This document shows positions 1-64,000 of a stretch of 64,000 bases of DNA, one piece after another. Position numbers and translations under genes: made by a program. The DNA comes from Octopus vulgaris (lineage: Eukaryota), in contig OX597821.1 in assembly GCA_951406725.2 (NCBI GenBank), positions 83,576,001 through 83,640,000 on the forward strand. The letters run 5' to 3'. Position 1 is the stretch's first letter. The number at the start of each line of letters is the position of its first letter. The notes beneath the pieces are model-generated. The model was given only the letters and a program-made list of their open reading frames with translations, had not been told where the DNA came from and did not search any database.

Positions 1-920
1 GAGTAAAAGAGTAATAGTAGTTATAATTAAATTTATGCATTGTCATTTTTATCAGTGTGAAGAATTTTTGTAAGGACATCAAAAAAAGGTTTAAAAAAAT
101 AAAGTAAATTAAAATAAGATACAATAAGGGAGGATACAAATGGGGTAATAGGGGGGAAAAATTTGATATTTGCAAGCAAGTTTTAAAAGGGAAAAAGTAA
201 CAGTAATAATAATAGTAAGAGAGACCAAAAGTGTGGGGGTGGGGAGACAGATACATCAATGTATATGCACGTCTATATGTGAGGTAAAACTATAACATAA
301 AAATAAGAATGAAAGCTTAACAGGTATGTTGGTATGTTTAAAACAATGGTAACAGGTTGAGACAAAGTATAATAAACAGGGCCAGTAGAATAGTAGAATA
401 TAATGTAAATAGTAGAATATAATGTAATGTGAATAGTAGAATATAATGTAACAGGTGGACTAGTAGAAAATTCTTCACACTGATAAAAATGACAATGCAT
501 AAATTTAATTATAATTACTATGGTTATAACTTTTTTCTTACATATTTGTATTGTCCTTTGAAACGTGCATATGTATTGAATCCTATTTTGTATTAAATCT
601 AATTTTGATTCAACATCTTTTTCTCCTCCATATATATATTTTTTATATATATATATATATATCGTTGCTATTATGTCAAACCGTCGTATGTCCAAATTTG
701 GCCAAATGCGTTTTTTCAAATATATATTTTTGCTTGCAATAAGCTGGTTCTTTTGGTCAAACTATTGTATCTCCAATTGCTTCAGATACCAAGATAGAAA
801 AAACTATCAAAGTGTAGTAGAATGGCTTTGCCATGGAATGGTGAAAATATTTTTATGCTTTCTGAAAAAGCTAAGTTTTGGACTTTCAACACTTTTGCAT
901 AATAGCAATAATATATATAC

Positions 921-970
921 TCTATGATAGCTGTCGACTTGCTGATCGAAAATATGGCCATCACTGGTGA
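921..970 (-). other. Candidate 50-nt internal exon of the inferred minus-strand gene (peptide xTSDGHIFDQQVDSYHR, or start MAIFSISKSTAII...)
   Basis: Minus strand reads ...TACTGACATTACTGACAGTATGTTTTCTAG|TCACCAGTGATGG...CATAGA|GTATAT: two branch-point-like TACTGAC motifs, a pyrimidine run and AG; CpGs retained in a CpG-poor region. The donor is weak and the protein is not recognised. Confidence 0.3.
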
Positions 971-3491
971 CTAGAAAACATACTGTCAGTAATGTCAGTA
1001 TGAAATTTAAAACAGAAACAGCTTGCACAACTCTCACTATTAAAGCCAAAGAACCTACAGACAAGCCAAAACAAGATCTTTATTTAGCAATGTTAAAAAG
1101 TTTCATAACCTTCTTCAAGAGACATGCAAAAATAAAGGTTAAGAGGTGCCTCTCTCACTCCCAGTGGCCTTAAACTCAGTAGAAACCAGCTTGGAATTTC
1201 TAAGTCTTTTTACTTATTGTTTTATTTCTTTCTATATATATATATATATGCATAAACATACATACATACAATAGAGGCGGAGACAAGTAAACAGATGTAA
1301 AAAATATACCAAATTAACTATTCCAATGCTTTGTACATTTATGTTGGTCTTTTCTTTTTCTTTTTGTTGCTACAATTAACTGTATGAGTATGAAGTTGTG
1401 ATGGTAATCAGAGTTTCCTCCAGGCTTAGTGCCATCTATGTGAGTTTCAAGGAAGGTATGGAGATTTTTGTGTGGGAAGGGGTGGGGGTGGGGTTCTATG
1501 GTGAATGGAAAAATTCATCTGGATGTTGACATTGATAAGAATATCTAACAGTAAAAGCCTTCGCTTCAGCACTTTATGCAAATTTGGAGAAGGATCCAGC
1601 AGCTGCCTGAACAGTGTTTTACATTCAGCTTTCTAACTAAAACTTTACAAACATCATGGCTTAGAATTGAAGAATTTCAAATATAAAATGATTTCCTCCA
1701 CATAAAAATATGTCTTAATCATCTTCCACTGATACAAAACCAAATTTATTACTCTTAAGTATAGGCTGTTATTTTCTCTACTAAATATTCTGAAAACCAG
1801 CGAATTTGTGATAATTTGCATATTCATATGCATAGTTTTGTGATCGACGAAATATGGTTGAACATTCATGAATTTGTTTCATTAATAATACATGCAGCCA
1901 GCCTGGTCTTTCATTCAATTTAAGGATACAACATCCTTCTTTCTAACGACCAACCATGCGACGATGGCTTTCAGTAAACACACACCATAAGCAAGCTCCC
2001 AACAAAATCTGCGACTACATTATCCATTGTGTTCTCTTACTATTTTTAAAAGGTAGGATGCAATTTGAGAGATATTTGGCTGTTATTTCTAACCATTGAA
2101 CAACTGTATGGATGCCCCCTTATTGTTTAGCCCCCAAACCTATGATGAGATACATTTTAGTTGCAATCATTCTAATTTTCTTTTATTTGTCACAATATAT
2201 CTAGCACTATCTTGTGCAATATGTCTGTGATTTTGTAGGACAGTAAGAGGTAATTTGAGGAAGATTTGGCTATTATTTCTTCAGGCTGAGCAACTGAAAA
2301 GACGCTCATCTGTTGGTTTATTTAATATATATCATATGAAATGGCAGTGCAAGGAAGACAGCAATTTGCATTATTTTACTGTGGCTGTTTCTATCTATAT
2401 TAACAATTGAGTTCACCTTACTATAGGTAAGTACTTTGGGTGATATAATTCACAGCAATAAACAAAATCAATACCATGAAACTGTCAAGTGTTACTCTGA
2501 GTTTAATTGTTCCCATAGCAAAGATGACCAATCTAAGTGAAAGCTTACCACTTATTCACTCAATACTATTGAAACTAGAGATAAATACCAACTCCTTGGA
2601 AGGCAGACTATCTAGCAGACAAGCTAATGAGAGTGCTTTTATGTGGTTATTAAACCTGCTCAAAATAACCAAATCTCTTTCAAAATATACCCTGCCATCT
2701 AAAAAAAAAAAAAAATGGAAAGAAAAGGCGGGGATGACAACATTGGATACTGTAGTTGGGATAGTCACAGTTGCAGTGCCGATGATCATAAATAAGTTTC
2801 CTGAATAGGGATGCCCTGTGTGCTAAATAACAACAACAACAATCAGCTCCCTGGATCCCTGTCCTTTAGAAAGGATTGGCTGTTTCAGTTAGATGAATGA
2901 ATGATATTTAAAGAGTAGTGCAATTGTGTAAAATCAGAGGCAGAAAGGCTGGTCTGTGTTGCTATGAATAAACAAGAAATTACTGTCATTGAATTTGTAT
3001 CAAAGAGCAGCAGTCACTGATGTGTGATTACTTCTGGAGGCATGGTGTACAAGTCATTTAATAACATCATTTTGGTGTGGCATTTCAATAGATCAATCAA
3101 ACCAGACAATGGAATGTCAAATGGAAGAACATCCCAATGTTTAGTTTGTTGCCAGAATAAATAAAAAGAACCTTTCTTAGAAGAATTGTCCACATATAAC
3201 ACATCTCAGCAAAGATGTACTTCTATTTGTAATATTGTGTTTGTAGTTCTTATCCTAAGAATAATCCAAATTCACAAGAATGCAAGCTTCATCAACTCAA
3301 CCAAAACATATACAATTCCATTTGTCATATCTAACACTTTTGTGGCTATATATTTGTTGAAATACACTGCCTTTGTGTCAATTAATTTTTAAAATAATGA
3401 AGAATTTAGGAATTTAGGAAAAACAACTTTGTCATAATTAAGCTGATGTTTAGAACATAAATTACCAAAAACTTTTGATGGAAGATTTTAA

Positions 3492-3715
3492 CCCTTTCGT
3501 TACTGTATTTATTTTGAGATGCTCTGTGTTTCTTTCAATTGGCTTTAAATATAACAAAGAATTTAATAAAATAACTTAGTTATCACTAAGCTAGTATTAG
3601 GAACATGTATTGTGACTAAGGTTTTGGTGGAAGATTTTAATTCAAAACTTATGGAAACAAGACAATTTGTACAACAAAGCCAAGGGTGGTTTCAGCCGAG
3701 TTGGTATAAAAAGGA
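3492..3715. mobile_element. piggyBac-type MITE nested at a TTAA site inside an older related copy (~3340-3790)
   Basis: TTAA|CCCTTT...AAAGGA|TTAA ends; the internal sequence parallels the flanking outer copy (both contain ...tggaagattttaa). Confidence 0.6.
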
Positions 3716-4067
3716 TTAAATTAGATCTCTTTATAACAAAAAGTTAATGTTACAGAATCAGGGGCTGTTTTAGGCAGGTTAGTATCAATCAAAAAGTGAA
3801 ATCAAATAATTTATGTAAACAATATGCAGATAAGAAAATTAGAAGGTTCCTTTTACAATAGGCAATTATATAAACAAGACAAAGCTAAGTGACATTCCAC
3901 CATTCATAAAGAATTCCAAGTATGTGAAGGGAAGGTTCAAATGAATGACTTTCAACCAAACATTGCTGTTACTTTCTACCTTTACTTCCAGACAATCTAT
4001 CAAATATAGACAGACTTTGTAGGTCATTTTTACATTTAAGGTCAGTGGCCTTCTTAGGTATGACTAA

Positions 4068-4236
4068 GTGCAGGTATAGCTGTGTGGTTAAGAAGCTAGC
4101 TTTGCAACCACATGGTTTTGGTTTCAGTCCCACTGCACAACACACCTAGAGCTGACCAGTGCTTTGTGAGTGAATTTGGTCGACAAAAAATGGTGTAGAA
4201 GCCTGTCAAGTGCATGTGTGTGTGTGTGTGTGTGTA

Positions 4237-4281
<45 letters not shown>

Positions 4282-4825
4282 ATGTGAGAGTGTCTTTTGC
4301 ATTTGCGTTTATTCCCCACAACCACTTGACAACCAATGTTGATTTGTTTACACTGGCAAAAGAGACCAATAGAATAAGTATAAAAATTTGAAAAGTTGAT
4401 TTATTTGACGAAACCCTTCAAGGAAGTATCCTCACAAGGCTGCAGTCCAAAAATAGATAAAAATAGGTGCAGATGTGACTGTGTGGTAAGATGCTTGCTT
4501 CCCAGTCATATGGTTCCAGGTTCAGTCCCACAGCATGGCATCTTCAGCAAGTGTCTTCTACTATAGCGTCAAACCAACCAAAGCCTTGTGAGCAGATTTA
4601 TTTGAAATTGAAAGAAGCCTATCGTATATATATATATATATATAGTGAGAGAGAGAGAGAGGCACTATCACTTGACAACTGATGTTGGTGTGTTTATGTC
4701 CCTGTACCTAAGCAACCCATAGAATAAGTAATAGGCTTACAAAGAATATGTCCTGAGGTTGATTTCTTTAAGGTGGTGCTCCAGCATGACCACAATCAAA
4801 TGACTGGAATAAGTAAAGAAATAAA
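4068..4825 (+). mobile_element. Two tandem, old copies of tRNA-derived CORE-like SINE family A
   Basis: gctgtgtggt(t)aag head, ggttcagtccca B-box, internal (TG)n/(TA)n, gctccagcatg...tgactg tail; CpGs mostly decayed. Confidence 0.75.
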
Positions 4826-4861
4826 AATGTTTATTAATTATCATTTCTTTATGACAAATAA

Positions 4862-5258
4862 TCTTTATATATAAAAGTGAAGTTATGTGTCTGTCTCCTA
4901 CGATTTAGATTCCTAACTACTCCCACATTTTGCGGTGCAGTTTAACCAAAACCGGGTATCTTATAGTCGTGATTCATATCGAGCCCTTCTGGGTATTAGC
5001 ACGCGTCTACGATGAGATACGATTTAAAAAAAAAATTGACCATCATTTTTTCCCTTTTAATGCATTTTTTGCTATTATATAAGGGAAGTAATTCTCTAAA
5101 AATGTCTACGATGAATCAACGATTTAAAAAAAAATTTACCATAATTTTTTTTTCCATTTTTAATGCATTTTTTTGCTATTTTTTGTCTATAACTCTCTAA
5201 AAATGCTTATATAGTTATTTCCCTTACAAACTCGAGCAACGCCGGGCAATACTGCTAG
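4862..5258 (+). mobile_element. Non-autonomous Helitron
   Basis: A|TCTTTATATATAAAA 5' end, subterminal GC-rich hairpin (ctcgagcaacgccgggc), 3' CTAG|T, no TSD; internal ~70-bp direct duplication. Confidence 0.85.
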
Positions 5259-5584
5259 TTTAATATGAAAGAGGAGGTGAGAGCTTAAGTAAAATTTTTC
5301 TTTGCTAATTATATTGACTTCTAGCTTTGGCTAACGTACAGGGAAGGGGTCTAACCAATTAGATTGATCTCTGTATTCTAACAAATATTTTTAATGAACT
5401 TAGAATGTAAAGGAGCATAATTAAATAATAAGTGCAATAGTTAGTGGTTTCTGCTCCTACAAAACAACACTCTGTGTTATTATTAGTCCTTGGTCATCCA
5501 TAATTGAATAGAAATGTGATAAAGAGCAATGAGCAATCTGCAATCAAGCCCTCACTATCCAGCATTACTTCAGATAATAAGGTA

Positions 5585-6065
5585 TCTTGACCATATGGTC
5601 TTGGGTTCAGTTCCACTGCATGGTACCTTGGGCATGTGCCTTCTACTATAGCTCAGGGCTGACCAAAGCCCTGTGAATGGATTTGGTAGCAGAAACTGAA
5701 AGAAGCCCAGTATGTATGTGTGTGCGTGTGTGCATAAATGCATGCATACATATGTATGTATGTATGTATGTGCATGAATTACTGGCTCCTAGCCTTGACT
5801 TTATGTAATAGTTGTAAATGAATATCACTGCCATGCAAGCAGTGTCTTTTGTAACCAATCTTTCATGAGAAGCATGCCTGGTCATGCGGAAATATCACCT
5901 TGATTGGAAACACATGAAGGTTGGCAAGAGGAAAAGTCAACATCCGGCTTTGGAAAACCCACCTCAACCAAATTCTATCTGATCCATGCAGGCACTGAAA
6001 TGTGGATGTTAAATGATGATGATGATGATTATTATTATTATTATTATTATTATGATAACGATGAT
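5585..6065 (+). mobile_element. SINE with family-A head and alternative 3' part ending in (GAT)n
   Basis: Family-A 5' half, then ...ggaaacacatgaaggttggc...atccatgcaggc...gttaaatgatgatgat; the same architecture occurs at ~16820-17200 and ~42385-42790. Confidence 0.65.
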
Positions 6066-6595
6066 GTAACATTCATACTTCTCTCAATGGAATTAGTTAC
6101 ATAAGTGAAGCATTTCCAAAAAGAGGATTGAATACCAGGTTGTAGAGTCAGTGCACTAAAGACCTACAGCTGCACAATGTTGCACAATTACACAATAACA
6201 ATAGAATCCTTAGGATTCTATCGATTAAGTCTGATAATGCAACACGGTGCACTATCAGTTAAGCTATAGTTTAGCAAGTAACATTCTTTATTTTAGGCCA
6301 GCTTTTATTTATTTTATTGTCATTATTGAATTTATTTATTCTAGGCCAGTTCTCCCCCCCCCCTCTCTCCCTATTGTCATTCTGCACCTTGCTGTTTTCC
6401 TGAAATATTAATGAACTTCACAAAGGCATGATAAAGTTTAGAGACATCCATTATTGATATTTTTAGGTTTTTAATACATGTGCACAAAACAGTTACACAC
6501 ACACAGACACTGAACATAGCATGCATACATGTTTGCACACACATGTGCATGTTTGTGTATGCATACATATGCATATGTGTGTGTTTGTATACATG

Positions 6596-6634
<39 letters not shown>

Positions 6635-7058
6635 TTGTATATGTTTGTAGATGTATGTGTGAGAATATATATATATATACACACATGCACATACAGGTAT
6701 ATATACGCACATGCACGTACAGGTTAAACATTTACATGTATATATATATATACATGTGTGTGTGTGTATAGACATCATTATCACTTCCTGGCATAGGTTA
6801 TATAATGTACATGTGAATATCACCTTATTCTCCAAGACAAATTAGCTGGGTGTATTCATTATTTATTTTATCATGTTCTACACACACACACATGCTTATC
6901 CTTAAACTAGAACACATGTAAAAACATATATATGCACACAAATACATACATACACACATATGCATATATATATATATATATATGCTGTAGCACACAGACA
7001 CATAAGCAGATAGACATCCTAGCACATGCACACACATGCACACACACACACACATACG

Positions 7059-7100
<42 letters not shown>

Positions 7101-7792
7101 GTCACACATGATGTAGCATACAGACATAGTAACAAAGTATTGTAGTAAACACAATCGTATAAACAACCACACACACACACACAAAGTGAAACATGCAGTG
7201 ACATATACGACTGAATAATGCCACACACAGTCGCGTAATAAACCCCACCACACAGGAGGGAGGGAGGGAGAGAGAGAGGGGGGGAAGAAGGGGTGGGGTG
7301 TCATATACAAGAGTATACACACAACAACAGCCCTGGAGACAGATACCTCTTTAATTATATTTAACTGAATAATTCCAAAACAAGAGTTAAGCAATGACAT
7401 ATGTACGTAGTACTGATTAATTTCCCATTTGCTCCATTCAGAAAAGAAAAGAAAAAAAAACAGAAATAAATAAAGAAAAACAGAAATAAAACCCCAGCAT
7501 TATGGCTTCAACACATCCATCAGTAATAACATTGCAGGGATTACAGATAATTTTGATTATTCCATACACCCCGTCATCACCACCACCACCACCACCTTCA
7601 CCACCACCACCACCAACCTCTTTCTCTTAAATATTTTAACAGGAAAAGAAAGGCTCTAACTATTTACATCTGTAAGAAATTTGGTAAAATATGGGCAAGG
7701 AAGAAATAACTCCCAGTTTTTATCTATCATGGAACAAAATTTGGGTGTGTAGTGGTGGGGAGCTGTTTATTTGTTTTGTTTGTGATTTCCTA

Positions 7793-7843
<51 letters not shown>

Positions 7844-7857
7844 CCTATCCATCTATA

Positions 7858-7896
<39 letters not shown>

Positions 7897-8506
7897 ATCT
7901 CTGTGTTTTAGTGATGTTGTTATTGGTGAGGGTGGTGTTGGTGGGTGAGGCATAGAAAATAAGTTTCTCTCTTCAGTAGCATCTTTCTCGTAGCTCCTAG
8001 CTCCTCGCTCCTCGCTCGAGCTCCTGCTTCCTAACAATCTTTAAATCTCAAAATCTGCCCCTGCGCTGGATAACTGCTTCCATGTCTGAGATGAAGATAA
8101 TACATCAGCCATCAACATTCTTAGGAGAATTAATAAATAAACAAATAAATAACATGAAAAAAATAAAATTACGGGGTTAGCTGAGAGTGTTTTTTGTTTT
8201 TGTTTTTGTTTTTATATTATCTTCCCCCCCTCTTCTTTTAGGAAAAAGAAACCTCTTCTTGGTAACCTCTTCTTAGCTATTGAGGTGTTTTCACTTTTTC
8301 TCCCCCCATCCCATCCACACACACACACACAATCTCTCTCTCTCTCGCCTATCATCACTATTGTTATGATCCTTATATAAAAGCCCTTTCCAAAAACACG
8401 TTCTTCCTCCTCTGCTTTCCAACTTACGAAACACACTCCCCACCCGCTTTTCATTTGTCACCCATTCATACTTCTGTACTATAACATTAACTTTCACACA
8501 CACATG

Positions 8507-8539
<33 letters not shown>

Positions 8540-9225
8540 GCACATGCACACAAACACACATACACGTGCACATGTATGCACACAAAAGCCGTGCTCCTGT
8601 TCTCCCTTTCAATGCTCTTTTCAATACAGGAAAGGAAAAAAACAACAACAACAACAAAAAAATCAAAAAAGTTTCTCCTGTGAACAGGGGAGATTTTTTT
8701 CTTATATTAGTTTCTTCCCTATCAGAAATGACCCTTCAAAAAACAAAAAGAAAAAAATCATTGAACCCTACCAATCAATGACCAAACTTGATCTAATTTA
8801 AGCTACACCTTTCCTACTCCCTTCCTTCACTTAGCCTTAGTTAACTTGCTCCCAAACTTCTTACAATCATCTACCACCGACACCACCACCACCACCACCA
8901 CCCACGTCCTCCCCTCCTCCTCCTCCTCCTCCTCCTCGTTGCCCATGGATTTTCCTTTATTCTGAAGGCTTGCGGAGATGAAAAACTCTGAAAAGGCATC
9001 ATATATATTTGGTGGCAAGCAAAGAAGGAATGACATGTATCCTTAGGGAGTTCTTTGACAATACAGACAGAAGAATCTAAACGGACCCTTGTGTCCAAAC
9101 CTATTCACTCTAACAGTACACAATTATGTGATCCTTCAGTCTGAGAAAATCAAAAATTATCAGTTCCAGGTCGTTTGTGCAGAGAGTGAAAGATATAAAT
9201 ATACGGGTTGAAGAATATTGTATCA

Positions 9226-9229
<4 letters not shown>

Positions 9230-9296
<67 letters not shown>

Positions 9297-9390
9297 GTAG
9301 AGAGAGAGAGAGAGGAAGTAGATAGATAGAGAGAGAGAGAGGAAGTAGATAGAGAGAGAGAGAAAAAGTAGAGAGAGAGAGAGAGAGAAA
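9230..9390. repeat. (GA)n / GAGGAAGTAGA polypurine microsatellite
   Basis: Directly visible. Confidence 0.95.
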
Positions 9391-9597
9391 GGAGTGACAG
9401 GCAAATCTAGTATCAGTGAATATATATGTGTGAGTGTGTGTGTGTATGTGCGTAAATGTATTTGTATGTATACACACAAACATACATACATTGAGAAAAG
9501 GAGAGATAGAGAGATTGATTATATATCACCAAAGACAGCTGAATCTTGTATTAGTGAGCAGATTACACACAAACATATACACAACATGTACATATAT

Positions 9598-9634
<37 letters not shown>

Positions 9635-9804
9635 ATATAGAGAGACAGATGGGTCCTGTGTTACAACTATTCTGTGAAGGTATTGATGAAAGAGGCTTAG
9701 AAAGCAAAGAGATGGTAAATCAAAAGTCCACGAGACCAGTGGAACTATGTTATCAACACCAGCAGAATGTTTGTGCCAAGACAAGAAGATTAACACATCA
9801 TAAT

Positions 9805-10205
9805 CGTTAGACCCATCATCATTATCACTGTCGTTATTCCCATCAATTGTCAGTAACAGCAGCCTCACTGCTACCAATAACAATCATCATCATCATCAAT
9901 GATCATTATCTTCGTCAACATTTCCATTGCCAGTAATCACCACCACCATCACCACCCTCCTCTCCACCTCATCATCATCATCACCATCATGATGACCACC
10001 ACCACCGTCTTCTTTACCTTTACCATCCTGCCACTCTTGTGATCATCATCATCGTCATCACCATCACAATCATTACCAGTGCCCTCACCATCAAATCCAT
10101 CATTGCTAATGGCAATACAATCACCATCATCACCGTCAGCATCAGTGTCATCATCATCACCATCATCATCATCATTATTATCATCATCATCATCATCATC
10201 ATCTT
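9805..10205. repeat. Degenerate (CAT/CAC)n trinucleotide low-complexity tract
   Basis: Runs of catcat/caccac; gives the spurious poly-Met and poly-Ile ORFs. Confidence 0.9.
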
Positions 10206-12569
10206 CAATAGTTTTAGTATATTAATTTCTCATATTTTCCAATGCTGACACAAGTTGCACAAACATGTCTACAATGGTGCACATCTTTCATTCATGTTCA
10301 TCCTGGGTAATCGTGACTATAAGACAGACCCACTTAAAGTTATATGATCTCATCTCTTTACTTTATTTCACACTTTCCTTGGTCAACTTCTAACACAGTC
10401 ATCCACCTTCACCACACGATACATGATATATCATATAATCCCTAAGTCTAAATAGATCTATGAAGATCGTAGGCATTGACCTTCCTCCTCAGATTCACAT
10501 TTTTGTCACTACATTTCCACTGAGTAAACTGCTAATTGTTACAATTAATTTTCATTGTAATAAGATATTGAAAATCATCATCATCGTTAACATCTGTTTT
10601 CCATGCTGACACAGGTTGGACAGTTTGACAGGAGCTGGTAAGTCAAAAGATGGCACCAAACTCCATTGTCTGCTTTGACATGATTTCTATGGCTAGATGC
10701 CCTTCCTAATGTCAACCACTAGATAGAGTGTTCTGGGGGCTTTTTTTTTTGTTACACAGTACCAGCAAGGTCAGTAAGTAACTTGCAAAACATGAGCCCC
10801 TCAATTGAGTGGGGAGTAGTATTGAAAGAGGTGGCTTTGTGCCAGGTGGTGAGAATCTAGAACATAATAGAAACAGGTGTCTAGTTTGATTTTTAGCTCC
10901 TGGCCAGCCTTAATTCAGCAGATCAAAAGTATTCCAGCTGAAGCCATTCCACAGCTATGTATAATCCAGGACTACACTATACAATATGTCCTTCCTTTTC
11001 AAGATGGTTGGATGTCATTTAAGGGAAATTGGCTGTTATTCATAACAGGTCATGCAAATAAATAATCTTATTAAAAATATCTCAAACTTTTAGACATAAT
11101 TTTTCCTATTATTGAAAGAAGACTAATACCTCTTAGTTTCAATGTCTTCATTGCAATTTTCTAGATAAAAGAGGGTTATAAGGTTCACATTTTTTCTTTG
11201 GCCTTTTACATAATTCTAAATACATTGTCTTGAAGAGAAAAATAAAGATGAGGTAGTCATGGTTGGAAGGCTTTTGATTGTAGGTCTCCTCAATCAGGTA
11301 AACCTAGAACTAAACAGCAACAACTGCTGTTGAAGAAAGATATTCTTGTAGAAAAATCCTGTGTTTTTACATTGTTCTACTTGGTTTAATTACGGTGAGA
11401 GAAAAGCCACTGGGAAATTAACAAAAAACATTTATGAGGACTATTGGTGAATAGAAATCAAATGACCTTGCCGCCTTTGTTAATGCAACAGTGCTAATAA
11501 TAAATATGGGATGGCTTATGTGAAGGAATCAGGCATGGAAAAAATTGCAAAACTGAGGTTTACCCTTGAAGTCAAAAATAGCAGAACAAACTAGAGTAAA
11601 TAATGGAAATCAAATGTACTTACAGAATGAAGACACAAAAATTGACAAGGATTCACAGTGGAATATTATGCTTGATCAAAGAAACTGAAGAGATGGCATT
11701 ATTAATTATTACTCTCTTGTGGCATGAGTTAGAGTGCAATGATAATGTGCCAAATTTGTGACCCATTTTCAGTCTCCGGAACTCCAAGCACTTAACTAAT
11801 GTTGTGCCCTTAGGAAAAAATACAAAAAACATAATCAATGCACCACACACCTTTCCTATTTTCCAACCCCTAAAACAATCTCAAGCATCATATTAACAGT
11901 AAAAAGTAAACGAATGAATAAAAAAAGCTATTATCAATATGGTATATATGTAAAAGTGACAAACAAGACTTCACACTAATATTAATGTACCATGTTATAA
12001 GTATACACAATCCACCGGGGACCGAAACGATGGTGCTCCATCAAAATGTTAACATATTTACACTCTACTGCTGGAGATTGAAACACTAAACATTATCCAG
12101 ATTGGTGTAGTGTTCTTTTGATATTTAATCCTACTTTTGCTTTTCATACTTTTGGGATAAATAAAACAAGGATCAGTTCTCATGGTTGTTTAGCCTCCAT
12201 GTCAGATATAGCTAAGTGAACAAATCTATGATCAAAGGTGTTCCAACCACAGCCAAATGAATTTTTGTATATCAAAGATGAAACAGTCTACTGTACCAAT
12301 CTTTATTTAAGATGGTAGAGAGAGTGTAATTTGATATTCGACTGCTATTTCTAGCAGATTAAGTGACTGAGCAGAGGCTCCCTCACTGGCTCGTATTAAT
12401 CCTTGTTGTATACTAAGGTCGAACCAATGACTAATTTGTTTTGTACATGAAAAGAAATTATTACTTATTGAAAACCTAACAATGGCTAAAGATTTAATAT
12501 CAGTTAACAATACTTAACTATAAACTGATTCCTTGCTTGAATATGAAAAAAAATTAAGACTGTAATTAA

Positions 12570-12797
12570 GACACGTGTACCCTTAACATAGTTCTCAGGG
12601 AGACTCAACATGACACAGAATGTGACAAGGCTGGCTCTTTGAAATACAGGTACAACTCAGTGTTGCCAGATGAGTAGACTGGAGCAATGTGGAGTAAAGT
12701 ATCTTGCTCAAGGATAGAACACGTCATCGGAAATTGAACTCATGACCTTACGATCATGAGCCGAATACCCTTAACCACTACACTATGCACCTTCACC
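12570..12797 (-). mobile_element. Old tRNA-derived SINE related to family C (cf. 56062-56453)
   Basis: Shares acacgtgtacccttaac...gtgacaaggc...tttgaaatacaggtaca with the 56-kb copy; tRNA-like head at the right end. Confidence 0.65.
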
Positions 12798-13239
12798 AGC
12801 TTAAACGCTAAAGGGTTAAAACACATGAAATATTAAACGATGTCATACCTTTCCAAGACAATAGTGCTAACAAGGAAATGAACCAACTGACTCCTGCATT
12901 TAGTCTGCTGCTTATTTTATTGATGTCTGTTTATGAAATGGCTAAGTTCACCCGAGTTACATCTCTAAAAAAGCAATCTCGTTTTCTACACATTTTATTC
13001 TCTACACATAATGTATTGACTTTGACACATCATAGAGCATGAACACAGAAACACACACACATACACACACACACACACATATCACATCATCAACATCATC
13101 ATCATTTAATATCCATTTTGCATGCTGGCATAATTTGGATGGTTTATCAGGATCAGGGGAACAACAGGGTTGCACTGTACTTAATGTCAACTTTGGCATG
13201 GTTACACACACTCACACATATATACTTATATATATAAAC

Positions 13240-13296
<57 letters not shown>

Positions 13297-13395
13297 GGAT
13301 AAACACATAAATGTGAAACAAGGTGGAAAAGAGTACTCAAATACCAGTGGTAGAGTAATATGCTTTATTTTAAGCAGCAGAAAAATCAACAAAAT

Positions 13396-13431
13396 CTGTT
13401 ACTCTGAGTTTCTGTGCCGTTCATCAGACAG
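13396..13431 (-). ncRNA. Minimal type I hammerhead ribozyme motif (antisense twin, stem II 2 nt shorter)
   Basis: Reverse complement reads ctgt-CTGATGA-acggcaca-GAAA-ctc a gag-TA-acag. Confidence 0.55.
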
Positions 13432-13453
13432 TTTTGCTCCATTCTAGCAAAAA

Positions 13454-13491
13454 CTGTCTGATGAACGGCAACGAGAAACTCAGAGTAACAG
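13454..13491 (+). ncRNA. Minimal type I hammerhead ribozyme motif
   Basis: ctgt-CTGATGA-acg gcaa cga-GAAA-ctc a gag-TA-acag: stem I ctgt/acag, intact core, short stem II with GCAA loop, palindromic stem III, GUA cleavage triplet. Confidence 0.65.
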
Positions 13492-13543
13492 ATTTTGTTG
13501 ATTTTTCTGCTGCTTAAAATAAATATATATATATATATACATA

Positions 13544-13669
<126 letters not shown>

Positions 13670-13964
13670 AATATATACATATATATGTACATAGACATAT
13701 ATAAATATTATATCTTTTATCCATTACTTGTTTCACTTGTTAGACTGCACCCATGCTGGGGCACCACCTTGAAGAATATTTGGCTGCACAAATCCCTGCA
13801 CTTTTTTAAGCCTGGTCCTAAATTAATCAGCCTTTTTTGCTGAACTGGTAAGTAATGGGAATGTAAACAAACCAAACACCAGTTGTCAAGCTGTGATGGG
13901 GGACTAACAGAAACACACACACATACACATGTACACATATATATATATATATATAATATATATC

Positions 13965-14257
13965 ACGTGATCACGTGATCACGTGACCGACCAGACCATC
14001 AGATGTTGTTACACATTGCTGGTCACAATGCGTTCGCATTGTTTTAGCCTTCGAAGGACGCCACCCCGCTGGCTAAGTGAGCAGGCCAACAGAAGAAAGA
14101 GTGGGAGAAAGAGTGGTGAAAGAGTACAACAGGGATCACCACCATCCCCTGCCGGAGCCTCGTGGAGCTTTTAGGTGTTTTCGCTCAATAAACACACACA
14201 ACGCCTGGTCTGGGAATCGAAACTGTGATCCTGCGACCGCGAGTCCGCTGCCCTAAC

Positions 14258-14258
<1 letters not shown>
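13965..14258 (-). mobile_element. tRNA-derived SINE family C (tail type 1, (CACGTGAT)n end)
   Basis: Minus-strand head TGGAGGCGCAATGGCCTAGTGGTTAGGGCAGCGGACTCGCGG...TTCGATTCCC with A and B boxes. Confidence 0.8.
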
Positions 14259-14396
<138 letters not shown>

Positions 14397-15257
14397 ACAG
14401 GCTTCCTTCAGTTTCCATCTACCAAGTCCTCTCACAAGGCTTTGGTTGGTCCAAGGCTATAGTAGAAAACACTAGCCCAATGTGCCACGCAGCGGGACCA
14501 AAAGTTGAACCATGTGGTCAGGAAGCAAGTTTCTTAACTCAGTCATGCCTCCACCCATCTAACACAGACACTCACACACACACACACACACATGTATATA
14601 TACACACACACATACATGCATGCATGTGCGTATGTATATGACATGCTTCGGCTAGGTCTCTCTTTACCAAGTTTTTCTCATGAGACTCTGGTCACCCACC
14701 AACCAGAAGAGTCACACATACCATGATGCTGCCAAGCAAGCTTCTTAACCATACAGCCAAAAATAAACAACACCTCTAAGCAAGGTCACAAAGCTACTAG
14801 CTACCATATATTCCAATGAAAACAATCTATAAAATAAACATATCCAATTCACTTTGCCTACAAAGTTGTACACTCAGGGAAATCAAATAAAAATCAATTA
14901 AAGTCTTAACGACACAAGAGTAATCTAATTTTCCTTCCAATCTACTCTGTCTGATAGATTTGAACCATGATCCACCAGACGTCTTCCATGATAGCTTTCC
15001 AATCTAATTTGACACCTTCAAACTTCACCAGAGCTTTACAACTGAGAAGTAGAATGCATGCTTAGCCTCTCCCTCTCTCTCTCTTCCCTTTTGTCTCTCT
15101 TTCCAAACTAAGAGGCAGCCTCTGTGAGTGTTTATCTGTCCAGTGAGTGACAGTAATATGGTGCTGAAGAAGTGCCATAAATAATCTGGTTTAGTACTTG
15201 GTCAAAAGCATGTATAAATGTTGTCACCAAGCACTTTTAGGTAGTTACATACACTAC

Positions 15258-15412
15258 CTGATAACCCCAGACCTCCACCACGGTGGTGTCTCCTCTCCGC
15301 ACTGCAGTGTTATCAATAAATAAATCTTCCCAGACACATAAATGGAAATTAATGAATAAATAAAAGATCAGTAGAGTGTGCGGATGTAAATGTATGGGTG
15401 GACGGCTGTCTT
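15258..15412 (-). other. Candidate (probably untranslated) exon of the minus-strand gene
   Basis: TTTCTTTACTTTCAACTTAG|AAGACAG...GGGGTTATCAG|GTAGTG; unique sequence with retained CpGs between repeats. Confidence 0.3.
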
Positions 15413-15559
15413 CTAAGTTGAAAGTAAAGAAACTAGATTGATTTACATAATCTAAATGAAGCGACAGCAACTGATCAATAGAAAGTAGTGGGAATGAACA
15501 CACACACGCAAACACACACACACACGCGCGCGCGCGCGCACACACGCACACACACACAG

Positions 15560-15970
15560 AGGCACAGGCATAATAGTTTGGTATGAAGTTTGCTTTCCAA
15601 CCACATGGTTCTGGGTTCAGTTCCACTGTGTGGCACTATGGGCAAAAAATCTTCTACTTACAGGCCAGGGCTGACAAAAGCTTTATCAGTGGATTGAGTA
15701 GACAAAAACTGAAAGAAGCCAGTTGTATATATAAATATACATGCATGTGTGAGGGGTAGGTGGGGGTGTGTGTCTGAGTCTGTCTCCCACTACTACTTGA
15801 CAACTGGTGTTGGTTTGTTTATATTCCTGTAGCTTACTAGTTCAGCAAAAGGGGGCAATAGAAGAATATGTACCAGGCTTTAAAAATAAGTACTGGGGTC
15901 GATTTATTTGACTAAAACCCTTCAAGAAAATGCTCCAGCATGGCCACAGTCCAATGACTGAAATAAGTAA
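15560..15970 (+). mobile_element. SINE family A, diverged
   Basis: Head, CORE-like segment and gctccagcatggcc...tgactgaaa tail. Confidence 0.75.
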
Positions 15971-16179
15971 TGTGTGTGTATATAGACAGACAGACAGACA
16001 GACAGACAGATAGATAACTTTCTTTATTGACCACCCAGGCTGAACACAGAAGGGACAAATACAAATGTAGAGCTTTTCTTTTCGAAAATGAAAAAGAAAA
16101 AAAAAACAAAAAAAAGTAGACTTCCGATCAAAAGGGTCGGGGAAAAAGAAAAAAGGCAATCAAAAGGGATCGGGTATCA

Positions 16180-16190
16180 CAGACAAACAG

Positions 16191-16239
<49 letters not shown>

Positions 16240-16255
16240 TATATACATACATACA

Positions 16256-16289
<34 letters not shown>

Positions 16290-16455
16290 CATGCATACAT
16301 ACATACATACATACATACATAGACAAACAGACAGACAGACAGACAGACATATACATACATACATACATACATACATACATACATACATACATACATACAT
16401 ACATACATACATACATACATACATACATACATAGGCAGACAGACAGACAGATAGA
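16180..16455. repeat. Compound (GACA)n/(TACA)n tetranucleotide microsatellite
   Basis: Directly visible. Confidence 0.95.
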
Positions 16456-16742
16456 TAGATCAAAACAGTTTGATTCAGAATCCTTGGTACTCTGAGTTTC
16501 AAGGCCATGGTTAGTCTTCAGCCATTGGAATCTGAATGATAGATCGATTGAAGAGAGTCAATGCTTACTACTGGAGCACCAAGAATTCAGAATCAAATTG
16601 TTTTGATCTATATATTATGCGTCCAGCAATAAACATTGACTCTCTTTCATTAACCTCTCATTCAGACTCCAATGGCCGAAGACTAAGTACAAGCTTGAAG
16701 CTCAGAGTACCGAGAATTCTGAATCAAACTGTTTTGATCTAT
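16456..16742. mobile_element. Foldback MITE with long TIRs and an extra internal terminus
   Basis: TAGATCAAAACAGTTTGATTCAGAAT... at left, ...ATTCTGAATCAAACTGTTTTGATCTA at right; arms pair over ~120 bp; a third terminus copy at ~16578-16612; TA flanks. Confidence 0.75.
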
Positions 16743-17252
16743 ACATGTAACTCCCAATAAATGTGTTGAGTACCCTTCTTTTGTGTGTCTACTCACTCAT
16801 ACATATATACAACATACATATCAGTCCCATTGCAAGATACTGTGTGCAAGTGTCTCCCACTATAACCCTGGACAGGCCAAAACCTTGTGAACGGATTTGA
16901 TAGACAGAATCAGAAAGAAGACCATCGAACACATGCATGTGGGGAAGGGCGTATGTGTGTGTGTGCCTGAATGTATAATATGTATGTGTGTCTGAGAGTC
17001 ATTTGCCTGCAGTCCACTGTGAAAGCATGTCTGGGCTGTTTGTTTGATAAACTGTGAGGTTACAACCTTACTTAGAAACAGGTGTGAGTTGGTGACATAA
17101 TTTGGTAACAAGACATAGGAAACTTTGTCCCAGTATGCTCTTGCCTCATCTAAGCAAGCATGGAAAAGTAAATATTAAAACAACGACGATGATGATGATA
17201 TACACATACACGCACACACTTCTATACATGGATATACCTCTCTAAATAAAAA

Positions 17253-17640
17253 CGTGGTAAGTAGCTTGTTTACCAACCACATGGTTCCAGGTTCAGTCCC
17301 ACTGCGTGGCACCTTGTCTTCTACTATAGCCTTGGGCTGACCAAAGCCTTGTGAGTGGATCTGGTAGACGGAAACTGAAAGAAGCCCGTCGTATATATAT
17401 GTATAAATATATATGTGTGTGTGCGTGTATGTTTGTATGTCTGTGTTTGTCCCCCCAACATCGCTTGACATCGCTGGTGTGTTTATGTCTCCGTCACTTA
17501 GCGGTTTGGCAAAACAGACCGATAGAATAAGTACTGGGCTTACAAAGAACAAGTCCCGGGGTCGAGTTGCTCAATTAAAGGTGGTGCTCCAGCATGGCCG
17601 CAGTCAAATGACTGAAACAAGTAAAAGAGTAAAAGAGTAT
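17253..17640 (+). mobile_element. SINE family A (young)
   Basis: Near-consensus, (GTAAAAGA)n tail. Confidence 0.85.
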
Positions 17641-17721
17641 ATATATTGCCAGTAGGTCATATGTCTGAAAAAAGGGACACATGCTAAAGTATTAGAGTAG
17701 TAATGTATATTTTAGTAAGTT

Positions 17722-17858
17722 AAAAGCTGTAGCCACTCATAGAGTAACCATTGGTTTCACACCAATAAAGTGCTTAGTAGTATAATCACCTATACTGCTA
17801 AGTGCTTTATAGATGCAAAACCAATGGTTACTCTATGACTAGCCATAACTTGCAGCTT
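17722..17858. repeat. Long hairpin / palindromic MITE
   Basis: catagagtaaccattggttt...aaagtgcttagtagtata-atcacc-tatactgctaagtgcttt...aaaccaatggttactctatg. Confidence 0.75.
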
Positions 17859-17866
17859 CCTAAACA

Positions 17867-17917
<51 letters not shown>

Positions 17918-18499
17918 TACACAGCTGCAGGCAGAGCTGTTATTAACAAATTCGCTAAAAAATCATGTGATTCTAGTTTCGGTCTCACTGCATCTTAAGC
18001 AAATGTCAGTTACTATAACTTCAAGCAGACTAATATCTTCTCAGTGAAAACAGAAGATAGAAACGAAGCGGGTGTATGAGTATGTGAGTGTGCGTGTGTG
18101 CATGCGCACATACTCATACAAATGTGTGTGTTTGTGTGAGTTTGTGTATTTGTCCCCATGTTAGTCTTTATGTTGACACTGCTTGAAAAATTGCTTCTCT
18201 TGTCTTCATGTTATCATAATTTCTTGATGTAACAAATGGAAATCCCAGGGCTATAGTAGAAAACACTGGCCCAAGGAACCAGGCAGACAAACTGAACTAG
18301 AGACCATGTGGTCGGGAAGTGAAATTGGCAACCACACACAGCCAAGTCTACAACCAGGATTTTTTAACCACATGCATATATACACACACATATATATGCT
18401 TTAAGCACACACACACACATACACAGATGAATTTTCTACAAGCAAAGCTAAATAACCACCAACTACATTCAGTTTAGCTATAAATGTTTAAAAGTAGAC

Positions 18500-18972
<473 letters not shown>

Positions 18973-19176
18973 TATAGTTAATGTCATTCTTTTTATCCTC
19001 TGGCTTAATGCTATCACAAAGAGATGCTATCTGTATAAAAGCAACCAACCGTGTGTCTTTGCTCTTAAACAACCAATACTTGGGTGTGAAATATAATGTC
19101 CATGGTGTATCTTGATCACAGGCATGAGCTGTTCACATGCCAAGCATCAAAGAAAGAACACAACGCACACATTCTC

Positions 19177-19215
<39 letters not shown>

Positions 19216-19709
19216 GTGTTTAGAGTGGAAGTGAGTGTAGATAGAAATGTATCAATTGTGAAATTTGAATCAATTCACTTTTTTTTTTCAATAATGTTTT
19301 CCAAAAACAATTTCTTTCTTTAGTATGACAAAATTATGAAAACACTATGAAATAACAGTACACTTTTTTTTGTCTTCTTTTAATATGCTTACATATACAC
19401 AAACACACACATATAGACACACACACACACACGTATATATACATATACATACATAGATATAACTATACACATATGTGTGTGTGCGTGAGTGTGTATAAAA
19501 GATATATAGATAGAGATAAGTTATCCTGGTGGGTACTGTAATAGCTCACAGGTATCTTCCAGGTTCCGGTTAACCATATCAAATAATAATAAAGTTCAAT
19601 GATTGCTTGGAATGGGCAATCCCGCTGTAATTCATCTGATGGGTATATCCGTGTTTACCTTTTTGGATTATGAATATTTTCTGGAGAGTAAATTCCAAAC
19701 AATTACAAA

Positions 19710-19858
19710 GAATATGAAGACTGGTACATCTTCAAATTTTGTTTTGATTTAACAGTTAGTTAATAGATCATAATTAGTTACTTAAAACTAACTAATTATG
19801 TTCTATAACTAACTGTTAAATTAAAAGAAAATGTTAATGACATACCAGTCTTCGTATT
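19710..19858. repeat. Inverted repeat (~70-bp arms), possibly a Penelope-like terminus
   Basis: aatatgaagactggta...tttaacagttagtta...ataattagtta pairs with taactaattat...taactaactgttaaa...taccagtcttcgtatt. Confidence 0.65.
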
Positions 19859-19941
19859 TCATATAACATAGATATATGTCCCACCCATGCTAGCATGAAA
19901 GACGGATGTTAAGCGATGATGATGATGATGATACACATGTG

Positions 19942-19972
<31 letters not shown>

Positions 19973-19999
19973 TTATACACACACACACATACATATATA

Positions 20000-20711
20000 C
20001 AGGGTGGTGCAAAAGTCTGGGCCCATAGAGAAATGACGAAAAAGTATTTCTTATCTTAAACATAATTTTGATCATTTAATTATCATGTCATGTCGAATAC
20101 TATCCAAGGATTATGGTGTAGTTGGCCATAAGGGGAAGTACGATAATTGGTCCTCATTTCTTCTCAAACACACTAACAGGTGAGTCATACCATCATTTAC
20201 TAAAAACATTCCTTGTGCCTTGCCTAGATGACGTACCATTAGCAATTTGAAGAGATATGTGGTTTCAACAGGATGTGTCTCCGCCACATTATACGAAAGA
20301 TAAGAAGTCTTTTGGACAATACATTTCCAAGAAAATAGATTGGACGGTCAAGGACCGGTTGAATGGCCACCAAGATTGACATTTCCAAGAAAATGGATTG
20401 GACGGTCAAGGACCGGTTGAATGGCCACCAAGATCGCCGGATTTCAGTCAGATTTTTTTCATATGGGGACATCTTAAATCAGTGGTTTATGCTAACAGAC
20501 CGAGAATATTACAAGCACTAAAAGATAACATCATACAAGAAATTGAAACCATATGAGGGAATAACTCTATACTCAGAAATGTGCAAAGATCATGTGCCTC
20601 TGGAGTAAGAAAGTGTTTGGAAGAAGGTGGAAATGAGTTCAAACACTTATTATAAACCATAAATTGAAGTATAATAAATTGCTTATGGGTCCAAATTTTT
20701 GCACCACCCTG
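20000..20711 (+). mobile_element. Internally deleted Tc1/mariner-superfamily DNA transposon with transposase remnant
   Basis: 28-bp TIRs CAGGGTGGTGCAAAAGTCTGGGCCCATA / TATGGGTCCAAATTTTTGCACCACCCTG; TA on the left; frameshifted motifs WFQQD, EWPPRSPD, FFIWGHLKSVVY; internal ~58-bp tandem duplication. Confidence 0.85.
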
Positions 20712-20742
20712 TGTGTGTATGTATATATATATATATATATAT

Positions 20743-21118
20743 AGGCTTTACTTCCACACATGCCAGCTTAATTTAATTCGTCCTTAGTCGAAAGACACCT
20801 GTTGTTATATCCTGTTAATTGCATTTGTATTTGTGTAACGTTTTTCTGTTTTTTTCCTTCCTTGTTTTCGTATACATTCGCTGCTTTCTTCCAAGGAATC
20901 TAATGCTCTTAGCTTAGTTTTTCCCTGGGGCAGGCCAGATTGGAGCAATCTCGAGTATAACCAGCTGAAATTGCAAAGATAATCTGGAGCTTGACTGAGA
21001 ATAGAAAACTCCGAATGACCTGTCCTTGTTTTCTTTGTATCGTCCGTCTGGATGTTTTGTTGTCCCCTTTTTGTATCACCTAACTGTCTGGTTGTTTTGC
21101 GTTCTTGTCCCATTTTTG
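20743..21118. mobile_element. Unclassified repeat inserted in (TA)n (possibly Penelope-related)
   Basis: Complex, CpG-containing block bounded by (TA)n on both sides, T-rich on the + strand. Confidence 0.35.
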
Positions 21119-21404
21119 TATATATATATATATATATATGTATGTATATACACCAAGAAAGAGAGAACAAATTTCAGGGGTCAGTGTTCATATTCACTCA
21201 ATATATTTCAAAGCATTGGAATACTCCACAGCATACACAGGTGGATTCATCATATGCACAGGATATAATATAGAAATTCTTAAATTTCTCATGTTGCTTA
21301 AAACTTAAAGATTTAAATAACTCATTTATAAATCTTTTAGATTAACTATGATGAGAGAAATATAAATGATTGTTATGGTTGGAATTAACTCGCCCATACC
21401 AACC

Positions 21405-21542
21405 TTATTCTTTGTAAGCCCAGTACTTATTCTATCGGTCTCTTTTGCCGAACCGCTAAGTGACGGGGACGTAAACACACCAGCATCGGTTGTCAAGCAA
21501 TGCTAGGGGGACAAACACAGACACACACACACACACACACAC

Positions 21543-21601
<59 letters not shown>

Positions 21602-21768
21602 TACGACAGGCTTCTTTCAGTTTCCGTCTACCAAATCCACTCACAAGGCATTGGTCGGCCCGGGGCCATAGCAGAAGACACTTGCCCAAGATGCCACGCA
21701 GTGGGACTGAACCCGGAACCATGTGGTTGGTTAGCAAGCTACTTACCACACAGCCACTCCTGCGCCTA
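21405..21768 (-). mobile_element. SINE family A, young subfamily (3' end missing)
   Basis: Nearly identical to 23915-24340, 52264-52680 and 54295-54700. Confidence 0.85.
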
Positions 21769-21819
<51 letters not shown>

Positions 21820-22633
21820 TTACAAATTTTTATATTATATCTTGTGTATATGAATGCACCTGTGTATGGTGTGGAGTATTTCGATGTTTTGAAATATATT
21901 TTGTGAATATGAACACTGACCTTTGAAATTTGTTCTCTTCCTTGTTCTTTCTATTCCTGAGGCTCTATTAGAGAGCTAATTAGTTGTGCTGCATAAGAGG
22001 ATAATTATCCCATTTATTTCTTCATTAATTATAGATACACACACACACGTACTGTATATCGCTGGCATATAAGACACACTATTGCCTAAGACAAATCCCT
22101 AATTTACAAGTATGTTTTATAGAGAGAAAACAATTTTAGTAATTCCATCATACACTTTATGAAAGGTGTTTTAAACTGGTTTTCGAGGGGAAAATGATTG
22201 ATTCTGTACAGGTAACTTCAATACTGTGACAGGTACATTGGAATAAAATATGAAACCATAAATTCATTATATATAAACTACATCATACATGTACTGCATT
22301 TCAATTTTATCTTCTTTTAAACTAACTGTTTAGTAGTTTATATTCTAAACAAAAGAGGATGTAAAACTCTCATTTTTGGTTATGAAGCTTTGTGCATCCT
22401 GTCAACTACCAGTGTGGCATACAACCTCCATGGTTTCATTGTCAACCACTCAGAGCAAATGGCTAATAGGCAGACAAAAGTTTAACAGAATTTTCATTTA
22501 GATGATTAAAGAAATGTTTCTTAAAGATAAAACAGTCACTAAATAATGCAAGACACGTATCAGGCATGAGTTACATATGCTGGGCAAGGAGGTAGAATGA
22601 GGTGGTGTGATCTCTTTACATAAATACTGATAT

Positions 22634-23082
22634 AGGCCCAGGTGTGGCTGTGTGGTAAGAAGCTTGCTTCCCAACCACATGGTTCTAGGTTCAGTCCTAC
22701 TGTGTGGAACTTTGGGCAAGTATCTTCTACTATAGCCTTGGGTTGACCGAAGTCTTGTGAGTGGATTTGGTAGACGGAAACTGAAAGAAGCCATGTATGT
22801 ATGTGTGTGTGTGTGTGTGTGTGTATGTATTTATGTATGTATTTGTGTGTGCGTATCTTTGTGCCTGTGTTTGTGTTTGTACCCTCATCTTCATTTTGAC
22901 AACCAATGTTGGTGTGTTTACATCCTTATAACTTACCAGTTCAGCAAAAGAAATCAATAGAGTTAAGTACTAGGCTCACAATGAATAAATCCTGGTGATG
23001 ATTTCTTCGACTAAAACCCTTTAAGGCAGTGCTCAGCATGGCCACAGTCAAATGACTGAAACAGTTAAAAGAATAAAAGAAT
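22634..23082 (+). mobile_element. SINE family A
   Basis: Full head-to-tail match, moderately diverged. Confidence 0.8.
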
Positions 23083-23227
23083 ACTGTAAGCAATTTTTCC
23101 ATATACTTGTGCTAAGAGACTGGATATTTCAGGAATTAGAACAGGAATCTAAACAGGAATCTAAACAGGAATTAGAAGCAGTGCTAGTGTTGTGAACATT
23201 AACACACACACTGAATGTATGAGCCTT

Positions 23228-23524
23228 GCTTGTTGCCAGAAGGCTGCAATTTAGCGCAGTGGGGAGGACTCTCTCAAAGTGCCAGGTGTCAAAGTCATAG
23301 AACTAAATGTCTCATCTATCTATGACTTTGAGGCATTGTAACAACCAGCTGGTAGGCTACAGTTTAGCACGGTGGGGTAATTTCCTCATAGCGCTGGCTG
23401 TTACAACATCAGAAAGTCATAGACCTGAAAGTCTGATCTGTCTATGACTTTCAGGCATTTTAATTCCCAGTGCTTTGAGGGAGTCATCCCCACTGTGCTT
23501 TACCGCAGCCTAATGGCAAACAAA
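23228..23524. mobile_element. Foldback element with nested internal hairpins
   Basis: Outer arms ttgccagaaggctgc...cagtggggaggactctctcaaag / ctttgagggagtcatccccactg...gcagcctaatggcaa; two inner aaagtcataga...tctatgacttt hairpins. Confidence 0.65.
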
Positions 23525-23914
23525 TACAGCACATGCATTGTGTATGTATGATCAATAATTATATTATTAGGAACAATTTGTGTGCCAAGAGGACTTATAC
23601 ATATCAAGCTGCTAGCCTACAGCACTTGACCTCTCATCCATAAAACAGCTGCATAGGATACAGGGCAATTTTTGGGACACATCTAAAAATAGTAAAAATG
23701 ACATATATACATGCACACTATAAGAAGAACAAATCAAAAAGACATGGAGTAGATAGTACATCTAGGAAGGCATTCAGTAAACTGTAAAATGGTCATTGTT
23801 AGGAAGGGCGTCTAGTCATAGAAATCCTGCTGAATAAGTGAGTCATGACCTCCTCCTAAGGAGGGAACTGAACGGTGTCGATCTTTGCAAGTAGAGGAAA
23901 TGGACATAAAAGAA

Positions 23915-24133
23915 TACTCTTTTACTCTTTTACTTGTTTCAGTCATTTGACTGTGGCCATGCTGGAGCACCGCCTTTAATCGAGCAAATCGACCCCGGGA
24001 CTTATTCTTTTTGTAAGCCCAGTACTTATTCTATCAGTCTCTTTTGCCGAACCGCTAAGTGACGGGGACGTAAACACACCAGCATCGGTTGTCAAGCAAT
24101 GCTAGGGGGACAAACACAGACACACACACACAA

Positions 24134-24182
<49 letters not shown>

Positions 24183-24340
24183 TACGACAGGCTTCTTTCA
24201 GTTTCCGTCTACCAAATCCACTCACAAGGCATTGGTCGGCCCGGGGCTATAGCAGAAGACACTTGCCCAAGATGCCACGCAGTGGGACTGAACCCGGAAC
24301 CATGTGGTTGGTTAGCAAGCTACTTACCACACACCCACTC
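23915..24340 (-). mobile_element. SINE family A, young subfamily
   Basis: Near-consensus with CpGs intact. Confidence 0.85.
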
Positions 24341-24474
24341 CTTGATGAATATATTAATAAACTTATGCTGGTAAATATACTAAACCTGTATTTCTCAGGA
24401 AGGCTAACCATGGGGATTGAAATAGCAGTGGAGAAATAACCATGTTTATTAAAATCAAGGTGACTTTACACTTT

Positions 24475-24692
24475 TTAACCTTTTAGTAATCTGTCAAACG
24501 TAATACTTATTTAGTCTTATTGTTTTGAATTAATCAGCGTTATGTTGTAGCTTTGAAATTTTGATGAGGTAACTGTTCATTTTTAGAATGATATTGTAAG
24601 GCTGGTGTGAGAGGTTAGATCTGGCCAATTTGGACACAAAATAGGTCGAATATTTTGGCTGGATATGGCCTGCTTAAATGCTAAAGGGTTAA
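24475..24692. mobile_element. piggyBac-type MITE
   Basis: TTAA|CCTTTTAG...CTAAAGGG|TTAA; a related copy lies at ~46360-46596. Confidence 0.6.
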
Positions 24693-26655
24693 ACTTGTCC
24701 ATGACTCTGGAATACAAAAAAAGAAGGATTTTATATTTGTAAACTCTGATTTGTTTTCTTATTAATAAAAAGGAGTGGCAAAAATTCTACTAATAATTTT
24801 GTAGGGAAAGCCTAGTTTTTGCCACTTTGAGCAAAACTGTACTAAACAACCTCAGTGCATTGCTGGTGGCACCTCTCCTCCAGAGTTTACCAACCTTCTT
24901 TGTCCTTTGTTCTTTGACCTACTTCAAAAGACAGAAAAAGAAGTGCCCCCTCCCCCTGAATAAAGTTGGTAAATATAACACACACTTGCACACACACAAC
25001 AGAATTTTCAATTAAAACTTAATTGGAAACTTTGCTCACTTGTTAATTACTTACAACCCATTCTATAGTAAATCACATCCAACAGCCATGACCTACCTTT
25101 AGGAAAACTGTTCTAAACAGACTTCTATGTTACCATCTTTGAATAGTTCACAAATTAACAGTCAGCTGGTGCCATCACGGCTTGACCAATTGCTTGTGAG
25201 TGAAATTTGGTAGTCAGGAACTGTGTCATATATGTATACAAATGTATAACACACACACACACACATGCATGTATGCATGCATACATACATACACACACAT
25301 ACATACACACATATACATACATACATACATACATACATACACATACATACACACACATACATACATACATACGTACATACATACATACATACATGCACAC
25401 ATACATACATACAAGGTGGAAGTAAACTCGTGACCAACTTAAACCACTTCCTAAACCCATTAAGTCCATGTAAATATTCCAAGAGTCCAAGAAGTTCCTG
25501 TGTGTGAATTTGTTTCGAGTGGTTAAAGTGTTCTACAGCAATAAACCCACTTTTCAAAGCAATCAGCTACAAAACCAGTGACACAACAGAAGTTAACTGC
25601 ACTTCAGGCTTTTTATAAGGACTCACCTTCCCCTATATACCTATGTATCTGTGTGCTTTTGTGCTTTTGTGCTTGTGCTTGTCCCCAAACCCCACTATGT
25701 GACAACCAGTGTTGGTGTATTTACATCCTTGTAACTTAGGGGTTCAGGAAAAAGGACTGATAACAGGATAAGTAACAGGCTTAAAAACAAAAGGAAATTA
25801 AGAATAGGGGTTAATTCATTCAACTGAAACAAATTCTTCAAGGTCGTGCTCCAGCATGGACGCAGTCTAAAGATTGAAACAAAAGATTGTGATGAATAAA
25901 AACAATTATAGAATATGCATATAATATTTAATAAATTGTATTAGACTTGATTAGAAAGAAAATCTCAAAGACAAGTGACTTTTATAACCCCAGACCAGCC
26001 AAAGATTTGTGAGTTGCATGTGTGCGTGTGTATGTGTTTATATGTGTGCATACTTGTTTGTTTGTTTGTGTGTGTGTGTGTGTGTGCGCGCATAAGCATG
26101 TGCGTATGTATGTATGCATGAGAACCTCTATGAGAACAAAAAGTTGGAGGTGTGAAATGTGTGGCTGTGTACTCCTTTCCGAGGCTGGGTATGACAACCA
26201 TCACAAAGTCCCATGAAAGATATGCAGCATCCTTCCTCCTAGACCCGGTGATTTGATGTGCTTAGTGAGTGAAAGGACTTACAAGTTGAATTTGGGTCTG
26301 AAGAGAAATACAATAGTTCACAAGAATCACATTCCACAAAGTGATCGGATCAATCCTGTGAAAGTTACAATTTTCGTTTGTCACCTTTGCTTCAAATCAG
26401 ACAGATTTGCAGTGGGGCTGAATAGTATTCTGAGCGGTCAGACGGTCAGAAATGTCATTGACAATGAAGAAGCTGAGAAAGACGGCTGTCATGCATTTGG
26501 CTGTTTACTCTAGGTTTGCACTTTACGTTTGTGCTCCATGGAAGTTGTTAGCTGTGAATGGTGCCGTTGTCACAAGTCAACAAATCGTCCGCTCACTTCA
26601 TGCCTTTGAAGATATATGAAATTAAAGATCCCCCTACTTGAAAACAGGTAATATG

Positions 26656-26885
26656 TTTTCTTATTACCCACAAGGGGCTAAACATAAAGGGGACAAACAA
26701 AGACAGACAAACGAATTAAGTCGATTACAACGACCCCAGTGTGTAACTGGTACTTAATTTATCAACCCCGAAAGGATGAAAGGCAAAGTCGACCTCGGCG
26801 GAATTTGAACTCAGAACGCAGCGGCGGACGAAATACTGCAAAGCATTTCGCCCGGCGTGCTAACTTTTCTGCCAGCTCGCCGCCT
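26656..26885 (-). mobile_element. tRNA-derived SINE family B with TSD
   Basis: Head GGCGGCGAGCTGGCAGAA; body gtcgactttgcctttcatcctttcgggg; flanked by aaaacaggtaata duplication. Confidence 0.85.
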
Positions 26886-29800
26886 AAAACAGGTAATAGT
26901 TTAGTAACAGGTAGGCCATCCAGCTGTAAAAGAATGCCACAATAACATATTCAAGTAGTGTGGGAATTGAACAATACAAAGGAACCCTTTCAGTTATATT
27001 TTTGGATTTTTTTGAACGCAAGTGCTACCATTTGAAAGCTCTGCAAACCAGATGTTAGCAAGCTTATGGGGTCATCAGAGGAGAATGTGTGCTATTTTGA
27101 GGCCTTCCTCTCAATGGCATTATTGTATGTGTATACACACACACACACACACACACACACATATGAGCTTCTTTCAGTTTCCACCAACCAAATCCATCAG
27201 CTCGGGTTGCCATACATGTGGTTGGAAAATGAACTTCTTAACCATAAACCCTTCTTTCTGCATTACACACACTCATACATATATATTTATCAATAAGATT
27301 CATTTGACAATGAGGAAAAGATGAAAGAGACATTTGAGTAGTCTGTCATTTAAGGTCATCATTAGTTTTATTTCTAATAGTTGAAAATGGAACACAACTG
27401 TTCCAAGAAAAGAAAATACCAAAATTGAGTTGGAAAAAATGAGATTAACATTGGGACCTGATTCTCTAAGAGGATGTTGTGCTTATCTTAGTAATGTAAC
27501 TTGTGAGTAGATGAAAGAGGGACACATAGAGAAAGAAAGAGAGGGTGAGTAAAAACATAGGAATGTCTCCAAGTCTCTTTTCTTTTTTTTACTCTTTTTA
27601 CTTGTTTCAGTCATTTGACTGCAGCCATGCTGGAGCACCGCCTTTAGTCGAGCAAATCGACCCAGGACTTATTCTTTGTAAGCCTAGTTCTTATTCTATC
27701 GGTCCCTTTTTGCCGAACCGCTAAGTTGCGAGGACGTAAACACACCAGCATCGGTTGTCCAAGCAATGCTAGGGGAACAAACACAGACACACAAGTGAGG
27801 TTGATTTTTTTTTTTTTTAGTTCATTATGTGTTGCAGAATGTTTAAGTTGACCAGTGTAACAGTCGAAAAGCAACTGATATTGGACTAAGCAGAACTTAA
27901 TATGACTGCGTCTCTCCTCTCTGTCTGTTCAGTTCTGTCTTATTAGCCATCTGCCTTGCATTCTTCTTTTTCTCAGCTGTGATATTCTGAAATCAAAGCT
28001 TGACAGATTTTTTTAAACAACTTCTGGTTTGCTAGAATTTTTGCTGACATCAGCCAAAGAATTTAACAAGTTGTCATTGGACATCGTTACTTAGATTCTT
28101 CATAATGTCATTATTCAGTTTGAAAGATCCTGTTTGTTGCTTATGAAACCTTTTCTCAACAGGAAAAACAAGTCCTACTACATATGCATTATCACTGCTT
28201 TACTACCTACTTTTCCATGCTTGCATGGGGTCAAATGATACCTCAGTTAATGCAGATTAGCAGATTTTTCTATAGCAAGATGTCCTTCAGTATTGCCAAA
28301 CCTCAACTGCTTCCTAGTAAAATAATGTTTTCTCTCGTCTTATAAACAACAAAAAAATCTAGGCATGCTTTTGTGGAGGATTATATACAAATGATATTGC
28401 TTTTATGAACAGCAACTCTATTCACAATCAACACATATATGTGAAAACCAGAAGAGAGGGATATATACTCCTCATATAAACAGTCACTCCAACACACACA
28501 ATAAGCTTCTTCTAGTTCCCATCTACCCAGTTTCACTCACGAGGCTCTGGCTATTCTATGGTTAGTAGAGGATACCAACTGACTGTGTCCATGCAGTGAG
28601 GACAGACTTTTAGCCATGTGCACCTGTGTTTGTGTATTTGTGTGCGCATGTGTGTGTGTGTGTGTGTGAGAGAGACAGAGAGAGAGAGAGATGTTGACAA
28701 AAAAAACACTTCTTTTCTGTGAGAGAGATTTTAGGAGAGTTCTTTCTGCCAACTGCTGAGATGATTGTAGATAAATGTTTGAAAAATGTTGATGTAACTT
28801 AAAGATAGCAAAAATTCCAAGCATTTCAATTCTGTCGCTTTAAGTTTCATATATTTACTTCTTCCTCATTAAAGCAAATGGAATTACAAGCCAAACATTG
28901 ATTAATTACAAAAGCAATATAAACACACCTACATCCTAATTACAATAACAGAATTAGTTGAAGAATAAAAATAACACTGAAAAATTAGACAAAGAGTATT
29001 TTTGTATTCTTATGAACTAAATATAGTTTTAGTTTTATTTAAACCAATTTCTAGAAATAATACCAAATGTAAACTAAAATTCAACAGACATAGCATAGAT
29101 GGCATCAAAGTAAGAAATAATAGTTAACCATTAGACAATTTAAAATCCAGTTCAACATTATTCCCATGATCCTTTGCTGCCTACAATAAATTGTGACAAT
29201 GCACTACTTTCATAATTTCATGTAGAGAATTAGGCTGACACGGTACTACTGAAACATTAATAGACTCAGGAACTTAATTGTTCCAAAGACTAATTAAGCA
29301 AATGTAGGAAATCCCCCACATTACATGAGTAATAGACTTCTGAAAAACTTGTAATATGAAATTCTGGAAGACAAAATTCCTTTTGCCTTGATTTTCATAT
29401 TACAAAGTAATAATGCGTTCCAATAGATTTTTATTTTTTTTATTTTTTGTGAAACAACATTAACAATAAAAAAAGACAAGCAACACAACCACATCAATTT
29501 CTAAACACACACAGGACAATTATGTATACAGAAACATTTGAAGAGAAATATGTTAGGAAATAAATAAGAACCATAATACCATAACGGGATATGTTCTTAC
29601 CACTAAAGAAATTGACTGTGTAAGGGGTGGCGGGGGAATGAGAGGTACTGGGAGGATGAGGGTTCTATCTTCTATCTTATGGTTCATCATCATCATCAAC
29701 GTCTACCTGAGGGACAAAGAACTTATAAAAAATTGCTTGATATTTATGGCACATCCTCTCTTTATACAACTCTGTGAGGAAACTGAGCACATTATAAACT

Positions 29801-30689
29801 TCTCTTGTAATTTTCATGTTATGCTTGCGATTAGGGCTGCTTTAAGCAAAACCTTGCAGAACCCTTCATCTATGCCAACCCTTTAGCAATTTTCTTTGCA
29901 GTCAATCTAAGTGAATCATCATCAATATTTAATGTCCATTGCCCATGCTGGCATGGTTAGACTGTTTAACTGGGCTGGCACACTTGACGGCTGTACCAGG
30001 TTCCAGTCTGATTTGGCATGATTTGGATGCCATTCCTAATGCCAACCACTCTGAGAGTGTAATGGGTGCTTTTACAAGCCACCAGTATCTGCCATGACTG
30101 CTATTTTGCTTGGCTTGATGGGTCTTCTTCTCAAGCATGACATAATGCCAAAGGTCTCAGTCATTGCCTCCATGAGGCCCAACACTCAAAAGGAGCTCAA
30201 TTTAAGTGGAAGTTGGTGGAATTTCTGTATTCTCAGACTGCTCTTGTTCAAATAGCATCAGCTCCTTGTCAGATAAACTTGTTCTATGGGACACTAGCAA
30301 TTCAACCATATCATCCTCTTCAAATGCTACACAATTTGCAAATGTCACAATATCTCCTGAATTTGATGTTGAATTTTCACTTGTGGAAAACTTGTAAAGT
30401 CACAGGTACAGTCCGGCCATATATTTTTCAAAGCATAATTCAAAGTTGAGGGTTTCATTTAATCCTAAGAGGCAGCACCCATTATGTTGAACTTCTTCCA
30501 AAAGTCTCTAATAACAGGTTTATCCTCTCTGATTATTGCTTTCATAAGTTATAAGTTCTCACTGGATCAAAGTTGTACTTTTGAGGATATATTCTTCTCT
30601 ATTATCAGAAAGCTCATTTGAGATCACCGGGTGGCTTGCTACAATGTGTAAAAGAAGCAGTAGAAATATAACACCTGACATTGAAGTAA

Positions 30690-31814
30690 TTGGTAATGGA
30701 AGAATTGGTGACGCACATCCTCGATGATAGTGATGCTGTTGACATCGTTTTATTGGACTTTGCCAAAGCTTTTGACTCGGTAAACCACCGCCTATTACTT
30801 GTCAAGCTTCAAGCATATAGTTTCCATCCGGATATTGTACGATGGGTTGGTGCCTTCCTCTCAGATCGCTCCTTCCAAGTCCAAGTTAATGGTTCGCGGT
30901 CCGACGTCTCCAGTGTGGGCAGTGGCGTGCCTCAGGGTTCAGTGCTTGGGCCCTTATTGTTCTTAGTCTTCATAAATGACTTGCCCGACGACCTCACGCA
31001 ACACACCCTTCTATTTGCCGACGATATCAAACTGGTTGCTCCTCGCGGTGATATAGAGGATCTTCGTCGATGCCTCCACCAAATTTGGAAGTGGTCTAAC
31101 AAATGGGACCTGTGTCTGAACATGTCAAAGTGCTGTCATCTGCCTGTTGGCTCTCCTCCTGCAACTCAACTTGATTTCAAGCCGGGTCGTCTGCTGCTGG
31201 AGAGGACCGATCAGGTAAAGGACCTGGGTATCTTGGTGGATTCCTCCTTTTCGCCTTCGGCCCAGTGCGTCCATGCCACCAACAAAGCACGCGGAATTCT
31301 GTTCTTGATTCGACGGTCATTTGGAATGCTCACAGCAGCCATATTCCTACCACTCTATGTCACGCTGGTGAGACCCATATTGGAGTACGGGATTCAAGCC
31401 TCTTTTCCTTATCTCCTCAAAGACATACAGCATCTCGAAAGAGTCCAGAAGCTGGCTACCCGCATGGTTCATGGTCTCAAAAATTTGTCTTATGAAGAAA
31501 GGCTGAGGACGCTCGACCTTTATTCTCTAGAAAAACGACGACGCCATGGTGATCTCATTCTCGCTCACAACATCATAAGCAGAAAGTGTAACCTCTCGAA
31601 AGAGCTGTTCTTCACTCCTCCTCCAGAGCGTCGCCTGCGGGGTCATTCCGAAAAGCTCTATCTGCGACGATTTCATCTCAATCGAAGGAGAGGAGCTTTC
31701 TCCGTCCGGGTTGCGGATCCGTGGAACAAGCTGCCAGACGAGATGGTGAAGATGCCGACGACCGCTTTGTTCAAAGCCTCCCTTGACCTCAAGTGGCCTG
31801 AACTCTTTACATGA
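30690..31814 (+). CDS. Non-LTR reverse transcriptase, C-terminal part of LINE ORF2 (no endonuclease, no true start)
   Basis: 374-aa open frame with LDFAKAFDSVNH, SGVPQGSVLGPLLFLVFINDL, LFADDIK, KDLGI, LYVTLVRPILEY, LERVQKLATR, LEKRR. Confidence 0.92.
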   Translation: MVMEELVTHILDDSDAVDIVLLDFAKAFDSVNHRLLLVKLQAYSFHPDIVRWVGAFLSDRSFQVQVNGSRSDVSSVGSGVPQGSVLGPLLFLVFINDLPDDLTQHTLLFADDIKLVAPRGDIEDLRRCLHQIWKWSNKWDLCLNMSKCCHLPVGSPPATQLDFKPGRLLLERTDQVKDLGILVDSSFSPSAQCVHATNKARGILFLIRRSFGMLTAAIFLPLYVTLVRPILEYGIQASFPYLLKDIQHLERVQKLATRMVHGLKNLSYEERLRTLDLYSLEKRRRHGDLILAHNIISRKCNLSKELFFTPPPERRLRGHSEKLYLRRFHLNRRRGAFSVRVADPWNKLPDEMVKMPTTALFKASLDLKWPELFT

Positions 31815-31878
31815 ACACCACCCTGTACTTAACTCCATGTCCCCCTACATGGTCTTGCTATTTGCTTTTGAGCCAAAT

Positions 31879-31908
<30 letters not shown>
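30691..31908 (+). mobile_element. 5'-truncated CR1/L2-group non-LTR retrotransposon with (AACT)n tail and TSD
   Basis: RT ORF, short 3' UTR, (AACT)n at 31880-31908, TSD ATTGAAGTAAT (30680-30690) / ATTGAAGCAAT (31909-31919). Confidence 0.9.
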
Positions 31909-31909
<1 letters not shown>

Positions 31910-32679
31910 TTGAAGCAATAACACCTTTCTACAGCAGGACAAGAATTGTTTGTAAATCACCATCGCAAACAGACCTTAGCCATTCATGACTTATTTGAAT
32001 ACCAAATTGGAGGCAAATTAAACAGCGTGCAACCTTAGAAAGCCCTTAGATTTTTAGAGTGAAACATGAGTCCTTCCTTCTAAACCCTTGATTGTATAGT
32101 TGTTGGGACATGCATTGATGACAAAAAAGCCAGATTTCACTACTTCTCTCAGTTTTCTGCTGTCCTCTGTCACTTAGCAAAATTAAGACCAACCCACCCT
32201 TTGATGTTAATCTGAGCTTGGATTTGTAGTCTTTGAAAAAGCTTTCTCCTTTCTGGTTTTGAGAAGCCTAACTTATCAAGATTGGTACTTAGGCAGTGTG
32301 TTACATATCTCAGAATCCCAATAATTACTGATATAAACCTGAACTTGTAATCTGCATAGAACAACTGCATACATACCTATAGATGTATGGTGACATACAT
32401 ATGTATGTATGGTGATCATAGTTTTTCAAATTGTTAACTACCTCGATGTTAGCTAAAGCAATGAGATTCCACCTTTTAGCTAATAAGAAAGTGTAGTTTT
32501 TCAATTCTTAAAATGTATCCAAGTTTTTGAAGTAGTGAAATTACTACTGTACCCCAAAATAGGAGGTTGAACTTTACAATTCCTTTAAGTGTGAAATCCA
32601 GTAAACTGAAAGTAGCCATAACATGGGGATGGCTATCTAAAAGAGTTATTTCATATGTGTGTGAATATATATATGTGTG

Positions 32680-32829
32680 TGTGTGGTAAGTAGCTTGCTT
32701 ACCAACCACATGGTTCCGGGTTCAGTACCACCGCGTGGCACTTTGAACAAGTGTCTTCTACTATAGCCCCGGGCCGACCAATGCCTTGTGAGTGGATTTG
32801 GTAGACGGAAACTGAAAAGAAGCCCGTCG

Positions 32830-32866
<37 letters not shown>

Positions 32867-33080
32867 TTGTGTATACGTTTGTGTGTCTGTGTTTGTCTCC
32901 CCAACATCACTTGACAACTGATGCTGCTTTGTTTACGTCCCTGTAACTTAGCAGGTTGGCAAAAGAGACTGATAAAATAAGTACTAGGCTTACAAAGAAT
33001 AAGCTCTGGGGTCGATTTGCTCAACTAAAGGCAGTGCCCCAGCATGACCACAGTCGAATGACTGAAACAAGAAAAAGAAT
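32680..33080 (+). mobile_element. SINE family A
   Basis: Near-consensus body and tail. Confidence 0.85.
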
Positions 33081-33111
33081 ACATACATACACACACACAC
33101 ATTCACAGGCA

Positions 33112-33160
<49 letters not shown>

Positions 33161-33566
33161 ATATAGATATTTATTTCAGAGTTGCATATTTTTAGCAAGT
33201 GCTTGATTTGAGATTGAAACTGAAGCATTTAGGACATGGAAAAGTCGCTTTAGACATTTAAGAATGAACAAAACCATTACATTCACTTATGCTTGCATCT
33301 TAACAGTATTATTCACTATAAAATGTCAAAATTCTTTTGACACACTTCTAGAAACTGACCACAGACACAATACTATTGCAAGTCCGGATGTGTCAGAAGT
33401 GCACCAATACTTTTTGACACTTTCATTACTGTCAATTTAACAAATTTTCCACAACTTCTTTCCAATACACTGTTAAAGAGAAGGTTTACTTTACATTACT
33501 ATACATACACAGACAAAGACACATAGACACTGTTTCGGGTGATCCAGAGTAACAGACAACCGATTA

Positions 33567-34096
33567 CTGTATTTTCCGGTGTATGAGCTGCGAATTTTTC
33601 CCTGGGAAATTTAGTGTGCAGCTTAGAGAAAGGTGTGCCTAATGTGTGTATTTTTTAGGAGGAAAATAATTTGTGTATGGAAATCGAATGATTCCACTGA
33701 TTTTTTTTAGAGGAAAGGTCAGTTGGTAAACAATGTGAACGACTACTGCTACAGTACATTTGTGCCCAGAAGAAAACAAAGCATATTTGTTTTGTTTTAC
33801 CTCCATGTTTTGATAATGTTATTTCTAATCTAATAAAGACTTTAATATTGATGAAATGTGTTCGTTGTTGATTATAGTAAGATAAAATCATAACAATAAC
33901 AATACATCTCATAGTTGTGAAATAAGGCATTTTGAAACTACATACACATCAACAACAAAAAAGCTTGCTGCAGACCCATAGCTCTATAGGTCTTTTAAAC
34001 ACCGGTGTGCTTTGAGTGTGGATAAAACCAAAATTTTCCCCCAAATTCGGCCCTGCGACTCAAATATCAATGCGTTTTTTAGACCGGAAAATACAG
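33567..34096. mobile_element. pogo/Tigger-like MITE
   Basis: TA|CTGTATTTTCCGGT...ACCGGAAAATACAG|TA: perfect 14-bp terminal inverted repeat with TA TSD. Confidence 0.8.
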
Positions 34097-34299
34097 TAGT
34101 CTCAATATGGTATTGAGTACTTTTTTCTCTAACACATTTAAAAAAAGCTATATATATATATTCATGGCTGGCCGGTAATGTATTTTTCTGCAATATATGG
34201 ATAATTTATCCTGTTCATGCTATTTTATTAGCATTATCACGCGTTTGAGAATTAAAAATTTATTTCTGTTTATATATATATATATATATATATTAAGCA

Positions 34300-34500
34300 C
34301 TTTTGCTGCAGCCACATAAAAAGCACCTAATACACTCCGTAAAGTGGTTGGCATTAGGAAGGGCATCCAGCCATAGAAACCATGTCAAAACAAAAGATTG
34401 GAGCCTGGTGCAGCTCTCCAGTTTGCCAGCTACTGTCAAGTCATTCAACCCATGCCAGCATGGAAAACAAACATTAAATGATGATAATGATGAAGAGGAG
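34300..34500 (+). mobile_element. Retroposon 3' segment (family D, (GAT)n tail)
   Basis: ggttggcattaggaagggcatccagccatagaaac...ccatgccagcatggaaaa...taaatgatga; other copies at ~10575-10860, ~29915-30200 and ~41895-42155 (minus). Confidence 0.7.
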
Positions 34501-35042
34501 GATGACAATGACGACGTCGACGATGATATACACATAAGCATCAGTCTGTATGTATTTATATGTAAGTAAATAATTTCTTTTTTTCCTTTTTTTTTTTAAT
34601 GGTAGAATGACAAGTAGTAGCCATTCTTGTTACAGGTCCTGTCAGAATGGTGAGACTGATACAGGGTGATGCCCAGACTGAATATCAGCAGGTTGATGTT
34701 TGCAGGAAAAATATGGATGGGTAGAGAAGACAAATGGAATCTCATCTGAATGCTTCCAGCAAAGTGAACTCTGCTAAAAGCACCAAAGAGTTGATGATTG
34801 TGTAACCTAAATAGAGTATTTCAATAGAAACAGGATCATGAAAGTGTTACACTATGTTCAATGTAGCAGCATAACTGCTTGACTGTATTAGTGTAGAATA
34901 CTGACAAGGGATGCTTTTAATTACAGTTAATCTATAAAAATACTATTATTATTATTATTATTATTACGAAAATGGTGAACTGACAGAATTGTCATGATGC
35001 AGGACAAAATACTCAGCAGTAAATCTTCTGGCTTTACATTCT

Positions 35043-35275
35043 TATTTCTTTATTGCCCACAAGGGGCTAAACATAGAGGGGACGAACAAGGACAGACAAA
35101 CGGATTAAGTCGATTTCATCGACCCCAGTGCATAACTGGTACTTAATTTATCGACCCCCGAAAGGATGAAAGGCAAAGTCGACCTCGGCGGAATTTGAAC
35201 TCAAAACGCAGCGGCGGATGAAATACCACAAAGCATTTCGCCCGGCGTGCTAACGATTCTGCCACCTCACCACCT
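35043..35275 (-). mobile_element. SINE family B inserted antisense into an older family-B-like copy (~34968-35432, +)
   Basis: TSD cttctggctttacattct on both sides. Confidence 0.85.
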
Positions 35276-37469
35276 TCTGGCTTTACATTCTGAGTTCAAA
35301 CTCTGCTGAGGTCAGCTTTGTCTTTCATCTTTTCACGGTTGATGAAATAAGAACAAATTGAGCAGAGGGGTTAATGTAACAACTAGCCTCCACCCAACAA
35401 AATTTCAAGCTTGGTGCCAGCACTGGAAAGGACCACCACAACCACCAGCTCCACGATGACAACTACTACTACTACTACTACCACCACACCACCACCACCA
35501 CTACTATATCATATACCATTAAGAAAATTAGTTAATTAAGTCTTTATGAGAATAAATATTTAATCTTACTCTTAATTTATTTTCAAAAATACTTCATTTT
35601 ATTACAAATTTATTATAAAATAACACAGACATTGTATATAAGAAATAAAAAAACCCTTTATTGATTTCTGTTATATGTAATCAACCAGTTTTTGATTTTT
35701 GATTCCTGGTAGTAGACAGGAATCAAATATTATAAAACATCAAAAACAATCCATTCCTTTTATTCCCTATAAATCAGAAGCCAAATGTCTATCTCAGAAA
35801 TCAATATGGCTACTATTTTCACTAAGAACAGCATCATCATCATCATCATTACCATCACCTTCTTCACCATCATAACTATTATGATTTCACAGCTGTTACT
35901 GATCGAAGGCAAATAAGCTGACTTTGCTCTCCATGTCTAAGTGAAAACAGGCAGATCTGGAATATATTCCATGAATTTAATTTCACTGAACTTGCATCTA
36001 TGGTCTTTTATCTTTTACTTGTTTCAGTCTTTGGACTATGCCATGCTGGGGCACCACTGTAAAAGACTTAGTCAAACAAATCAACCCCAGTACTTAGTTT
36101 GGTACTTATTCTATCAGTGTCTTTTGCTAAACAGCAAAATTATAGGGACATAAACTAACCAACACTGGATATCAAGTAGTAGTGGGGAACAAACACAAGG
36201 ACACACAAACATATATATATCATGACGGGCTGTTTATTCAAGCTTTGGTCAGCCTTCCATGCAGTGGAACGGAACCCAAGACCACATGATTGGGAAGCAA
36301 GCTTCTCAGCCAGACTGCCACATAAAGTTTAAGTGAGTTTCTTCACCATAAAATAAGTAATATACCCTAGTCACTACCAGTATTCAAATTTGGTTACTTT
36401 TTACTTATTTCAGTCATCAGACTGTGGCCATGCTGGGGTACCACCTTGAGGATTCTCTATCAAATGAATGAACCTTGGTACTTATTCTATCAAGACCGTT
36501 TGCAGAACTTCTAAGTTACAGAGATGTAAACACACCAACACCAGTTCTCAAATGGTGGTGGGGAACAAATACAGACACAAAGACACAGATCTAGACACAC
36601 ACACATAATGGACTTCTTTCAGTTTTTGTCTACTAAATTCACTAACAAGGCTTTGATCAGCTTAAGGCTACAGTGGAAGACACTTGCCCAAGAAACGATG
36701 CAGCAGGACTGAACCTGGAACCATGTGGTTGGGAAGCAAACTTCATATCGCATAGCCACGCCTGCACCTATTCATCCTTTCATAACCTACACAGATTCTG
36801 TAGGATCAACACTAAACCAGTTGGTTTAAGCAACTCTGATGAGATGAGTGATGCACTTAAAAGCAGTGGGTGCTAATGTAAGCCACAACTAACTTTATCC
36901 AGCAAATACCGGTAGGTACCTATTTGTTGCATTTAGGTGAGCTGACTAACAAGCATAGAATACAATGTGAAACACAAATTCTACTTTCCTAAATACATTT
37001 CTTTCTGAGTCCTGCTGAATACAATGTTGTTCTTTGTCCTCAGTCCAGCTTTCGTCAAGAAAACCTCAGACCAAAGGTATTCTAGCTATAACAATCCAAT
37101 TTCATTTTCAACTACAATGCATCTAAGACTACACTGTCCTGTTTGTTCTTCCTTTTTTAAGATAATGGAGTGTAATTTGATGTAGATTTTAACTGCTATT
37201 TCTCGAAAGATTAGCAACCAAGAAATGTCTCCATCACCATCATTGGTTTGTAACAAGATATGACTATCATGGTGGTATCTCAAGGAAAATACAGCATCTG
37301 CAATTTGCTGCTATGTTCTGGTGGCAGGCATAAAGACAATTTTAAAGAAGACGGAAATGGGATTTGCGACACTCATACCATTCTTACCCTAACCCCAACA
37401 CATTCAGCTAAATACTTCAAAAAACAATACATTAAAAAAAAATGCATTAAAAAAAAATGCTGATCACCA

Positions 37470-38140
37470 TACTCATAAAGGCAACCCACATGTGTCTTTG
37501 ATACTGTGGGGTTTGGGGCCACTCCTTCTCTGATAACATCTCATATGCTGAAATCTATGGGGTTCAAATCAGGACAGCAAGAAGATTATATGATGTTGGA
37601 GAGGCACCACATAATTGGTCAGTTTTCCTGGACCTTGTTGGACATGAACAACCCTATCCTCATCATGTAGGACATCTACTTGATGTCCTCATGCACTACA
37701 TGTTTGACAGTGGACTCTTCTACCTTGAGCTGTTGTTCAGTAATGGCTTTTATTGATCCACTGGGGTTATCATGAATGATATTACAGACTTGCTGGACAA
37801 AATTAGCCATCCTGTTGATGTCTAACTACTAAGAATGTTTCTGCCTTTTGACCATACAAAACACATCCCTTACCAGAAGACTCCAGCTCTTTCCTGATTT
37901 TGAATACAAAGCATCCAGGAGCAATTGAGAAGCTGTGATCTTTTGAGTTAATGTGGTTAGTGACTAGAGTCTCGAGCATGGCTTGCCTTTTTATTCCCTG
38001 TATCAGAATGGAATCTGTTATGCTGATGATGCTAATATATCTGAAAGAGAAAAGAGCAAGTTAAAATTTGGCACATGCCACATAGCATTATGTTATCTTC
38101 CATATAAGGCCTGCTAAAGTGTGTTCACAGATATCTGGCA
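37470..38140 (-). pseudogene. Tc1/mariner transposase remnant (deleted derivative)
   Basis: Minus strand ...SCCPDLNPIDFSI*DV (cf. SPDLNPLDxxxW); heavily degraded. Confidence 0.5.
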
Positions 38141-38345
38141 CACGCGTGTATATCTGTATATGTATTTTTATTACATGTATGTGCATATATGCATACATGT
38201 ACATATATACTCTCATATTTATCCTAAGCCCATTAAAAATATGAGTGGCTAATAAGTTTATGCTTGCATATATGTGTCTATGCATAAGGTGATAATGAGT
38301 GCTTATTTACAGATATATACATGCCTTTGAGTGTGTATGTATGTA

Positions 38346-38401
<56 letters not shown>

Positions 38402-38424
38402 TATGTATGTGTATATATATGTGT

Positions 38425-38471
<47 letters not shown>

Positions 38472-39539
38472 TATACATACACGCACACACACTCACACAC
38501 AGACATATACATGTAGTGCTATGAAGAAACACAGATAGAAATCTATCTGTGTTCTATATACTATATAAAATATTCCAGCAATCACGAGTATGATGTGCGT
38601 ATCAACTAGAATTTTTCTGTCACTATAAACAAACTTTAATCTCAAAGATAGCAAAAGAGAAATAATTTGATATTTCAAAATACAAGTTTCAACGTAGTAA
38701 GCAGAATTAAAATTTGGAGAGCGAAGCTTGAGAATTTGGATAAGATTATATTTTGTGATGAGAAGAGACATCTAACTCTTTATCAGACATAGAAAATTCT
38801 TCCTTTTCTCTTTTCTCTCACTTTTAGATGAAGGTTGAGCCCTGAATCAGCTTCTATCTCAGACAAAGGGACAGTCCCTAAAACATCATATTTCTGTCCT
38901 CTATGACATATGAATTAATCAAACTCACAAACTCAAGAATTTTTGAAAATGCCGACCACCACCAACTTCCTTGGACTCCTGTTTTTACTTAAAAATATGA
39001 ATAGCTGGAAAGGTAGAACACCACACTAAATACAATATGGTTCTAGGTTCAAACCTATCTTTTGTGACTCTTTAAAAAAATGTGAGTTTATAAAGGATTT
39101 ATTTTTTTATATGAGTACAAAATGTCATAATCTTGAGCCTAGTACTTTTTTTTTAACAGGAAAGCAAAGTCAACTTCATACATAAACTCAGAACACAAAG
39201 AGAAGTATTATTTTGTCCAACAAGCTAATTCTGTCAAACATCCACCCATACAGAGGATGGCAGAATGTGTCTATAAGAATGGCAGATAAGTCAGTAGATG
39301 AGATATTCCTCAGAGGAACTGATCTTGTATTTTAGGTATGAAATCAATATTATATTAGACCAATTGTGAACACTTATAGACTGAGAAGTACACTCCAAGT
39401 CAACAGAAACTAATTACTTTTAAGGTCGTCAGAGACAGAATCAATAATTCACGCAATGAAAATAGGTTAAATTTATTCTTCCAGGAAAAAGTCATTCTAG
39501 TCATCCATCTTTTCTGCCCACTGTTCTTGGAAGGGTCAT

Positions 39540-39900
39540 GGAGATAGAGTCCTCAAGCACCTCTTCCATAGGGTCCAATCAGAAGCAACCATCATTAGAC
39601 TTTCCTACTGGATTCCCAAGCATGTCTAGCTGAGACTTTGGATATTGTCCAACCAACTTCTCCTTGGTCTATCCTTAGTTGACTCAGCTTGAAGAATCTG
39701 TCTTGCAATTCTTTCCTGAAACATTCTAATCACATGTCCAGTAGTACCGGGAACTGTAACCTCTCAATGTGAAGAAGTAATGACTCAACCTTGAGAGAGC
39801 CCCTGATCTCCAAGCAATGCACCCTGTTGAGTAACGTTACTCCAGAGTTCCTTGAGAGGGACCACATTTCAATTGCTTGTATTTGTGATCATACTCTTTT
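39540..39900 (-). pseudogene. RTE-type LINE ORF 3' remnant
   Basis: Minus strand KDRPRRSWLDNIQSL (GRPxxxWxD-type C-terminus); degraded. Confidence 0.5.
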
Positions 39901-41184
39901 AGCCATGACACAACGTCCGTTGTATGACTGTGTCTATACATGTGTGCATGCAGCAGCAACAACAACAATACTGGAGGTGAGAGGAGAAAGTATTGAAATG
40001 TTGAGAGACTTAGGAAAGTTACTGTTTCAAAAGAGAAACCAAAAATGATTGATTAAATAAATAAATACACAACAAGTAAGGAAATATGGAAAATCATTAA
40101 TAAGAAATGATTAAACTCAAATGCATTCATGTTTTCATTATAAAATATTTTCAAGAAAATCTTTTCCTTGATGTAAAAACGTGTGTGTGTGTGTGTGTGT
40201 GTGTGTTGGTGTTATATTGTATACAATCACCTCTATTTAAAACTTCAAACATTTATCTGATATTTATCTGCATATTAATTTATAAATACATTCATATGGG
40301 CATATTATATGCAGACACACACACACACACACATGTAAATATAATATACATGTGTGTGTGTGTGTATACAACATATATATAATACATATATTTTAATATA
40401 ATCTGGGTAATAATAACCTTATAGTGTCTTAAGTTTGAAAAACATATTTAGTGAAACTCTATGTATGAATGTATGTGTGGATAAATAGATATATGTGAGA
40501 GTGTGTGTGTGTGTGTGTGTGTGTGTATAGCACACATTCATGTGTGTGTGTATGTAAACAGTAATTGTTACTTCAGTTTCAGTCATTATGGTCTTTCATA
40601 CTAAAGACACACAAACGTGTGCGTATGTGGGTGAAAATAACATAGAATAGTCGCAAAACATAATTTTTCAACTTCAGCTGCATTTTTTATTTTAAATTGC
40701 AACAAAGTTTACAATTGCATTTATGTTGACACACTAAGATTATAAATGAAACAGTAATGCTAAGGTATCCTGATGGCATTTGCAGGAGTAAGTAAACTAG
40801 TTTTGACTATCAGTGGTGCTGGTTTGGTGTTGATCCTGCAGAATCTGGGTATGTAATTAAAGAATGAACAAAAATTTAATGACTATATGTTATGAGGTGG
40901 AAGCAGATGGCTGGGTGGTTTGGGTGTTGCATTCAATATCATCAGATTGTGGTTTTGATTCCTGGACTGGGTGATGCATTGTTCTTGAGCAAAACGCCTC
41001 AATTCACATTACTCAAGTTTACTCATATGGCAAAAATGATTAAGCCTGTGATGGACTGGAGTCCAGTCCAGGGGTCGGGGAAAAGGAGATTATAATACTA
41101 TCCATGTATAAGAAACTCCCATATTTTTTAACCTAATTTTTGACAAAAAAGGGTTTCTTATGTACGCTAAAATACAGTATATAT

Positions 41185-41415
41185 ACCCCACTTCCCCTCT
41201 CCCGTCTGACCATTCTGTCCGAAGTCAGACACCATGATAGATCGTTAGCTACTACACACATTTCCTTTCTCTCCTTGTTTTTTTTCTGTGTATCTTTCTG
41301 TAGAAGAGCGTAGGCTCGAATCGTAAAAGACTTTTTCTATTCCTGAGCGCTATACTAATGTTTGTTTGTACACCACCTGCCTTCGTCTTTTGTTTATTTT
41401 CGTAAACTTTCCCTT
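41185..41415 (+). mobile_element. Penelope-like 3'/LTR remnant with hammerhead-like fold at 41293-41330
   Basis: tcttt-CTGTAGA-a-gagc gtag gctc-GAAT-cg-TA-aaaga: perfect stems I and II, variant core; ends in (TA)n. Confidence 0.5.
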
Positions 41416-41451
41416 CATATATATATATATATACTGTATTTTATATATACA

Positions 41452-41880
41452 GGTAGTGGGTAGCGATTTTCTTCACTACTTCAGGGAGTGACGACCCTGC
41501 CTGACACGAGTCCCAGGCTCAGCTGACTCCAGCTGATAGTACCCGGTATGGGCCCCTATCCAGGGTTACAGAAAGGAGACAACCTTCAAAGAAATCCGGA
41601 GTGGAACCCCGTAGACGGTTTAGTGTTCGACTCGACACTCGTCTGGCAGTTCCTGCAACCATGCTGGTGCCAAACGTAATGCTCTGCACTCCTTTGGACT
41701 ACGTCAGCAAGGTCGAGAGAGGAATCCTGACAACTGGGCTACCCAGGATTTTGTTGCATCAAGCCCAGGCCTGCGCAAAACTGGAGAAGAAACTGGAGGA
41801 CATGAAATGTAAAAACCAGACTGGATTACTTTATGTGCAACTCCACTGTCTCCCGAGACAAAAGGATGCCAACAACAATA
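41452..41880 (+). mobile_element. Short non-autonomous RTE-like element (5'UTR-like part joined to 3' end with (CAA)n tail)
   Basis: GC-richer block ending ccactgtctcccgagacaaaaggatgccaacaacaa; no RT frame. Confidence 0.45.
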
Positions 41881-43307
41881 TGTATATATATATCATCATC
41901 ATCATCATCATCGTTTAGCGTCCGCCTTCCATGCTAGCATGGGTTGGACGGTTCAACTGGGGTCTGGGAAACCAGAAGGCTGCACCAGGCCCAGTTTGAT
42001 CTGGCAATGTTTCTATGGCTGGATGCCCTTCCTAACGCCAACCACTCCATGAGTGTAGTAGGTGCTTTTACGTGCCACCGGCACAGGTGCCAGGCGAGGC
42101 TGGCTACGGCCACGAACGGATGGTGCTTTTTACGTGCCACCGGCATGAGGCCAGTCAATATATATATATATATATGTCTCATAATCTGGGAATCCAGCTT
42201 TATGATCCCATAGTTTGGGAAGGATCTTTGATCCTTTGGTTTTTTGGGGAGGTTTTTTTTCTGTTTGATGTGTTGTGAGGAATGAACATAAGCTTGGTTC
42301 TGAAATGGAATTAGGTCTGTTTTGAACACTTATTAGTAACTAGAATACATTTTATGGTAAAGAAAACTCACTTAGCTTTATGTAGCAGAGTGGTTAAGAA
42401 GCTTGTTTCTCAACCATGTAATCTTGAGATCAGTCCCAATATGCTACAGCTTAGGCTGGTGTCTTTAGCCCTAGGCCAACCAAAGCCTTGTGAGGGGATT
42501 TGGTAGACAAAAACTGAAAGAAGCTGGTCATCTATATATATATGTGTGTGTGTCTATGTTATTTTCTCCTTGTCTTTCTGTGATAGTTGTAAATGAACGT
42601 TACCATAATGCAAGAAGTGACCTTCATTTCCAATATTCTGTAATATTCTGGTTATGAGGAAATATTACCTTACCTGGAAACAGGTGAGGGTTGGTGACAG
42701 GAAAGGTATCAAGCCATAGAAAATCTGTCTCAACAGATTCCATGTGAACATTGGAAAGTGGGTGTTTAATTGATGATGATGATGATGATGAATCGAAGCA
42801 CGTTTAGAAATTCAATTCACGTGTTTAAACATGTTGATGTTAACTGAACTAGGTATATCATGATCTTTGTGATCTCTGAACAATTCAATTTTCTATATGA
42901 ACAGGTGTACAATCTTGTACATCGACTTCATGATCTTCTCATTATTACTTTGGTAAGTATAGGGCAGTGAGCTGGCAGAATCACCAGCACACCAAGCAAA
43001 ATGCTTAGCCTCCGCATTTTGTCCTTCTTTATAATCTGTGTTCAAATTCCACTGAGGTCAACTTTGCGTTTCATCCTTCAGCATCAATAAAATAAGTACT
43101 AGGTGTGTATTGGAGTCAATGTTATTGACTTAACCACCTCACCCCACCCCACCCCAAGAAATTGCTGGCCTTGTGCCAAAATTTGAAATCATAAAGTGGC
43201 AAGTTGGCAGAATCATTAGTATGCACGGTAAAATGCTTATCTGCATTTCGTCTGTCTTTATGATCTGAATTCGAATTCTGCTGAGGTCAACTTTGCCTTT
43301 CATTCTT

Positions 43308-43531
43308 ATTTCTTTACTACTCACAAGGGGCTACACACAGAGGGGACAAACAAGGACAGACAAATGGATTAAGTTGATTATATCAACCCCAGTGCGTAAC
43401 TGGTACTTATTTAATCGACACCGAAAGGATGAAAGGCAAAGTCAACCTCAGCAGAATTTGAACTCAGAACGTTGCAGCAGACAAAATACCACTAAGCATT
43501 TTGCCCAAAGTGCTAACGTTTCTGCCAGCTC
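43308..43531 (-). mobile_element. SINE family B inserted antisense into an older family-B-like copy (~43195-43650); a further copy lies at ~42962-43192
   Basis: Duplicated flank gctgaggtcaactttgcctttcattctt / gctgaagtcaacattgcctttcattctt. Confidence 0.8.
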
Positions 43532-46500
43532 GCTGAAGTCAACATTGCCTTTCATTCTTTTGGGGTCAATAAAATAACCATTGAGCACCAGGGTCGATGT
43601 AATCAACTTAACCCCTCCTCCAGAATTGCTGGCCTTGTGCCAAAATTTGATGAAGTGCATACTTTGCAGATGAGGTCAAATATTGCAGAAACATATCCAG
43701 AGTTGTCTGCTGCATTTGGTGTAATCATAACTTCTGTCACAGGCACAAGGCCACAAACTAGAAAGGGTACGATTAATTGATTAGATTGAGCCAAGTACTT
43801 AACTGAGACTTTAGATCAGTCATGGGCAAACTATGGCCTACGGGACTTTCTGGATGGAAGTACTCCAATCAAAAACTACCTTGAAAGTTTTTCGTAATGT
43901 AGCCCACCTTATGATGATCCATGTCTCATGAGCCCACCCCTCTTGAAAAAGGCTACCCATGCTTGCCTTGTATTATCAACCTGAGTAGGATGAAAGATAC
44001 AGGAAGTGAACTCAAAATATCAAGAGTCAGAACAAATATACTTCAAAGCAGTTTTGTCAAATCAAAATAATACAAGTCACATGACTTATGTTATTTTTCA
44101 CCCTCTCATTATGTAATTGTTTCTAGTAACCCTTTTCATGCTCCCTACATTAATTATGTTAATAATAACTTAATTAACAACTTTATTAATTAGTAACTTA
44201 ATTGCTATTTCTGTTACATTACTATGCAAATCACTCTGTGTGTGTGTGTGTGCGTGCGTGTGTACATGTGTGCGTGCGTGTGTACATGTGTGCGTGTGTG
44301 TGTGCGTGTGTGTGTGTGTGTAATCTTATATATTCCTTCATTTCAGTCATTATTTTTTAAGTTATGATACCACTCAGTTTTAATTCACTAAAATCACACA
44401 CACACAGACACACACACACACACACACACACACATCAAGATCTGGTAATAACTGTAAGACTACGTTTGCTGATGAGATCTCATAACACCAAAACATGTTT
44501 TGTGTTGTCCATATAGCTAAAGACCAAATCCACTCCCCACTGCATTCTATTTTAAAATTAATTTCAATTCCAAGGTTGTTTCCTGTGCACTATTAAACAA
44601 TAACGACTTTGTGTGTGTGTGTGTGTGTGTGTGTGGTTGTGTGGTAAGAAATCTATTTTCCAAACACATGGTTCAGAGTTTAATCCCACTGCGTGGCACC
44701 TTGGGCAAGTCTTCTAATAGCCTCTGGCTAACCAAAGCTTGAGAGTGGATTTGGTAAACAGAAACTGAAAGAATCCCATCGTGTATAAGTGCGTGCGTGC
44801 GTGTGTGTGTGTGTGTGTATGTGTCTGTCTGTCTTTGTGTGTTTACATCCCTGTAACTTAGTGGCTCTGCAAAAAAGACCAACAGAATAAGTATCAAGCT
44901 TAAAAATATAAGTTCTGGGGTCAATTCATTCAATTAAATTTCTTCAAAACAGTGCCCTGGCATGGCCGTAGTCTAATGACTGAAACAAGTGAAAGATATG
45001 TGTAATTAAAATCTGTTGACTAACTTACACTAAGTATTATGGGTAACCACATTACTTTAACAGGGAATATTTATTCAAAGAAATATTTATTCAATAAAAA
45101 TAAAAACAAAACAAAGCAACAGAGGCTAAATGACAAATATAATTTTAATAATCATTTCAGTGAGCATGAGAGACAACTCCAGGCATGTATTGGTATTATT
45201 AAACTTCCTCAGCTAATCATAAACTATAATTGTACTCAGTGAAGAGGTAATAAGAGAATGGCTAATTGAAGTCACCGTACACCGAACTGACTTGGATATC
45301 GTTTGCCTGCTTAGGACTGACACAGAAAACTGGAGATAACGAAAGTACAATGAGTGTATGTCAACAAGAGGCGTATTTGTATGTATTTGTACAAACGGAT
45401 ATTTATAGTCAAATATGTTGTCAAAAAAAAAAAAAAAAAAAGAGAAAGGAAAGGAAAATCACGTTCACAGGCAACATTTTTCTTTCTTCCTTTCTTTCTT
45501 GTTTTACTTACTGTTCTATCTTTATAATGGCTATAAATATTCATGATGTAAAAACAAACAAGCAAAATAAAAATGTTTAATTTCAAATTGAAAATTTTGT
45601 TTTCTTAATTGAAAAATGAAAATTTAACTTAAGAGAAACTTCTAGTTTAATTTAACATAATTTTTTATAATGGAATTTATGACATACATAAAGACTAAGC
45701 TAACGATTACTTTTACGGAAATTAATTAAGTTTATCGCTTCATCACGTATGTAACTTCTCAGATAAGTTCTGGGCGCCTTGCATTTCTCTTTTAAGACCA
45801 AGTTTTATAGGTAAGGGATAATTTATTTTAAACAAACACTTGTGTATATGTTGTGTGTATGTGAGACCTAGAGAAAGTCACCAAAGGAAAATGTCTTTAA
45901 CATTTCAGGATACTAGAACACTCAAAGCATGCTCGAATAAGGAACAAAAATGATCATAAACTGTAAGTTAGAATTAATTAGTCAGCAGCCACAAAGTTAT
46001 CCTAGCTGACAAACTGTTCTTACACAAGACCTCCTGAAGAGCAATGTGGCATGCACCCAATGGTGACACTAATAACCAGGTCAGGAGGAAGACACAGATA
46101 CACCACATGCATACATTCCACGAAAAACAGTGAACAGTAGGTATTGGAAGAACACTCGGACTGAAACCAACAACTGTATAAACAATTTGCAGTAAGGCTG
46201 AAAGAAATTAAAGCTTTTATTCAAAAGCATACAAAATTGGCTGTTGCAAAATTAACTGAGAATAGAACCACCATAATGGAAAATGTGGATATAGCAGATA
46301 CATCACTATTACTGCCCATTCACAATATGCCATGCAAATGAAAGCCTTAAGTATAATGAATTACTCTGTCAAATGTAATGCTTATTTGTTCACATTATTT
46401 TGAACTAATTATGCATTATCTCATAGCTCTGAACTTTTGACGACGTGACTGTTTATTTTTAGAATGACACTGTAGAGTAGGTGTGACAGGCTAGACCTGG

Positions 46501-46614
46501 CTGGTTCAAACATAAAACAAGTAGAATATTTGGGCCAGTTAAGGCTGGCTTGAACATAAAACAGGTGATATAGCTGGTTTGAATGCCAATGAGTTAAGAA
46601 AACAGGTATCTAGA

Positions 46615-47950
46615 ACTAAGAGTGAAAACTTCAAGGTAAGTCATGGCTGGCTTAAGCATTTCAAGAATCACTCAAAATTGCATCACTTTCTGATAAAAGG
46701 AGCTTGCAAGGGTCAGTAAAAAAGCTGAGACTGCTTTTCCAGCTTCACAAAGAATCATTATTGATAAAGAAGTATAAAGGAGTAAATTTTTAATTTAGCT
46801 GAGATGTGTCAAATCAAACTTAGATTTTGAAGAAAAAATTAGGGTACCACATTTCAAGGCTGCCAGGAATCATATATCTTTCCTACATGATGGTAATGCT
46901 TCAAGAGATCTAAAACCTAAGCCATGTTATCATTCAGAGATGACAATAACTATAAAAGGCTGTGTTAAATCCTGTGACACAGGGATCAAATAAACACACA
47001 CACACACACACAAGTGAGGTGGGACAGCAGGACAGATTAGTTTATGTCATATTTGCCCAACACTTGAAGAATACTGTTAGCTAGTCTAAGAAGCTTAAAA
47101 ATAAAAGCTTGCTTTTTGTGAACTATGTTCCAGATTACTCACCTAACCTGGATGAGCTGACGGATAAGGTTAAAGTACTTTTTCTTATTTCTTTACTACC
47201 CACAAGGGGCTAAACATAGAGAGGACAAACAAGGACAGACAAAGGGGATTAAGTCGATTATTTCGACCCCAGTGCGTAAATGGTACTTATTTAATCAACC
47301 CTGAAAGGATGAAAGGCAAAGTCGACCTCGGCGGAATTTGAGCTCAGAACGTAAAGACAGACAAAATACTGCTAAGCATTTCGCCCGGTGTGCTAACGTT
47401 TAAGCCAGCTCATTGCCTTAAAGTACTTTTAAAGTACTTTTCCTGCCTCCAAACACACAACCAGCTTGGTTCAACCTATAGACCATGGCCTACTTCAGCA
47501 TTCAATTCTTACTTTTTATGGTGCATCTTTCAACAACTGACTAAGTTCTTAGATGGGGAAACTTACCTATTATAAAGAAATTTTTGATGGTTAACATATG
47601 CATGCTACTGAAACCTAAGACAATGGCATGGACAAAATGGAAGCACAAAAAATTTTGTCTGGAATAAATTATCTACTTAGACAGCATACATAGCAGGTTC
47701 CTGGATACTGTAAAGTCAAAATAAAATGTTCCTGAGGACATCATAGGGAAACCAAACAACATAATGTTCATGATAACAGCAGAGATGTGGAATGATCCTG
47801 GGTTTTAACAACTTAGTATTTGGCTAAGGGCTTGCAGTGTTTAGATATAAAGGTTGTTTTCATTTCAAAAGATCCTCAAAGAAGTTCATAAGCAGACAGG
47901 TTAATAATGGATATAACTGCTACAAGGAATTATAAAACAAGAAAAAAAAA
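46615..47950 (+). pseudogene. Decayed Tigger/pogo (CENP-B-like) transposase, split by a family-B SINE at ~47183-47419
   Basis: Peptide remnants FKVSHGWLKHFKN, FKAARNHISFLHDGNASRDLKPKP, FLPPNT..SLVQPIDHG; the SINE has TSD ttaaagtacttt. Confidence 0.7.
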
Positions 47951-48039
47951 ACTGCACCACAAAAAAAGTAAATAATTATTTTACAAATTCTTTTCTTAAT
48001 ATTTCTTGGAGATGCTTTGAGTTAAACGTATATATATTA

Positions 48040-48393
48040 TTTTATTCTTTTATTTGTTTCAGTCATCTGCTGGAGTACTGCCTTTAGTCAAACAAATCAA
48101 CCCCAGGACTTATTCTTTGTAAGCCAAGTACTTATTCGATCGGTCACTTTTGCCAAACCGCTAAGTTACGGGGAGATAAACACACCAGTATCAGTTGTCA
48201 AGAGATACTTGGGAGACAGACACACACAAACACATACACACACGACGGGCTTCTTTCAGTTTCCGTCAACCAAATCCACTTAAGGCTTTGGTCGACCCGA
48301 GGCTATAGTAGAAGGCACTTGCCTAAGGTGCCACGCAGTGGGACCATGTGGTTGGTAAGCAAAGCTATTTACCACATAGCCACTCCTGCGCCT
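48040..48393 (-). mobile_element. SINE family A
   Basis: Body and head match; small internal deletions. Confidence 0.8.
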
Positions 48394-48418
48394 ATATATA
48401 TATATATATACATTTCAT

Positions 48419-48835
48419 AAGGCGGCGAGCTGCCAGATACGTTAGCGTGCCGGGCGAAATGCTTAGCGGTATTTCGTCTGTCGTTACGTTCTGAGTTCAA
48501 ATACCCCGGAGGTCGACTTTGCCTTTCATCCTTTCGGGGTTGATAAATTAAGTACCAGTTACGAACTAGGGTCCATGTAATCGACTTAATACCAATGTCT
48601 GTCCTTGTTTGTCCCCTCTATGTTTAGCCCCTTGTGGGTAATAAAGAAATAGGTATTTCGTCCGTCTTTACGTTCTGAGTTCAAATTCCTCCGAGGTCGA
48701 CTTTGCCTTTCATCCTTTCAGGGTCGATAAATAAAGTACCAGTTTCGCGCTGGTGTCGATGTAATCGACTTAATCCCTTTGTTTGTCCTTGTTTGTCCCC
48801 TCTATGTTTAGCCCCTTGTGTGCAGTAAAGAAATA
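48419..48835 (+). mobile_element. SINE family B head-to-tail dimer (second unit 5'-truncated)
   Basis: Two successive gtatttcgtc...gtcgactttgcctttcatcc...tttagccccttgtg...aaagaaata units. Confidence 0.85.
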
Positions 48836-49012
48836 TATATACATATCCTTGTGCTTGTCTTTCATCAATTGATAACCGACATTGGTTTGTTTACGTCTTC
48901 GTAAATTAGCGGTTGGCTGGATTAGATAACGTAAACAAACCCTTCAAGGCGATATCCCAACATGACAACCATTCTATAACTGAAACATACAGATAGAGAT
49001 GCATACACACAG

Positions 49013-49063
<51 letters not shown>

Positions 49064-49434
49064 TCTATGTATGTGTGTATGTGTGCACCGTCATCCGTAC
49101 ATATTAACGGATATATGTCTATAAAACGAATACGGACGTGAATAGAATCGTCAGTTATATTATTTCGATATCTTCATTATTTTGTTATTATTATCATTCT
49201 TATTGTTACTATTAATTCAACTTTATTAATATTCGTTTATCTTTTCGATAAAATCCCCCACTTCCTCCTCTGTTCTTTTCACAACTGGTGGGCTGCCTGT
49301 CCCAGTTTCAAGTCCGCCTACGTATATCCCAAGAAAAGACAATTTCGTTCGCGGGTTGGCGGGGTTCTCGAAAGTCCTATATTTTAGCAGCGACGGTAGG
49401 AGTGGAAGAGATTACATGACGTTCATGCGCTCAC

Positions 49435-49695
49435 CTCGAAGCTAGTAGTAGTAGTAGCAGCAGCTCTTCGACAGCACTAGCATTTAGAAACTGCTTCTTT
49501 ATCTACAGCTTTCACCACTATATTGATTATTCCTAGAAGCGTTAAGACAATAGTTCTTTTAAAAAATAGACGTGTGAGTAAGTGATACTGATTCTTTCCA
49601 CAACCGGGTAATCGAAACAAGAGTCGAACATTCTTCCGGGTCAATCAAAAATAAAAATAGAGTGCTCGCTGTTACCTCTAAAACTCCTTTACGTA
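49435..49695 (-). other. Candidate non-coding first exon of a minus-strand gene
   Basis: Strong donor TTCGAG|GTGAGC at 49435/49434; unique CpG-rich sequence directly downstream of CRE/TATA; the start could be ~49690 (TATA-30) or ~49589 (TCAGT Inr-like). Confidence 0.5.
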
Positions 49696-49718
49696 CCCTT
49701 CCACGCACCCACCAGGCC

Positions 49719-49775
49719 ATTATATATTTCTCAGAATTATGTGACGTCACACGTTGTATGTGTTGTGACGTCATT
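49719..49775 (-). promoter_or_regulatory. Promoter with two full CRE sites and a TATA-like box
   Basis: TGACGTCA at 49742-49749 (within 12-bp palindrome TGTGACGTCACA) and 49766-49773; TATATAA on the minus strand at 49720-49726. Confidence 0.65.
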
Positions 49776-50009
49776 AGGGCGACGACAAATAGCTGTCTTC
49801 ACAAGCGACTTCGCCTCCCACGTATTCTTCTCACACAGGCCTGGTGGTTTCTCGTCCCACATGGTGTTGGTATTTATAACTTTGCTACTGTCAGTTGTAT
49901 CCTGCTGGTACGTGCTTTATTAACCTCGAAGGGATGTAACAAAGATATAATCAAACTAGGCATGATTTGAACTCAAAATAGTTAAAAGTATTCCACCACG
50001 AGCCGACGC

Positions 50010-50565
50010 GGAAGCCCCTATGTGGTTCACTCGACCAGCTAGAAATATCAACCTACTTCCTTCAAATCAAACCCGACAGTTTTTGAAAGGGACGGGTTGG
50101 ATAATACTATCTGGAATAACTGTGATCATAGGTTTGTTTGATAAGAGCTGAGCTGGTGGTTAAACAATGACACACACACGAAGTGACAGCAGGGCCTCTA
50201 CGCGGTCGCTCGACTTGCTAGAAATAACAACTGAATCACCCCCTCAAAGCACACGGTTTGTCTTAAAAGAAGAAAGGATACACTCAGTAATGTGGTCCTA
50301 GACATACGGGACAGGATGGTCACAGATGGAGTAACTTTGATCATAGGTTTGTTTGATTAGATTTGGCCTGGGGTTAAACAACAACAAAGCCTCTTCGACA
50401 TGCTAGAAATAGCAACCAATTTTATTTCCATTTAAAGTACACTTCGTCTTAAACGAAGAAAGGATACATTCAGTAAAATTGTCCTGATCATACTGAATAG
50501 ACGGCTAGATTGTCATGGGCGGAAAGCCTTTGGTTAACGGCCCACTCGATCAGGGTTAAAAACAA
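50010..50565 (+). repeat. Three consecutive diverged copies of a ~180-bp dispersed repeat (family E)
   Basis: Each has ...ctcgac..gctagaaata...tgatcataggtttgtttgat...ggttaaacaa; dispersed copies at ~2050-2310, 10880-11050, 12190-12390, 37040-37240, 55720 and 63470. Confidence 0.6.
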
Positions 50566-51424
50566 TAGATGGACTATGATGAATGCCAGAACAACTATTT
50601 AGTTTATACTGTTTCACATTGTGAGTTTGATTCCTGCCAGGGGTAGCATTGCTTTACAACAATCCGGGGGCGATAAAATAAATAACAGCAGAGTACTTCG
50701 TCGATTCGATGTTGAAATAGAGAGGCACAACAAAAACGGTTGGATGGACCGATAACCAATCATACATATGATATAGAAACAGATAGATAGGAATATAAAT
50801 AGTTTTACATTTTAAATGTATTTTTATTAAGGAGAGAGATAGGTTTATGTGTTCATGCCTTTCCACAAAGCCGTTATTTGATGTAGTGAAGTAACGCCTG
50901 CAGCTATGTTCGATGAAATGACAAGAGGACAAAAATACTGAGAGAGAGAGATGGCGTGGGGACAAGCACTTGCAGTGTTTTCTTCATATTCTCTGGTATT
51001 GCAGGAAGCGTTTTCACCCCGGCGCTATACAACAATTACATTAAAGGAAAAAATCAGAAGATTTATGGACGTCACTGCTAAGAAGATTAAACAAACGAAT
51101 GTAAAGCGCCAGTCATCAGAGATGAAAATGAAATAATCCTTTTCTTATATAGGCACAAAGCCCGTAATATTGTGAGGAGAAAGTTAGTTGATTACAACGA
51201 CTCCAGTACATAACTGGTATTTTATTTTATTCACCCCCAATGAATGAAAGGCAAAGTTGATCTTGGCGGAATTTGGAGCTTAGAACGTGAAGAGCCATAT
51301 CTAAATACTACAAAGCATTTTTCCATTTTAGTTTCCTATCAAGAGGCCATGTTCCCTTAAACGTAATTCTAACTACTTATAGATGCCACATTTTTTTTTT
51401 TACCTCAAGGACTATTCCTTTTTT

Positions 51425-51872
51425 TTTCTTTCTTTTACACGTTTCAGTCATTTGATTGCGACCATGCTAGAGAGCACTGCCTTAAAGGGTTTTTTTTAGA
51501 AGAAATCAACCTGAGGACTTATTCTTTGTAAGCCAAGTACTTATTCTATGGTACTCTCTTGCCGGACCGCTAATGTTACGGGGGCACAAACACAACAACA
51601 TCGGTTGTCAAGCGAAGGTGGGGGTGGGGTGGGGCACAAACACAACAACATCGGTTGTCAAGCGAAGGTGGGGGTGGGGTGGGGCACAAACACAGACAGA
51701 CACACACATATAAGACGGGCTTCTTTCAGTTTCCGTCTACCAAATCCAATCACAAAGCTTTATTCAGCCCGATGTTATTGTAAGAGACACTTGCCCAAGG
51801 TGCCACGCAGTGGGACTGAACCGGAACCATGTGGTTAGGATGCGAGCTTCTTAACACAGCCACGCCTGCCCC
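51425..51872 (-). mobile_element. SINE family A containing a perfect 50-bp tandem duplication (51581-51694)
   Basis: ggggcacaaacacaacaacatcggttgtcaagcgaaggtgggggtggggt x2 plus a partial unit. Confidence 0.8.
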
Positions 51873-52263
51873 TACTCGGAATTCTCTTTCTACTCTTTCC
51901 TTTACTTGTTTCAGTCATTGGACTGCGACATGCATTTGTATGGAATTAGGCTATTTCCCGAAGAACTCTTAACGACCTCTCGCGAAACCCTAAGGTTTCG
52001 AGGGAACACCAGCCAGGAAATGTTGCGTTTTATAAGGGTTTTTGAAAATTCTAGCTCCCCTCGTTAACAGATGTCATAAAAAAGAACAGACCACTTCAAG
52101 AAGTGGCGGGAATGTTGTAAACTTAATGAAGATTGTGATGGGATTAATATTTTCAAAGACAGTAAGTCCTTAATATTCTAACGTCAGACTCGTGAAAGAC
52201 AAATCATCCCTACAAGATCGAACACCAGTCTATCAGTTAACATTCGTTGACATTCTGGGACAT

Positions 52264-52680
52264 AGGCGCAGGAGTGGCTGTGTGGTAAGTAGCTTGCTAA
52301 CCAACCACATGGTTCCGGGTTCAGTCCCACTGCGTGGCATCTTGGGCAAGTGTCTTCTGCTATAGCCCCGGGCCGACCAATGCCTTGTAAGTGGATTTGG
52401 TAGACGGAAACTGAAAGAAGCCTGTCGTATATATGTATATATATATATGTGTATGTGTATGTGTGTGTGTTTGTGTTTGTCCCCCTAGCATTGCTTGACA
52501 ACCGATGCTGGCGTGTTTACGTTCCCGTCACTTAGCGGTTCGGCAAAAGAGACCGATAGAATAAGTACTGGGCTTACAAAGAACAAGTCCCAGGGTTGAT
52601 TTGCTCGACTAAAGGCGGTGCTCCAGCATGGCCGCAGTCAAATGACTGAAACAAGTAAAAGAGTAAAAGAGTAAAGAGTA
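52264..52680 (+). mobile_element. SINE family A, full-length young copy
   Basis: GGCGCAGGAGTGGCTGTGTGGTAAG (A box), GGTTCAGTCCC (B box), CORE-like cttgggcaagtgtctt, internal microsatellite, (GTAAAAGA)n tail. Confidence 0.9.
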
Positions 52681-52794
52681 TATTGCTGACAGCAATACAA
52701 ACTGAAACACTGACAACGTAGAGACACGTCTACTATGTGAGATGGGTCCAATTCTCGTATCAAATTTTCAATAACGCACGGTATCCTCGCTTTC

Positions 52795-53175
52795 TCTTTT
52801 CTCTTTTACTCGTTTCAGTCATTTGACCGTGGCCATGCTGGAGCACCACCTTTAGTCAAGCAAATCGCCCCCATGACTTATTCTTTGCAAGCCTAGTACT
52901 TATTCTATCGGTCTCTTTTGCCTAACCGCTAAGTTACGGGGACGTAAACACACCAGCATCGGTTGTTGGTGGGGGGGGGAGGCAAACACGGACACACACA
53001 CACACATATACGATGGGCTTCTTTCAGTTTCCGTCTACTAAGTCCACTCACAAGGCTTTGGTCGGCCAGAGGCTACAGTAGAAGACACTTGCCCATGGTG
53101 CCACGCAGTGGGACTGAACCCGGAACCATGTGGTTCGTAAGCAAGCTACTTACCACACAGCCACTCCTACGCCTA
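52795..53175 (-). mobile_element. SINE family A, full-length
   Basis: Reverse complement of the 52264-52680 family. Confidence 0.88.
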
Positions 53176-53189
53176 TTGGTGTCTCGCTA

Positions 53190-54045
53190 ACCTTTCCCCT
53201 AGAAGATGATGTTGACCAGGTATACGCCATGTCACCTCTGTTGTTCATTCAGCGAATGAAACACGGCCAGTACTGATATCCAAAGGCTCAACCTGTGCAC
53301 GCTCTTCTATGCTGATATGTATTCCACCATACGGCAAACCACAGGTATACGACTCCAATATAGAAGTGACAAAGATTCGGTTTAACAGGGAAAATAAATG
53401 AAACACGGTTGAACACTTTAAAGACTGAATATACAGAATACTGCCATCAGACGGAAGGCAACATCAATATTAATGGTCAGAAACTGACCAAAAATACCCA
53501 GTTCAAGTAGTTGGGTTCTACTATACGATCCTATGGAGATACTATCATAGATGAACGAATGCGTGTTAATGCTGTGTAGTTGAAGTGGAGACAAATGTTT
53601 GGAATCCTCTTGTGACCAGAGATGCCTGTACTATTGAATATGACACCTATATCCAAAAAGGAACAGGGGTGAGATAGCGCGCCCAGTGTTCCTTTATGTA
53701 TATGATTGTTCGTCTGTCTCTAAGAAATATGGACATGGCATGACATGGAAATGTGGACGCTTCGCTAGTGTTGGAGCTGGCTAAACTAGACTAGAGAGGA
53801 CCACGACACCAAGGAAGCCGCTTGAATAGTCGTTGGACTATCTCTAAATAATGTGAGAGATGTGCATCCGTTGGTATGAACAGTATAAGCACGGTGCGTA
53901 AAGAGCCCTGAGATGGTACGATGGTGCGCAGAAGGACAAAGCAACGATCGCCTGAGAGTATGTACAATATATCAACATCACCACCAGGCCGTACTAAGTG
54001 GAGGAAAGGCATGCAAGAATACAGATTTCATCCGAGGGATAATGC
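53190..54045 (+). pseudogene. RTE-clade LINE RT remnant
   Basis: Degraded frame ...QFK*LGS...RMRVNAV*LKWRQMFGIL-CD..MP.LL..., typical of the RTE ORF C-terminal half. Confidence 0.6.
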
Positions 54046-54074
54046 AAGATTAACTGACAATATATACTTTAAGC

Positions 54075-54292
54075 GAAGGCGGTGAGCTGGCAGGATCGTT
54101 AGCACGCCGGGCAAAATTCTTAGCGGTATTTTGTCTGCTGTTACGTTCTGAGTTCAAATTCCGCCAAGGTCGACTTTGCCTTTCATCCTTTCGGGGTTGA
54201 TAAATTAAGTACCAGTCTCGTACTGGAGTCAATCTAATCGACTGGCCTCCTCCACCAAACTTTCGGGTATTGTGCCTAGAGTAGAAAAGAAT
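54075..54292 (+). mobile_element. SINE family B variant (alternative tail ...gtgcctagagtagaaaagaat)
   Basis: Family-B head and body, different 3' end. Confidence 0.8.
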
Positions 54293-54294
54293 CT

Positions 54295-54700
54295 CTTTGC
54301 TCTTTTACTTGTTTCAGTCATTTGACTGCGGCCATGCTGGAGCACCGCCTTTAGTCGAGCAAATCGACCCCGGGACTTATTCTTTGTAAGCCCAGTACTT
54401 ATTCTATCGATCTCTTCTGCCGAACCGCTAAGTGACGGGGACGTAAACACACCAGCATCGGTTGTCAAGCAATGCTAGGGGGACAAACACAGACACACAA
54501 ACATATATACGCACACACTTATATATAAACATATATACAACAGGCTTCTTTCAGTTTCCGTCTAACAAATCCACTCACAAGGCATTGGTCGGCCCGGGAC
54601 TATAGCAGAAGACACTTGCCCAAGATGCCACGCAGTGGGACTGAACCCGGAACCATGTGGTTGGTTAGCAAGCTACTTACCACACAGCCACTCCTGCGCC
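54295..54700 (-). mobile_element. SINE family A, young subfamily
   Basis: Near-identical to 52264-52680. Confidence 0.9.
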
Positions 54701-56061
54701 ATCAAATGATCGATCGTTAGCACGCCGGGCAAAATGCTTAGTGGCATTTCAGCCAAAGCAAAATGCACAGCGACATTTTCGTTCTGAGCTCAAATTCCAC
54801 CGAAGTTGACTTTGCCTTTCATCTTTTCGGAGACGATAAAGTAAATAAAGGCTGATTACTGTGAGCGATGTAATCGACTTGCCCTTCCCCCTAATTTGCT
54901 AGCCCTGAGCCAAAATTTGGAACGAATTGTTTGACCTTCAGATACAAAATAAGACACGAGCAGTAGATACGAACGGAGTGTTTAATACCTCCGTGAAGCT
55001 AAATCCTTATCACATCATACTCTTAGGGAGGGACTTATTGCGTGGATATCAAAAAGAGAAAAAAATGGGATGCGTACAACTGGGACGTCTTTGATAATAA
55101 GTTTCTTCCTGGTCCTGAAGTGACCTGAGGCTAAAAATAACAACTCACCGTGAGGTGGGCCAATCAATATTTTATGTAATAAACTATTTCACCTAACAAG
55201 GCGCCGAACATTATCAACCACCACCACAGCTATCATCATCATCATCATCATGTTAAATACTTCTGTTCTTCATGAAGTTGGACATAGTATGGCCGAACGA
55301 TTAAGAAATTCACTTCGCAACTATGCGATCGCGGGTCGAACTCAGAATGGCAACTCGGACGGGTGTCACATGAGAGAAATTGGGTAGGCGGAAACTGTGT
55401 GGAAGCCCGTCGGACAGATCGTATCCAGAACATTAAGGTCCCATCACGACACTCTGATTCTATCAGAGAATTATGTTAAAAGTACACATGCCTAGGGGCT
55501 GCTAACTCACTCACACACTGATTCAAAGAATAGACAGTTCAAATGATCAAGAAACAGAATACCCCTCGTCGAAACAGACGGAGATCCATTCTATATTATT
55601 ATTCTTTATATTGAGTGTAGCTGTTTATAATGTAAAGCAGTGCTCAACAATGACCATTTCATTCCTCCTTCTACAGAGGGATTGGTTCAGACCACACCTA
55701 CGTCCAGAATCAACAAGACAGCCTCTATGTAATCGCTCGACTGCTAGAAACAGCAGCCAAATTTCCAACTGGATAATGTAATCTTGGATATCATTTCCAG
55801 TTGATAATTGCTTTTATGTGCCCGTGAAGTGGCGCACTGCCATACACACACTCTAGGCTCTCACACACTTCAATTAGCAGAATGTTAAGGATGTGACAGT
55901 GAGAGAGTAAGAATGAGAGAGAGGGAGAGAAGGGCTGCAACAGAATTCAGCTGGTACTCCATGGACCCCGAAAGGATGAAAAACTAAGTTATCACGAGAG
56001 CAAAATATCGTAACGCGTTTTATCTTGACTCTGCTGGTCGACAAACACACGTTTCCAATAA

Positions 56062-56453
56062 TGGATGGAAGCACTCCGTCGGTTACGACGATGAGGGTTC
56101 CGGTTGATCCGAATCAACGGAACAGCCTGCTCGTGAAATTAACGTGTAAGTGGCTGAGCACTTCACAGACACGTGTACCCTTAACGTAGTTCTCGGGGAT
56201 ATTCAGCGTGACACAGAGAGTGACAAGGCCGGCCCTTTGAAATACAGGTACACCAGAAACAGGAAGTAAAAGTGGGAGAAAGTTGTGGTGAAAGAGTACA
56301 GCAGGGATCACATCCATCCCCTGCCGGAGCCTCGTGGAGCTTTTTAGGTGTTTTTTCGCTCAATAAACACTCACAACGCCCGGTCTGGGAATCGAAACCG
56401 CGATCCTATGACCGCGAGTCCGCTGCCCTAACCACTGGGCCATTGCGTCTCCA
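56062..56453 (-). mobile_element. tRNA-derived SINE family C (tail type 2), full-length with TSD
   Basis: Head TGGAGACGCAATGGCCCAGTGGTTAGGGCAGCGGACTCGCGG; TSD (ca)cgtttccaataa on both sides. Confidence 0.88.
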
Positions 56454-56490
56454 CGTTTCCAATAAACACACACACACACACACACACATA

Positions 56491-56713
56491 CGAGGATGTA
56501 CTGAAAAGTTCCTGGTTTTGGGCAAAAGAAAATACAAGAGGATCAGTTAATTATGATTTTACCCAACATATTCCTCTCTCTCTCTCAGATTCACACACTT
56601 ATTGCAGCGGTCCTTCAGTATTTCTAAGCCCTGTAAAAGAACACAGCAGGTCGGGCCTCCAATCAGGCCATTCGCGACACCCTTAAAGCTAGGAACTTTT
56701 CAGCACCTCCTTG
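56491..56713. mobile_element. mariner-type MITE
   Basis: TA|CGAGGATGTACTGAAAAGTTCCT ... AGGAACTTTTCAGCACCTCCTTG|TA imperfect TIRs. Confidence 0.75.
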
Positions 56714-57097
56714 TATATGTTATCTTTCACATGTTTCAACCATAAGATTGCGGCCAGGCTGGGGCACCGTCTTGAAGAATCTTTTTAGTCGAATGAACGG
56801 ACTCCAGTACATTTTTTTTTTATGCCAGGTACTTTATTAGATCGTCTCTTTTTGCCGAACCGCTAAGTTACGGGGACGTAAATAAGCCAAAACCGATTGT
56901 AAAGCGATGGTGGGGACAAACATAGACAAACATACACACACACATATATATATGAGGGGCTTCTTTCAGTTTCCGTCTATTCACACGGCTTTGGTTGACC
57001 CGAGGCTATAGAAAATATTTGCCCCAAGCGTCGCGCAGTGGGACTGAACCCGGATCCATGTGCTTAGGAAGCAAACTTCTTACCATACACGCACATA

Positions 57098-57130
<33 letters not shown>

Positions 57131-57930
57131 AGGACAGACAGGTGCTACGCATTTCCAGCAATGTGAGCAGGAAATAAGATGCCTTGTTGAAGTCCGAGAA
57201 TGGAATCTTACGATAATATTGTGTGAAATAGCTTAATCACAAGACCACCTTAGTATTTCTATCGTTACCCTCTGCCGTACCGATAGGTTATAGGACCTTA
57301 AACAAACCAATGCCGGTTGTCAAGCGGTGAAGGGAAAAGCATAAGACACACAGGCACAAACACACACACACACACGCACGCACACACACACACACACTCG
57401 CACACACATACAACAGGCCTTCAACAGTTTCCAGATACCAAATTCACTCAGAAGGCTGATCGCTCGAGACTACGGCGGGGAAACACTTGCACAAGATGCC
57501 GCGCAGTTGGACCGAACCCCAAACCATGCGACTCCGATGCGAAGTTTTTGACCACACAGCCATGCTTGTGTGTGTGTGTGTGTGTGTTTCTCTCTCTCTC
57601 TCTCTCACACATTATTTGAATATAGAGCAGATATGCGTATGTAGGTTTGAATTTCGCTTCTCAACTACGTGTATCTGCGTTCGAACCCAGAACGACGCCC
57701 ATTAGGCGAGTGTCGTTTGGCGTAACTTCGGATAAGTTGAAATTTAATGGACTGAACGATGTATAAAGCCGGTCGTCGTATGCACGTATGTATAATGTCC
57801 GTGTTTACAGCGTAAACACAGTGTTGTTTGTGCTCGTGTTTATTTGTAACCCGTTCTTAACAGTTTGACTCTTAGATACCGACAAAATACATACTAGCCA
57901 GAAGAGAAATTAATATTTAAGCAAGCCAAA

Positions 57931-58512
57931 CGGGCGCAGGCGTGGCTGTGTGGTAAAGAAGCCTGCTTCCTAAACACGGTTTCGGGTTCAGTCCCGCTGT
58001 ATGGCACCTTGGCCAAGTGTCTTCTGCTATAGCCTCGAACCGACCAAAGCCTTGTGAATGAATTTGGTCGACGAAAACCTTAAGAAGCCCGTCGTATATA
58101 TGTATATATATTTCTTTACTACCCACAAGGGGCTAAACATAGAGGGGACAGACAAACGGATTAAGTCGATTACATCGACCCCAGTGCGTAACTGGTACTT
58201 AATTTATCGACCCCCGAAAGCATTAAAGGCAAAGTCGACCTCGGCGGAATTTGAACTCGGAACGTAACGACAGACGAAATACAGCTACGCATCTCGCCCG
58301 ACGTGCTAACAACTCTGCCAGCTCGCCGCCTTATGTATATATCATTGTTTGACGACCGATGTTGGTGTGGTTACGTCCACGTAACTTAGTGGTTCGGCAA
58401 AATATATGAATAGAATAAGTAACAAGCTTACAAAGAATCAGTCGTGGGATCGATTTCTTCGACTAAAATAAAAACCCCTTAAAGGCGGTGCTCCAGCATA
58501 GCCGCAGTCACA
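57931..58512 (+). mobile_element. SINE family A with a family-B SINE (~58110-58332, minus) nested in its internal microsatellite
   Basis: The family-A halves flank a complete family-B copy; TSD tatgtatatat. Confidence 0.82.
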
Positions 58513-59433
58513 TAACGAACTAGTAAAAAAAACCAAAAAAAAAAAACCCCTTCAAGATAGTTCTGTGTCGTGTGCGATGTCCAATGACTTGAAACCAGTA
58601 AAAAAATGTACCTACACACGTGCGAGCACGAATGTGTGTGTGCGCCTGTACGAGAGAAGTTTGTGTGACTGTGTGTGCGTCGCCGATCAAGAACAAAAAG
58701 GAAAAAAACACATACAATAGCCACATCAAAAAGATTTCTGAAACTGTCCCGATATTAACTCAGCTTAATATTTTCCTCCGGCACGTAAACATTTTTTTTT
58801 TTTTTTTTCTGAGAAAATTATATACACGCTTTCAATCATACATTAATTGCCAGATTCAAATTAAACCTGTGCGTGTGTATGTGAGGGAAGTCACGGCAGA
58901 TTGTCACATTGGCATTTTCGCCCACATGTGTGCTTTTACCTATCTTATCAGCACGTTTCATTTTCTTTCAAAAACGTAAACATCTGAGGGTGATATTACA
59001 CACGTACAATCGCACAAATGTGTACTCACAAAAAATACATTTACTTGTTTCTAATTCTCTCTCTCTCTCTCCCTCTTATATATATATATTGAATGTATAC
59101 ATTATACACATTTACGCGTATGTAGGCTTATATATGTGTGTGTGTATTAATATAATATAATATATATATAATATAATATAATATAATATATATATATATA
59201 TATATATTATATTATATTAGAGATAAAACCACTATTAGGCAAATCAAACAATGAAAAACTTAAGCCAATACATAAAATTAATTAATTTATATTATTTTAA
59301 ATATATATCATAAGTATTAAAAGATTAATAAAAGATTGAACACGAACACATTATACACAAAGTTACATGCATATAGCCATTTATAAACACACACACACAC
59401 ACGCATATAAGGATAGATAGATATAAGCTAGAT

Positions 59434-60000
59434 AGGCGGCGAGCTGGCAGAATCGTTAGCACGCCGGGCGAAATGCGTAACCGGATATCGTCTGCCGTTA
59501 CGTTCTGAGTTCAAATTCCGCCGAGGTTGACTTTGCCTTTCATCCTTTCTGGGTCGATTAAATAAGTACCAGTTACGCACGGGGATCGATGTAATCGACT
59601 TAATCCCTTTGTCTGTCCTTGTTTGTCCTCTCTGTGTTTAGCCCCTTGTGGGTAGTAAAGAAATAGGCATTTCGTCTGCCGCTACGTTCTGAGTTCAAAT
59701 TCCGCCGAGGTCGACTTTGCTTTCATTCCTTTTGGGGTCGATATAATCAACTTAACCCGTTTGTCTGTCCTGGTTTGTGCCCTCTGTGTGTAGCCCCTTG
59801 TGGGCAGTAAAGAAATAAGAGAGGTAGATAGATACCTATTTCTTTACTACCCTCAAGGGGCTAAACACAGAGAGGACAGACAAAGGGATTAAGTCGATTA
59901 TATCGACCCCAATGCGTAACTGGTACTTATTTAATCGACCCCGAAAGGATGAAAGGCAAAGTCGACCTGGGCGGAATTTGAACTCAGAACGTAGCGGCAG
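59434..60000. mobile_element. SINE family B dimer (+, 59434-59818) followed by an inverted copy (-, 59836-60000)
   Basis: Direct sequence comparison; tail-to-tail arrangement with a ~20-bp spacer. Confidence 0.85.
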
Positions 60001-60484
60001 TTTACACAGTTACTATCTACCAAATTCACTCACATCGGTCACAGGTACGCAACGTGCCGCGCAGTGGTGCTGAACCCTAAACCACGTGGTTCCAAAGCTC
60101 TCTGACCACATAACCATTCCAGTGCTTACACACACACACACACACTCAAAAATGTTCGGGTTCAGTCCCTCAGCACGTCTTCTACAATGGCCAGCCAATG
60201 CCTTCTGTAGTTGGTAGATGGAAAACTGAGGAATCTCGTTGTGTTTTGGTAGGTGAAAGCTGTGAGGAATATGTGTGTGCGCGCGTTTTTGCGTTACCCC
60301 TACCTTGCTGGTTTGTTGACGTCCCCGTACGGCAAAAGAAGAGTGGGGTAGAATAAGTAGCAGAGTTAACAGTGAGTACAAGGCACGATTTTCTCGGTTA
60401 CACTTTCGAAGGTAGAGCTCCAGCATAGCCGCAGGCTAATAATATATATGTGTGTGTGTGTGTGTATATATATATAAAACGATT

Positions 60485-60778
60485 AACTTCGCCCTTTTCA
60501 AGCCTAGCCAGGCTCATGGGCCCGGTTTCCCGGTTTCGGTGGCGTATGTGTTCCCCCACCCAGCTGGACGGGACGCCAGTCCATCGCAGCGTTACTCAAG
60601 AAAGAGGAAGTTGTGGTGAAAAAGTACAAAAGGGGTCGCTATCACCCCCTGCCGGAGTCTCGTGGAGCTTTTAGGTATTTTCGCTCAATAAACACACACA
60701 ACGCCCGGTCTGGGAATCGAAACTGCGATCCTCCAACCGCGAGTCCGCTGCCCTAACCAGTGAGTCATTGCGCCTCCA
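60485..60778 (-). mobile_element. tRNA-derived SINE family C (tail type 3)
   Basis: Same head as the 14.2-kb and 56.4-kb copies; 3' part ...gcgatggactggcgtcccgtccagc...gaaaccgggaaaccgggccc. Confidence 0.8.
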
Positions 60779-60805
60779 CACACACACACATATATATATA
60801 CATAC

Positions 60806-60837
<32 letters not shown>

Positions 60838-61238
60838 TAGCCTTCTCCTGTTTGTCATTAAATTGCGGCCATGCTGGGGCACCGCCTTGAAGAATTTTTA
60901 GTCAAATGCGTTGACTCCAGTACTTATTTTTTTCAAAACCTGATACTTTTGACAAACCGCTAAGTTACCGAGACGTAAACACATCAGCACCGGTTGTCAA
61001 GTGGAAGTGTAGATGGATAACAAACACAAAGATATATACAAATATATATATATATATATATATACGACGAGCTTCTTTTAGTTTCCGTCAGCCAAATTTC
61101 TTCACAAGGCTTTGGTCGATCCGAGGCTATAGAAGAAGACACTTGCCCAAGATGCCATGCAGTGGGACTGAACCCGGAACCATGTGGTTGAGAAGCTTCT
61201 TATACAACCACGCGTGCGTCTATAATAAAAGAACCAGT

Positions 61239-61311
61239 CGCCCAACGTGGGGCTCGAACCCACGATCCCGATATTAAGAGTCTCGTGCTCTACCGACTTA
61301 GCTAGCCGATG
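61239..61311 (-). tRNA. tRNA-Lys(CTT), probably a pseudogene
   Basis: CATCGGCTAGCTAAGTCGGTAGAGCACGAGACTCTTAATATCGGGATCGTGGGTTCGAGCCCCACGTTGGGCG closely matches metazoan tRNA-Lys-CTT; the first three acceptor bases, C13 and C40 are altered; TTTT follows shortly downstream. Confidence 0.85.
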
Positions 61312-61382
61312 TATATCTATGTGTGCGTGTGTGTGTTTACACATTAACATACATACATGTGCAAATCTATCGTTCTCTCTCT

Positions 61383-61385
<3 letters not shown>

Positions 61386-61453
<68 letters not shown>

Positions 61454-61525
61454 TATGTATGTATGTATGTATGTATGTATGTATGTATGTATGTATGTAT
61501 GAATGTATGTATGCATGCATGTATG
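61386..61525. repeat. (TG)n + (TATG)n microsatellite
   Basis: Directly visible. Confidence 0.95.
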
Positions 61526-61785
61526 TATACACACACATTCGTAATATATACAGATATATTATAAGTGTAGACATGACAATGCTTCAAGAAGTTCGCATGG
61601 TGTCATGTACTATACAAGTGAATTTGGTAGAGGGAAACTGAATGGAAGCCCGTCGTATATTTGGAGATTATATATATATATATATAGTGTTTTACTCTTT
61701 ATCTTTTATTAAACTTTTAATACTTTTGATATTTAAAAAAAAAATTAATTAATTAATTAATTAAATAATATATAAATATAAAAAT

Positions 61786-61819
<34 letters not shown>

Positions 61820-61966
61820 TTGTATATATATATAAAAGTTATAAGTTTAAATTATTTAAATAATTTTTTAATTTTTAACTTTTATATTTTTAAATTAATT
61901 TTATGTATTGACTTATGATTTTCACTGTTTGATTTGCCTAATAGTGGTTTTATCTCTAATTTAATA

Positions 61967-62023
<57 letters not shown>

Positions 62024-62457
62024 GAATGCGTGTGTGTAACATACACATTTATTTAAGTCATTTGTGAGTCAGTAACTTGAAGAGTTTAGTCGATCAAATA
62101 TATCCCCAGCACTTATTATTTTAAGCTTGATCGGTTCCCGTTATCTAACCGCTACGTTACACTGTCACAAACAAACCAAAACTGTTTGTAAAATAGTGTG
62201 AAACAAATACACACACAGACTCTCTCTCTCACACACACACACACATATCTTTTTATATTTAAATATCCTTATGTACACATACACACACACATTTACATAT
62301 GTATTATTTACATCAACAAACACACACACACACACATGTGTATGCTTGTGTCTTTTTATTTAGCTGTAACTCAAGGTCAGAGAGTTTCGTGGTTTGCACT
62401 TAAACTAAACATGCATGCATGTGTGTGTGCATATAAATAAATAGATAAAAAAATTAC

Positions 62458-62488
<31 letters not shown>

Positions 62489-62701
62489 CATACAGTATGC
62501 ATATATTCATACATATAAATATTACAAGCGCCCGCTAATATCGATAAGAACCACACAGATGAACCCGAAAAGCACAGCATCTGAATTTTTTTGCAAACAA
62601 ACTTTTTCAAAGATTGCATAAGGAATTGGTCTACGGGATCATAAGTCTGTTTTCCAAATCTTTATGTCATAGTTCATTTACCTGGCCGCAGAGCGTAAGT
62701 A

Positions 62702-62747
<46 letters not shown>

Positions 62748-64000
62748 CGTCTAGGAACGTTAGCCTTCGTATAGTTTGGCGTCTTATCCAGGAGCTAGTT
62801 TAACTCACATCTGCTCAATATTACGAAACAGGAGCTGCTGAAGTACTGATTCTAATTAAAATTTTTGATGTGATATGTGAATTTTACAACTTTACAACCA
62901 TCAACAGAACACACTGTGCCCCTCGTAAGTGCGGGAACAAACATTTGCTTAGAAGGTGCAAACCCAGTTTTTCAGGAGGATCTTGAGAGCGTTTTCATTA
63001 CTTGCCCCCACCAAAAATAATTAAATAAATAAAAATTCAGGAAGTGCGCTCGCACCCGCTGTACCCGAGTCTATGAACTTCTTTGCCACGAAACAATCTC
63101 ATAACACCTACCCAACAACAAAACAATCTCATATCTACCCTATACCAACTACCCACCCGTCACAGAAACGTCACAACACCTGACAGCTATAGAAATCATT
63201 TCGCAATATCTACACAATCCTACTTCAAAAACGAACAACTATTAAATTGCAGAAAAAATTCCTCCACAGTAATTACTGTACATCTTTATTAATTCCGGCG
63301 TATTTTTTATGAAGTTTTAAGGAAAAACAAAATCAAGGTGATGTGACATTTATGCTTTCACCAAGGGCATTAGCGACAAAGGTGAGGCGGCGTCATTCAC
63401 CTGGAATTGAAACCCGAGCCACGAGGATGGCTGGCCGGTAACTTACCTCAACATTATTCAATGAGGGAGCGTCTTTCTTTTTTTACGTGGTTACTTGACG
63501 TGTTAGAAATAGCAACCAAGTTCCTCTCAAATCACACCCTACTGTCATATCAAAATTACAGGACAGATTGCGCGGTGGTTACATATCCGAAATAAGAGGG
63601 GATTGTCTCAATGGCTGGTAAATACTCGTTAAGGGTGAGTGCTGGGGTTCAAACAACAATACACACAAAAAAACCTACCCAGTAATATAACAACAACAGC
63701 AACAACAACCACCGGCCGATGTATCGAGAACTCTCTCTCGTACCCATAGAATAAACAGATCCTCATGAAACAACGACGGTCCTCCCGACAAACAAACAGA
63801 ACTAAAACGGCAAGTTTAGCAGCAGTGGGTAACAAACATTGAAGGGAACAGAAGAAATAGCAGTGGCGGCCGACGGAGACCTGTCCGTCTGTCTTTAGAA
63901 GAGACATGGTGCCAGGGAATGAACAGGAATGCCAACACATGGCTGCTAACTGTAGCCAGAGTGAAGGATATTAACGAGAGGCAGCTGTTGTCGACTTAAA

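What the first reader, a model, noticed from the sequence alone, without database searches (positions are those of the whole stretch)
13294..13523. Double-headed hammerhead ribozyme cassette: one hammerhead on each strand of a long inverted repeat
Seen: a ~160-bp near-perfect palindrome embedded in (TA)n. The + arm reads ctgt-CTGATGA-acggcaacga-GAAACTCAGAGTA-acag, with all catalytic core nucleotides, stem I, a self-complementary stem III (ACTC-A-GAGT) and a GUA site after 13487. The - arm encodes the same motif with a 2-nt shorter stem II. Established: minimal type I hammerheads with palindromic stem III mark Penelope-like element LTRs and retrozymes and often cleave as dimers; inverted partial LTRs are typical of PLE insertions. 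Inference: this is a small non-autonomous ribozyme-bearing retroelement, so a transcript from either strand carries a hammerhead. In the host pre-mRNA the hairpin would compete with the ribozyme fold and is a candidate ADAR substrate. The stem II closing pair is A-A rather than canonical R-Y, so activity is uncertain.
Basis: partly seen in the sequence, partly recalled or inferred. Interest (0 to 1): 0.8.

Follow-up and report, generated by a model that had tools for sequence, protein, structure and literature searches.

The report
Head-to-head Penelope retrotransposon stub with hammerheads
This 230-base palindrome is one of hundreds of back-to-back end fragments of a Penelope-like retrotransposon whose intact copies lie elsewhere in the genome; its hairpin is predicted to keep both ribozymes from folding, and the point where such fragments stop likely marks the start of the transposon's RNA.

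Summary
In detail: a 160-bp inverted repeat in (TA)n with a type I hammerhead motif on each strand (the minus-arm stem II is broken by a 2-nt deletion). It is not a separate non-autonomous element. Both arms are the 3' pseudo-LTR of a 3.35-kb Hydra-clade Penelope-like element with an intact 727-aa RT + GIY-YIG-type ORF. The genome holds 3,758 exact ribozyme motifs and 729 short head-to-head pairs. Short and long copies share haplotypes, and no tandem arrays were seen. Inverted pLTRs with hammerheads are published. The hairpin (-116 kcal/mol) is predicted to bury both ribozymes. The less ordinary part is statistical: 26 of 73 arms stop 10-20 nt upstream of the core and only 1 of 47 in the next 20 nt. 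40 of 41 pairs carry exactly one tail, and both arms share alleles. This fits two primings on one RNA that starts near an initiator-like A (13441), a strong-stop-like by-product. That mechanism is inferred (about 45%).

The parts
13218..13294 (.). (TA)n target microsatellite, left flank
13294..13363 (-). PLE 'tail' (about +72 to +139, C3 = 0), on this arm only; in full-length copies it abuts the ORF leader
13364..13438 (-). left arm: 3' pLTR of the Hydra-clade element, 5' end at about -8 to -12, with a 1-nt and a 2-nt deletion
13396..13431 (-). hammerhead motif, minus arm (C3 13427, GUA ends 13400); stem II broken
13436..13441 (.). head-to-head junction (T 13438 shared by both arms); A 13441 is position -17, the A of an initiator-like YYANWYY match (motif recalled)
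   Evidence: sequence against L063
13438..13523 (+). right arm: 3' pLTR from -20 to about +70, no tail
13454..13491 (+). hammerhead motif, plus arm (C3 13458, predicted cut after 13487), identical to the family's main form
13524..13713 (.). (TA)n target microsatellite, right flank

Best explanation
The 230 bp are two cut-down 3' terminal repeats of a Hydra-clade Penelope-like retrotransposon joined head to head in (TA)n; they likely arose when the element's enzyme copied the short front end of one RNA twice and the two copies were joined, and the resulting hairpin is predicted to keep both hammerheads from folding. Shown: the parent is a 3.35-kb unit with an intact RT-endonuclease ORF; hundreds of such pairs exist; nearly all have one tailed and one tail-less arm; the arms share alleles; their 5' ends pile up at -13 to -19 and then stop. 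Inferred: the endonuclease nicks both strands of (TA)n. RT primes internally at two fixed sites (+72 and +139/142), as shown in vitro for another PLE (PMC11167929). Both cDNAs run through the uncleaved hammerhead to the RNA's 5' end near -17, likely a transcription start at an initiator. The two cDNA 3' ends are trimmed and anneal through 1-7 nt of microhomology. The product has no ORF and is likely a dead end. Confidence in the identity is about 0.95, in the two-priming origin about 0.65, in the transcription-start reading of the stop about 0.45.
For: Parent: L063 unit, 727-aa ORF; a second intact ORF in L065 is 98.9% identical; best fold match is telomerase RT, E 1e-9; RWK, DKT, YRDD, GVVY/YTG, CxxC, CxH motifs present. 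Counts: 3,758 motifs, 729 short pairs, 355 more in older subfamilies, 70 tail-to-ORF junctions. 3' ends: 49 of 100 at +72 and 45 of 100 at +139 to +142. 5' ends of 100 position-sampled arms: 26 of 73 at risk end at -10..-20, 1 of 47 at -21..-40 (Fisher p 4e-6). Genome-wide 1,605 sites reach -22 against 3,758 with the core. None of the 100 arms ends at the cut site +30, the nearest two at +34. One tail in 40 of 41 position-sampled pairs; the tail-less arm reaches further 5' in 18, the tailed arm in 15, equal in 7, so often neither arm is contained in the other, as in the window copy. Arm alleles agree in 69 of 72 and 71 of 72 pairs, expected 0.65-0.66. The -17 end also occurs in solo copies joined to (TA)n (34 of 100 listed by my count) and in older subfamilies where the CTAG palindrome is TTAA. 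The only YYANWYY match between -75 and +72 has its A at -17.
Against: In 30 of the 70 copies with a tail-to-ORF junction, 0 of the 24 upstream pLTRs that pass the hammerhead stop at -10..-20 (p 3e-4 against 26 of 73). Full-length copies are therefore not made from an RNA that starts at -17; the model needs a second template pool (tandem read-through or circular RNA). The initiator motif is weak (5 matches in 290 nt), and I saw no conserved TATA or DPE match by eye. No RNA 5' end was observed: only contigs were available. The two arms of one insertion are not independent, so the p values are too small. The survival sample is one 82-Mb stretch of one chromosome. Allele agreement could also come from gene conversion between arms. 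The second hammerhead family in the window shows no such clear stop in 30 similarity-picked loci. The ORF has no Pfam hit of its own, and its linker reads CxFx5C, not CxCx5C.
Confidence: 0.7

Rival explanations
1. Same parent element, but the palindrome forms by self-priming on an antisense RNA or by snap-back of a single cDNA (the antisense self-priming idea of PMC3846280); -17 is then the 3' end of an antisense transcript.
For: Many junctions are perfect palindromes; arms share alleles; head-to-head palindromic junctions are read this way in PMC3846280.
Against: A fold-back copy must be contained in its template, yet the tail-less arm reaches further 5' in 18 of 40 pairs and in the window copy. 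Solo copies also end at -17.
Confidence: 0.12
2. The stop is an RT stall or RNA processing site just upstream of the folded, protein-bound hammerhead, not a transcription start.
For: The stop lies 2-7 nt outside the extended stem I (-12); PLE protein assists hammerhead folding in vitro (PMC11167929).
Against: RT passed this site in 24 of 24 upstream pLTRs that reach it. After copying 3' to 5' through the ribozyme the structure is already unwound.
Confidence: 0.15
3. A distinct non-autonomous SINE- or retrozyme-like family: the 230-bp unit is itself transcribed and re-inserted.
For: High copy number, fixed 3' ends, some junctions recur. Solo tailed copies starting at -17 could keep an internal promoter.
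Against: Junctions are varied, and the commonest one occurs on both alleles. Short and long copies share the main haplotypes, 39 vs 49 and 20 vs 11. No head-to-tail arrays of the short unit at the locus.
Confidence: 0.08
4. Longer inverted repeats collapsed after insertion by central deletion, leaving short palindromes.
For: Long inverted insertions are common in this family; palindrome centres are unstable (recalled).
Against: Does not explain a sharp outer limit at -19, nor solo copies ending at -17. Short and long copies differ about equally from the column yardstick, 1.2% vs 0.9%.
Confidence: 0.05

Closest known systems
Hydra clade of C-terminal EN+ Penelope-like elements (Craig et al. 2021, PMC8557442), incl. 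Hydra-1_Obim and Hydra-2_Amil
   Same: Single ORF with RWK and DKT motifs, C-terminal GIY-YIG-type domain, CxxC/CxH, (TA)n targeting, hammerhead in the pLTR. The Hydra-2_Amil hammerhead has the same 4-bp stem I and the same palindromic stem III.
   Different: Unit 3.35 kb (published ones mostly under 3 kb); linker CxFx5C; stem II only 2 bp. The hammerhead and, by eye, the protein differ from Hydra-1_Obim, so this is another family.
[quoted passage not shown]
   Same: Type I, palindromic stem III, dimer fold expected; that paper already notes pairs on opposite strands about 100-700 bp apart.
   Different: Here the pairs are only about 20-60 bp apart and form one hairpin; no G10.1-C11.1 pair.
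Inverted pLTR plus optional tail (PMC3846280; PMC8557442 Fig. 2 legend)
   Same: Head-to-head pLTRs, palindromic junction, tail on one end.
   Different: No ORF between or beside the arms; tail about 70 nt rather than 30-40; a fixed 5' stop was not described in the passages read.
PAc Poseidon element in vitro (Frangieh et al. 2024, PMC11167929)
   Same: Two internal RT start sites flank the tail; both DNA strands are nicked and extended; uncleaved RNA is the substrate.
   Different: Other clade; that work did not address head-to-head products in the parts read.
Non-LTR retrozymes (bioRxiv 10.64898/2026.07.22.740005)
   Same: Small, non-coding, PLE-derived, type I hammerhead.
   Different: Retrozymes are head-to-tail tandem arrays; this is a dispersed inverted pair.

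Membership tests
Penelope-like element (EN+) | Telomerase-like RT in a single ORF | tested here: met
   727-aa ORF in L063; model pLDDT 92, best Foldseek match TERT E 1.1e-9
Penelope-like element (EN+) | C-terminal GIY-YIG endonuclease | tested here: inconclusive
   GVVY..YTG, R/H, E and N motifs present and the region aligns (E 1e-12) to the part of P0002 that passes Pfam GIY-YIG; no direct Pfam hit; domain-only model unusable
Penelope-like element (EN+) | pLTR in partial tandem, inverted copies, tail at one end | tested here: met
Penelope-like element (EN+) | Hammerhead in the pLTR | tested here: met
   3 of 3 metagenome relatives also carry one with different, paired stems
Hydra clade | RWK motif and DKG changed to DKT | tested here: met
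   RWK at 53, DKT at 129
Hydra clade | CxCX5C linker | tested here: inconclusive
   This family reads CxFx5C; 115 of 120 homologues match a CxCx(3-6)C pattern
Hydra clade | CxxC and CxH around the conserved E and N | tested here: met
   CxxC at 683, CxH at 711
Hydra clade | Insertion into (TA)n | tested here: met
   86 of 100 sampled arms are followed by TA repeats
Hydra clade | Placement inside the clade on an RT tree | not tested
   No tree was built; similarity to published Hydra proteins was judged by eye
Type I hammerhead ribozyme | Core nucleotides and stems I-III | tested here: met
   Plus arm; stem II reduced to 2 bp with A.A closing. Minus arm lacks stem II
Type I hammerhead ribozyme | Covariation of stems | tested here: met
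   Across families and relatives: stems I and III change and stay paired (table). No compensatory change seen within the young family
Type I hammerhead ribozyme | Self-cleavage | not testable with these tools
   Needs an assay; 0 of 100 arms end at the cut site
Non-LTR retrozyme | Head-to-tail tandem units, each with a hammerhead | tested here: not met
   Single inverted pair at the locus; listed genome hits are dispersed, inverted, or about 3.35 kb apart
Non-LTR retrozyme | Own lineage separate from the autonomous element | tested here: not met
   Haplotypes shared with long and ORF-bearing copies
Non-LTR retrozyme | Circular RNA | not testable with these tools
   Only contigs of runs guessed to be RNA

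The most novel reading that the evidence does not exclude
Hundreds of these palindromes are a genomic record of a Penelope 'strong-stop' step: RT primes at two internal sites in the 5' pLTR of the capped mRNA, runs off at the transcription start 17 nt before the hammerhead, and a dimeric enzyme joins the two cDNAs head to head. Full-length copies come from a second template, tandem or ribozyme-circularised RNA, that has no such end. The by-product silences its own ribozyme and seeds over a thousand long RNA hairpins.
Probability: 0.4. Interest if true: 0.62.

Novelty: new member of a known kind. Interest (0 to 1): 0.36.

Why it matters
The locus itself is ordinary debris of a young retrotransposon. 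The family matters more. How Penelope-like elements make their inverted and tandem structures is an open question (PMC8557442, PMC11167929). Here a young family with intact ORFs and over 1,000 near-identical minimal products gives exact start, stop and joining positions that can be rebuilt in vitro and checked by cap mapping. The palindromes are also a ready set of long perfect hairpins for RNA editing or small-RNA studies, if transcribed.

Tried and rejected
Rfam at E<=10 gave microRNA-like hairpin matches only, all below gathering scores, no hammerhead family. Pfam: 0 families for the ORF, 0 for 5 of 7 homologues. PDB sequence searches: nothing significant. VIA search covered only the RT part, residues 19-495; the single-sequence model of the C-terminal domain had pLDDT 42 and was not searched. 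Sequencing runs: no RNA holder listed on record; contigs of 4 runs guessed to be RNA cover 29-30 of 30 bins of the full element, show no intron joint, and cannot show ends, strand or editing. A 3' splice site at the TTCTAG just upstream of stem I was considered; arms extend 4-9 nt past it, so it does not define the stop. An extra cap-templated base at -18 was looked for; it cannot be told from microhomology with the other arm or with (TA)n. The peaks at 199 and 746-762 are alignment breaks at indels, not truncations. The MAFFT alignment of hammerheads misplaced the second family, so pairs were tabulated by anchors instead. Earlier findings of this scan: none. Lunse et al. (PMC5785218) was not held. 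Searches for a published strong-stop or fixed 5' stop in PLEs and for octopus + Penelope + hammerhead listed none that says so; subscription papers, Repbase/Dfam entries and bioRxiv supplements could not be seen and may hold this family.

Full report
Observation. The window has a 160-bp inverted repeat at 13364-13523, 92% complementary, preceded by 70 unique bases and flanked by (AT)n arrays. Each strand carries a type I hammerhead motif. On the plus arm C3 is at 13458 and the GUA ends at 13487; stem I has 4 bp plus a 7-bp extension, stem II is A.A followed by 2 bp and a GCAA loop, and stem III is a 4-bp palindrome around one base. On the minus arm (C3 13427) a 2-nt deletion removes stem II. 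Rfam finds no hammerhead family here. Positions below count from C3 = 0.

It is a repeat. An exact 32-mer of the motif occurs 3,758 times in the 2.8-Gb genome with 0 control hits; a relaxed pattern gives 9,377. Short head-to-head pairs number 729 for this subfamily and 355 for older ones. From its repeats and size I take the genome to be an octopus; that is recall and inference, no call names it.

The parent. Motif pairs about 3.35 kb apart led to full-length copies. Of 12 stretches fetched, L063 holds a 3,355-bp unit with an open 727-aa frame, and L065 a second one 98.9% identical. The model (pLDDT 92) matches telomerase RT best. The protein has RWK, DKT, YRDD, GVVY..YTG, CxxC and CxH motifs, the features given for the Hydra clade in PMC8557442 (section read); the linker is CxFx5C instead of CxCx5C. 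The GIY-YIG call rests on motifs and on alignment to a homologue's Pfam-positive stretch; the ORF has no Pfam hit itself. 1,765 homologues were found among 8,000 candidates scored. The window's arms match this element's pLTR at 94-98%, and no ORF remnant lies in the window. 86 of 100 sampled arms are followed by TA repeats. 70 sites carry the tail-to-ORF junction.

The ribozyme. Stems I and III change and stay paired between this family, a second family in the window and 3 of 3 metagenome relatives. Position 11.1 is A, G, U or C in different subfamilies while 10.1 stays A. A mismatch at this place is common in the clade: 15 of 25 families in supplementary file S2 of PMC8557442 by my count. An isolated arm has the monomer fold with probability 8e-5; two free arms cofold into a double hammerhead at -24.0 against 2 x -10.9 kcal/mol. 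In the palindrome the hairpin is -116 kcal/mol and forcing stem I costs about 61 kcal/mol on either strand. Because the arms point outwards, a read-through transcript in either direction makes the antisense arm first. Cleavage from this locus is therefore predicted not to occur. None of 100 arms ends at the cut site (+30), in line with uncleaved RNA being the substrate in PMC11167929.

How the short pairs form. 3' ends fall at two sites: 49 of 100 at +72 and 45 of 100 at +139 to +142. Of 41 position-sampled short pairs, 40 have exactly one tail; in the larger set of 72, which includes hits picked by likeness to the window copy, 70 do. The tail-less arm reaches further 5' in 18, the tailed arm in 15, equal in 7. 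In the window copy each arm holds bases that the other lacks, which a simple fold-back cannot give. The arms agree at polymorphic sites in 69 of 72 and 71 of 72 pairs against 0.65-0.66 expected, while rare variants are shared once and single-armed 30 times. This points to one source RNA or locus per insertion, or to gene conversion. Most junctions overlap by 1-7 nt. The commonest junction occurs on both alleles, and short and long copies share the main haplotypes, so the pairs arise again and again from the autonomous element.

The stop. For the first 100 arms by position on one chromosome, anchored at their 3' end, the loss per base rises from 0.003 downstream of the core to 0.032 at -10..-20 (26 of 73) and falls to 0.001 beyond (1 of 47 at -21..-40; 43 arms go past -140). 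Genome-wide, 1,605 sites reach -22. 243 sites end exactly at -17 by pattern; of the 100 listed, 34 by my count are solo copies joined to (TA)n. Older subfamilies with a different local sequence show junctions ending at the same A. That A is the only initiator-like match between -75 and +72 (motif recalled, and weak: 5 matches in 290 nt). Penelope of D. virilis has an internal TATA-less promoter in its pLTR (PMC2377424, passages).

Against the simple reading. In 30 of the 70 copies with a tail-to-ORF junction, 0 of 24 upstream pLTRs that pass the hammerhead stop at -10..-20; 6 stop earlier. So the site is not an intrinsic block, and full-length copies do not come from an RNA starting at -17. 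I infer two template pools: a short-leader mRNA that yields only stubs, and tandem or circular RNA that yields long copies. No RNA end was observed. The four runs laid are contigs guessed to be RNA; they cover 29-30 of 30 bins of the element but cannot show ends or strand. The p values treat the two arms of a pair as independent and are too small. A second hammerhead family shows no clear stop in 30 similarity-picked loci.

Comparison with print. Hammerheads in pLTRs and opposite-strand pairs are in PMC4209133 (parts 1-2 of 4 read). Inverted pLTRs with a tail on one end are in PMC8557442 (passages, one section, supplement searches and part 2 of 59) and PMC3846280 (passages and Discussion), which proposes antisense self-priming. 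Two internal RT starts and extension of both strands are in PMC11167929 (parts 1-2 of 4). Retrozymes as tandem PLE derivatives: bioRxiv 10.64898/2026.07.22.740005 (part 1 of 5 and passages; supplements closed). PMC6765202 and PMC13282606 were seen as passages; the latter lists recently active Penelope families in an octopus and has no occurrence of 'hammerhead' in its main text. Searches listed no paper on a fixed 5' stop in PLE stubs; subscription papers and repeat databases were not searchable.

Verdict. Real feature, known kind: a dead-end inverted stub of a young Hydra-clade Penelope-like family. The family-wide stop at about -17 with one tail per pair is the part worth following. Interest 0.36.

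Noticed in passing
window 16455-16760: A second, older hammerhead-bearing family as a head-to-head pair (motifs near 16521 on the minus strand and near 16700 on the plus strand), with a 3-bp stem I plus long extension and the same palindromic stem III; 602 first-look candidates in the genome. Likely another PLE pLTR; no parent ORF was sought.
   Followed up: partly
window 30690-31811 (+): 374-aa open stretch of a LINE-type reverse transcriptase (family not determined).
   Followed up: no
window 48468-48835, 20321-20434, 51581-51694: Two-copy tandem repeats of 184, 58 and 50 bp; the 184- and 50-bp units look like known SINE-type repeats of cephalopods (recalled).
   Followed up: no
L063 519 (run X5): One contig has a loose end that I recall as a template-switch adapter, attached 2 nt from the predicted cut site but in antisense orientation. 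Single contig; suggests that run is cDNA, nothing more.
   Followed up: no
L001, L010, L021, L023, L026 (stem II): Small indels recur in stem II in arms of short palindromes; could be hairpin instability, sequencing error, or selection by likeness to the query.
   Followed up: no
L017, L023, L030, L041, L049, L195, L202: Copies of different subfamilies or families sit within a few hundred bases to about 1.4 kb of each other in shared (TA)n tracts, suggesting repeated insertion into the same microsatellites.
   Followed up: no
subfamilies: Older subfamilies have C (or G) at core position U4 and U or G at 11.1; the window's subfamily has canonical U4 with A at 11.1.
   Followed up: partly
L248 265 and 3024: A metagenome contig with a complete relative: ORF flanked by two direct pLTR hammerheads and ending in (TA)n.
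   Followed up: partly
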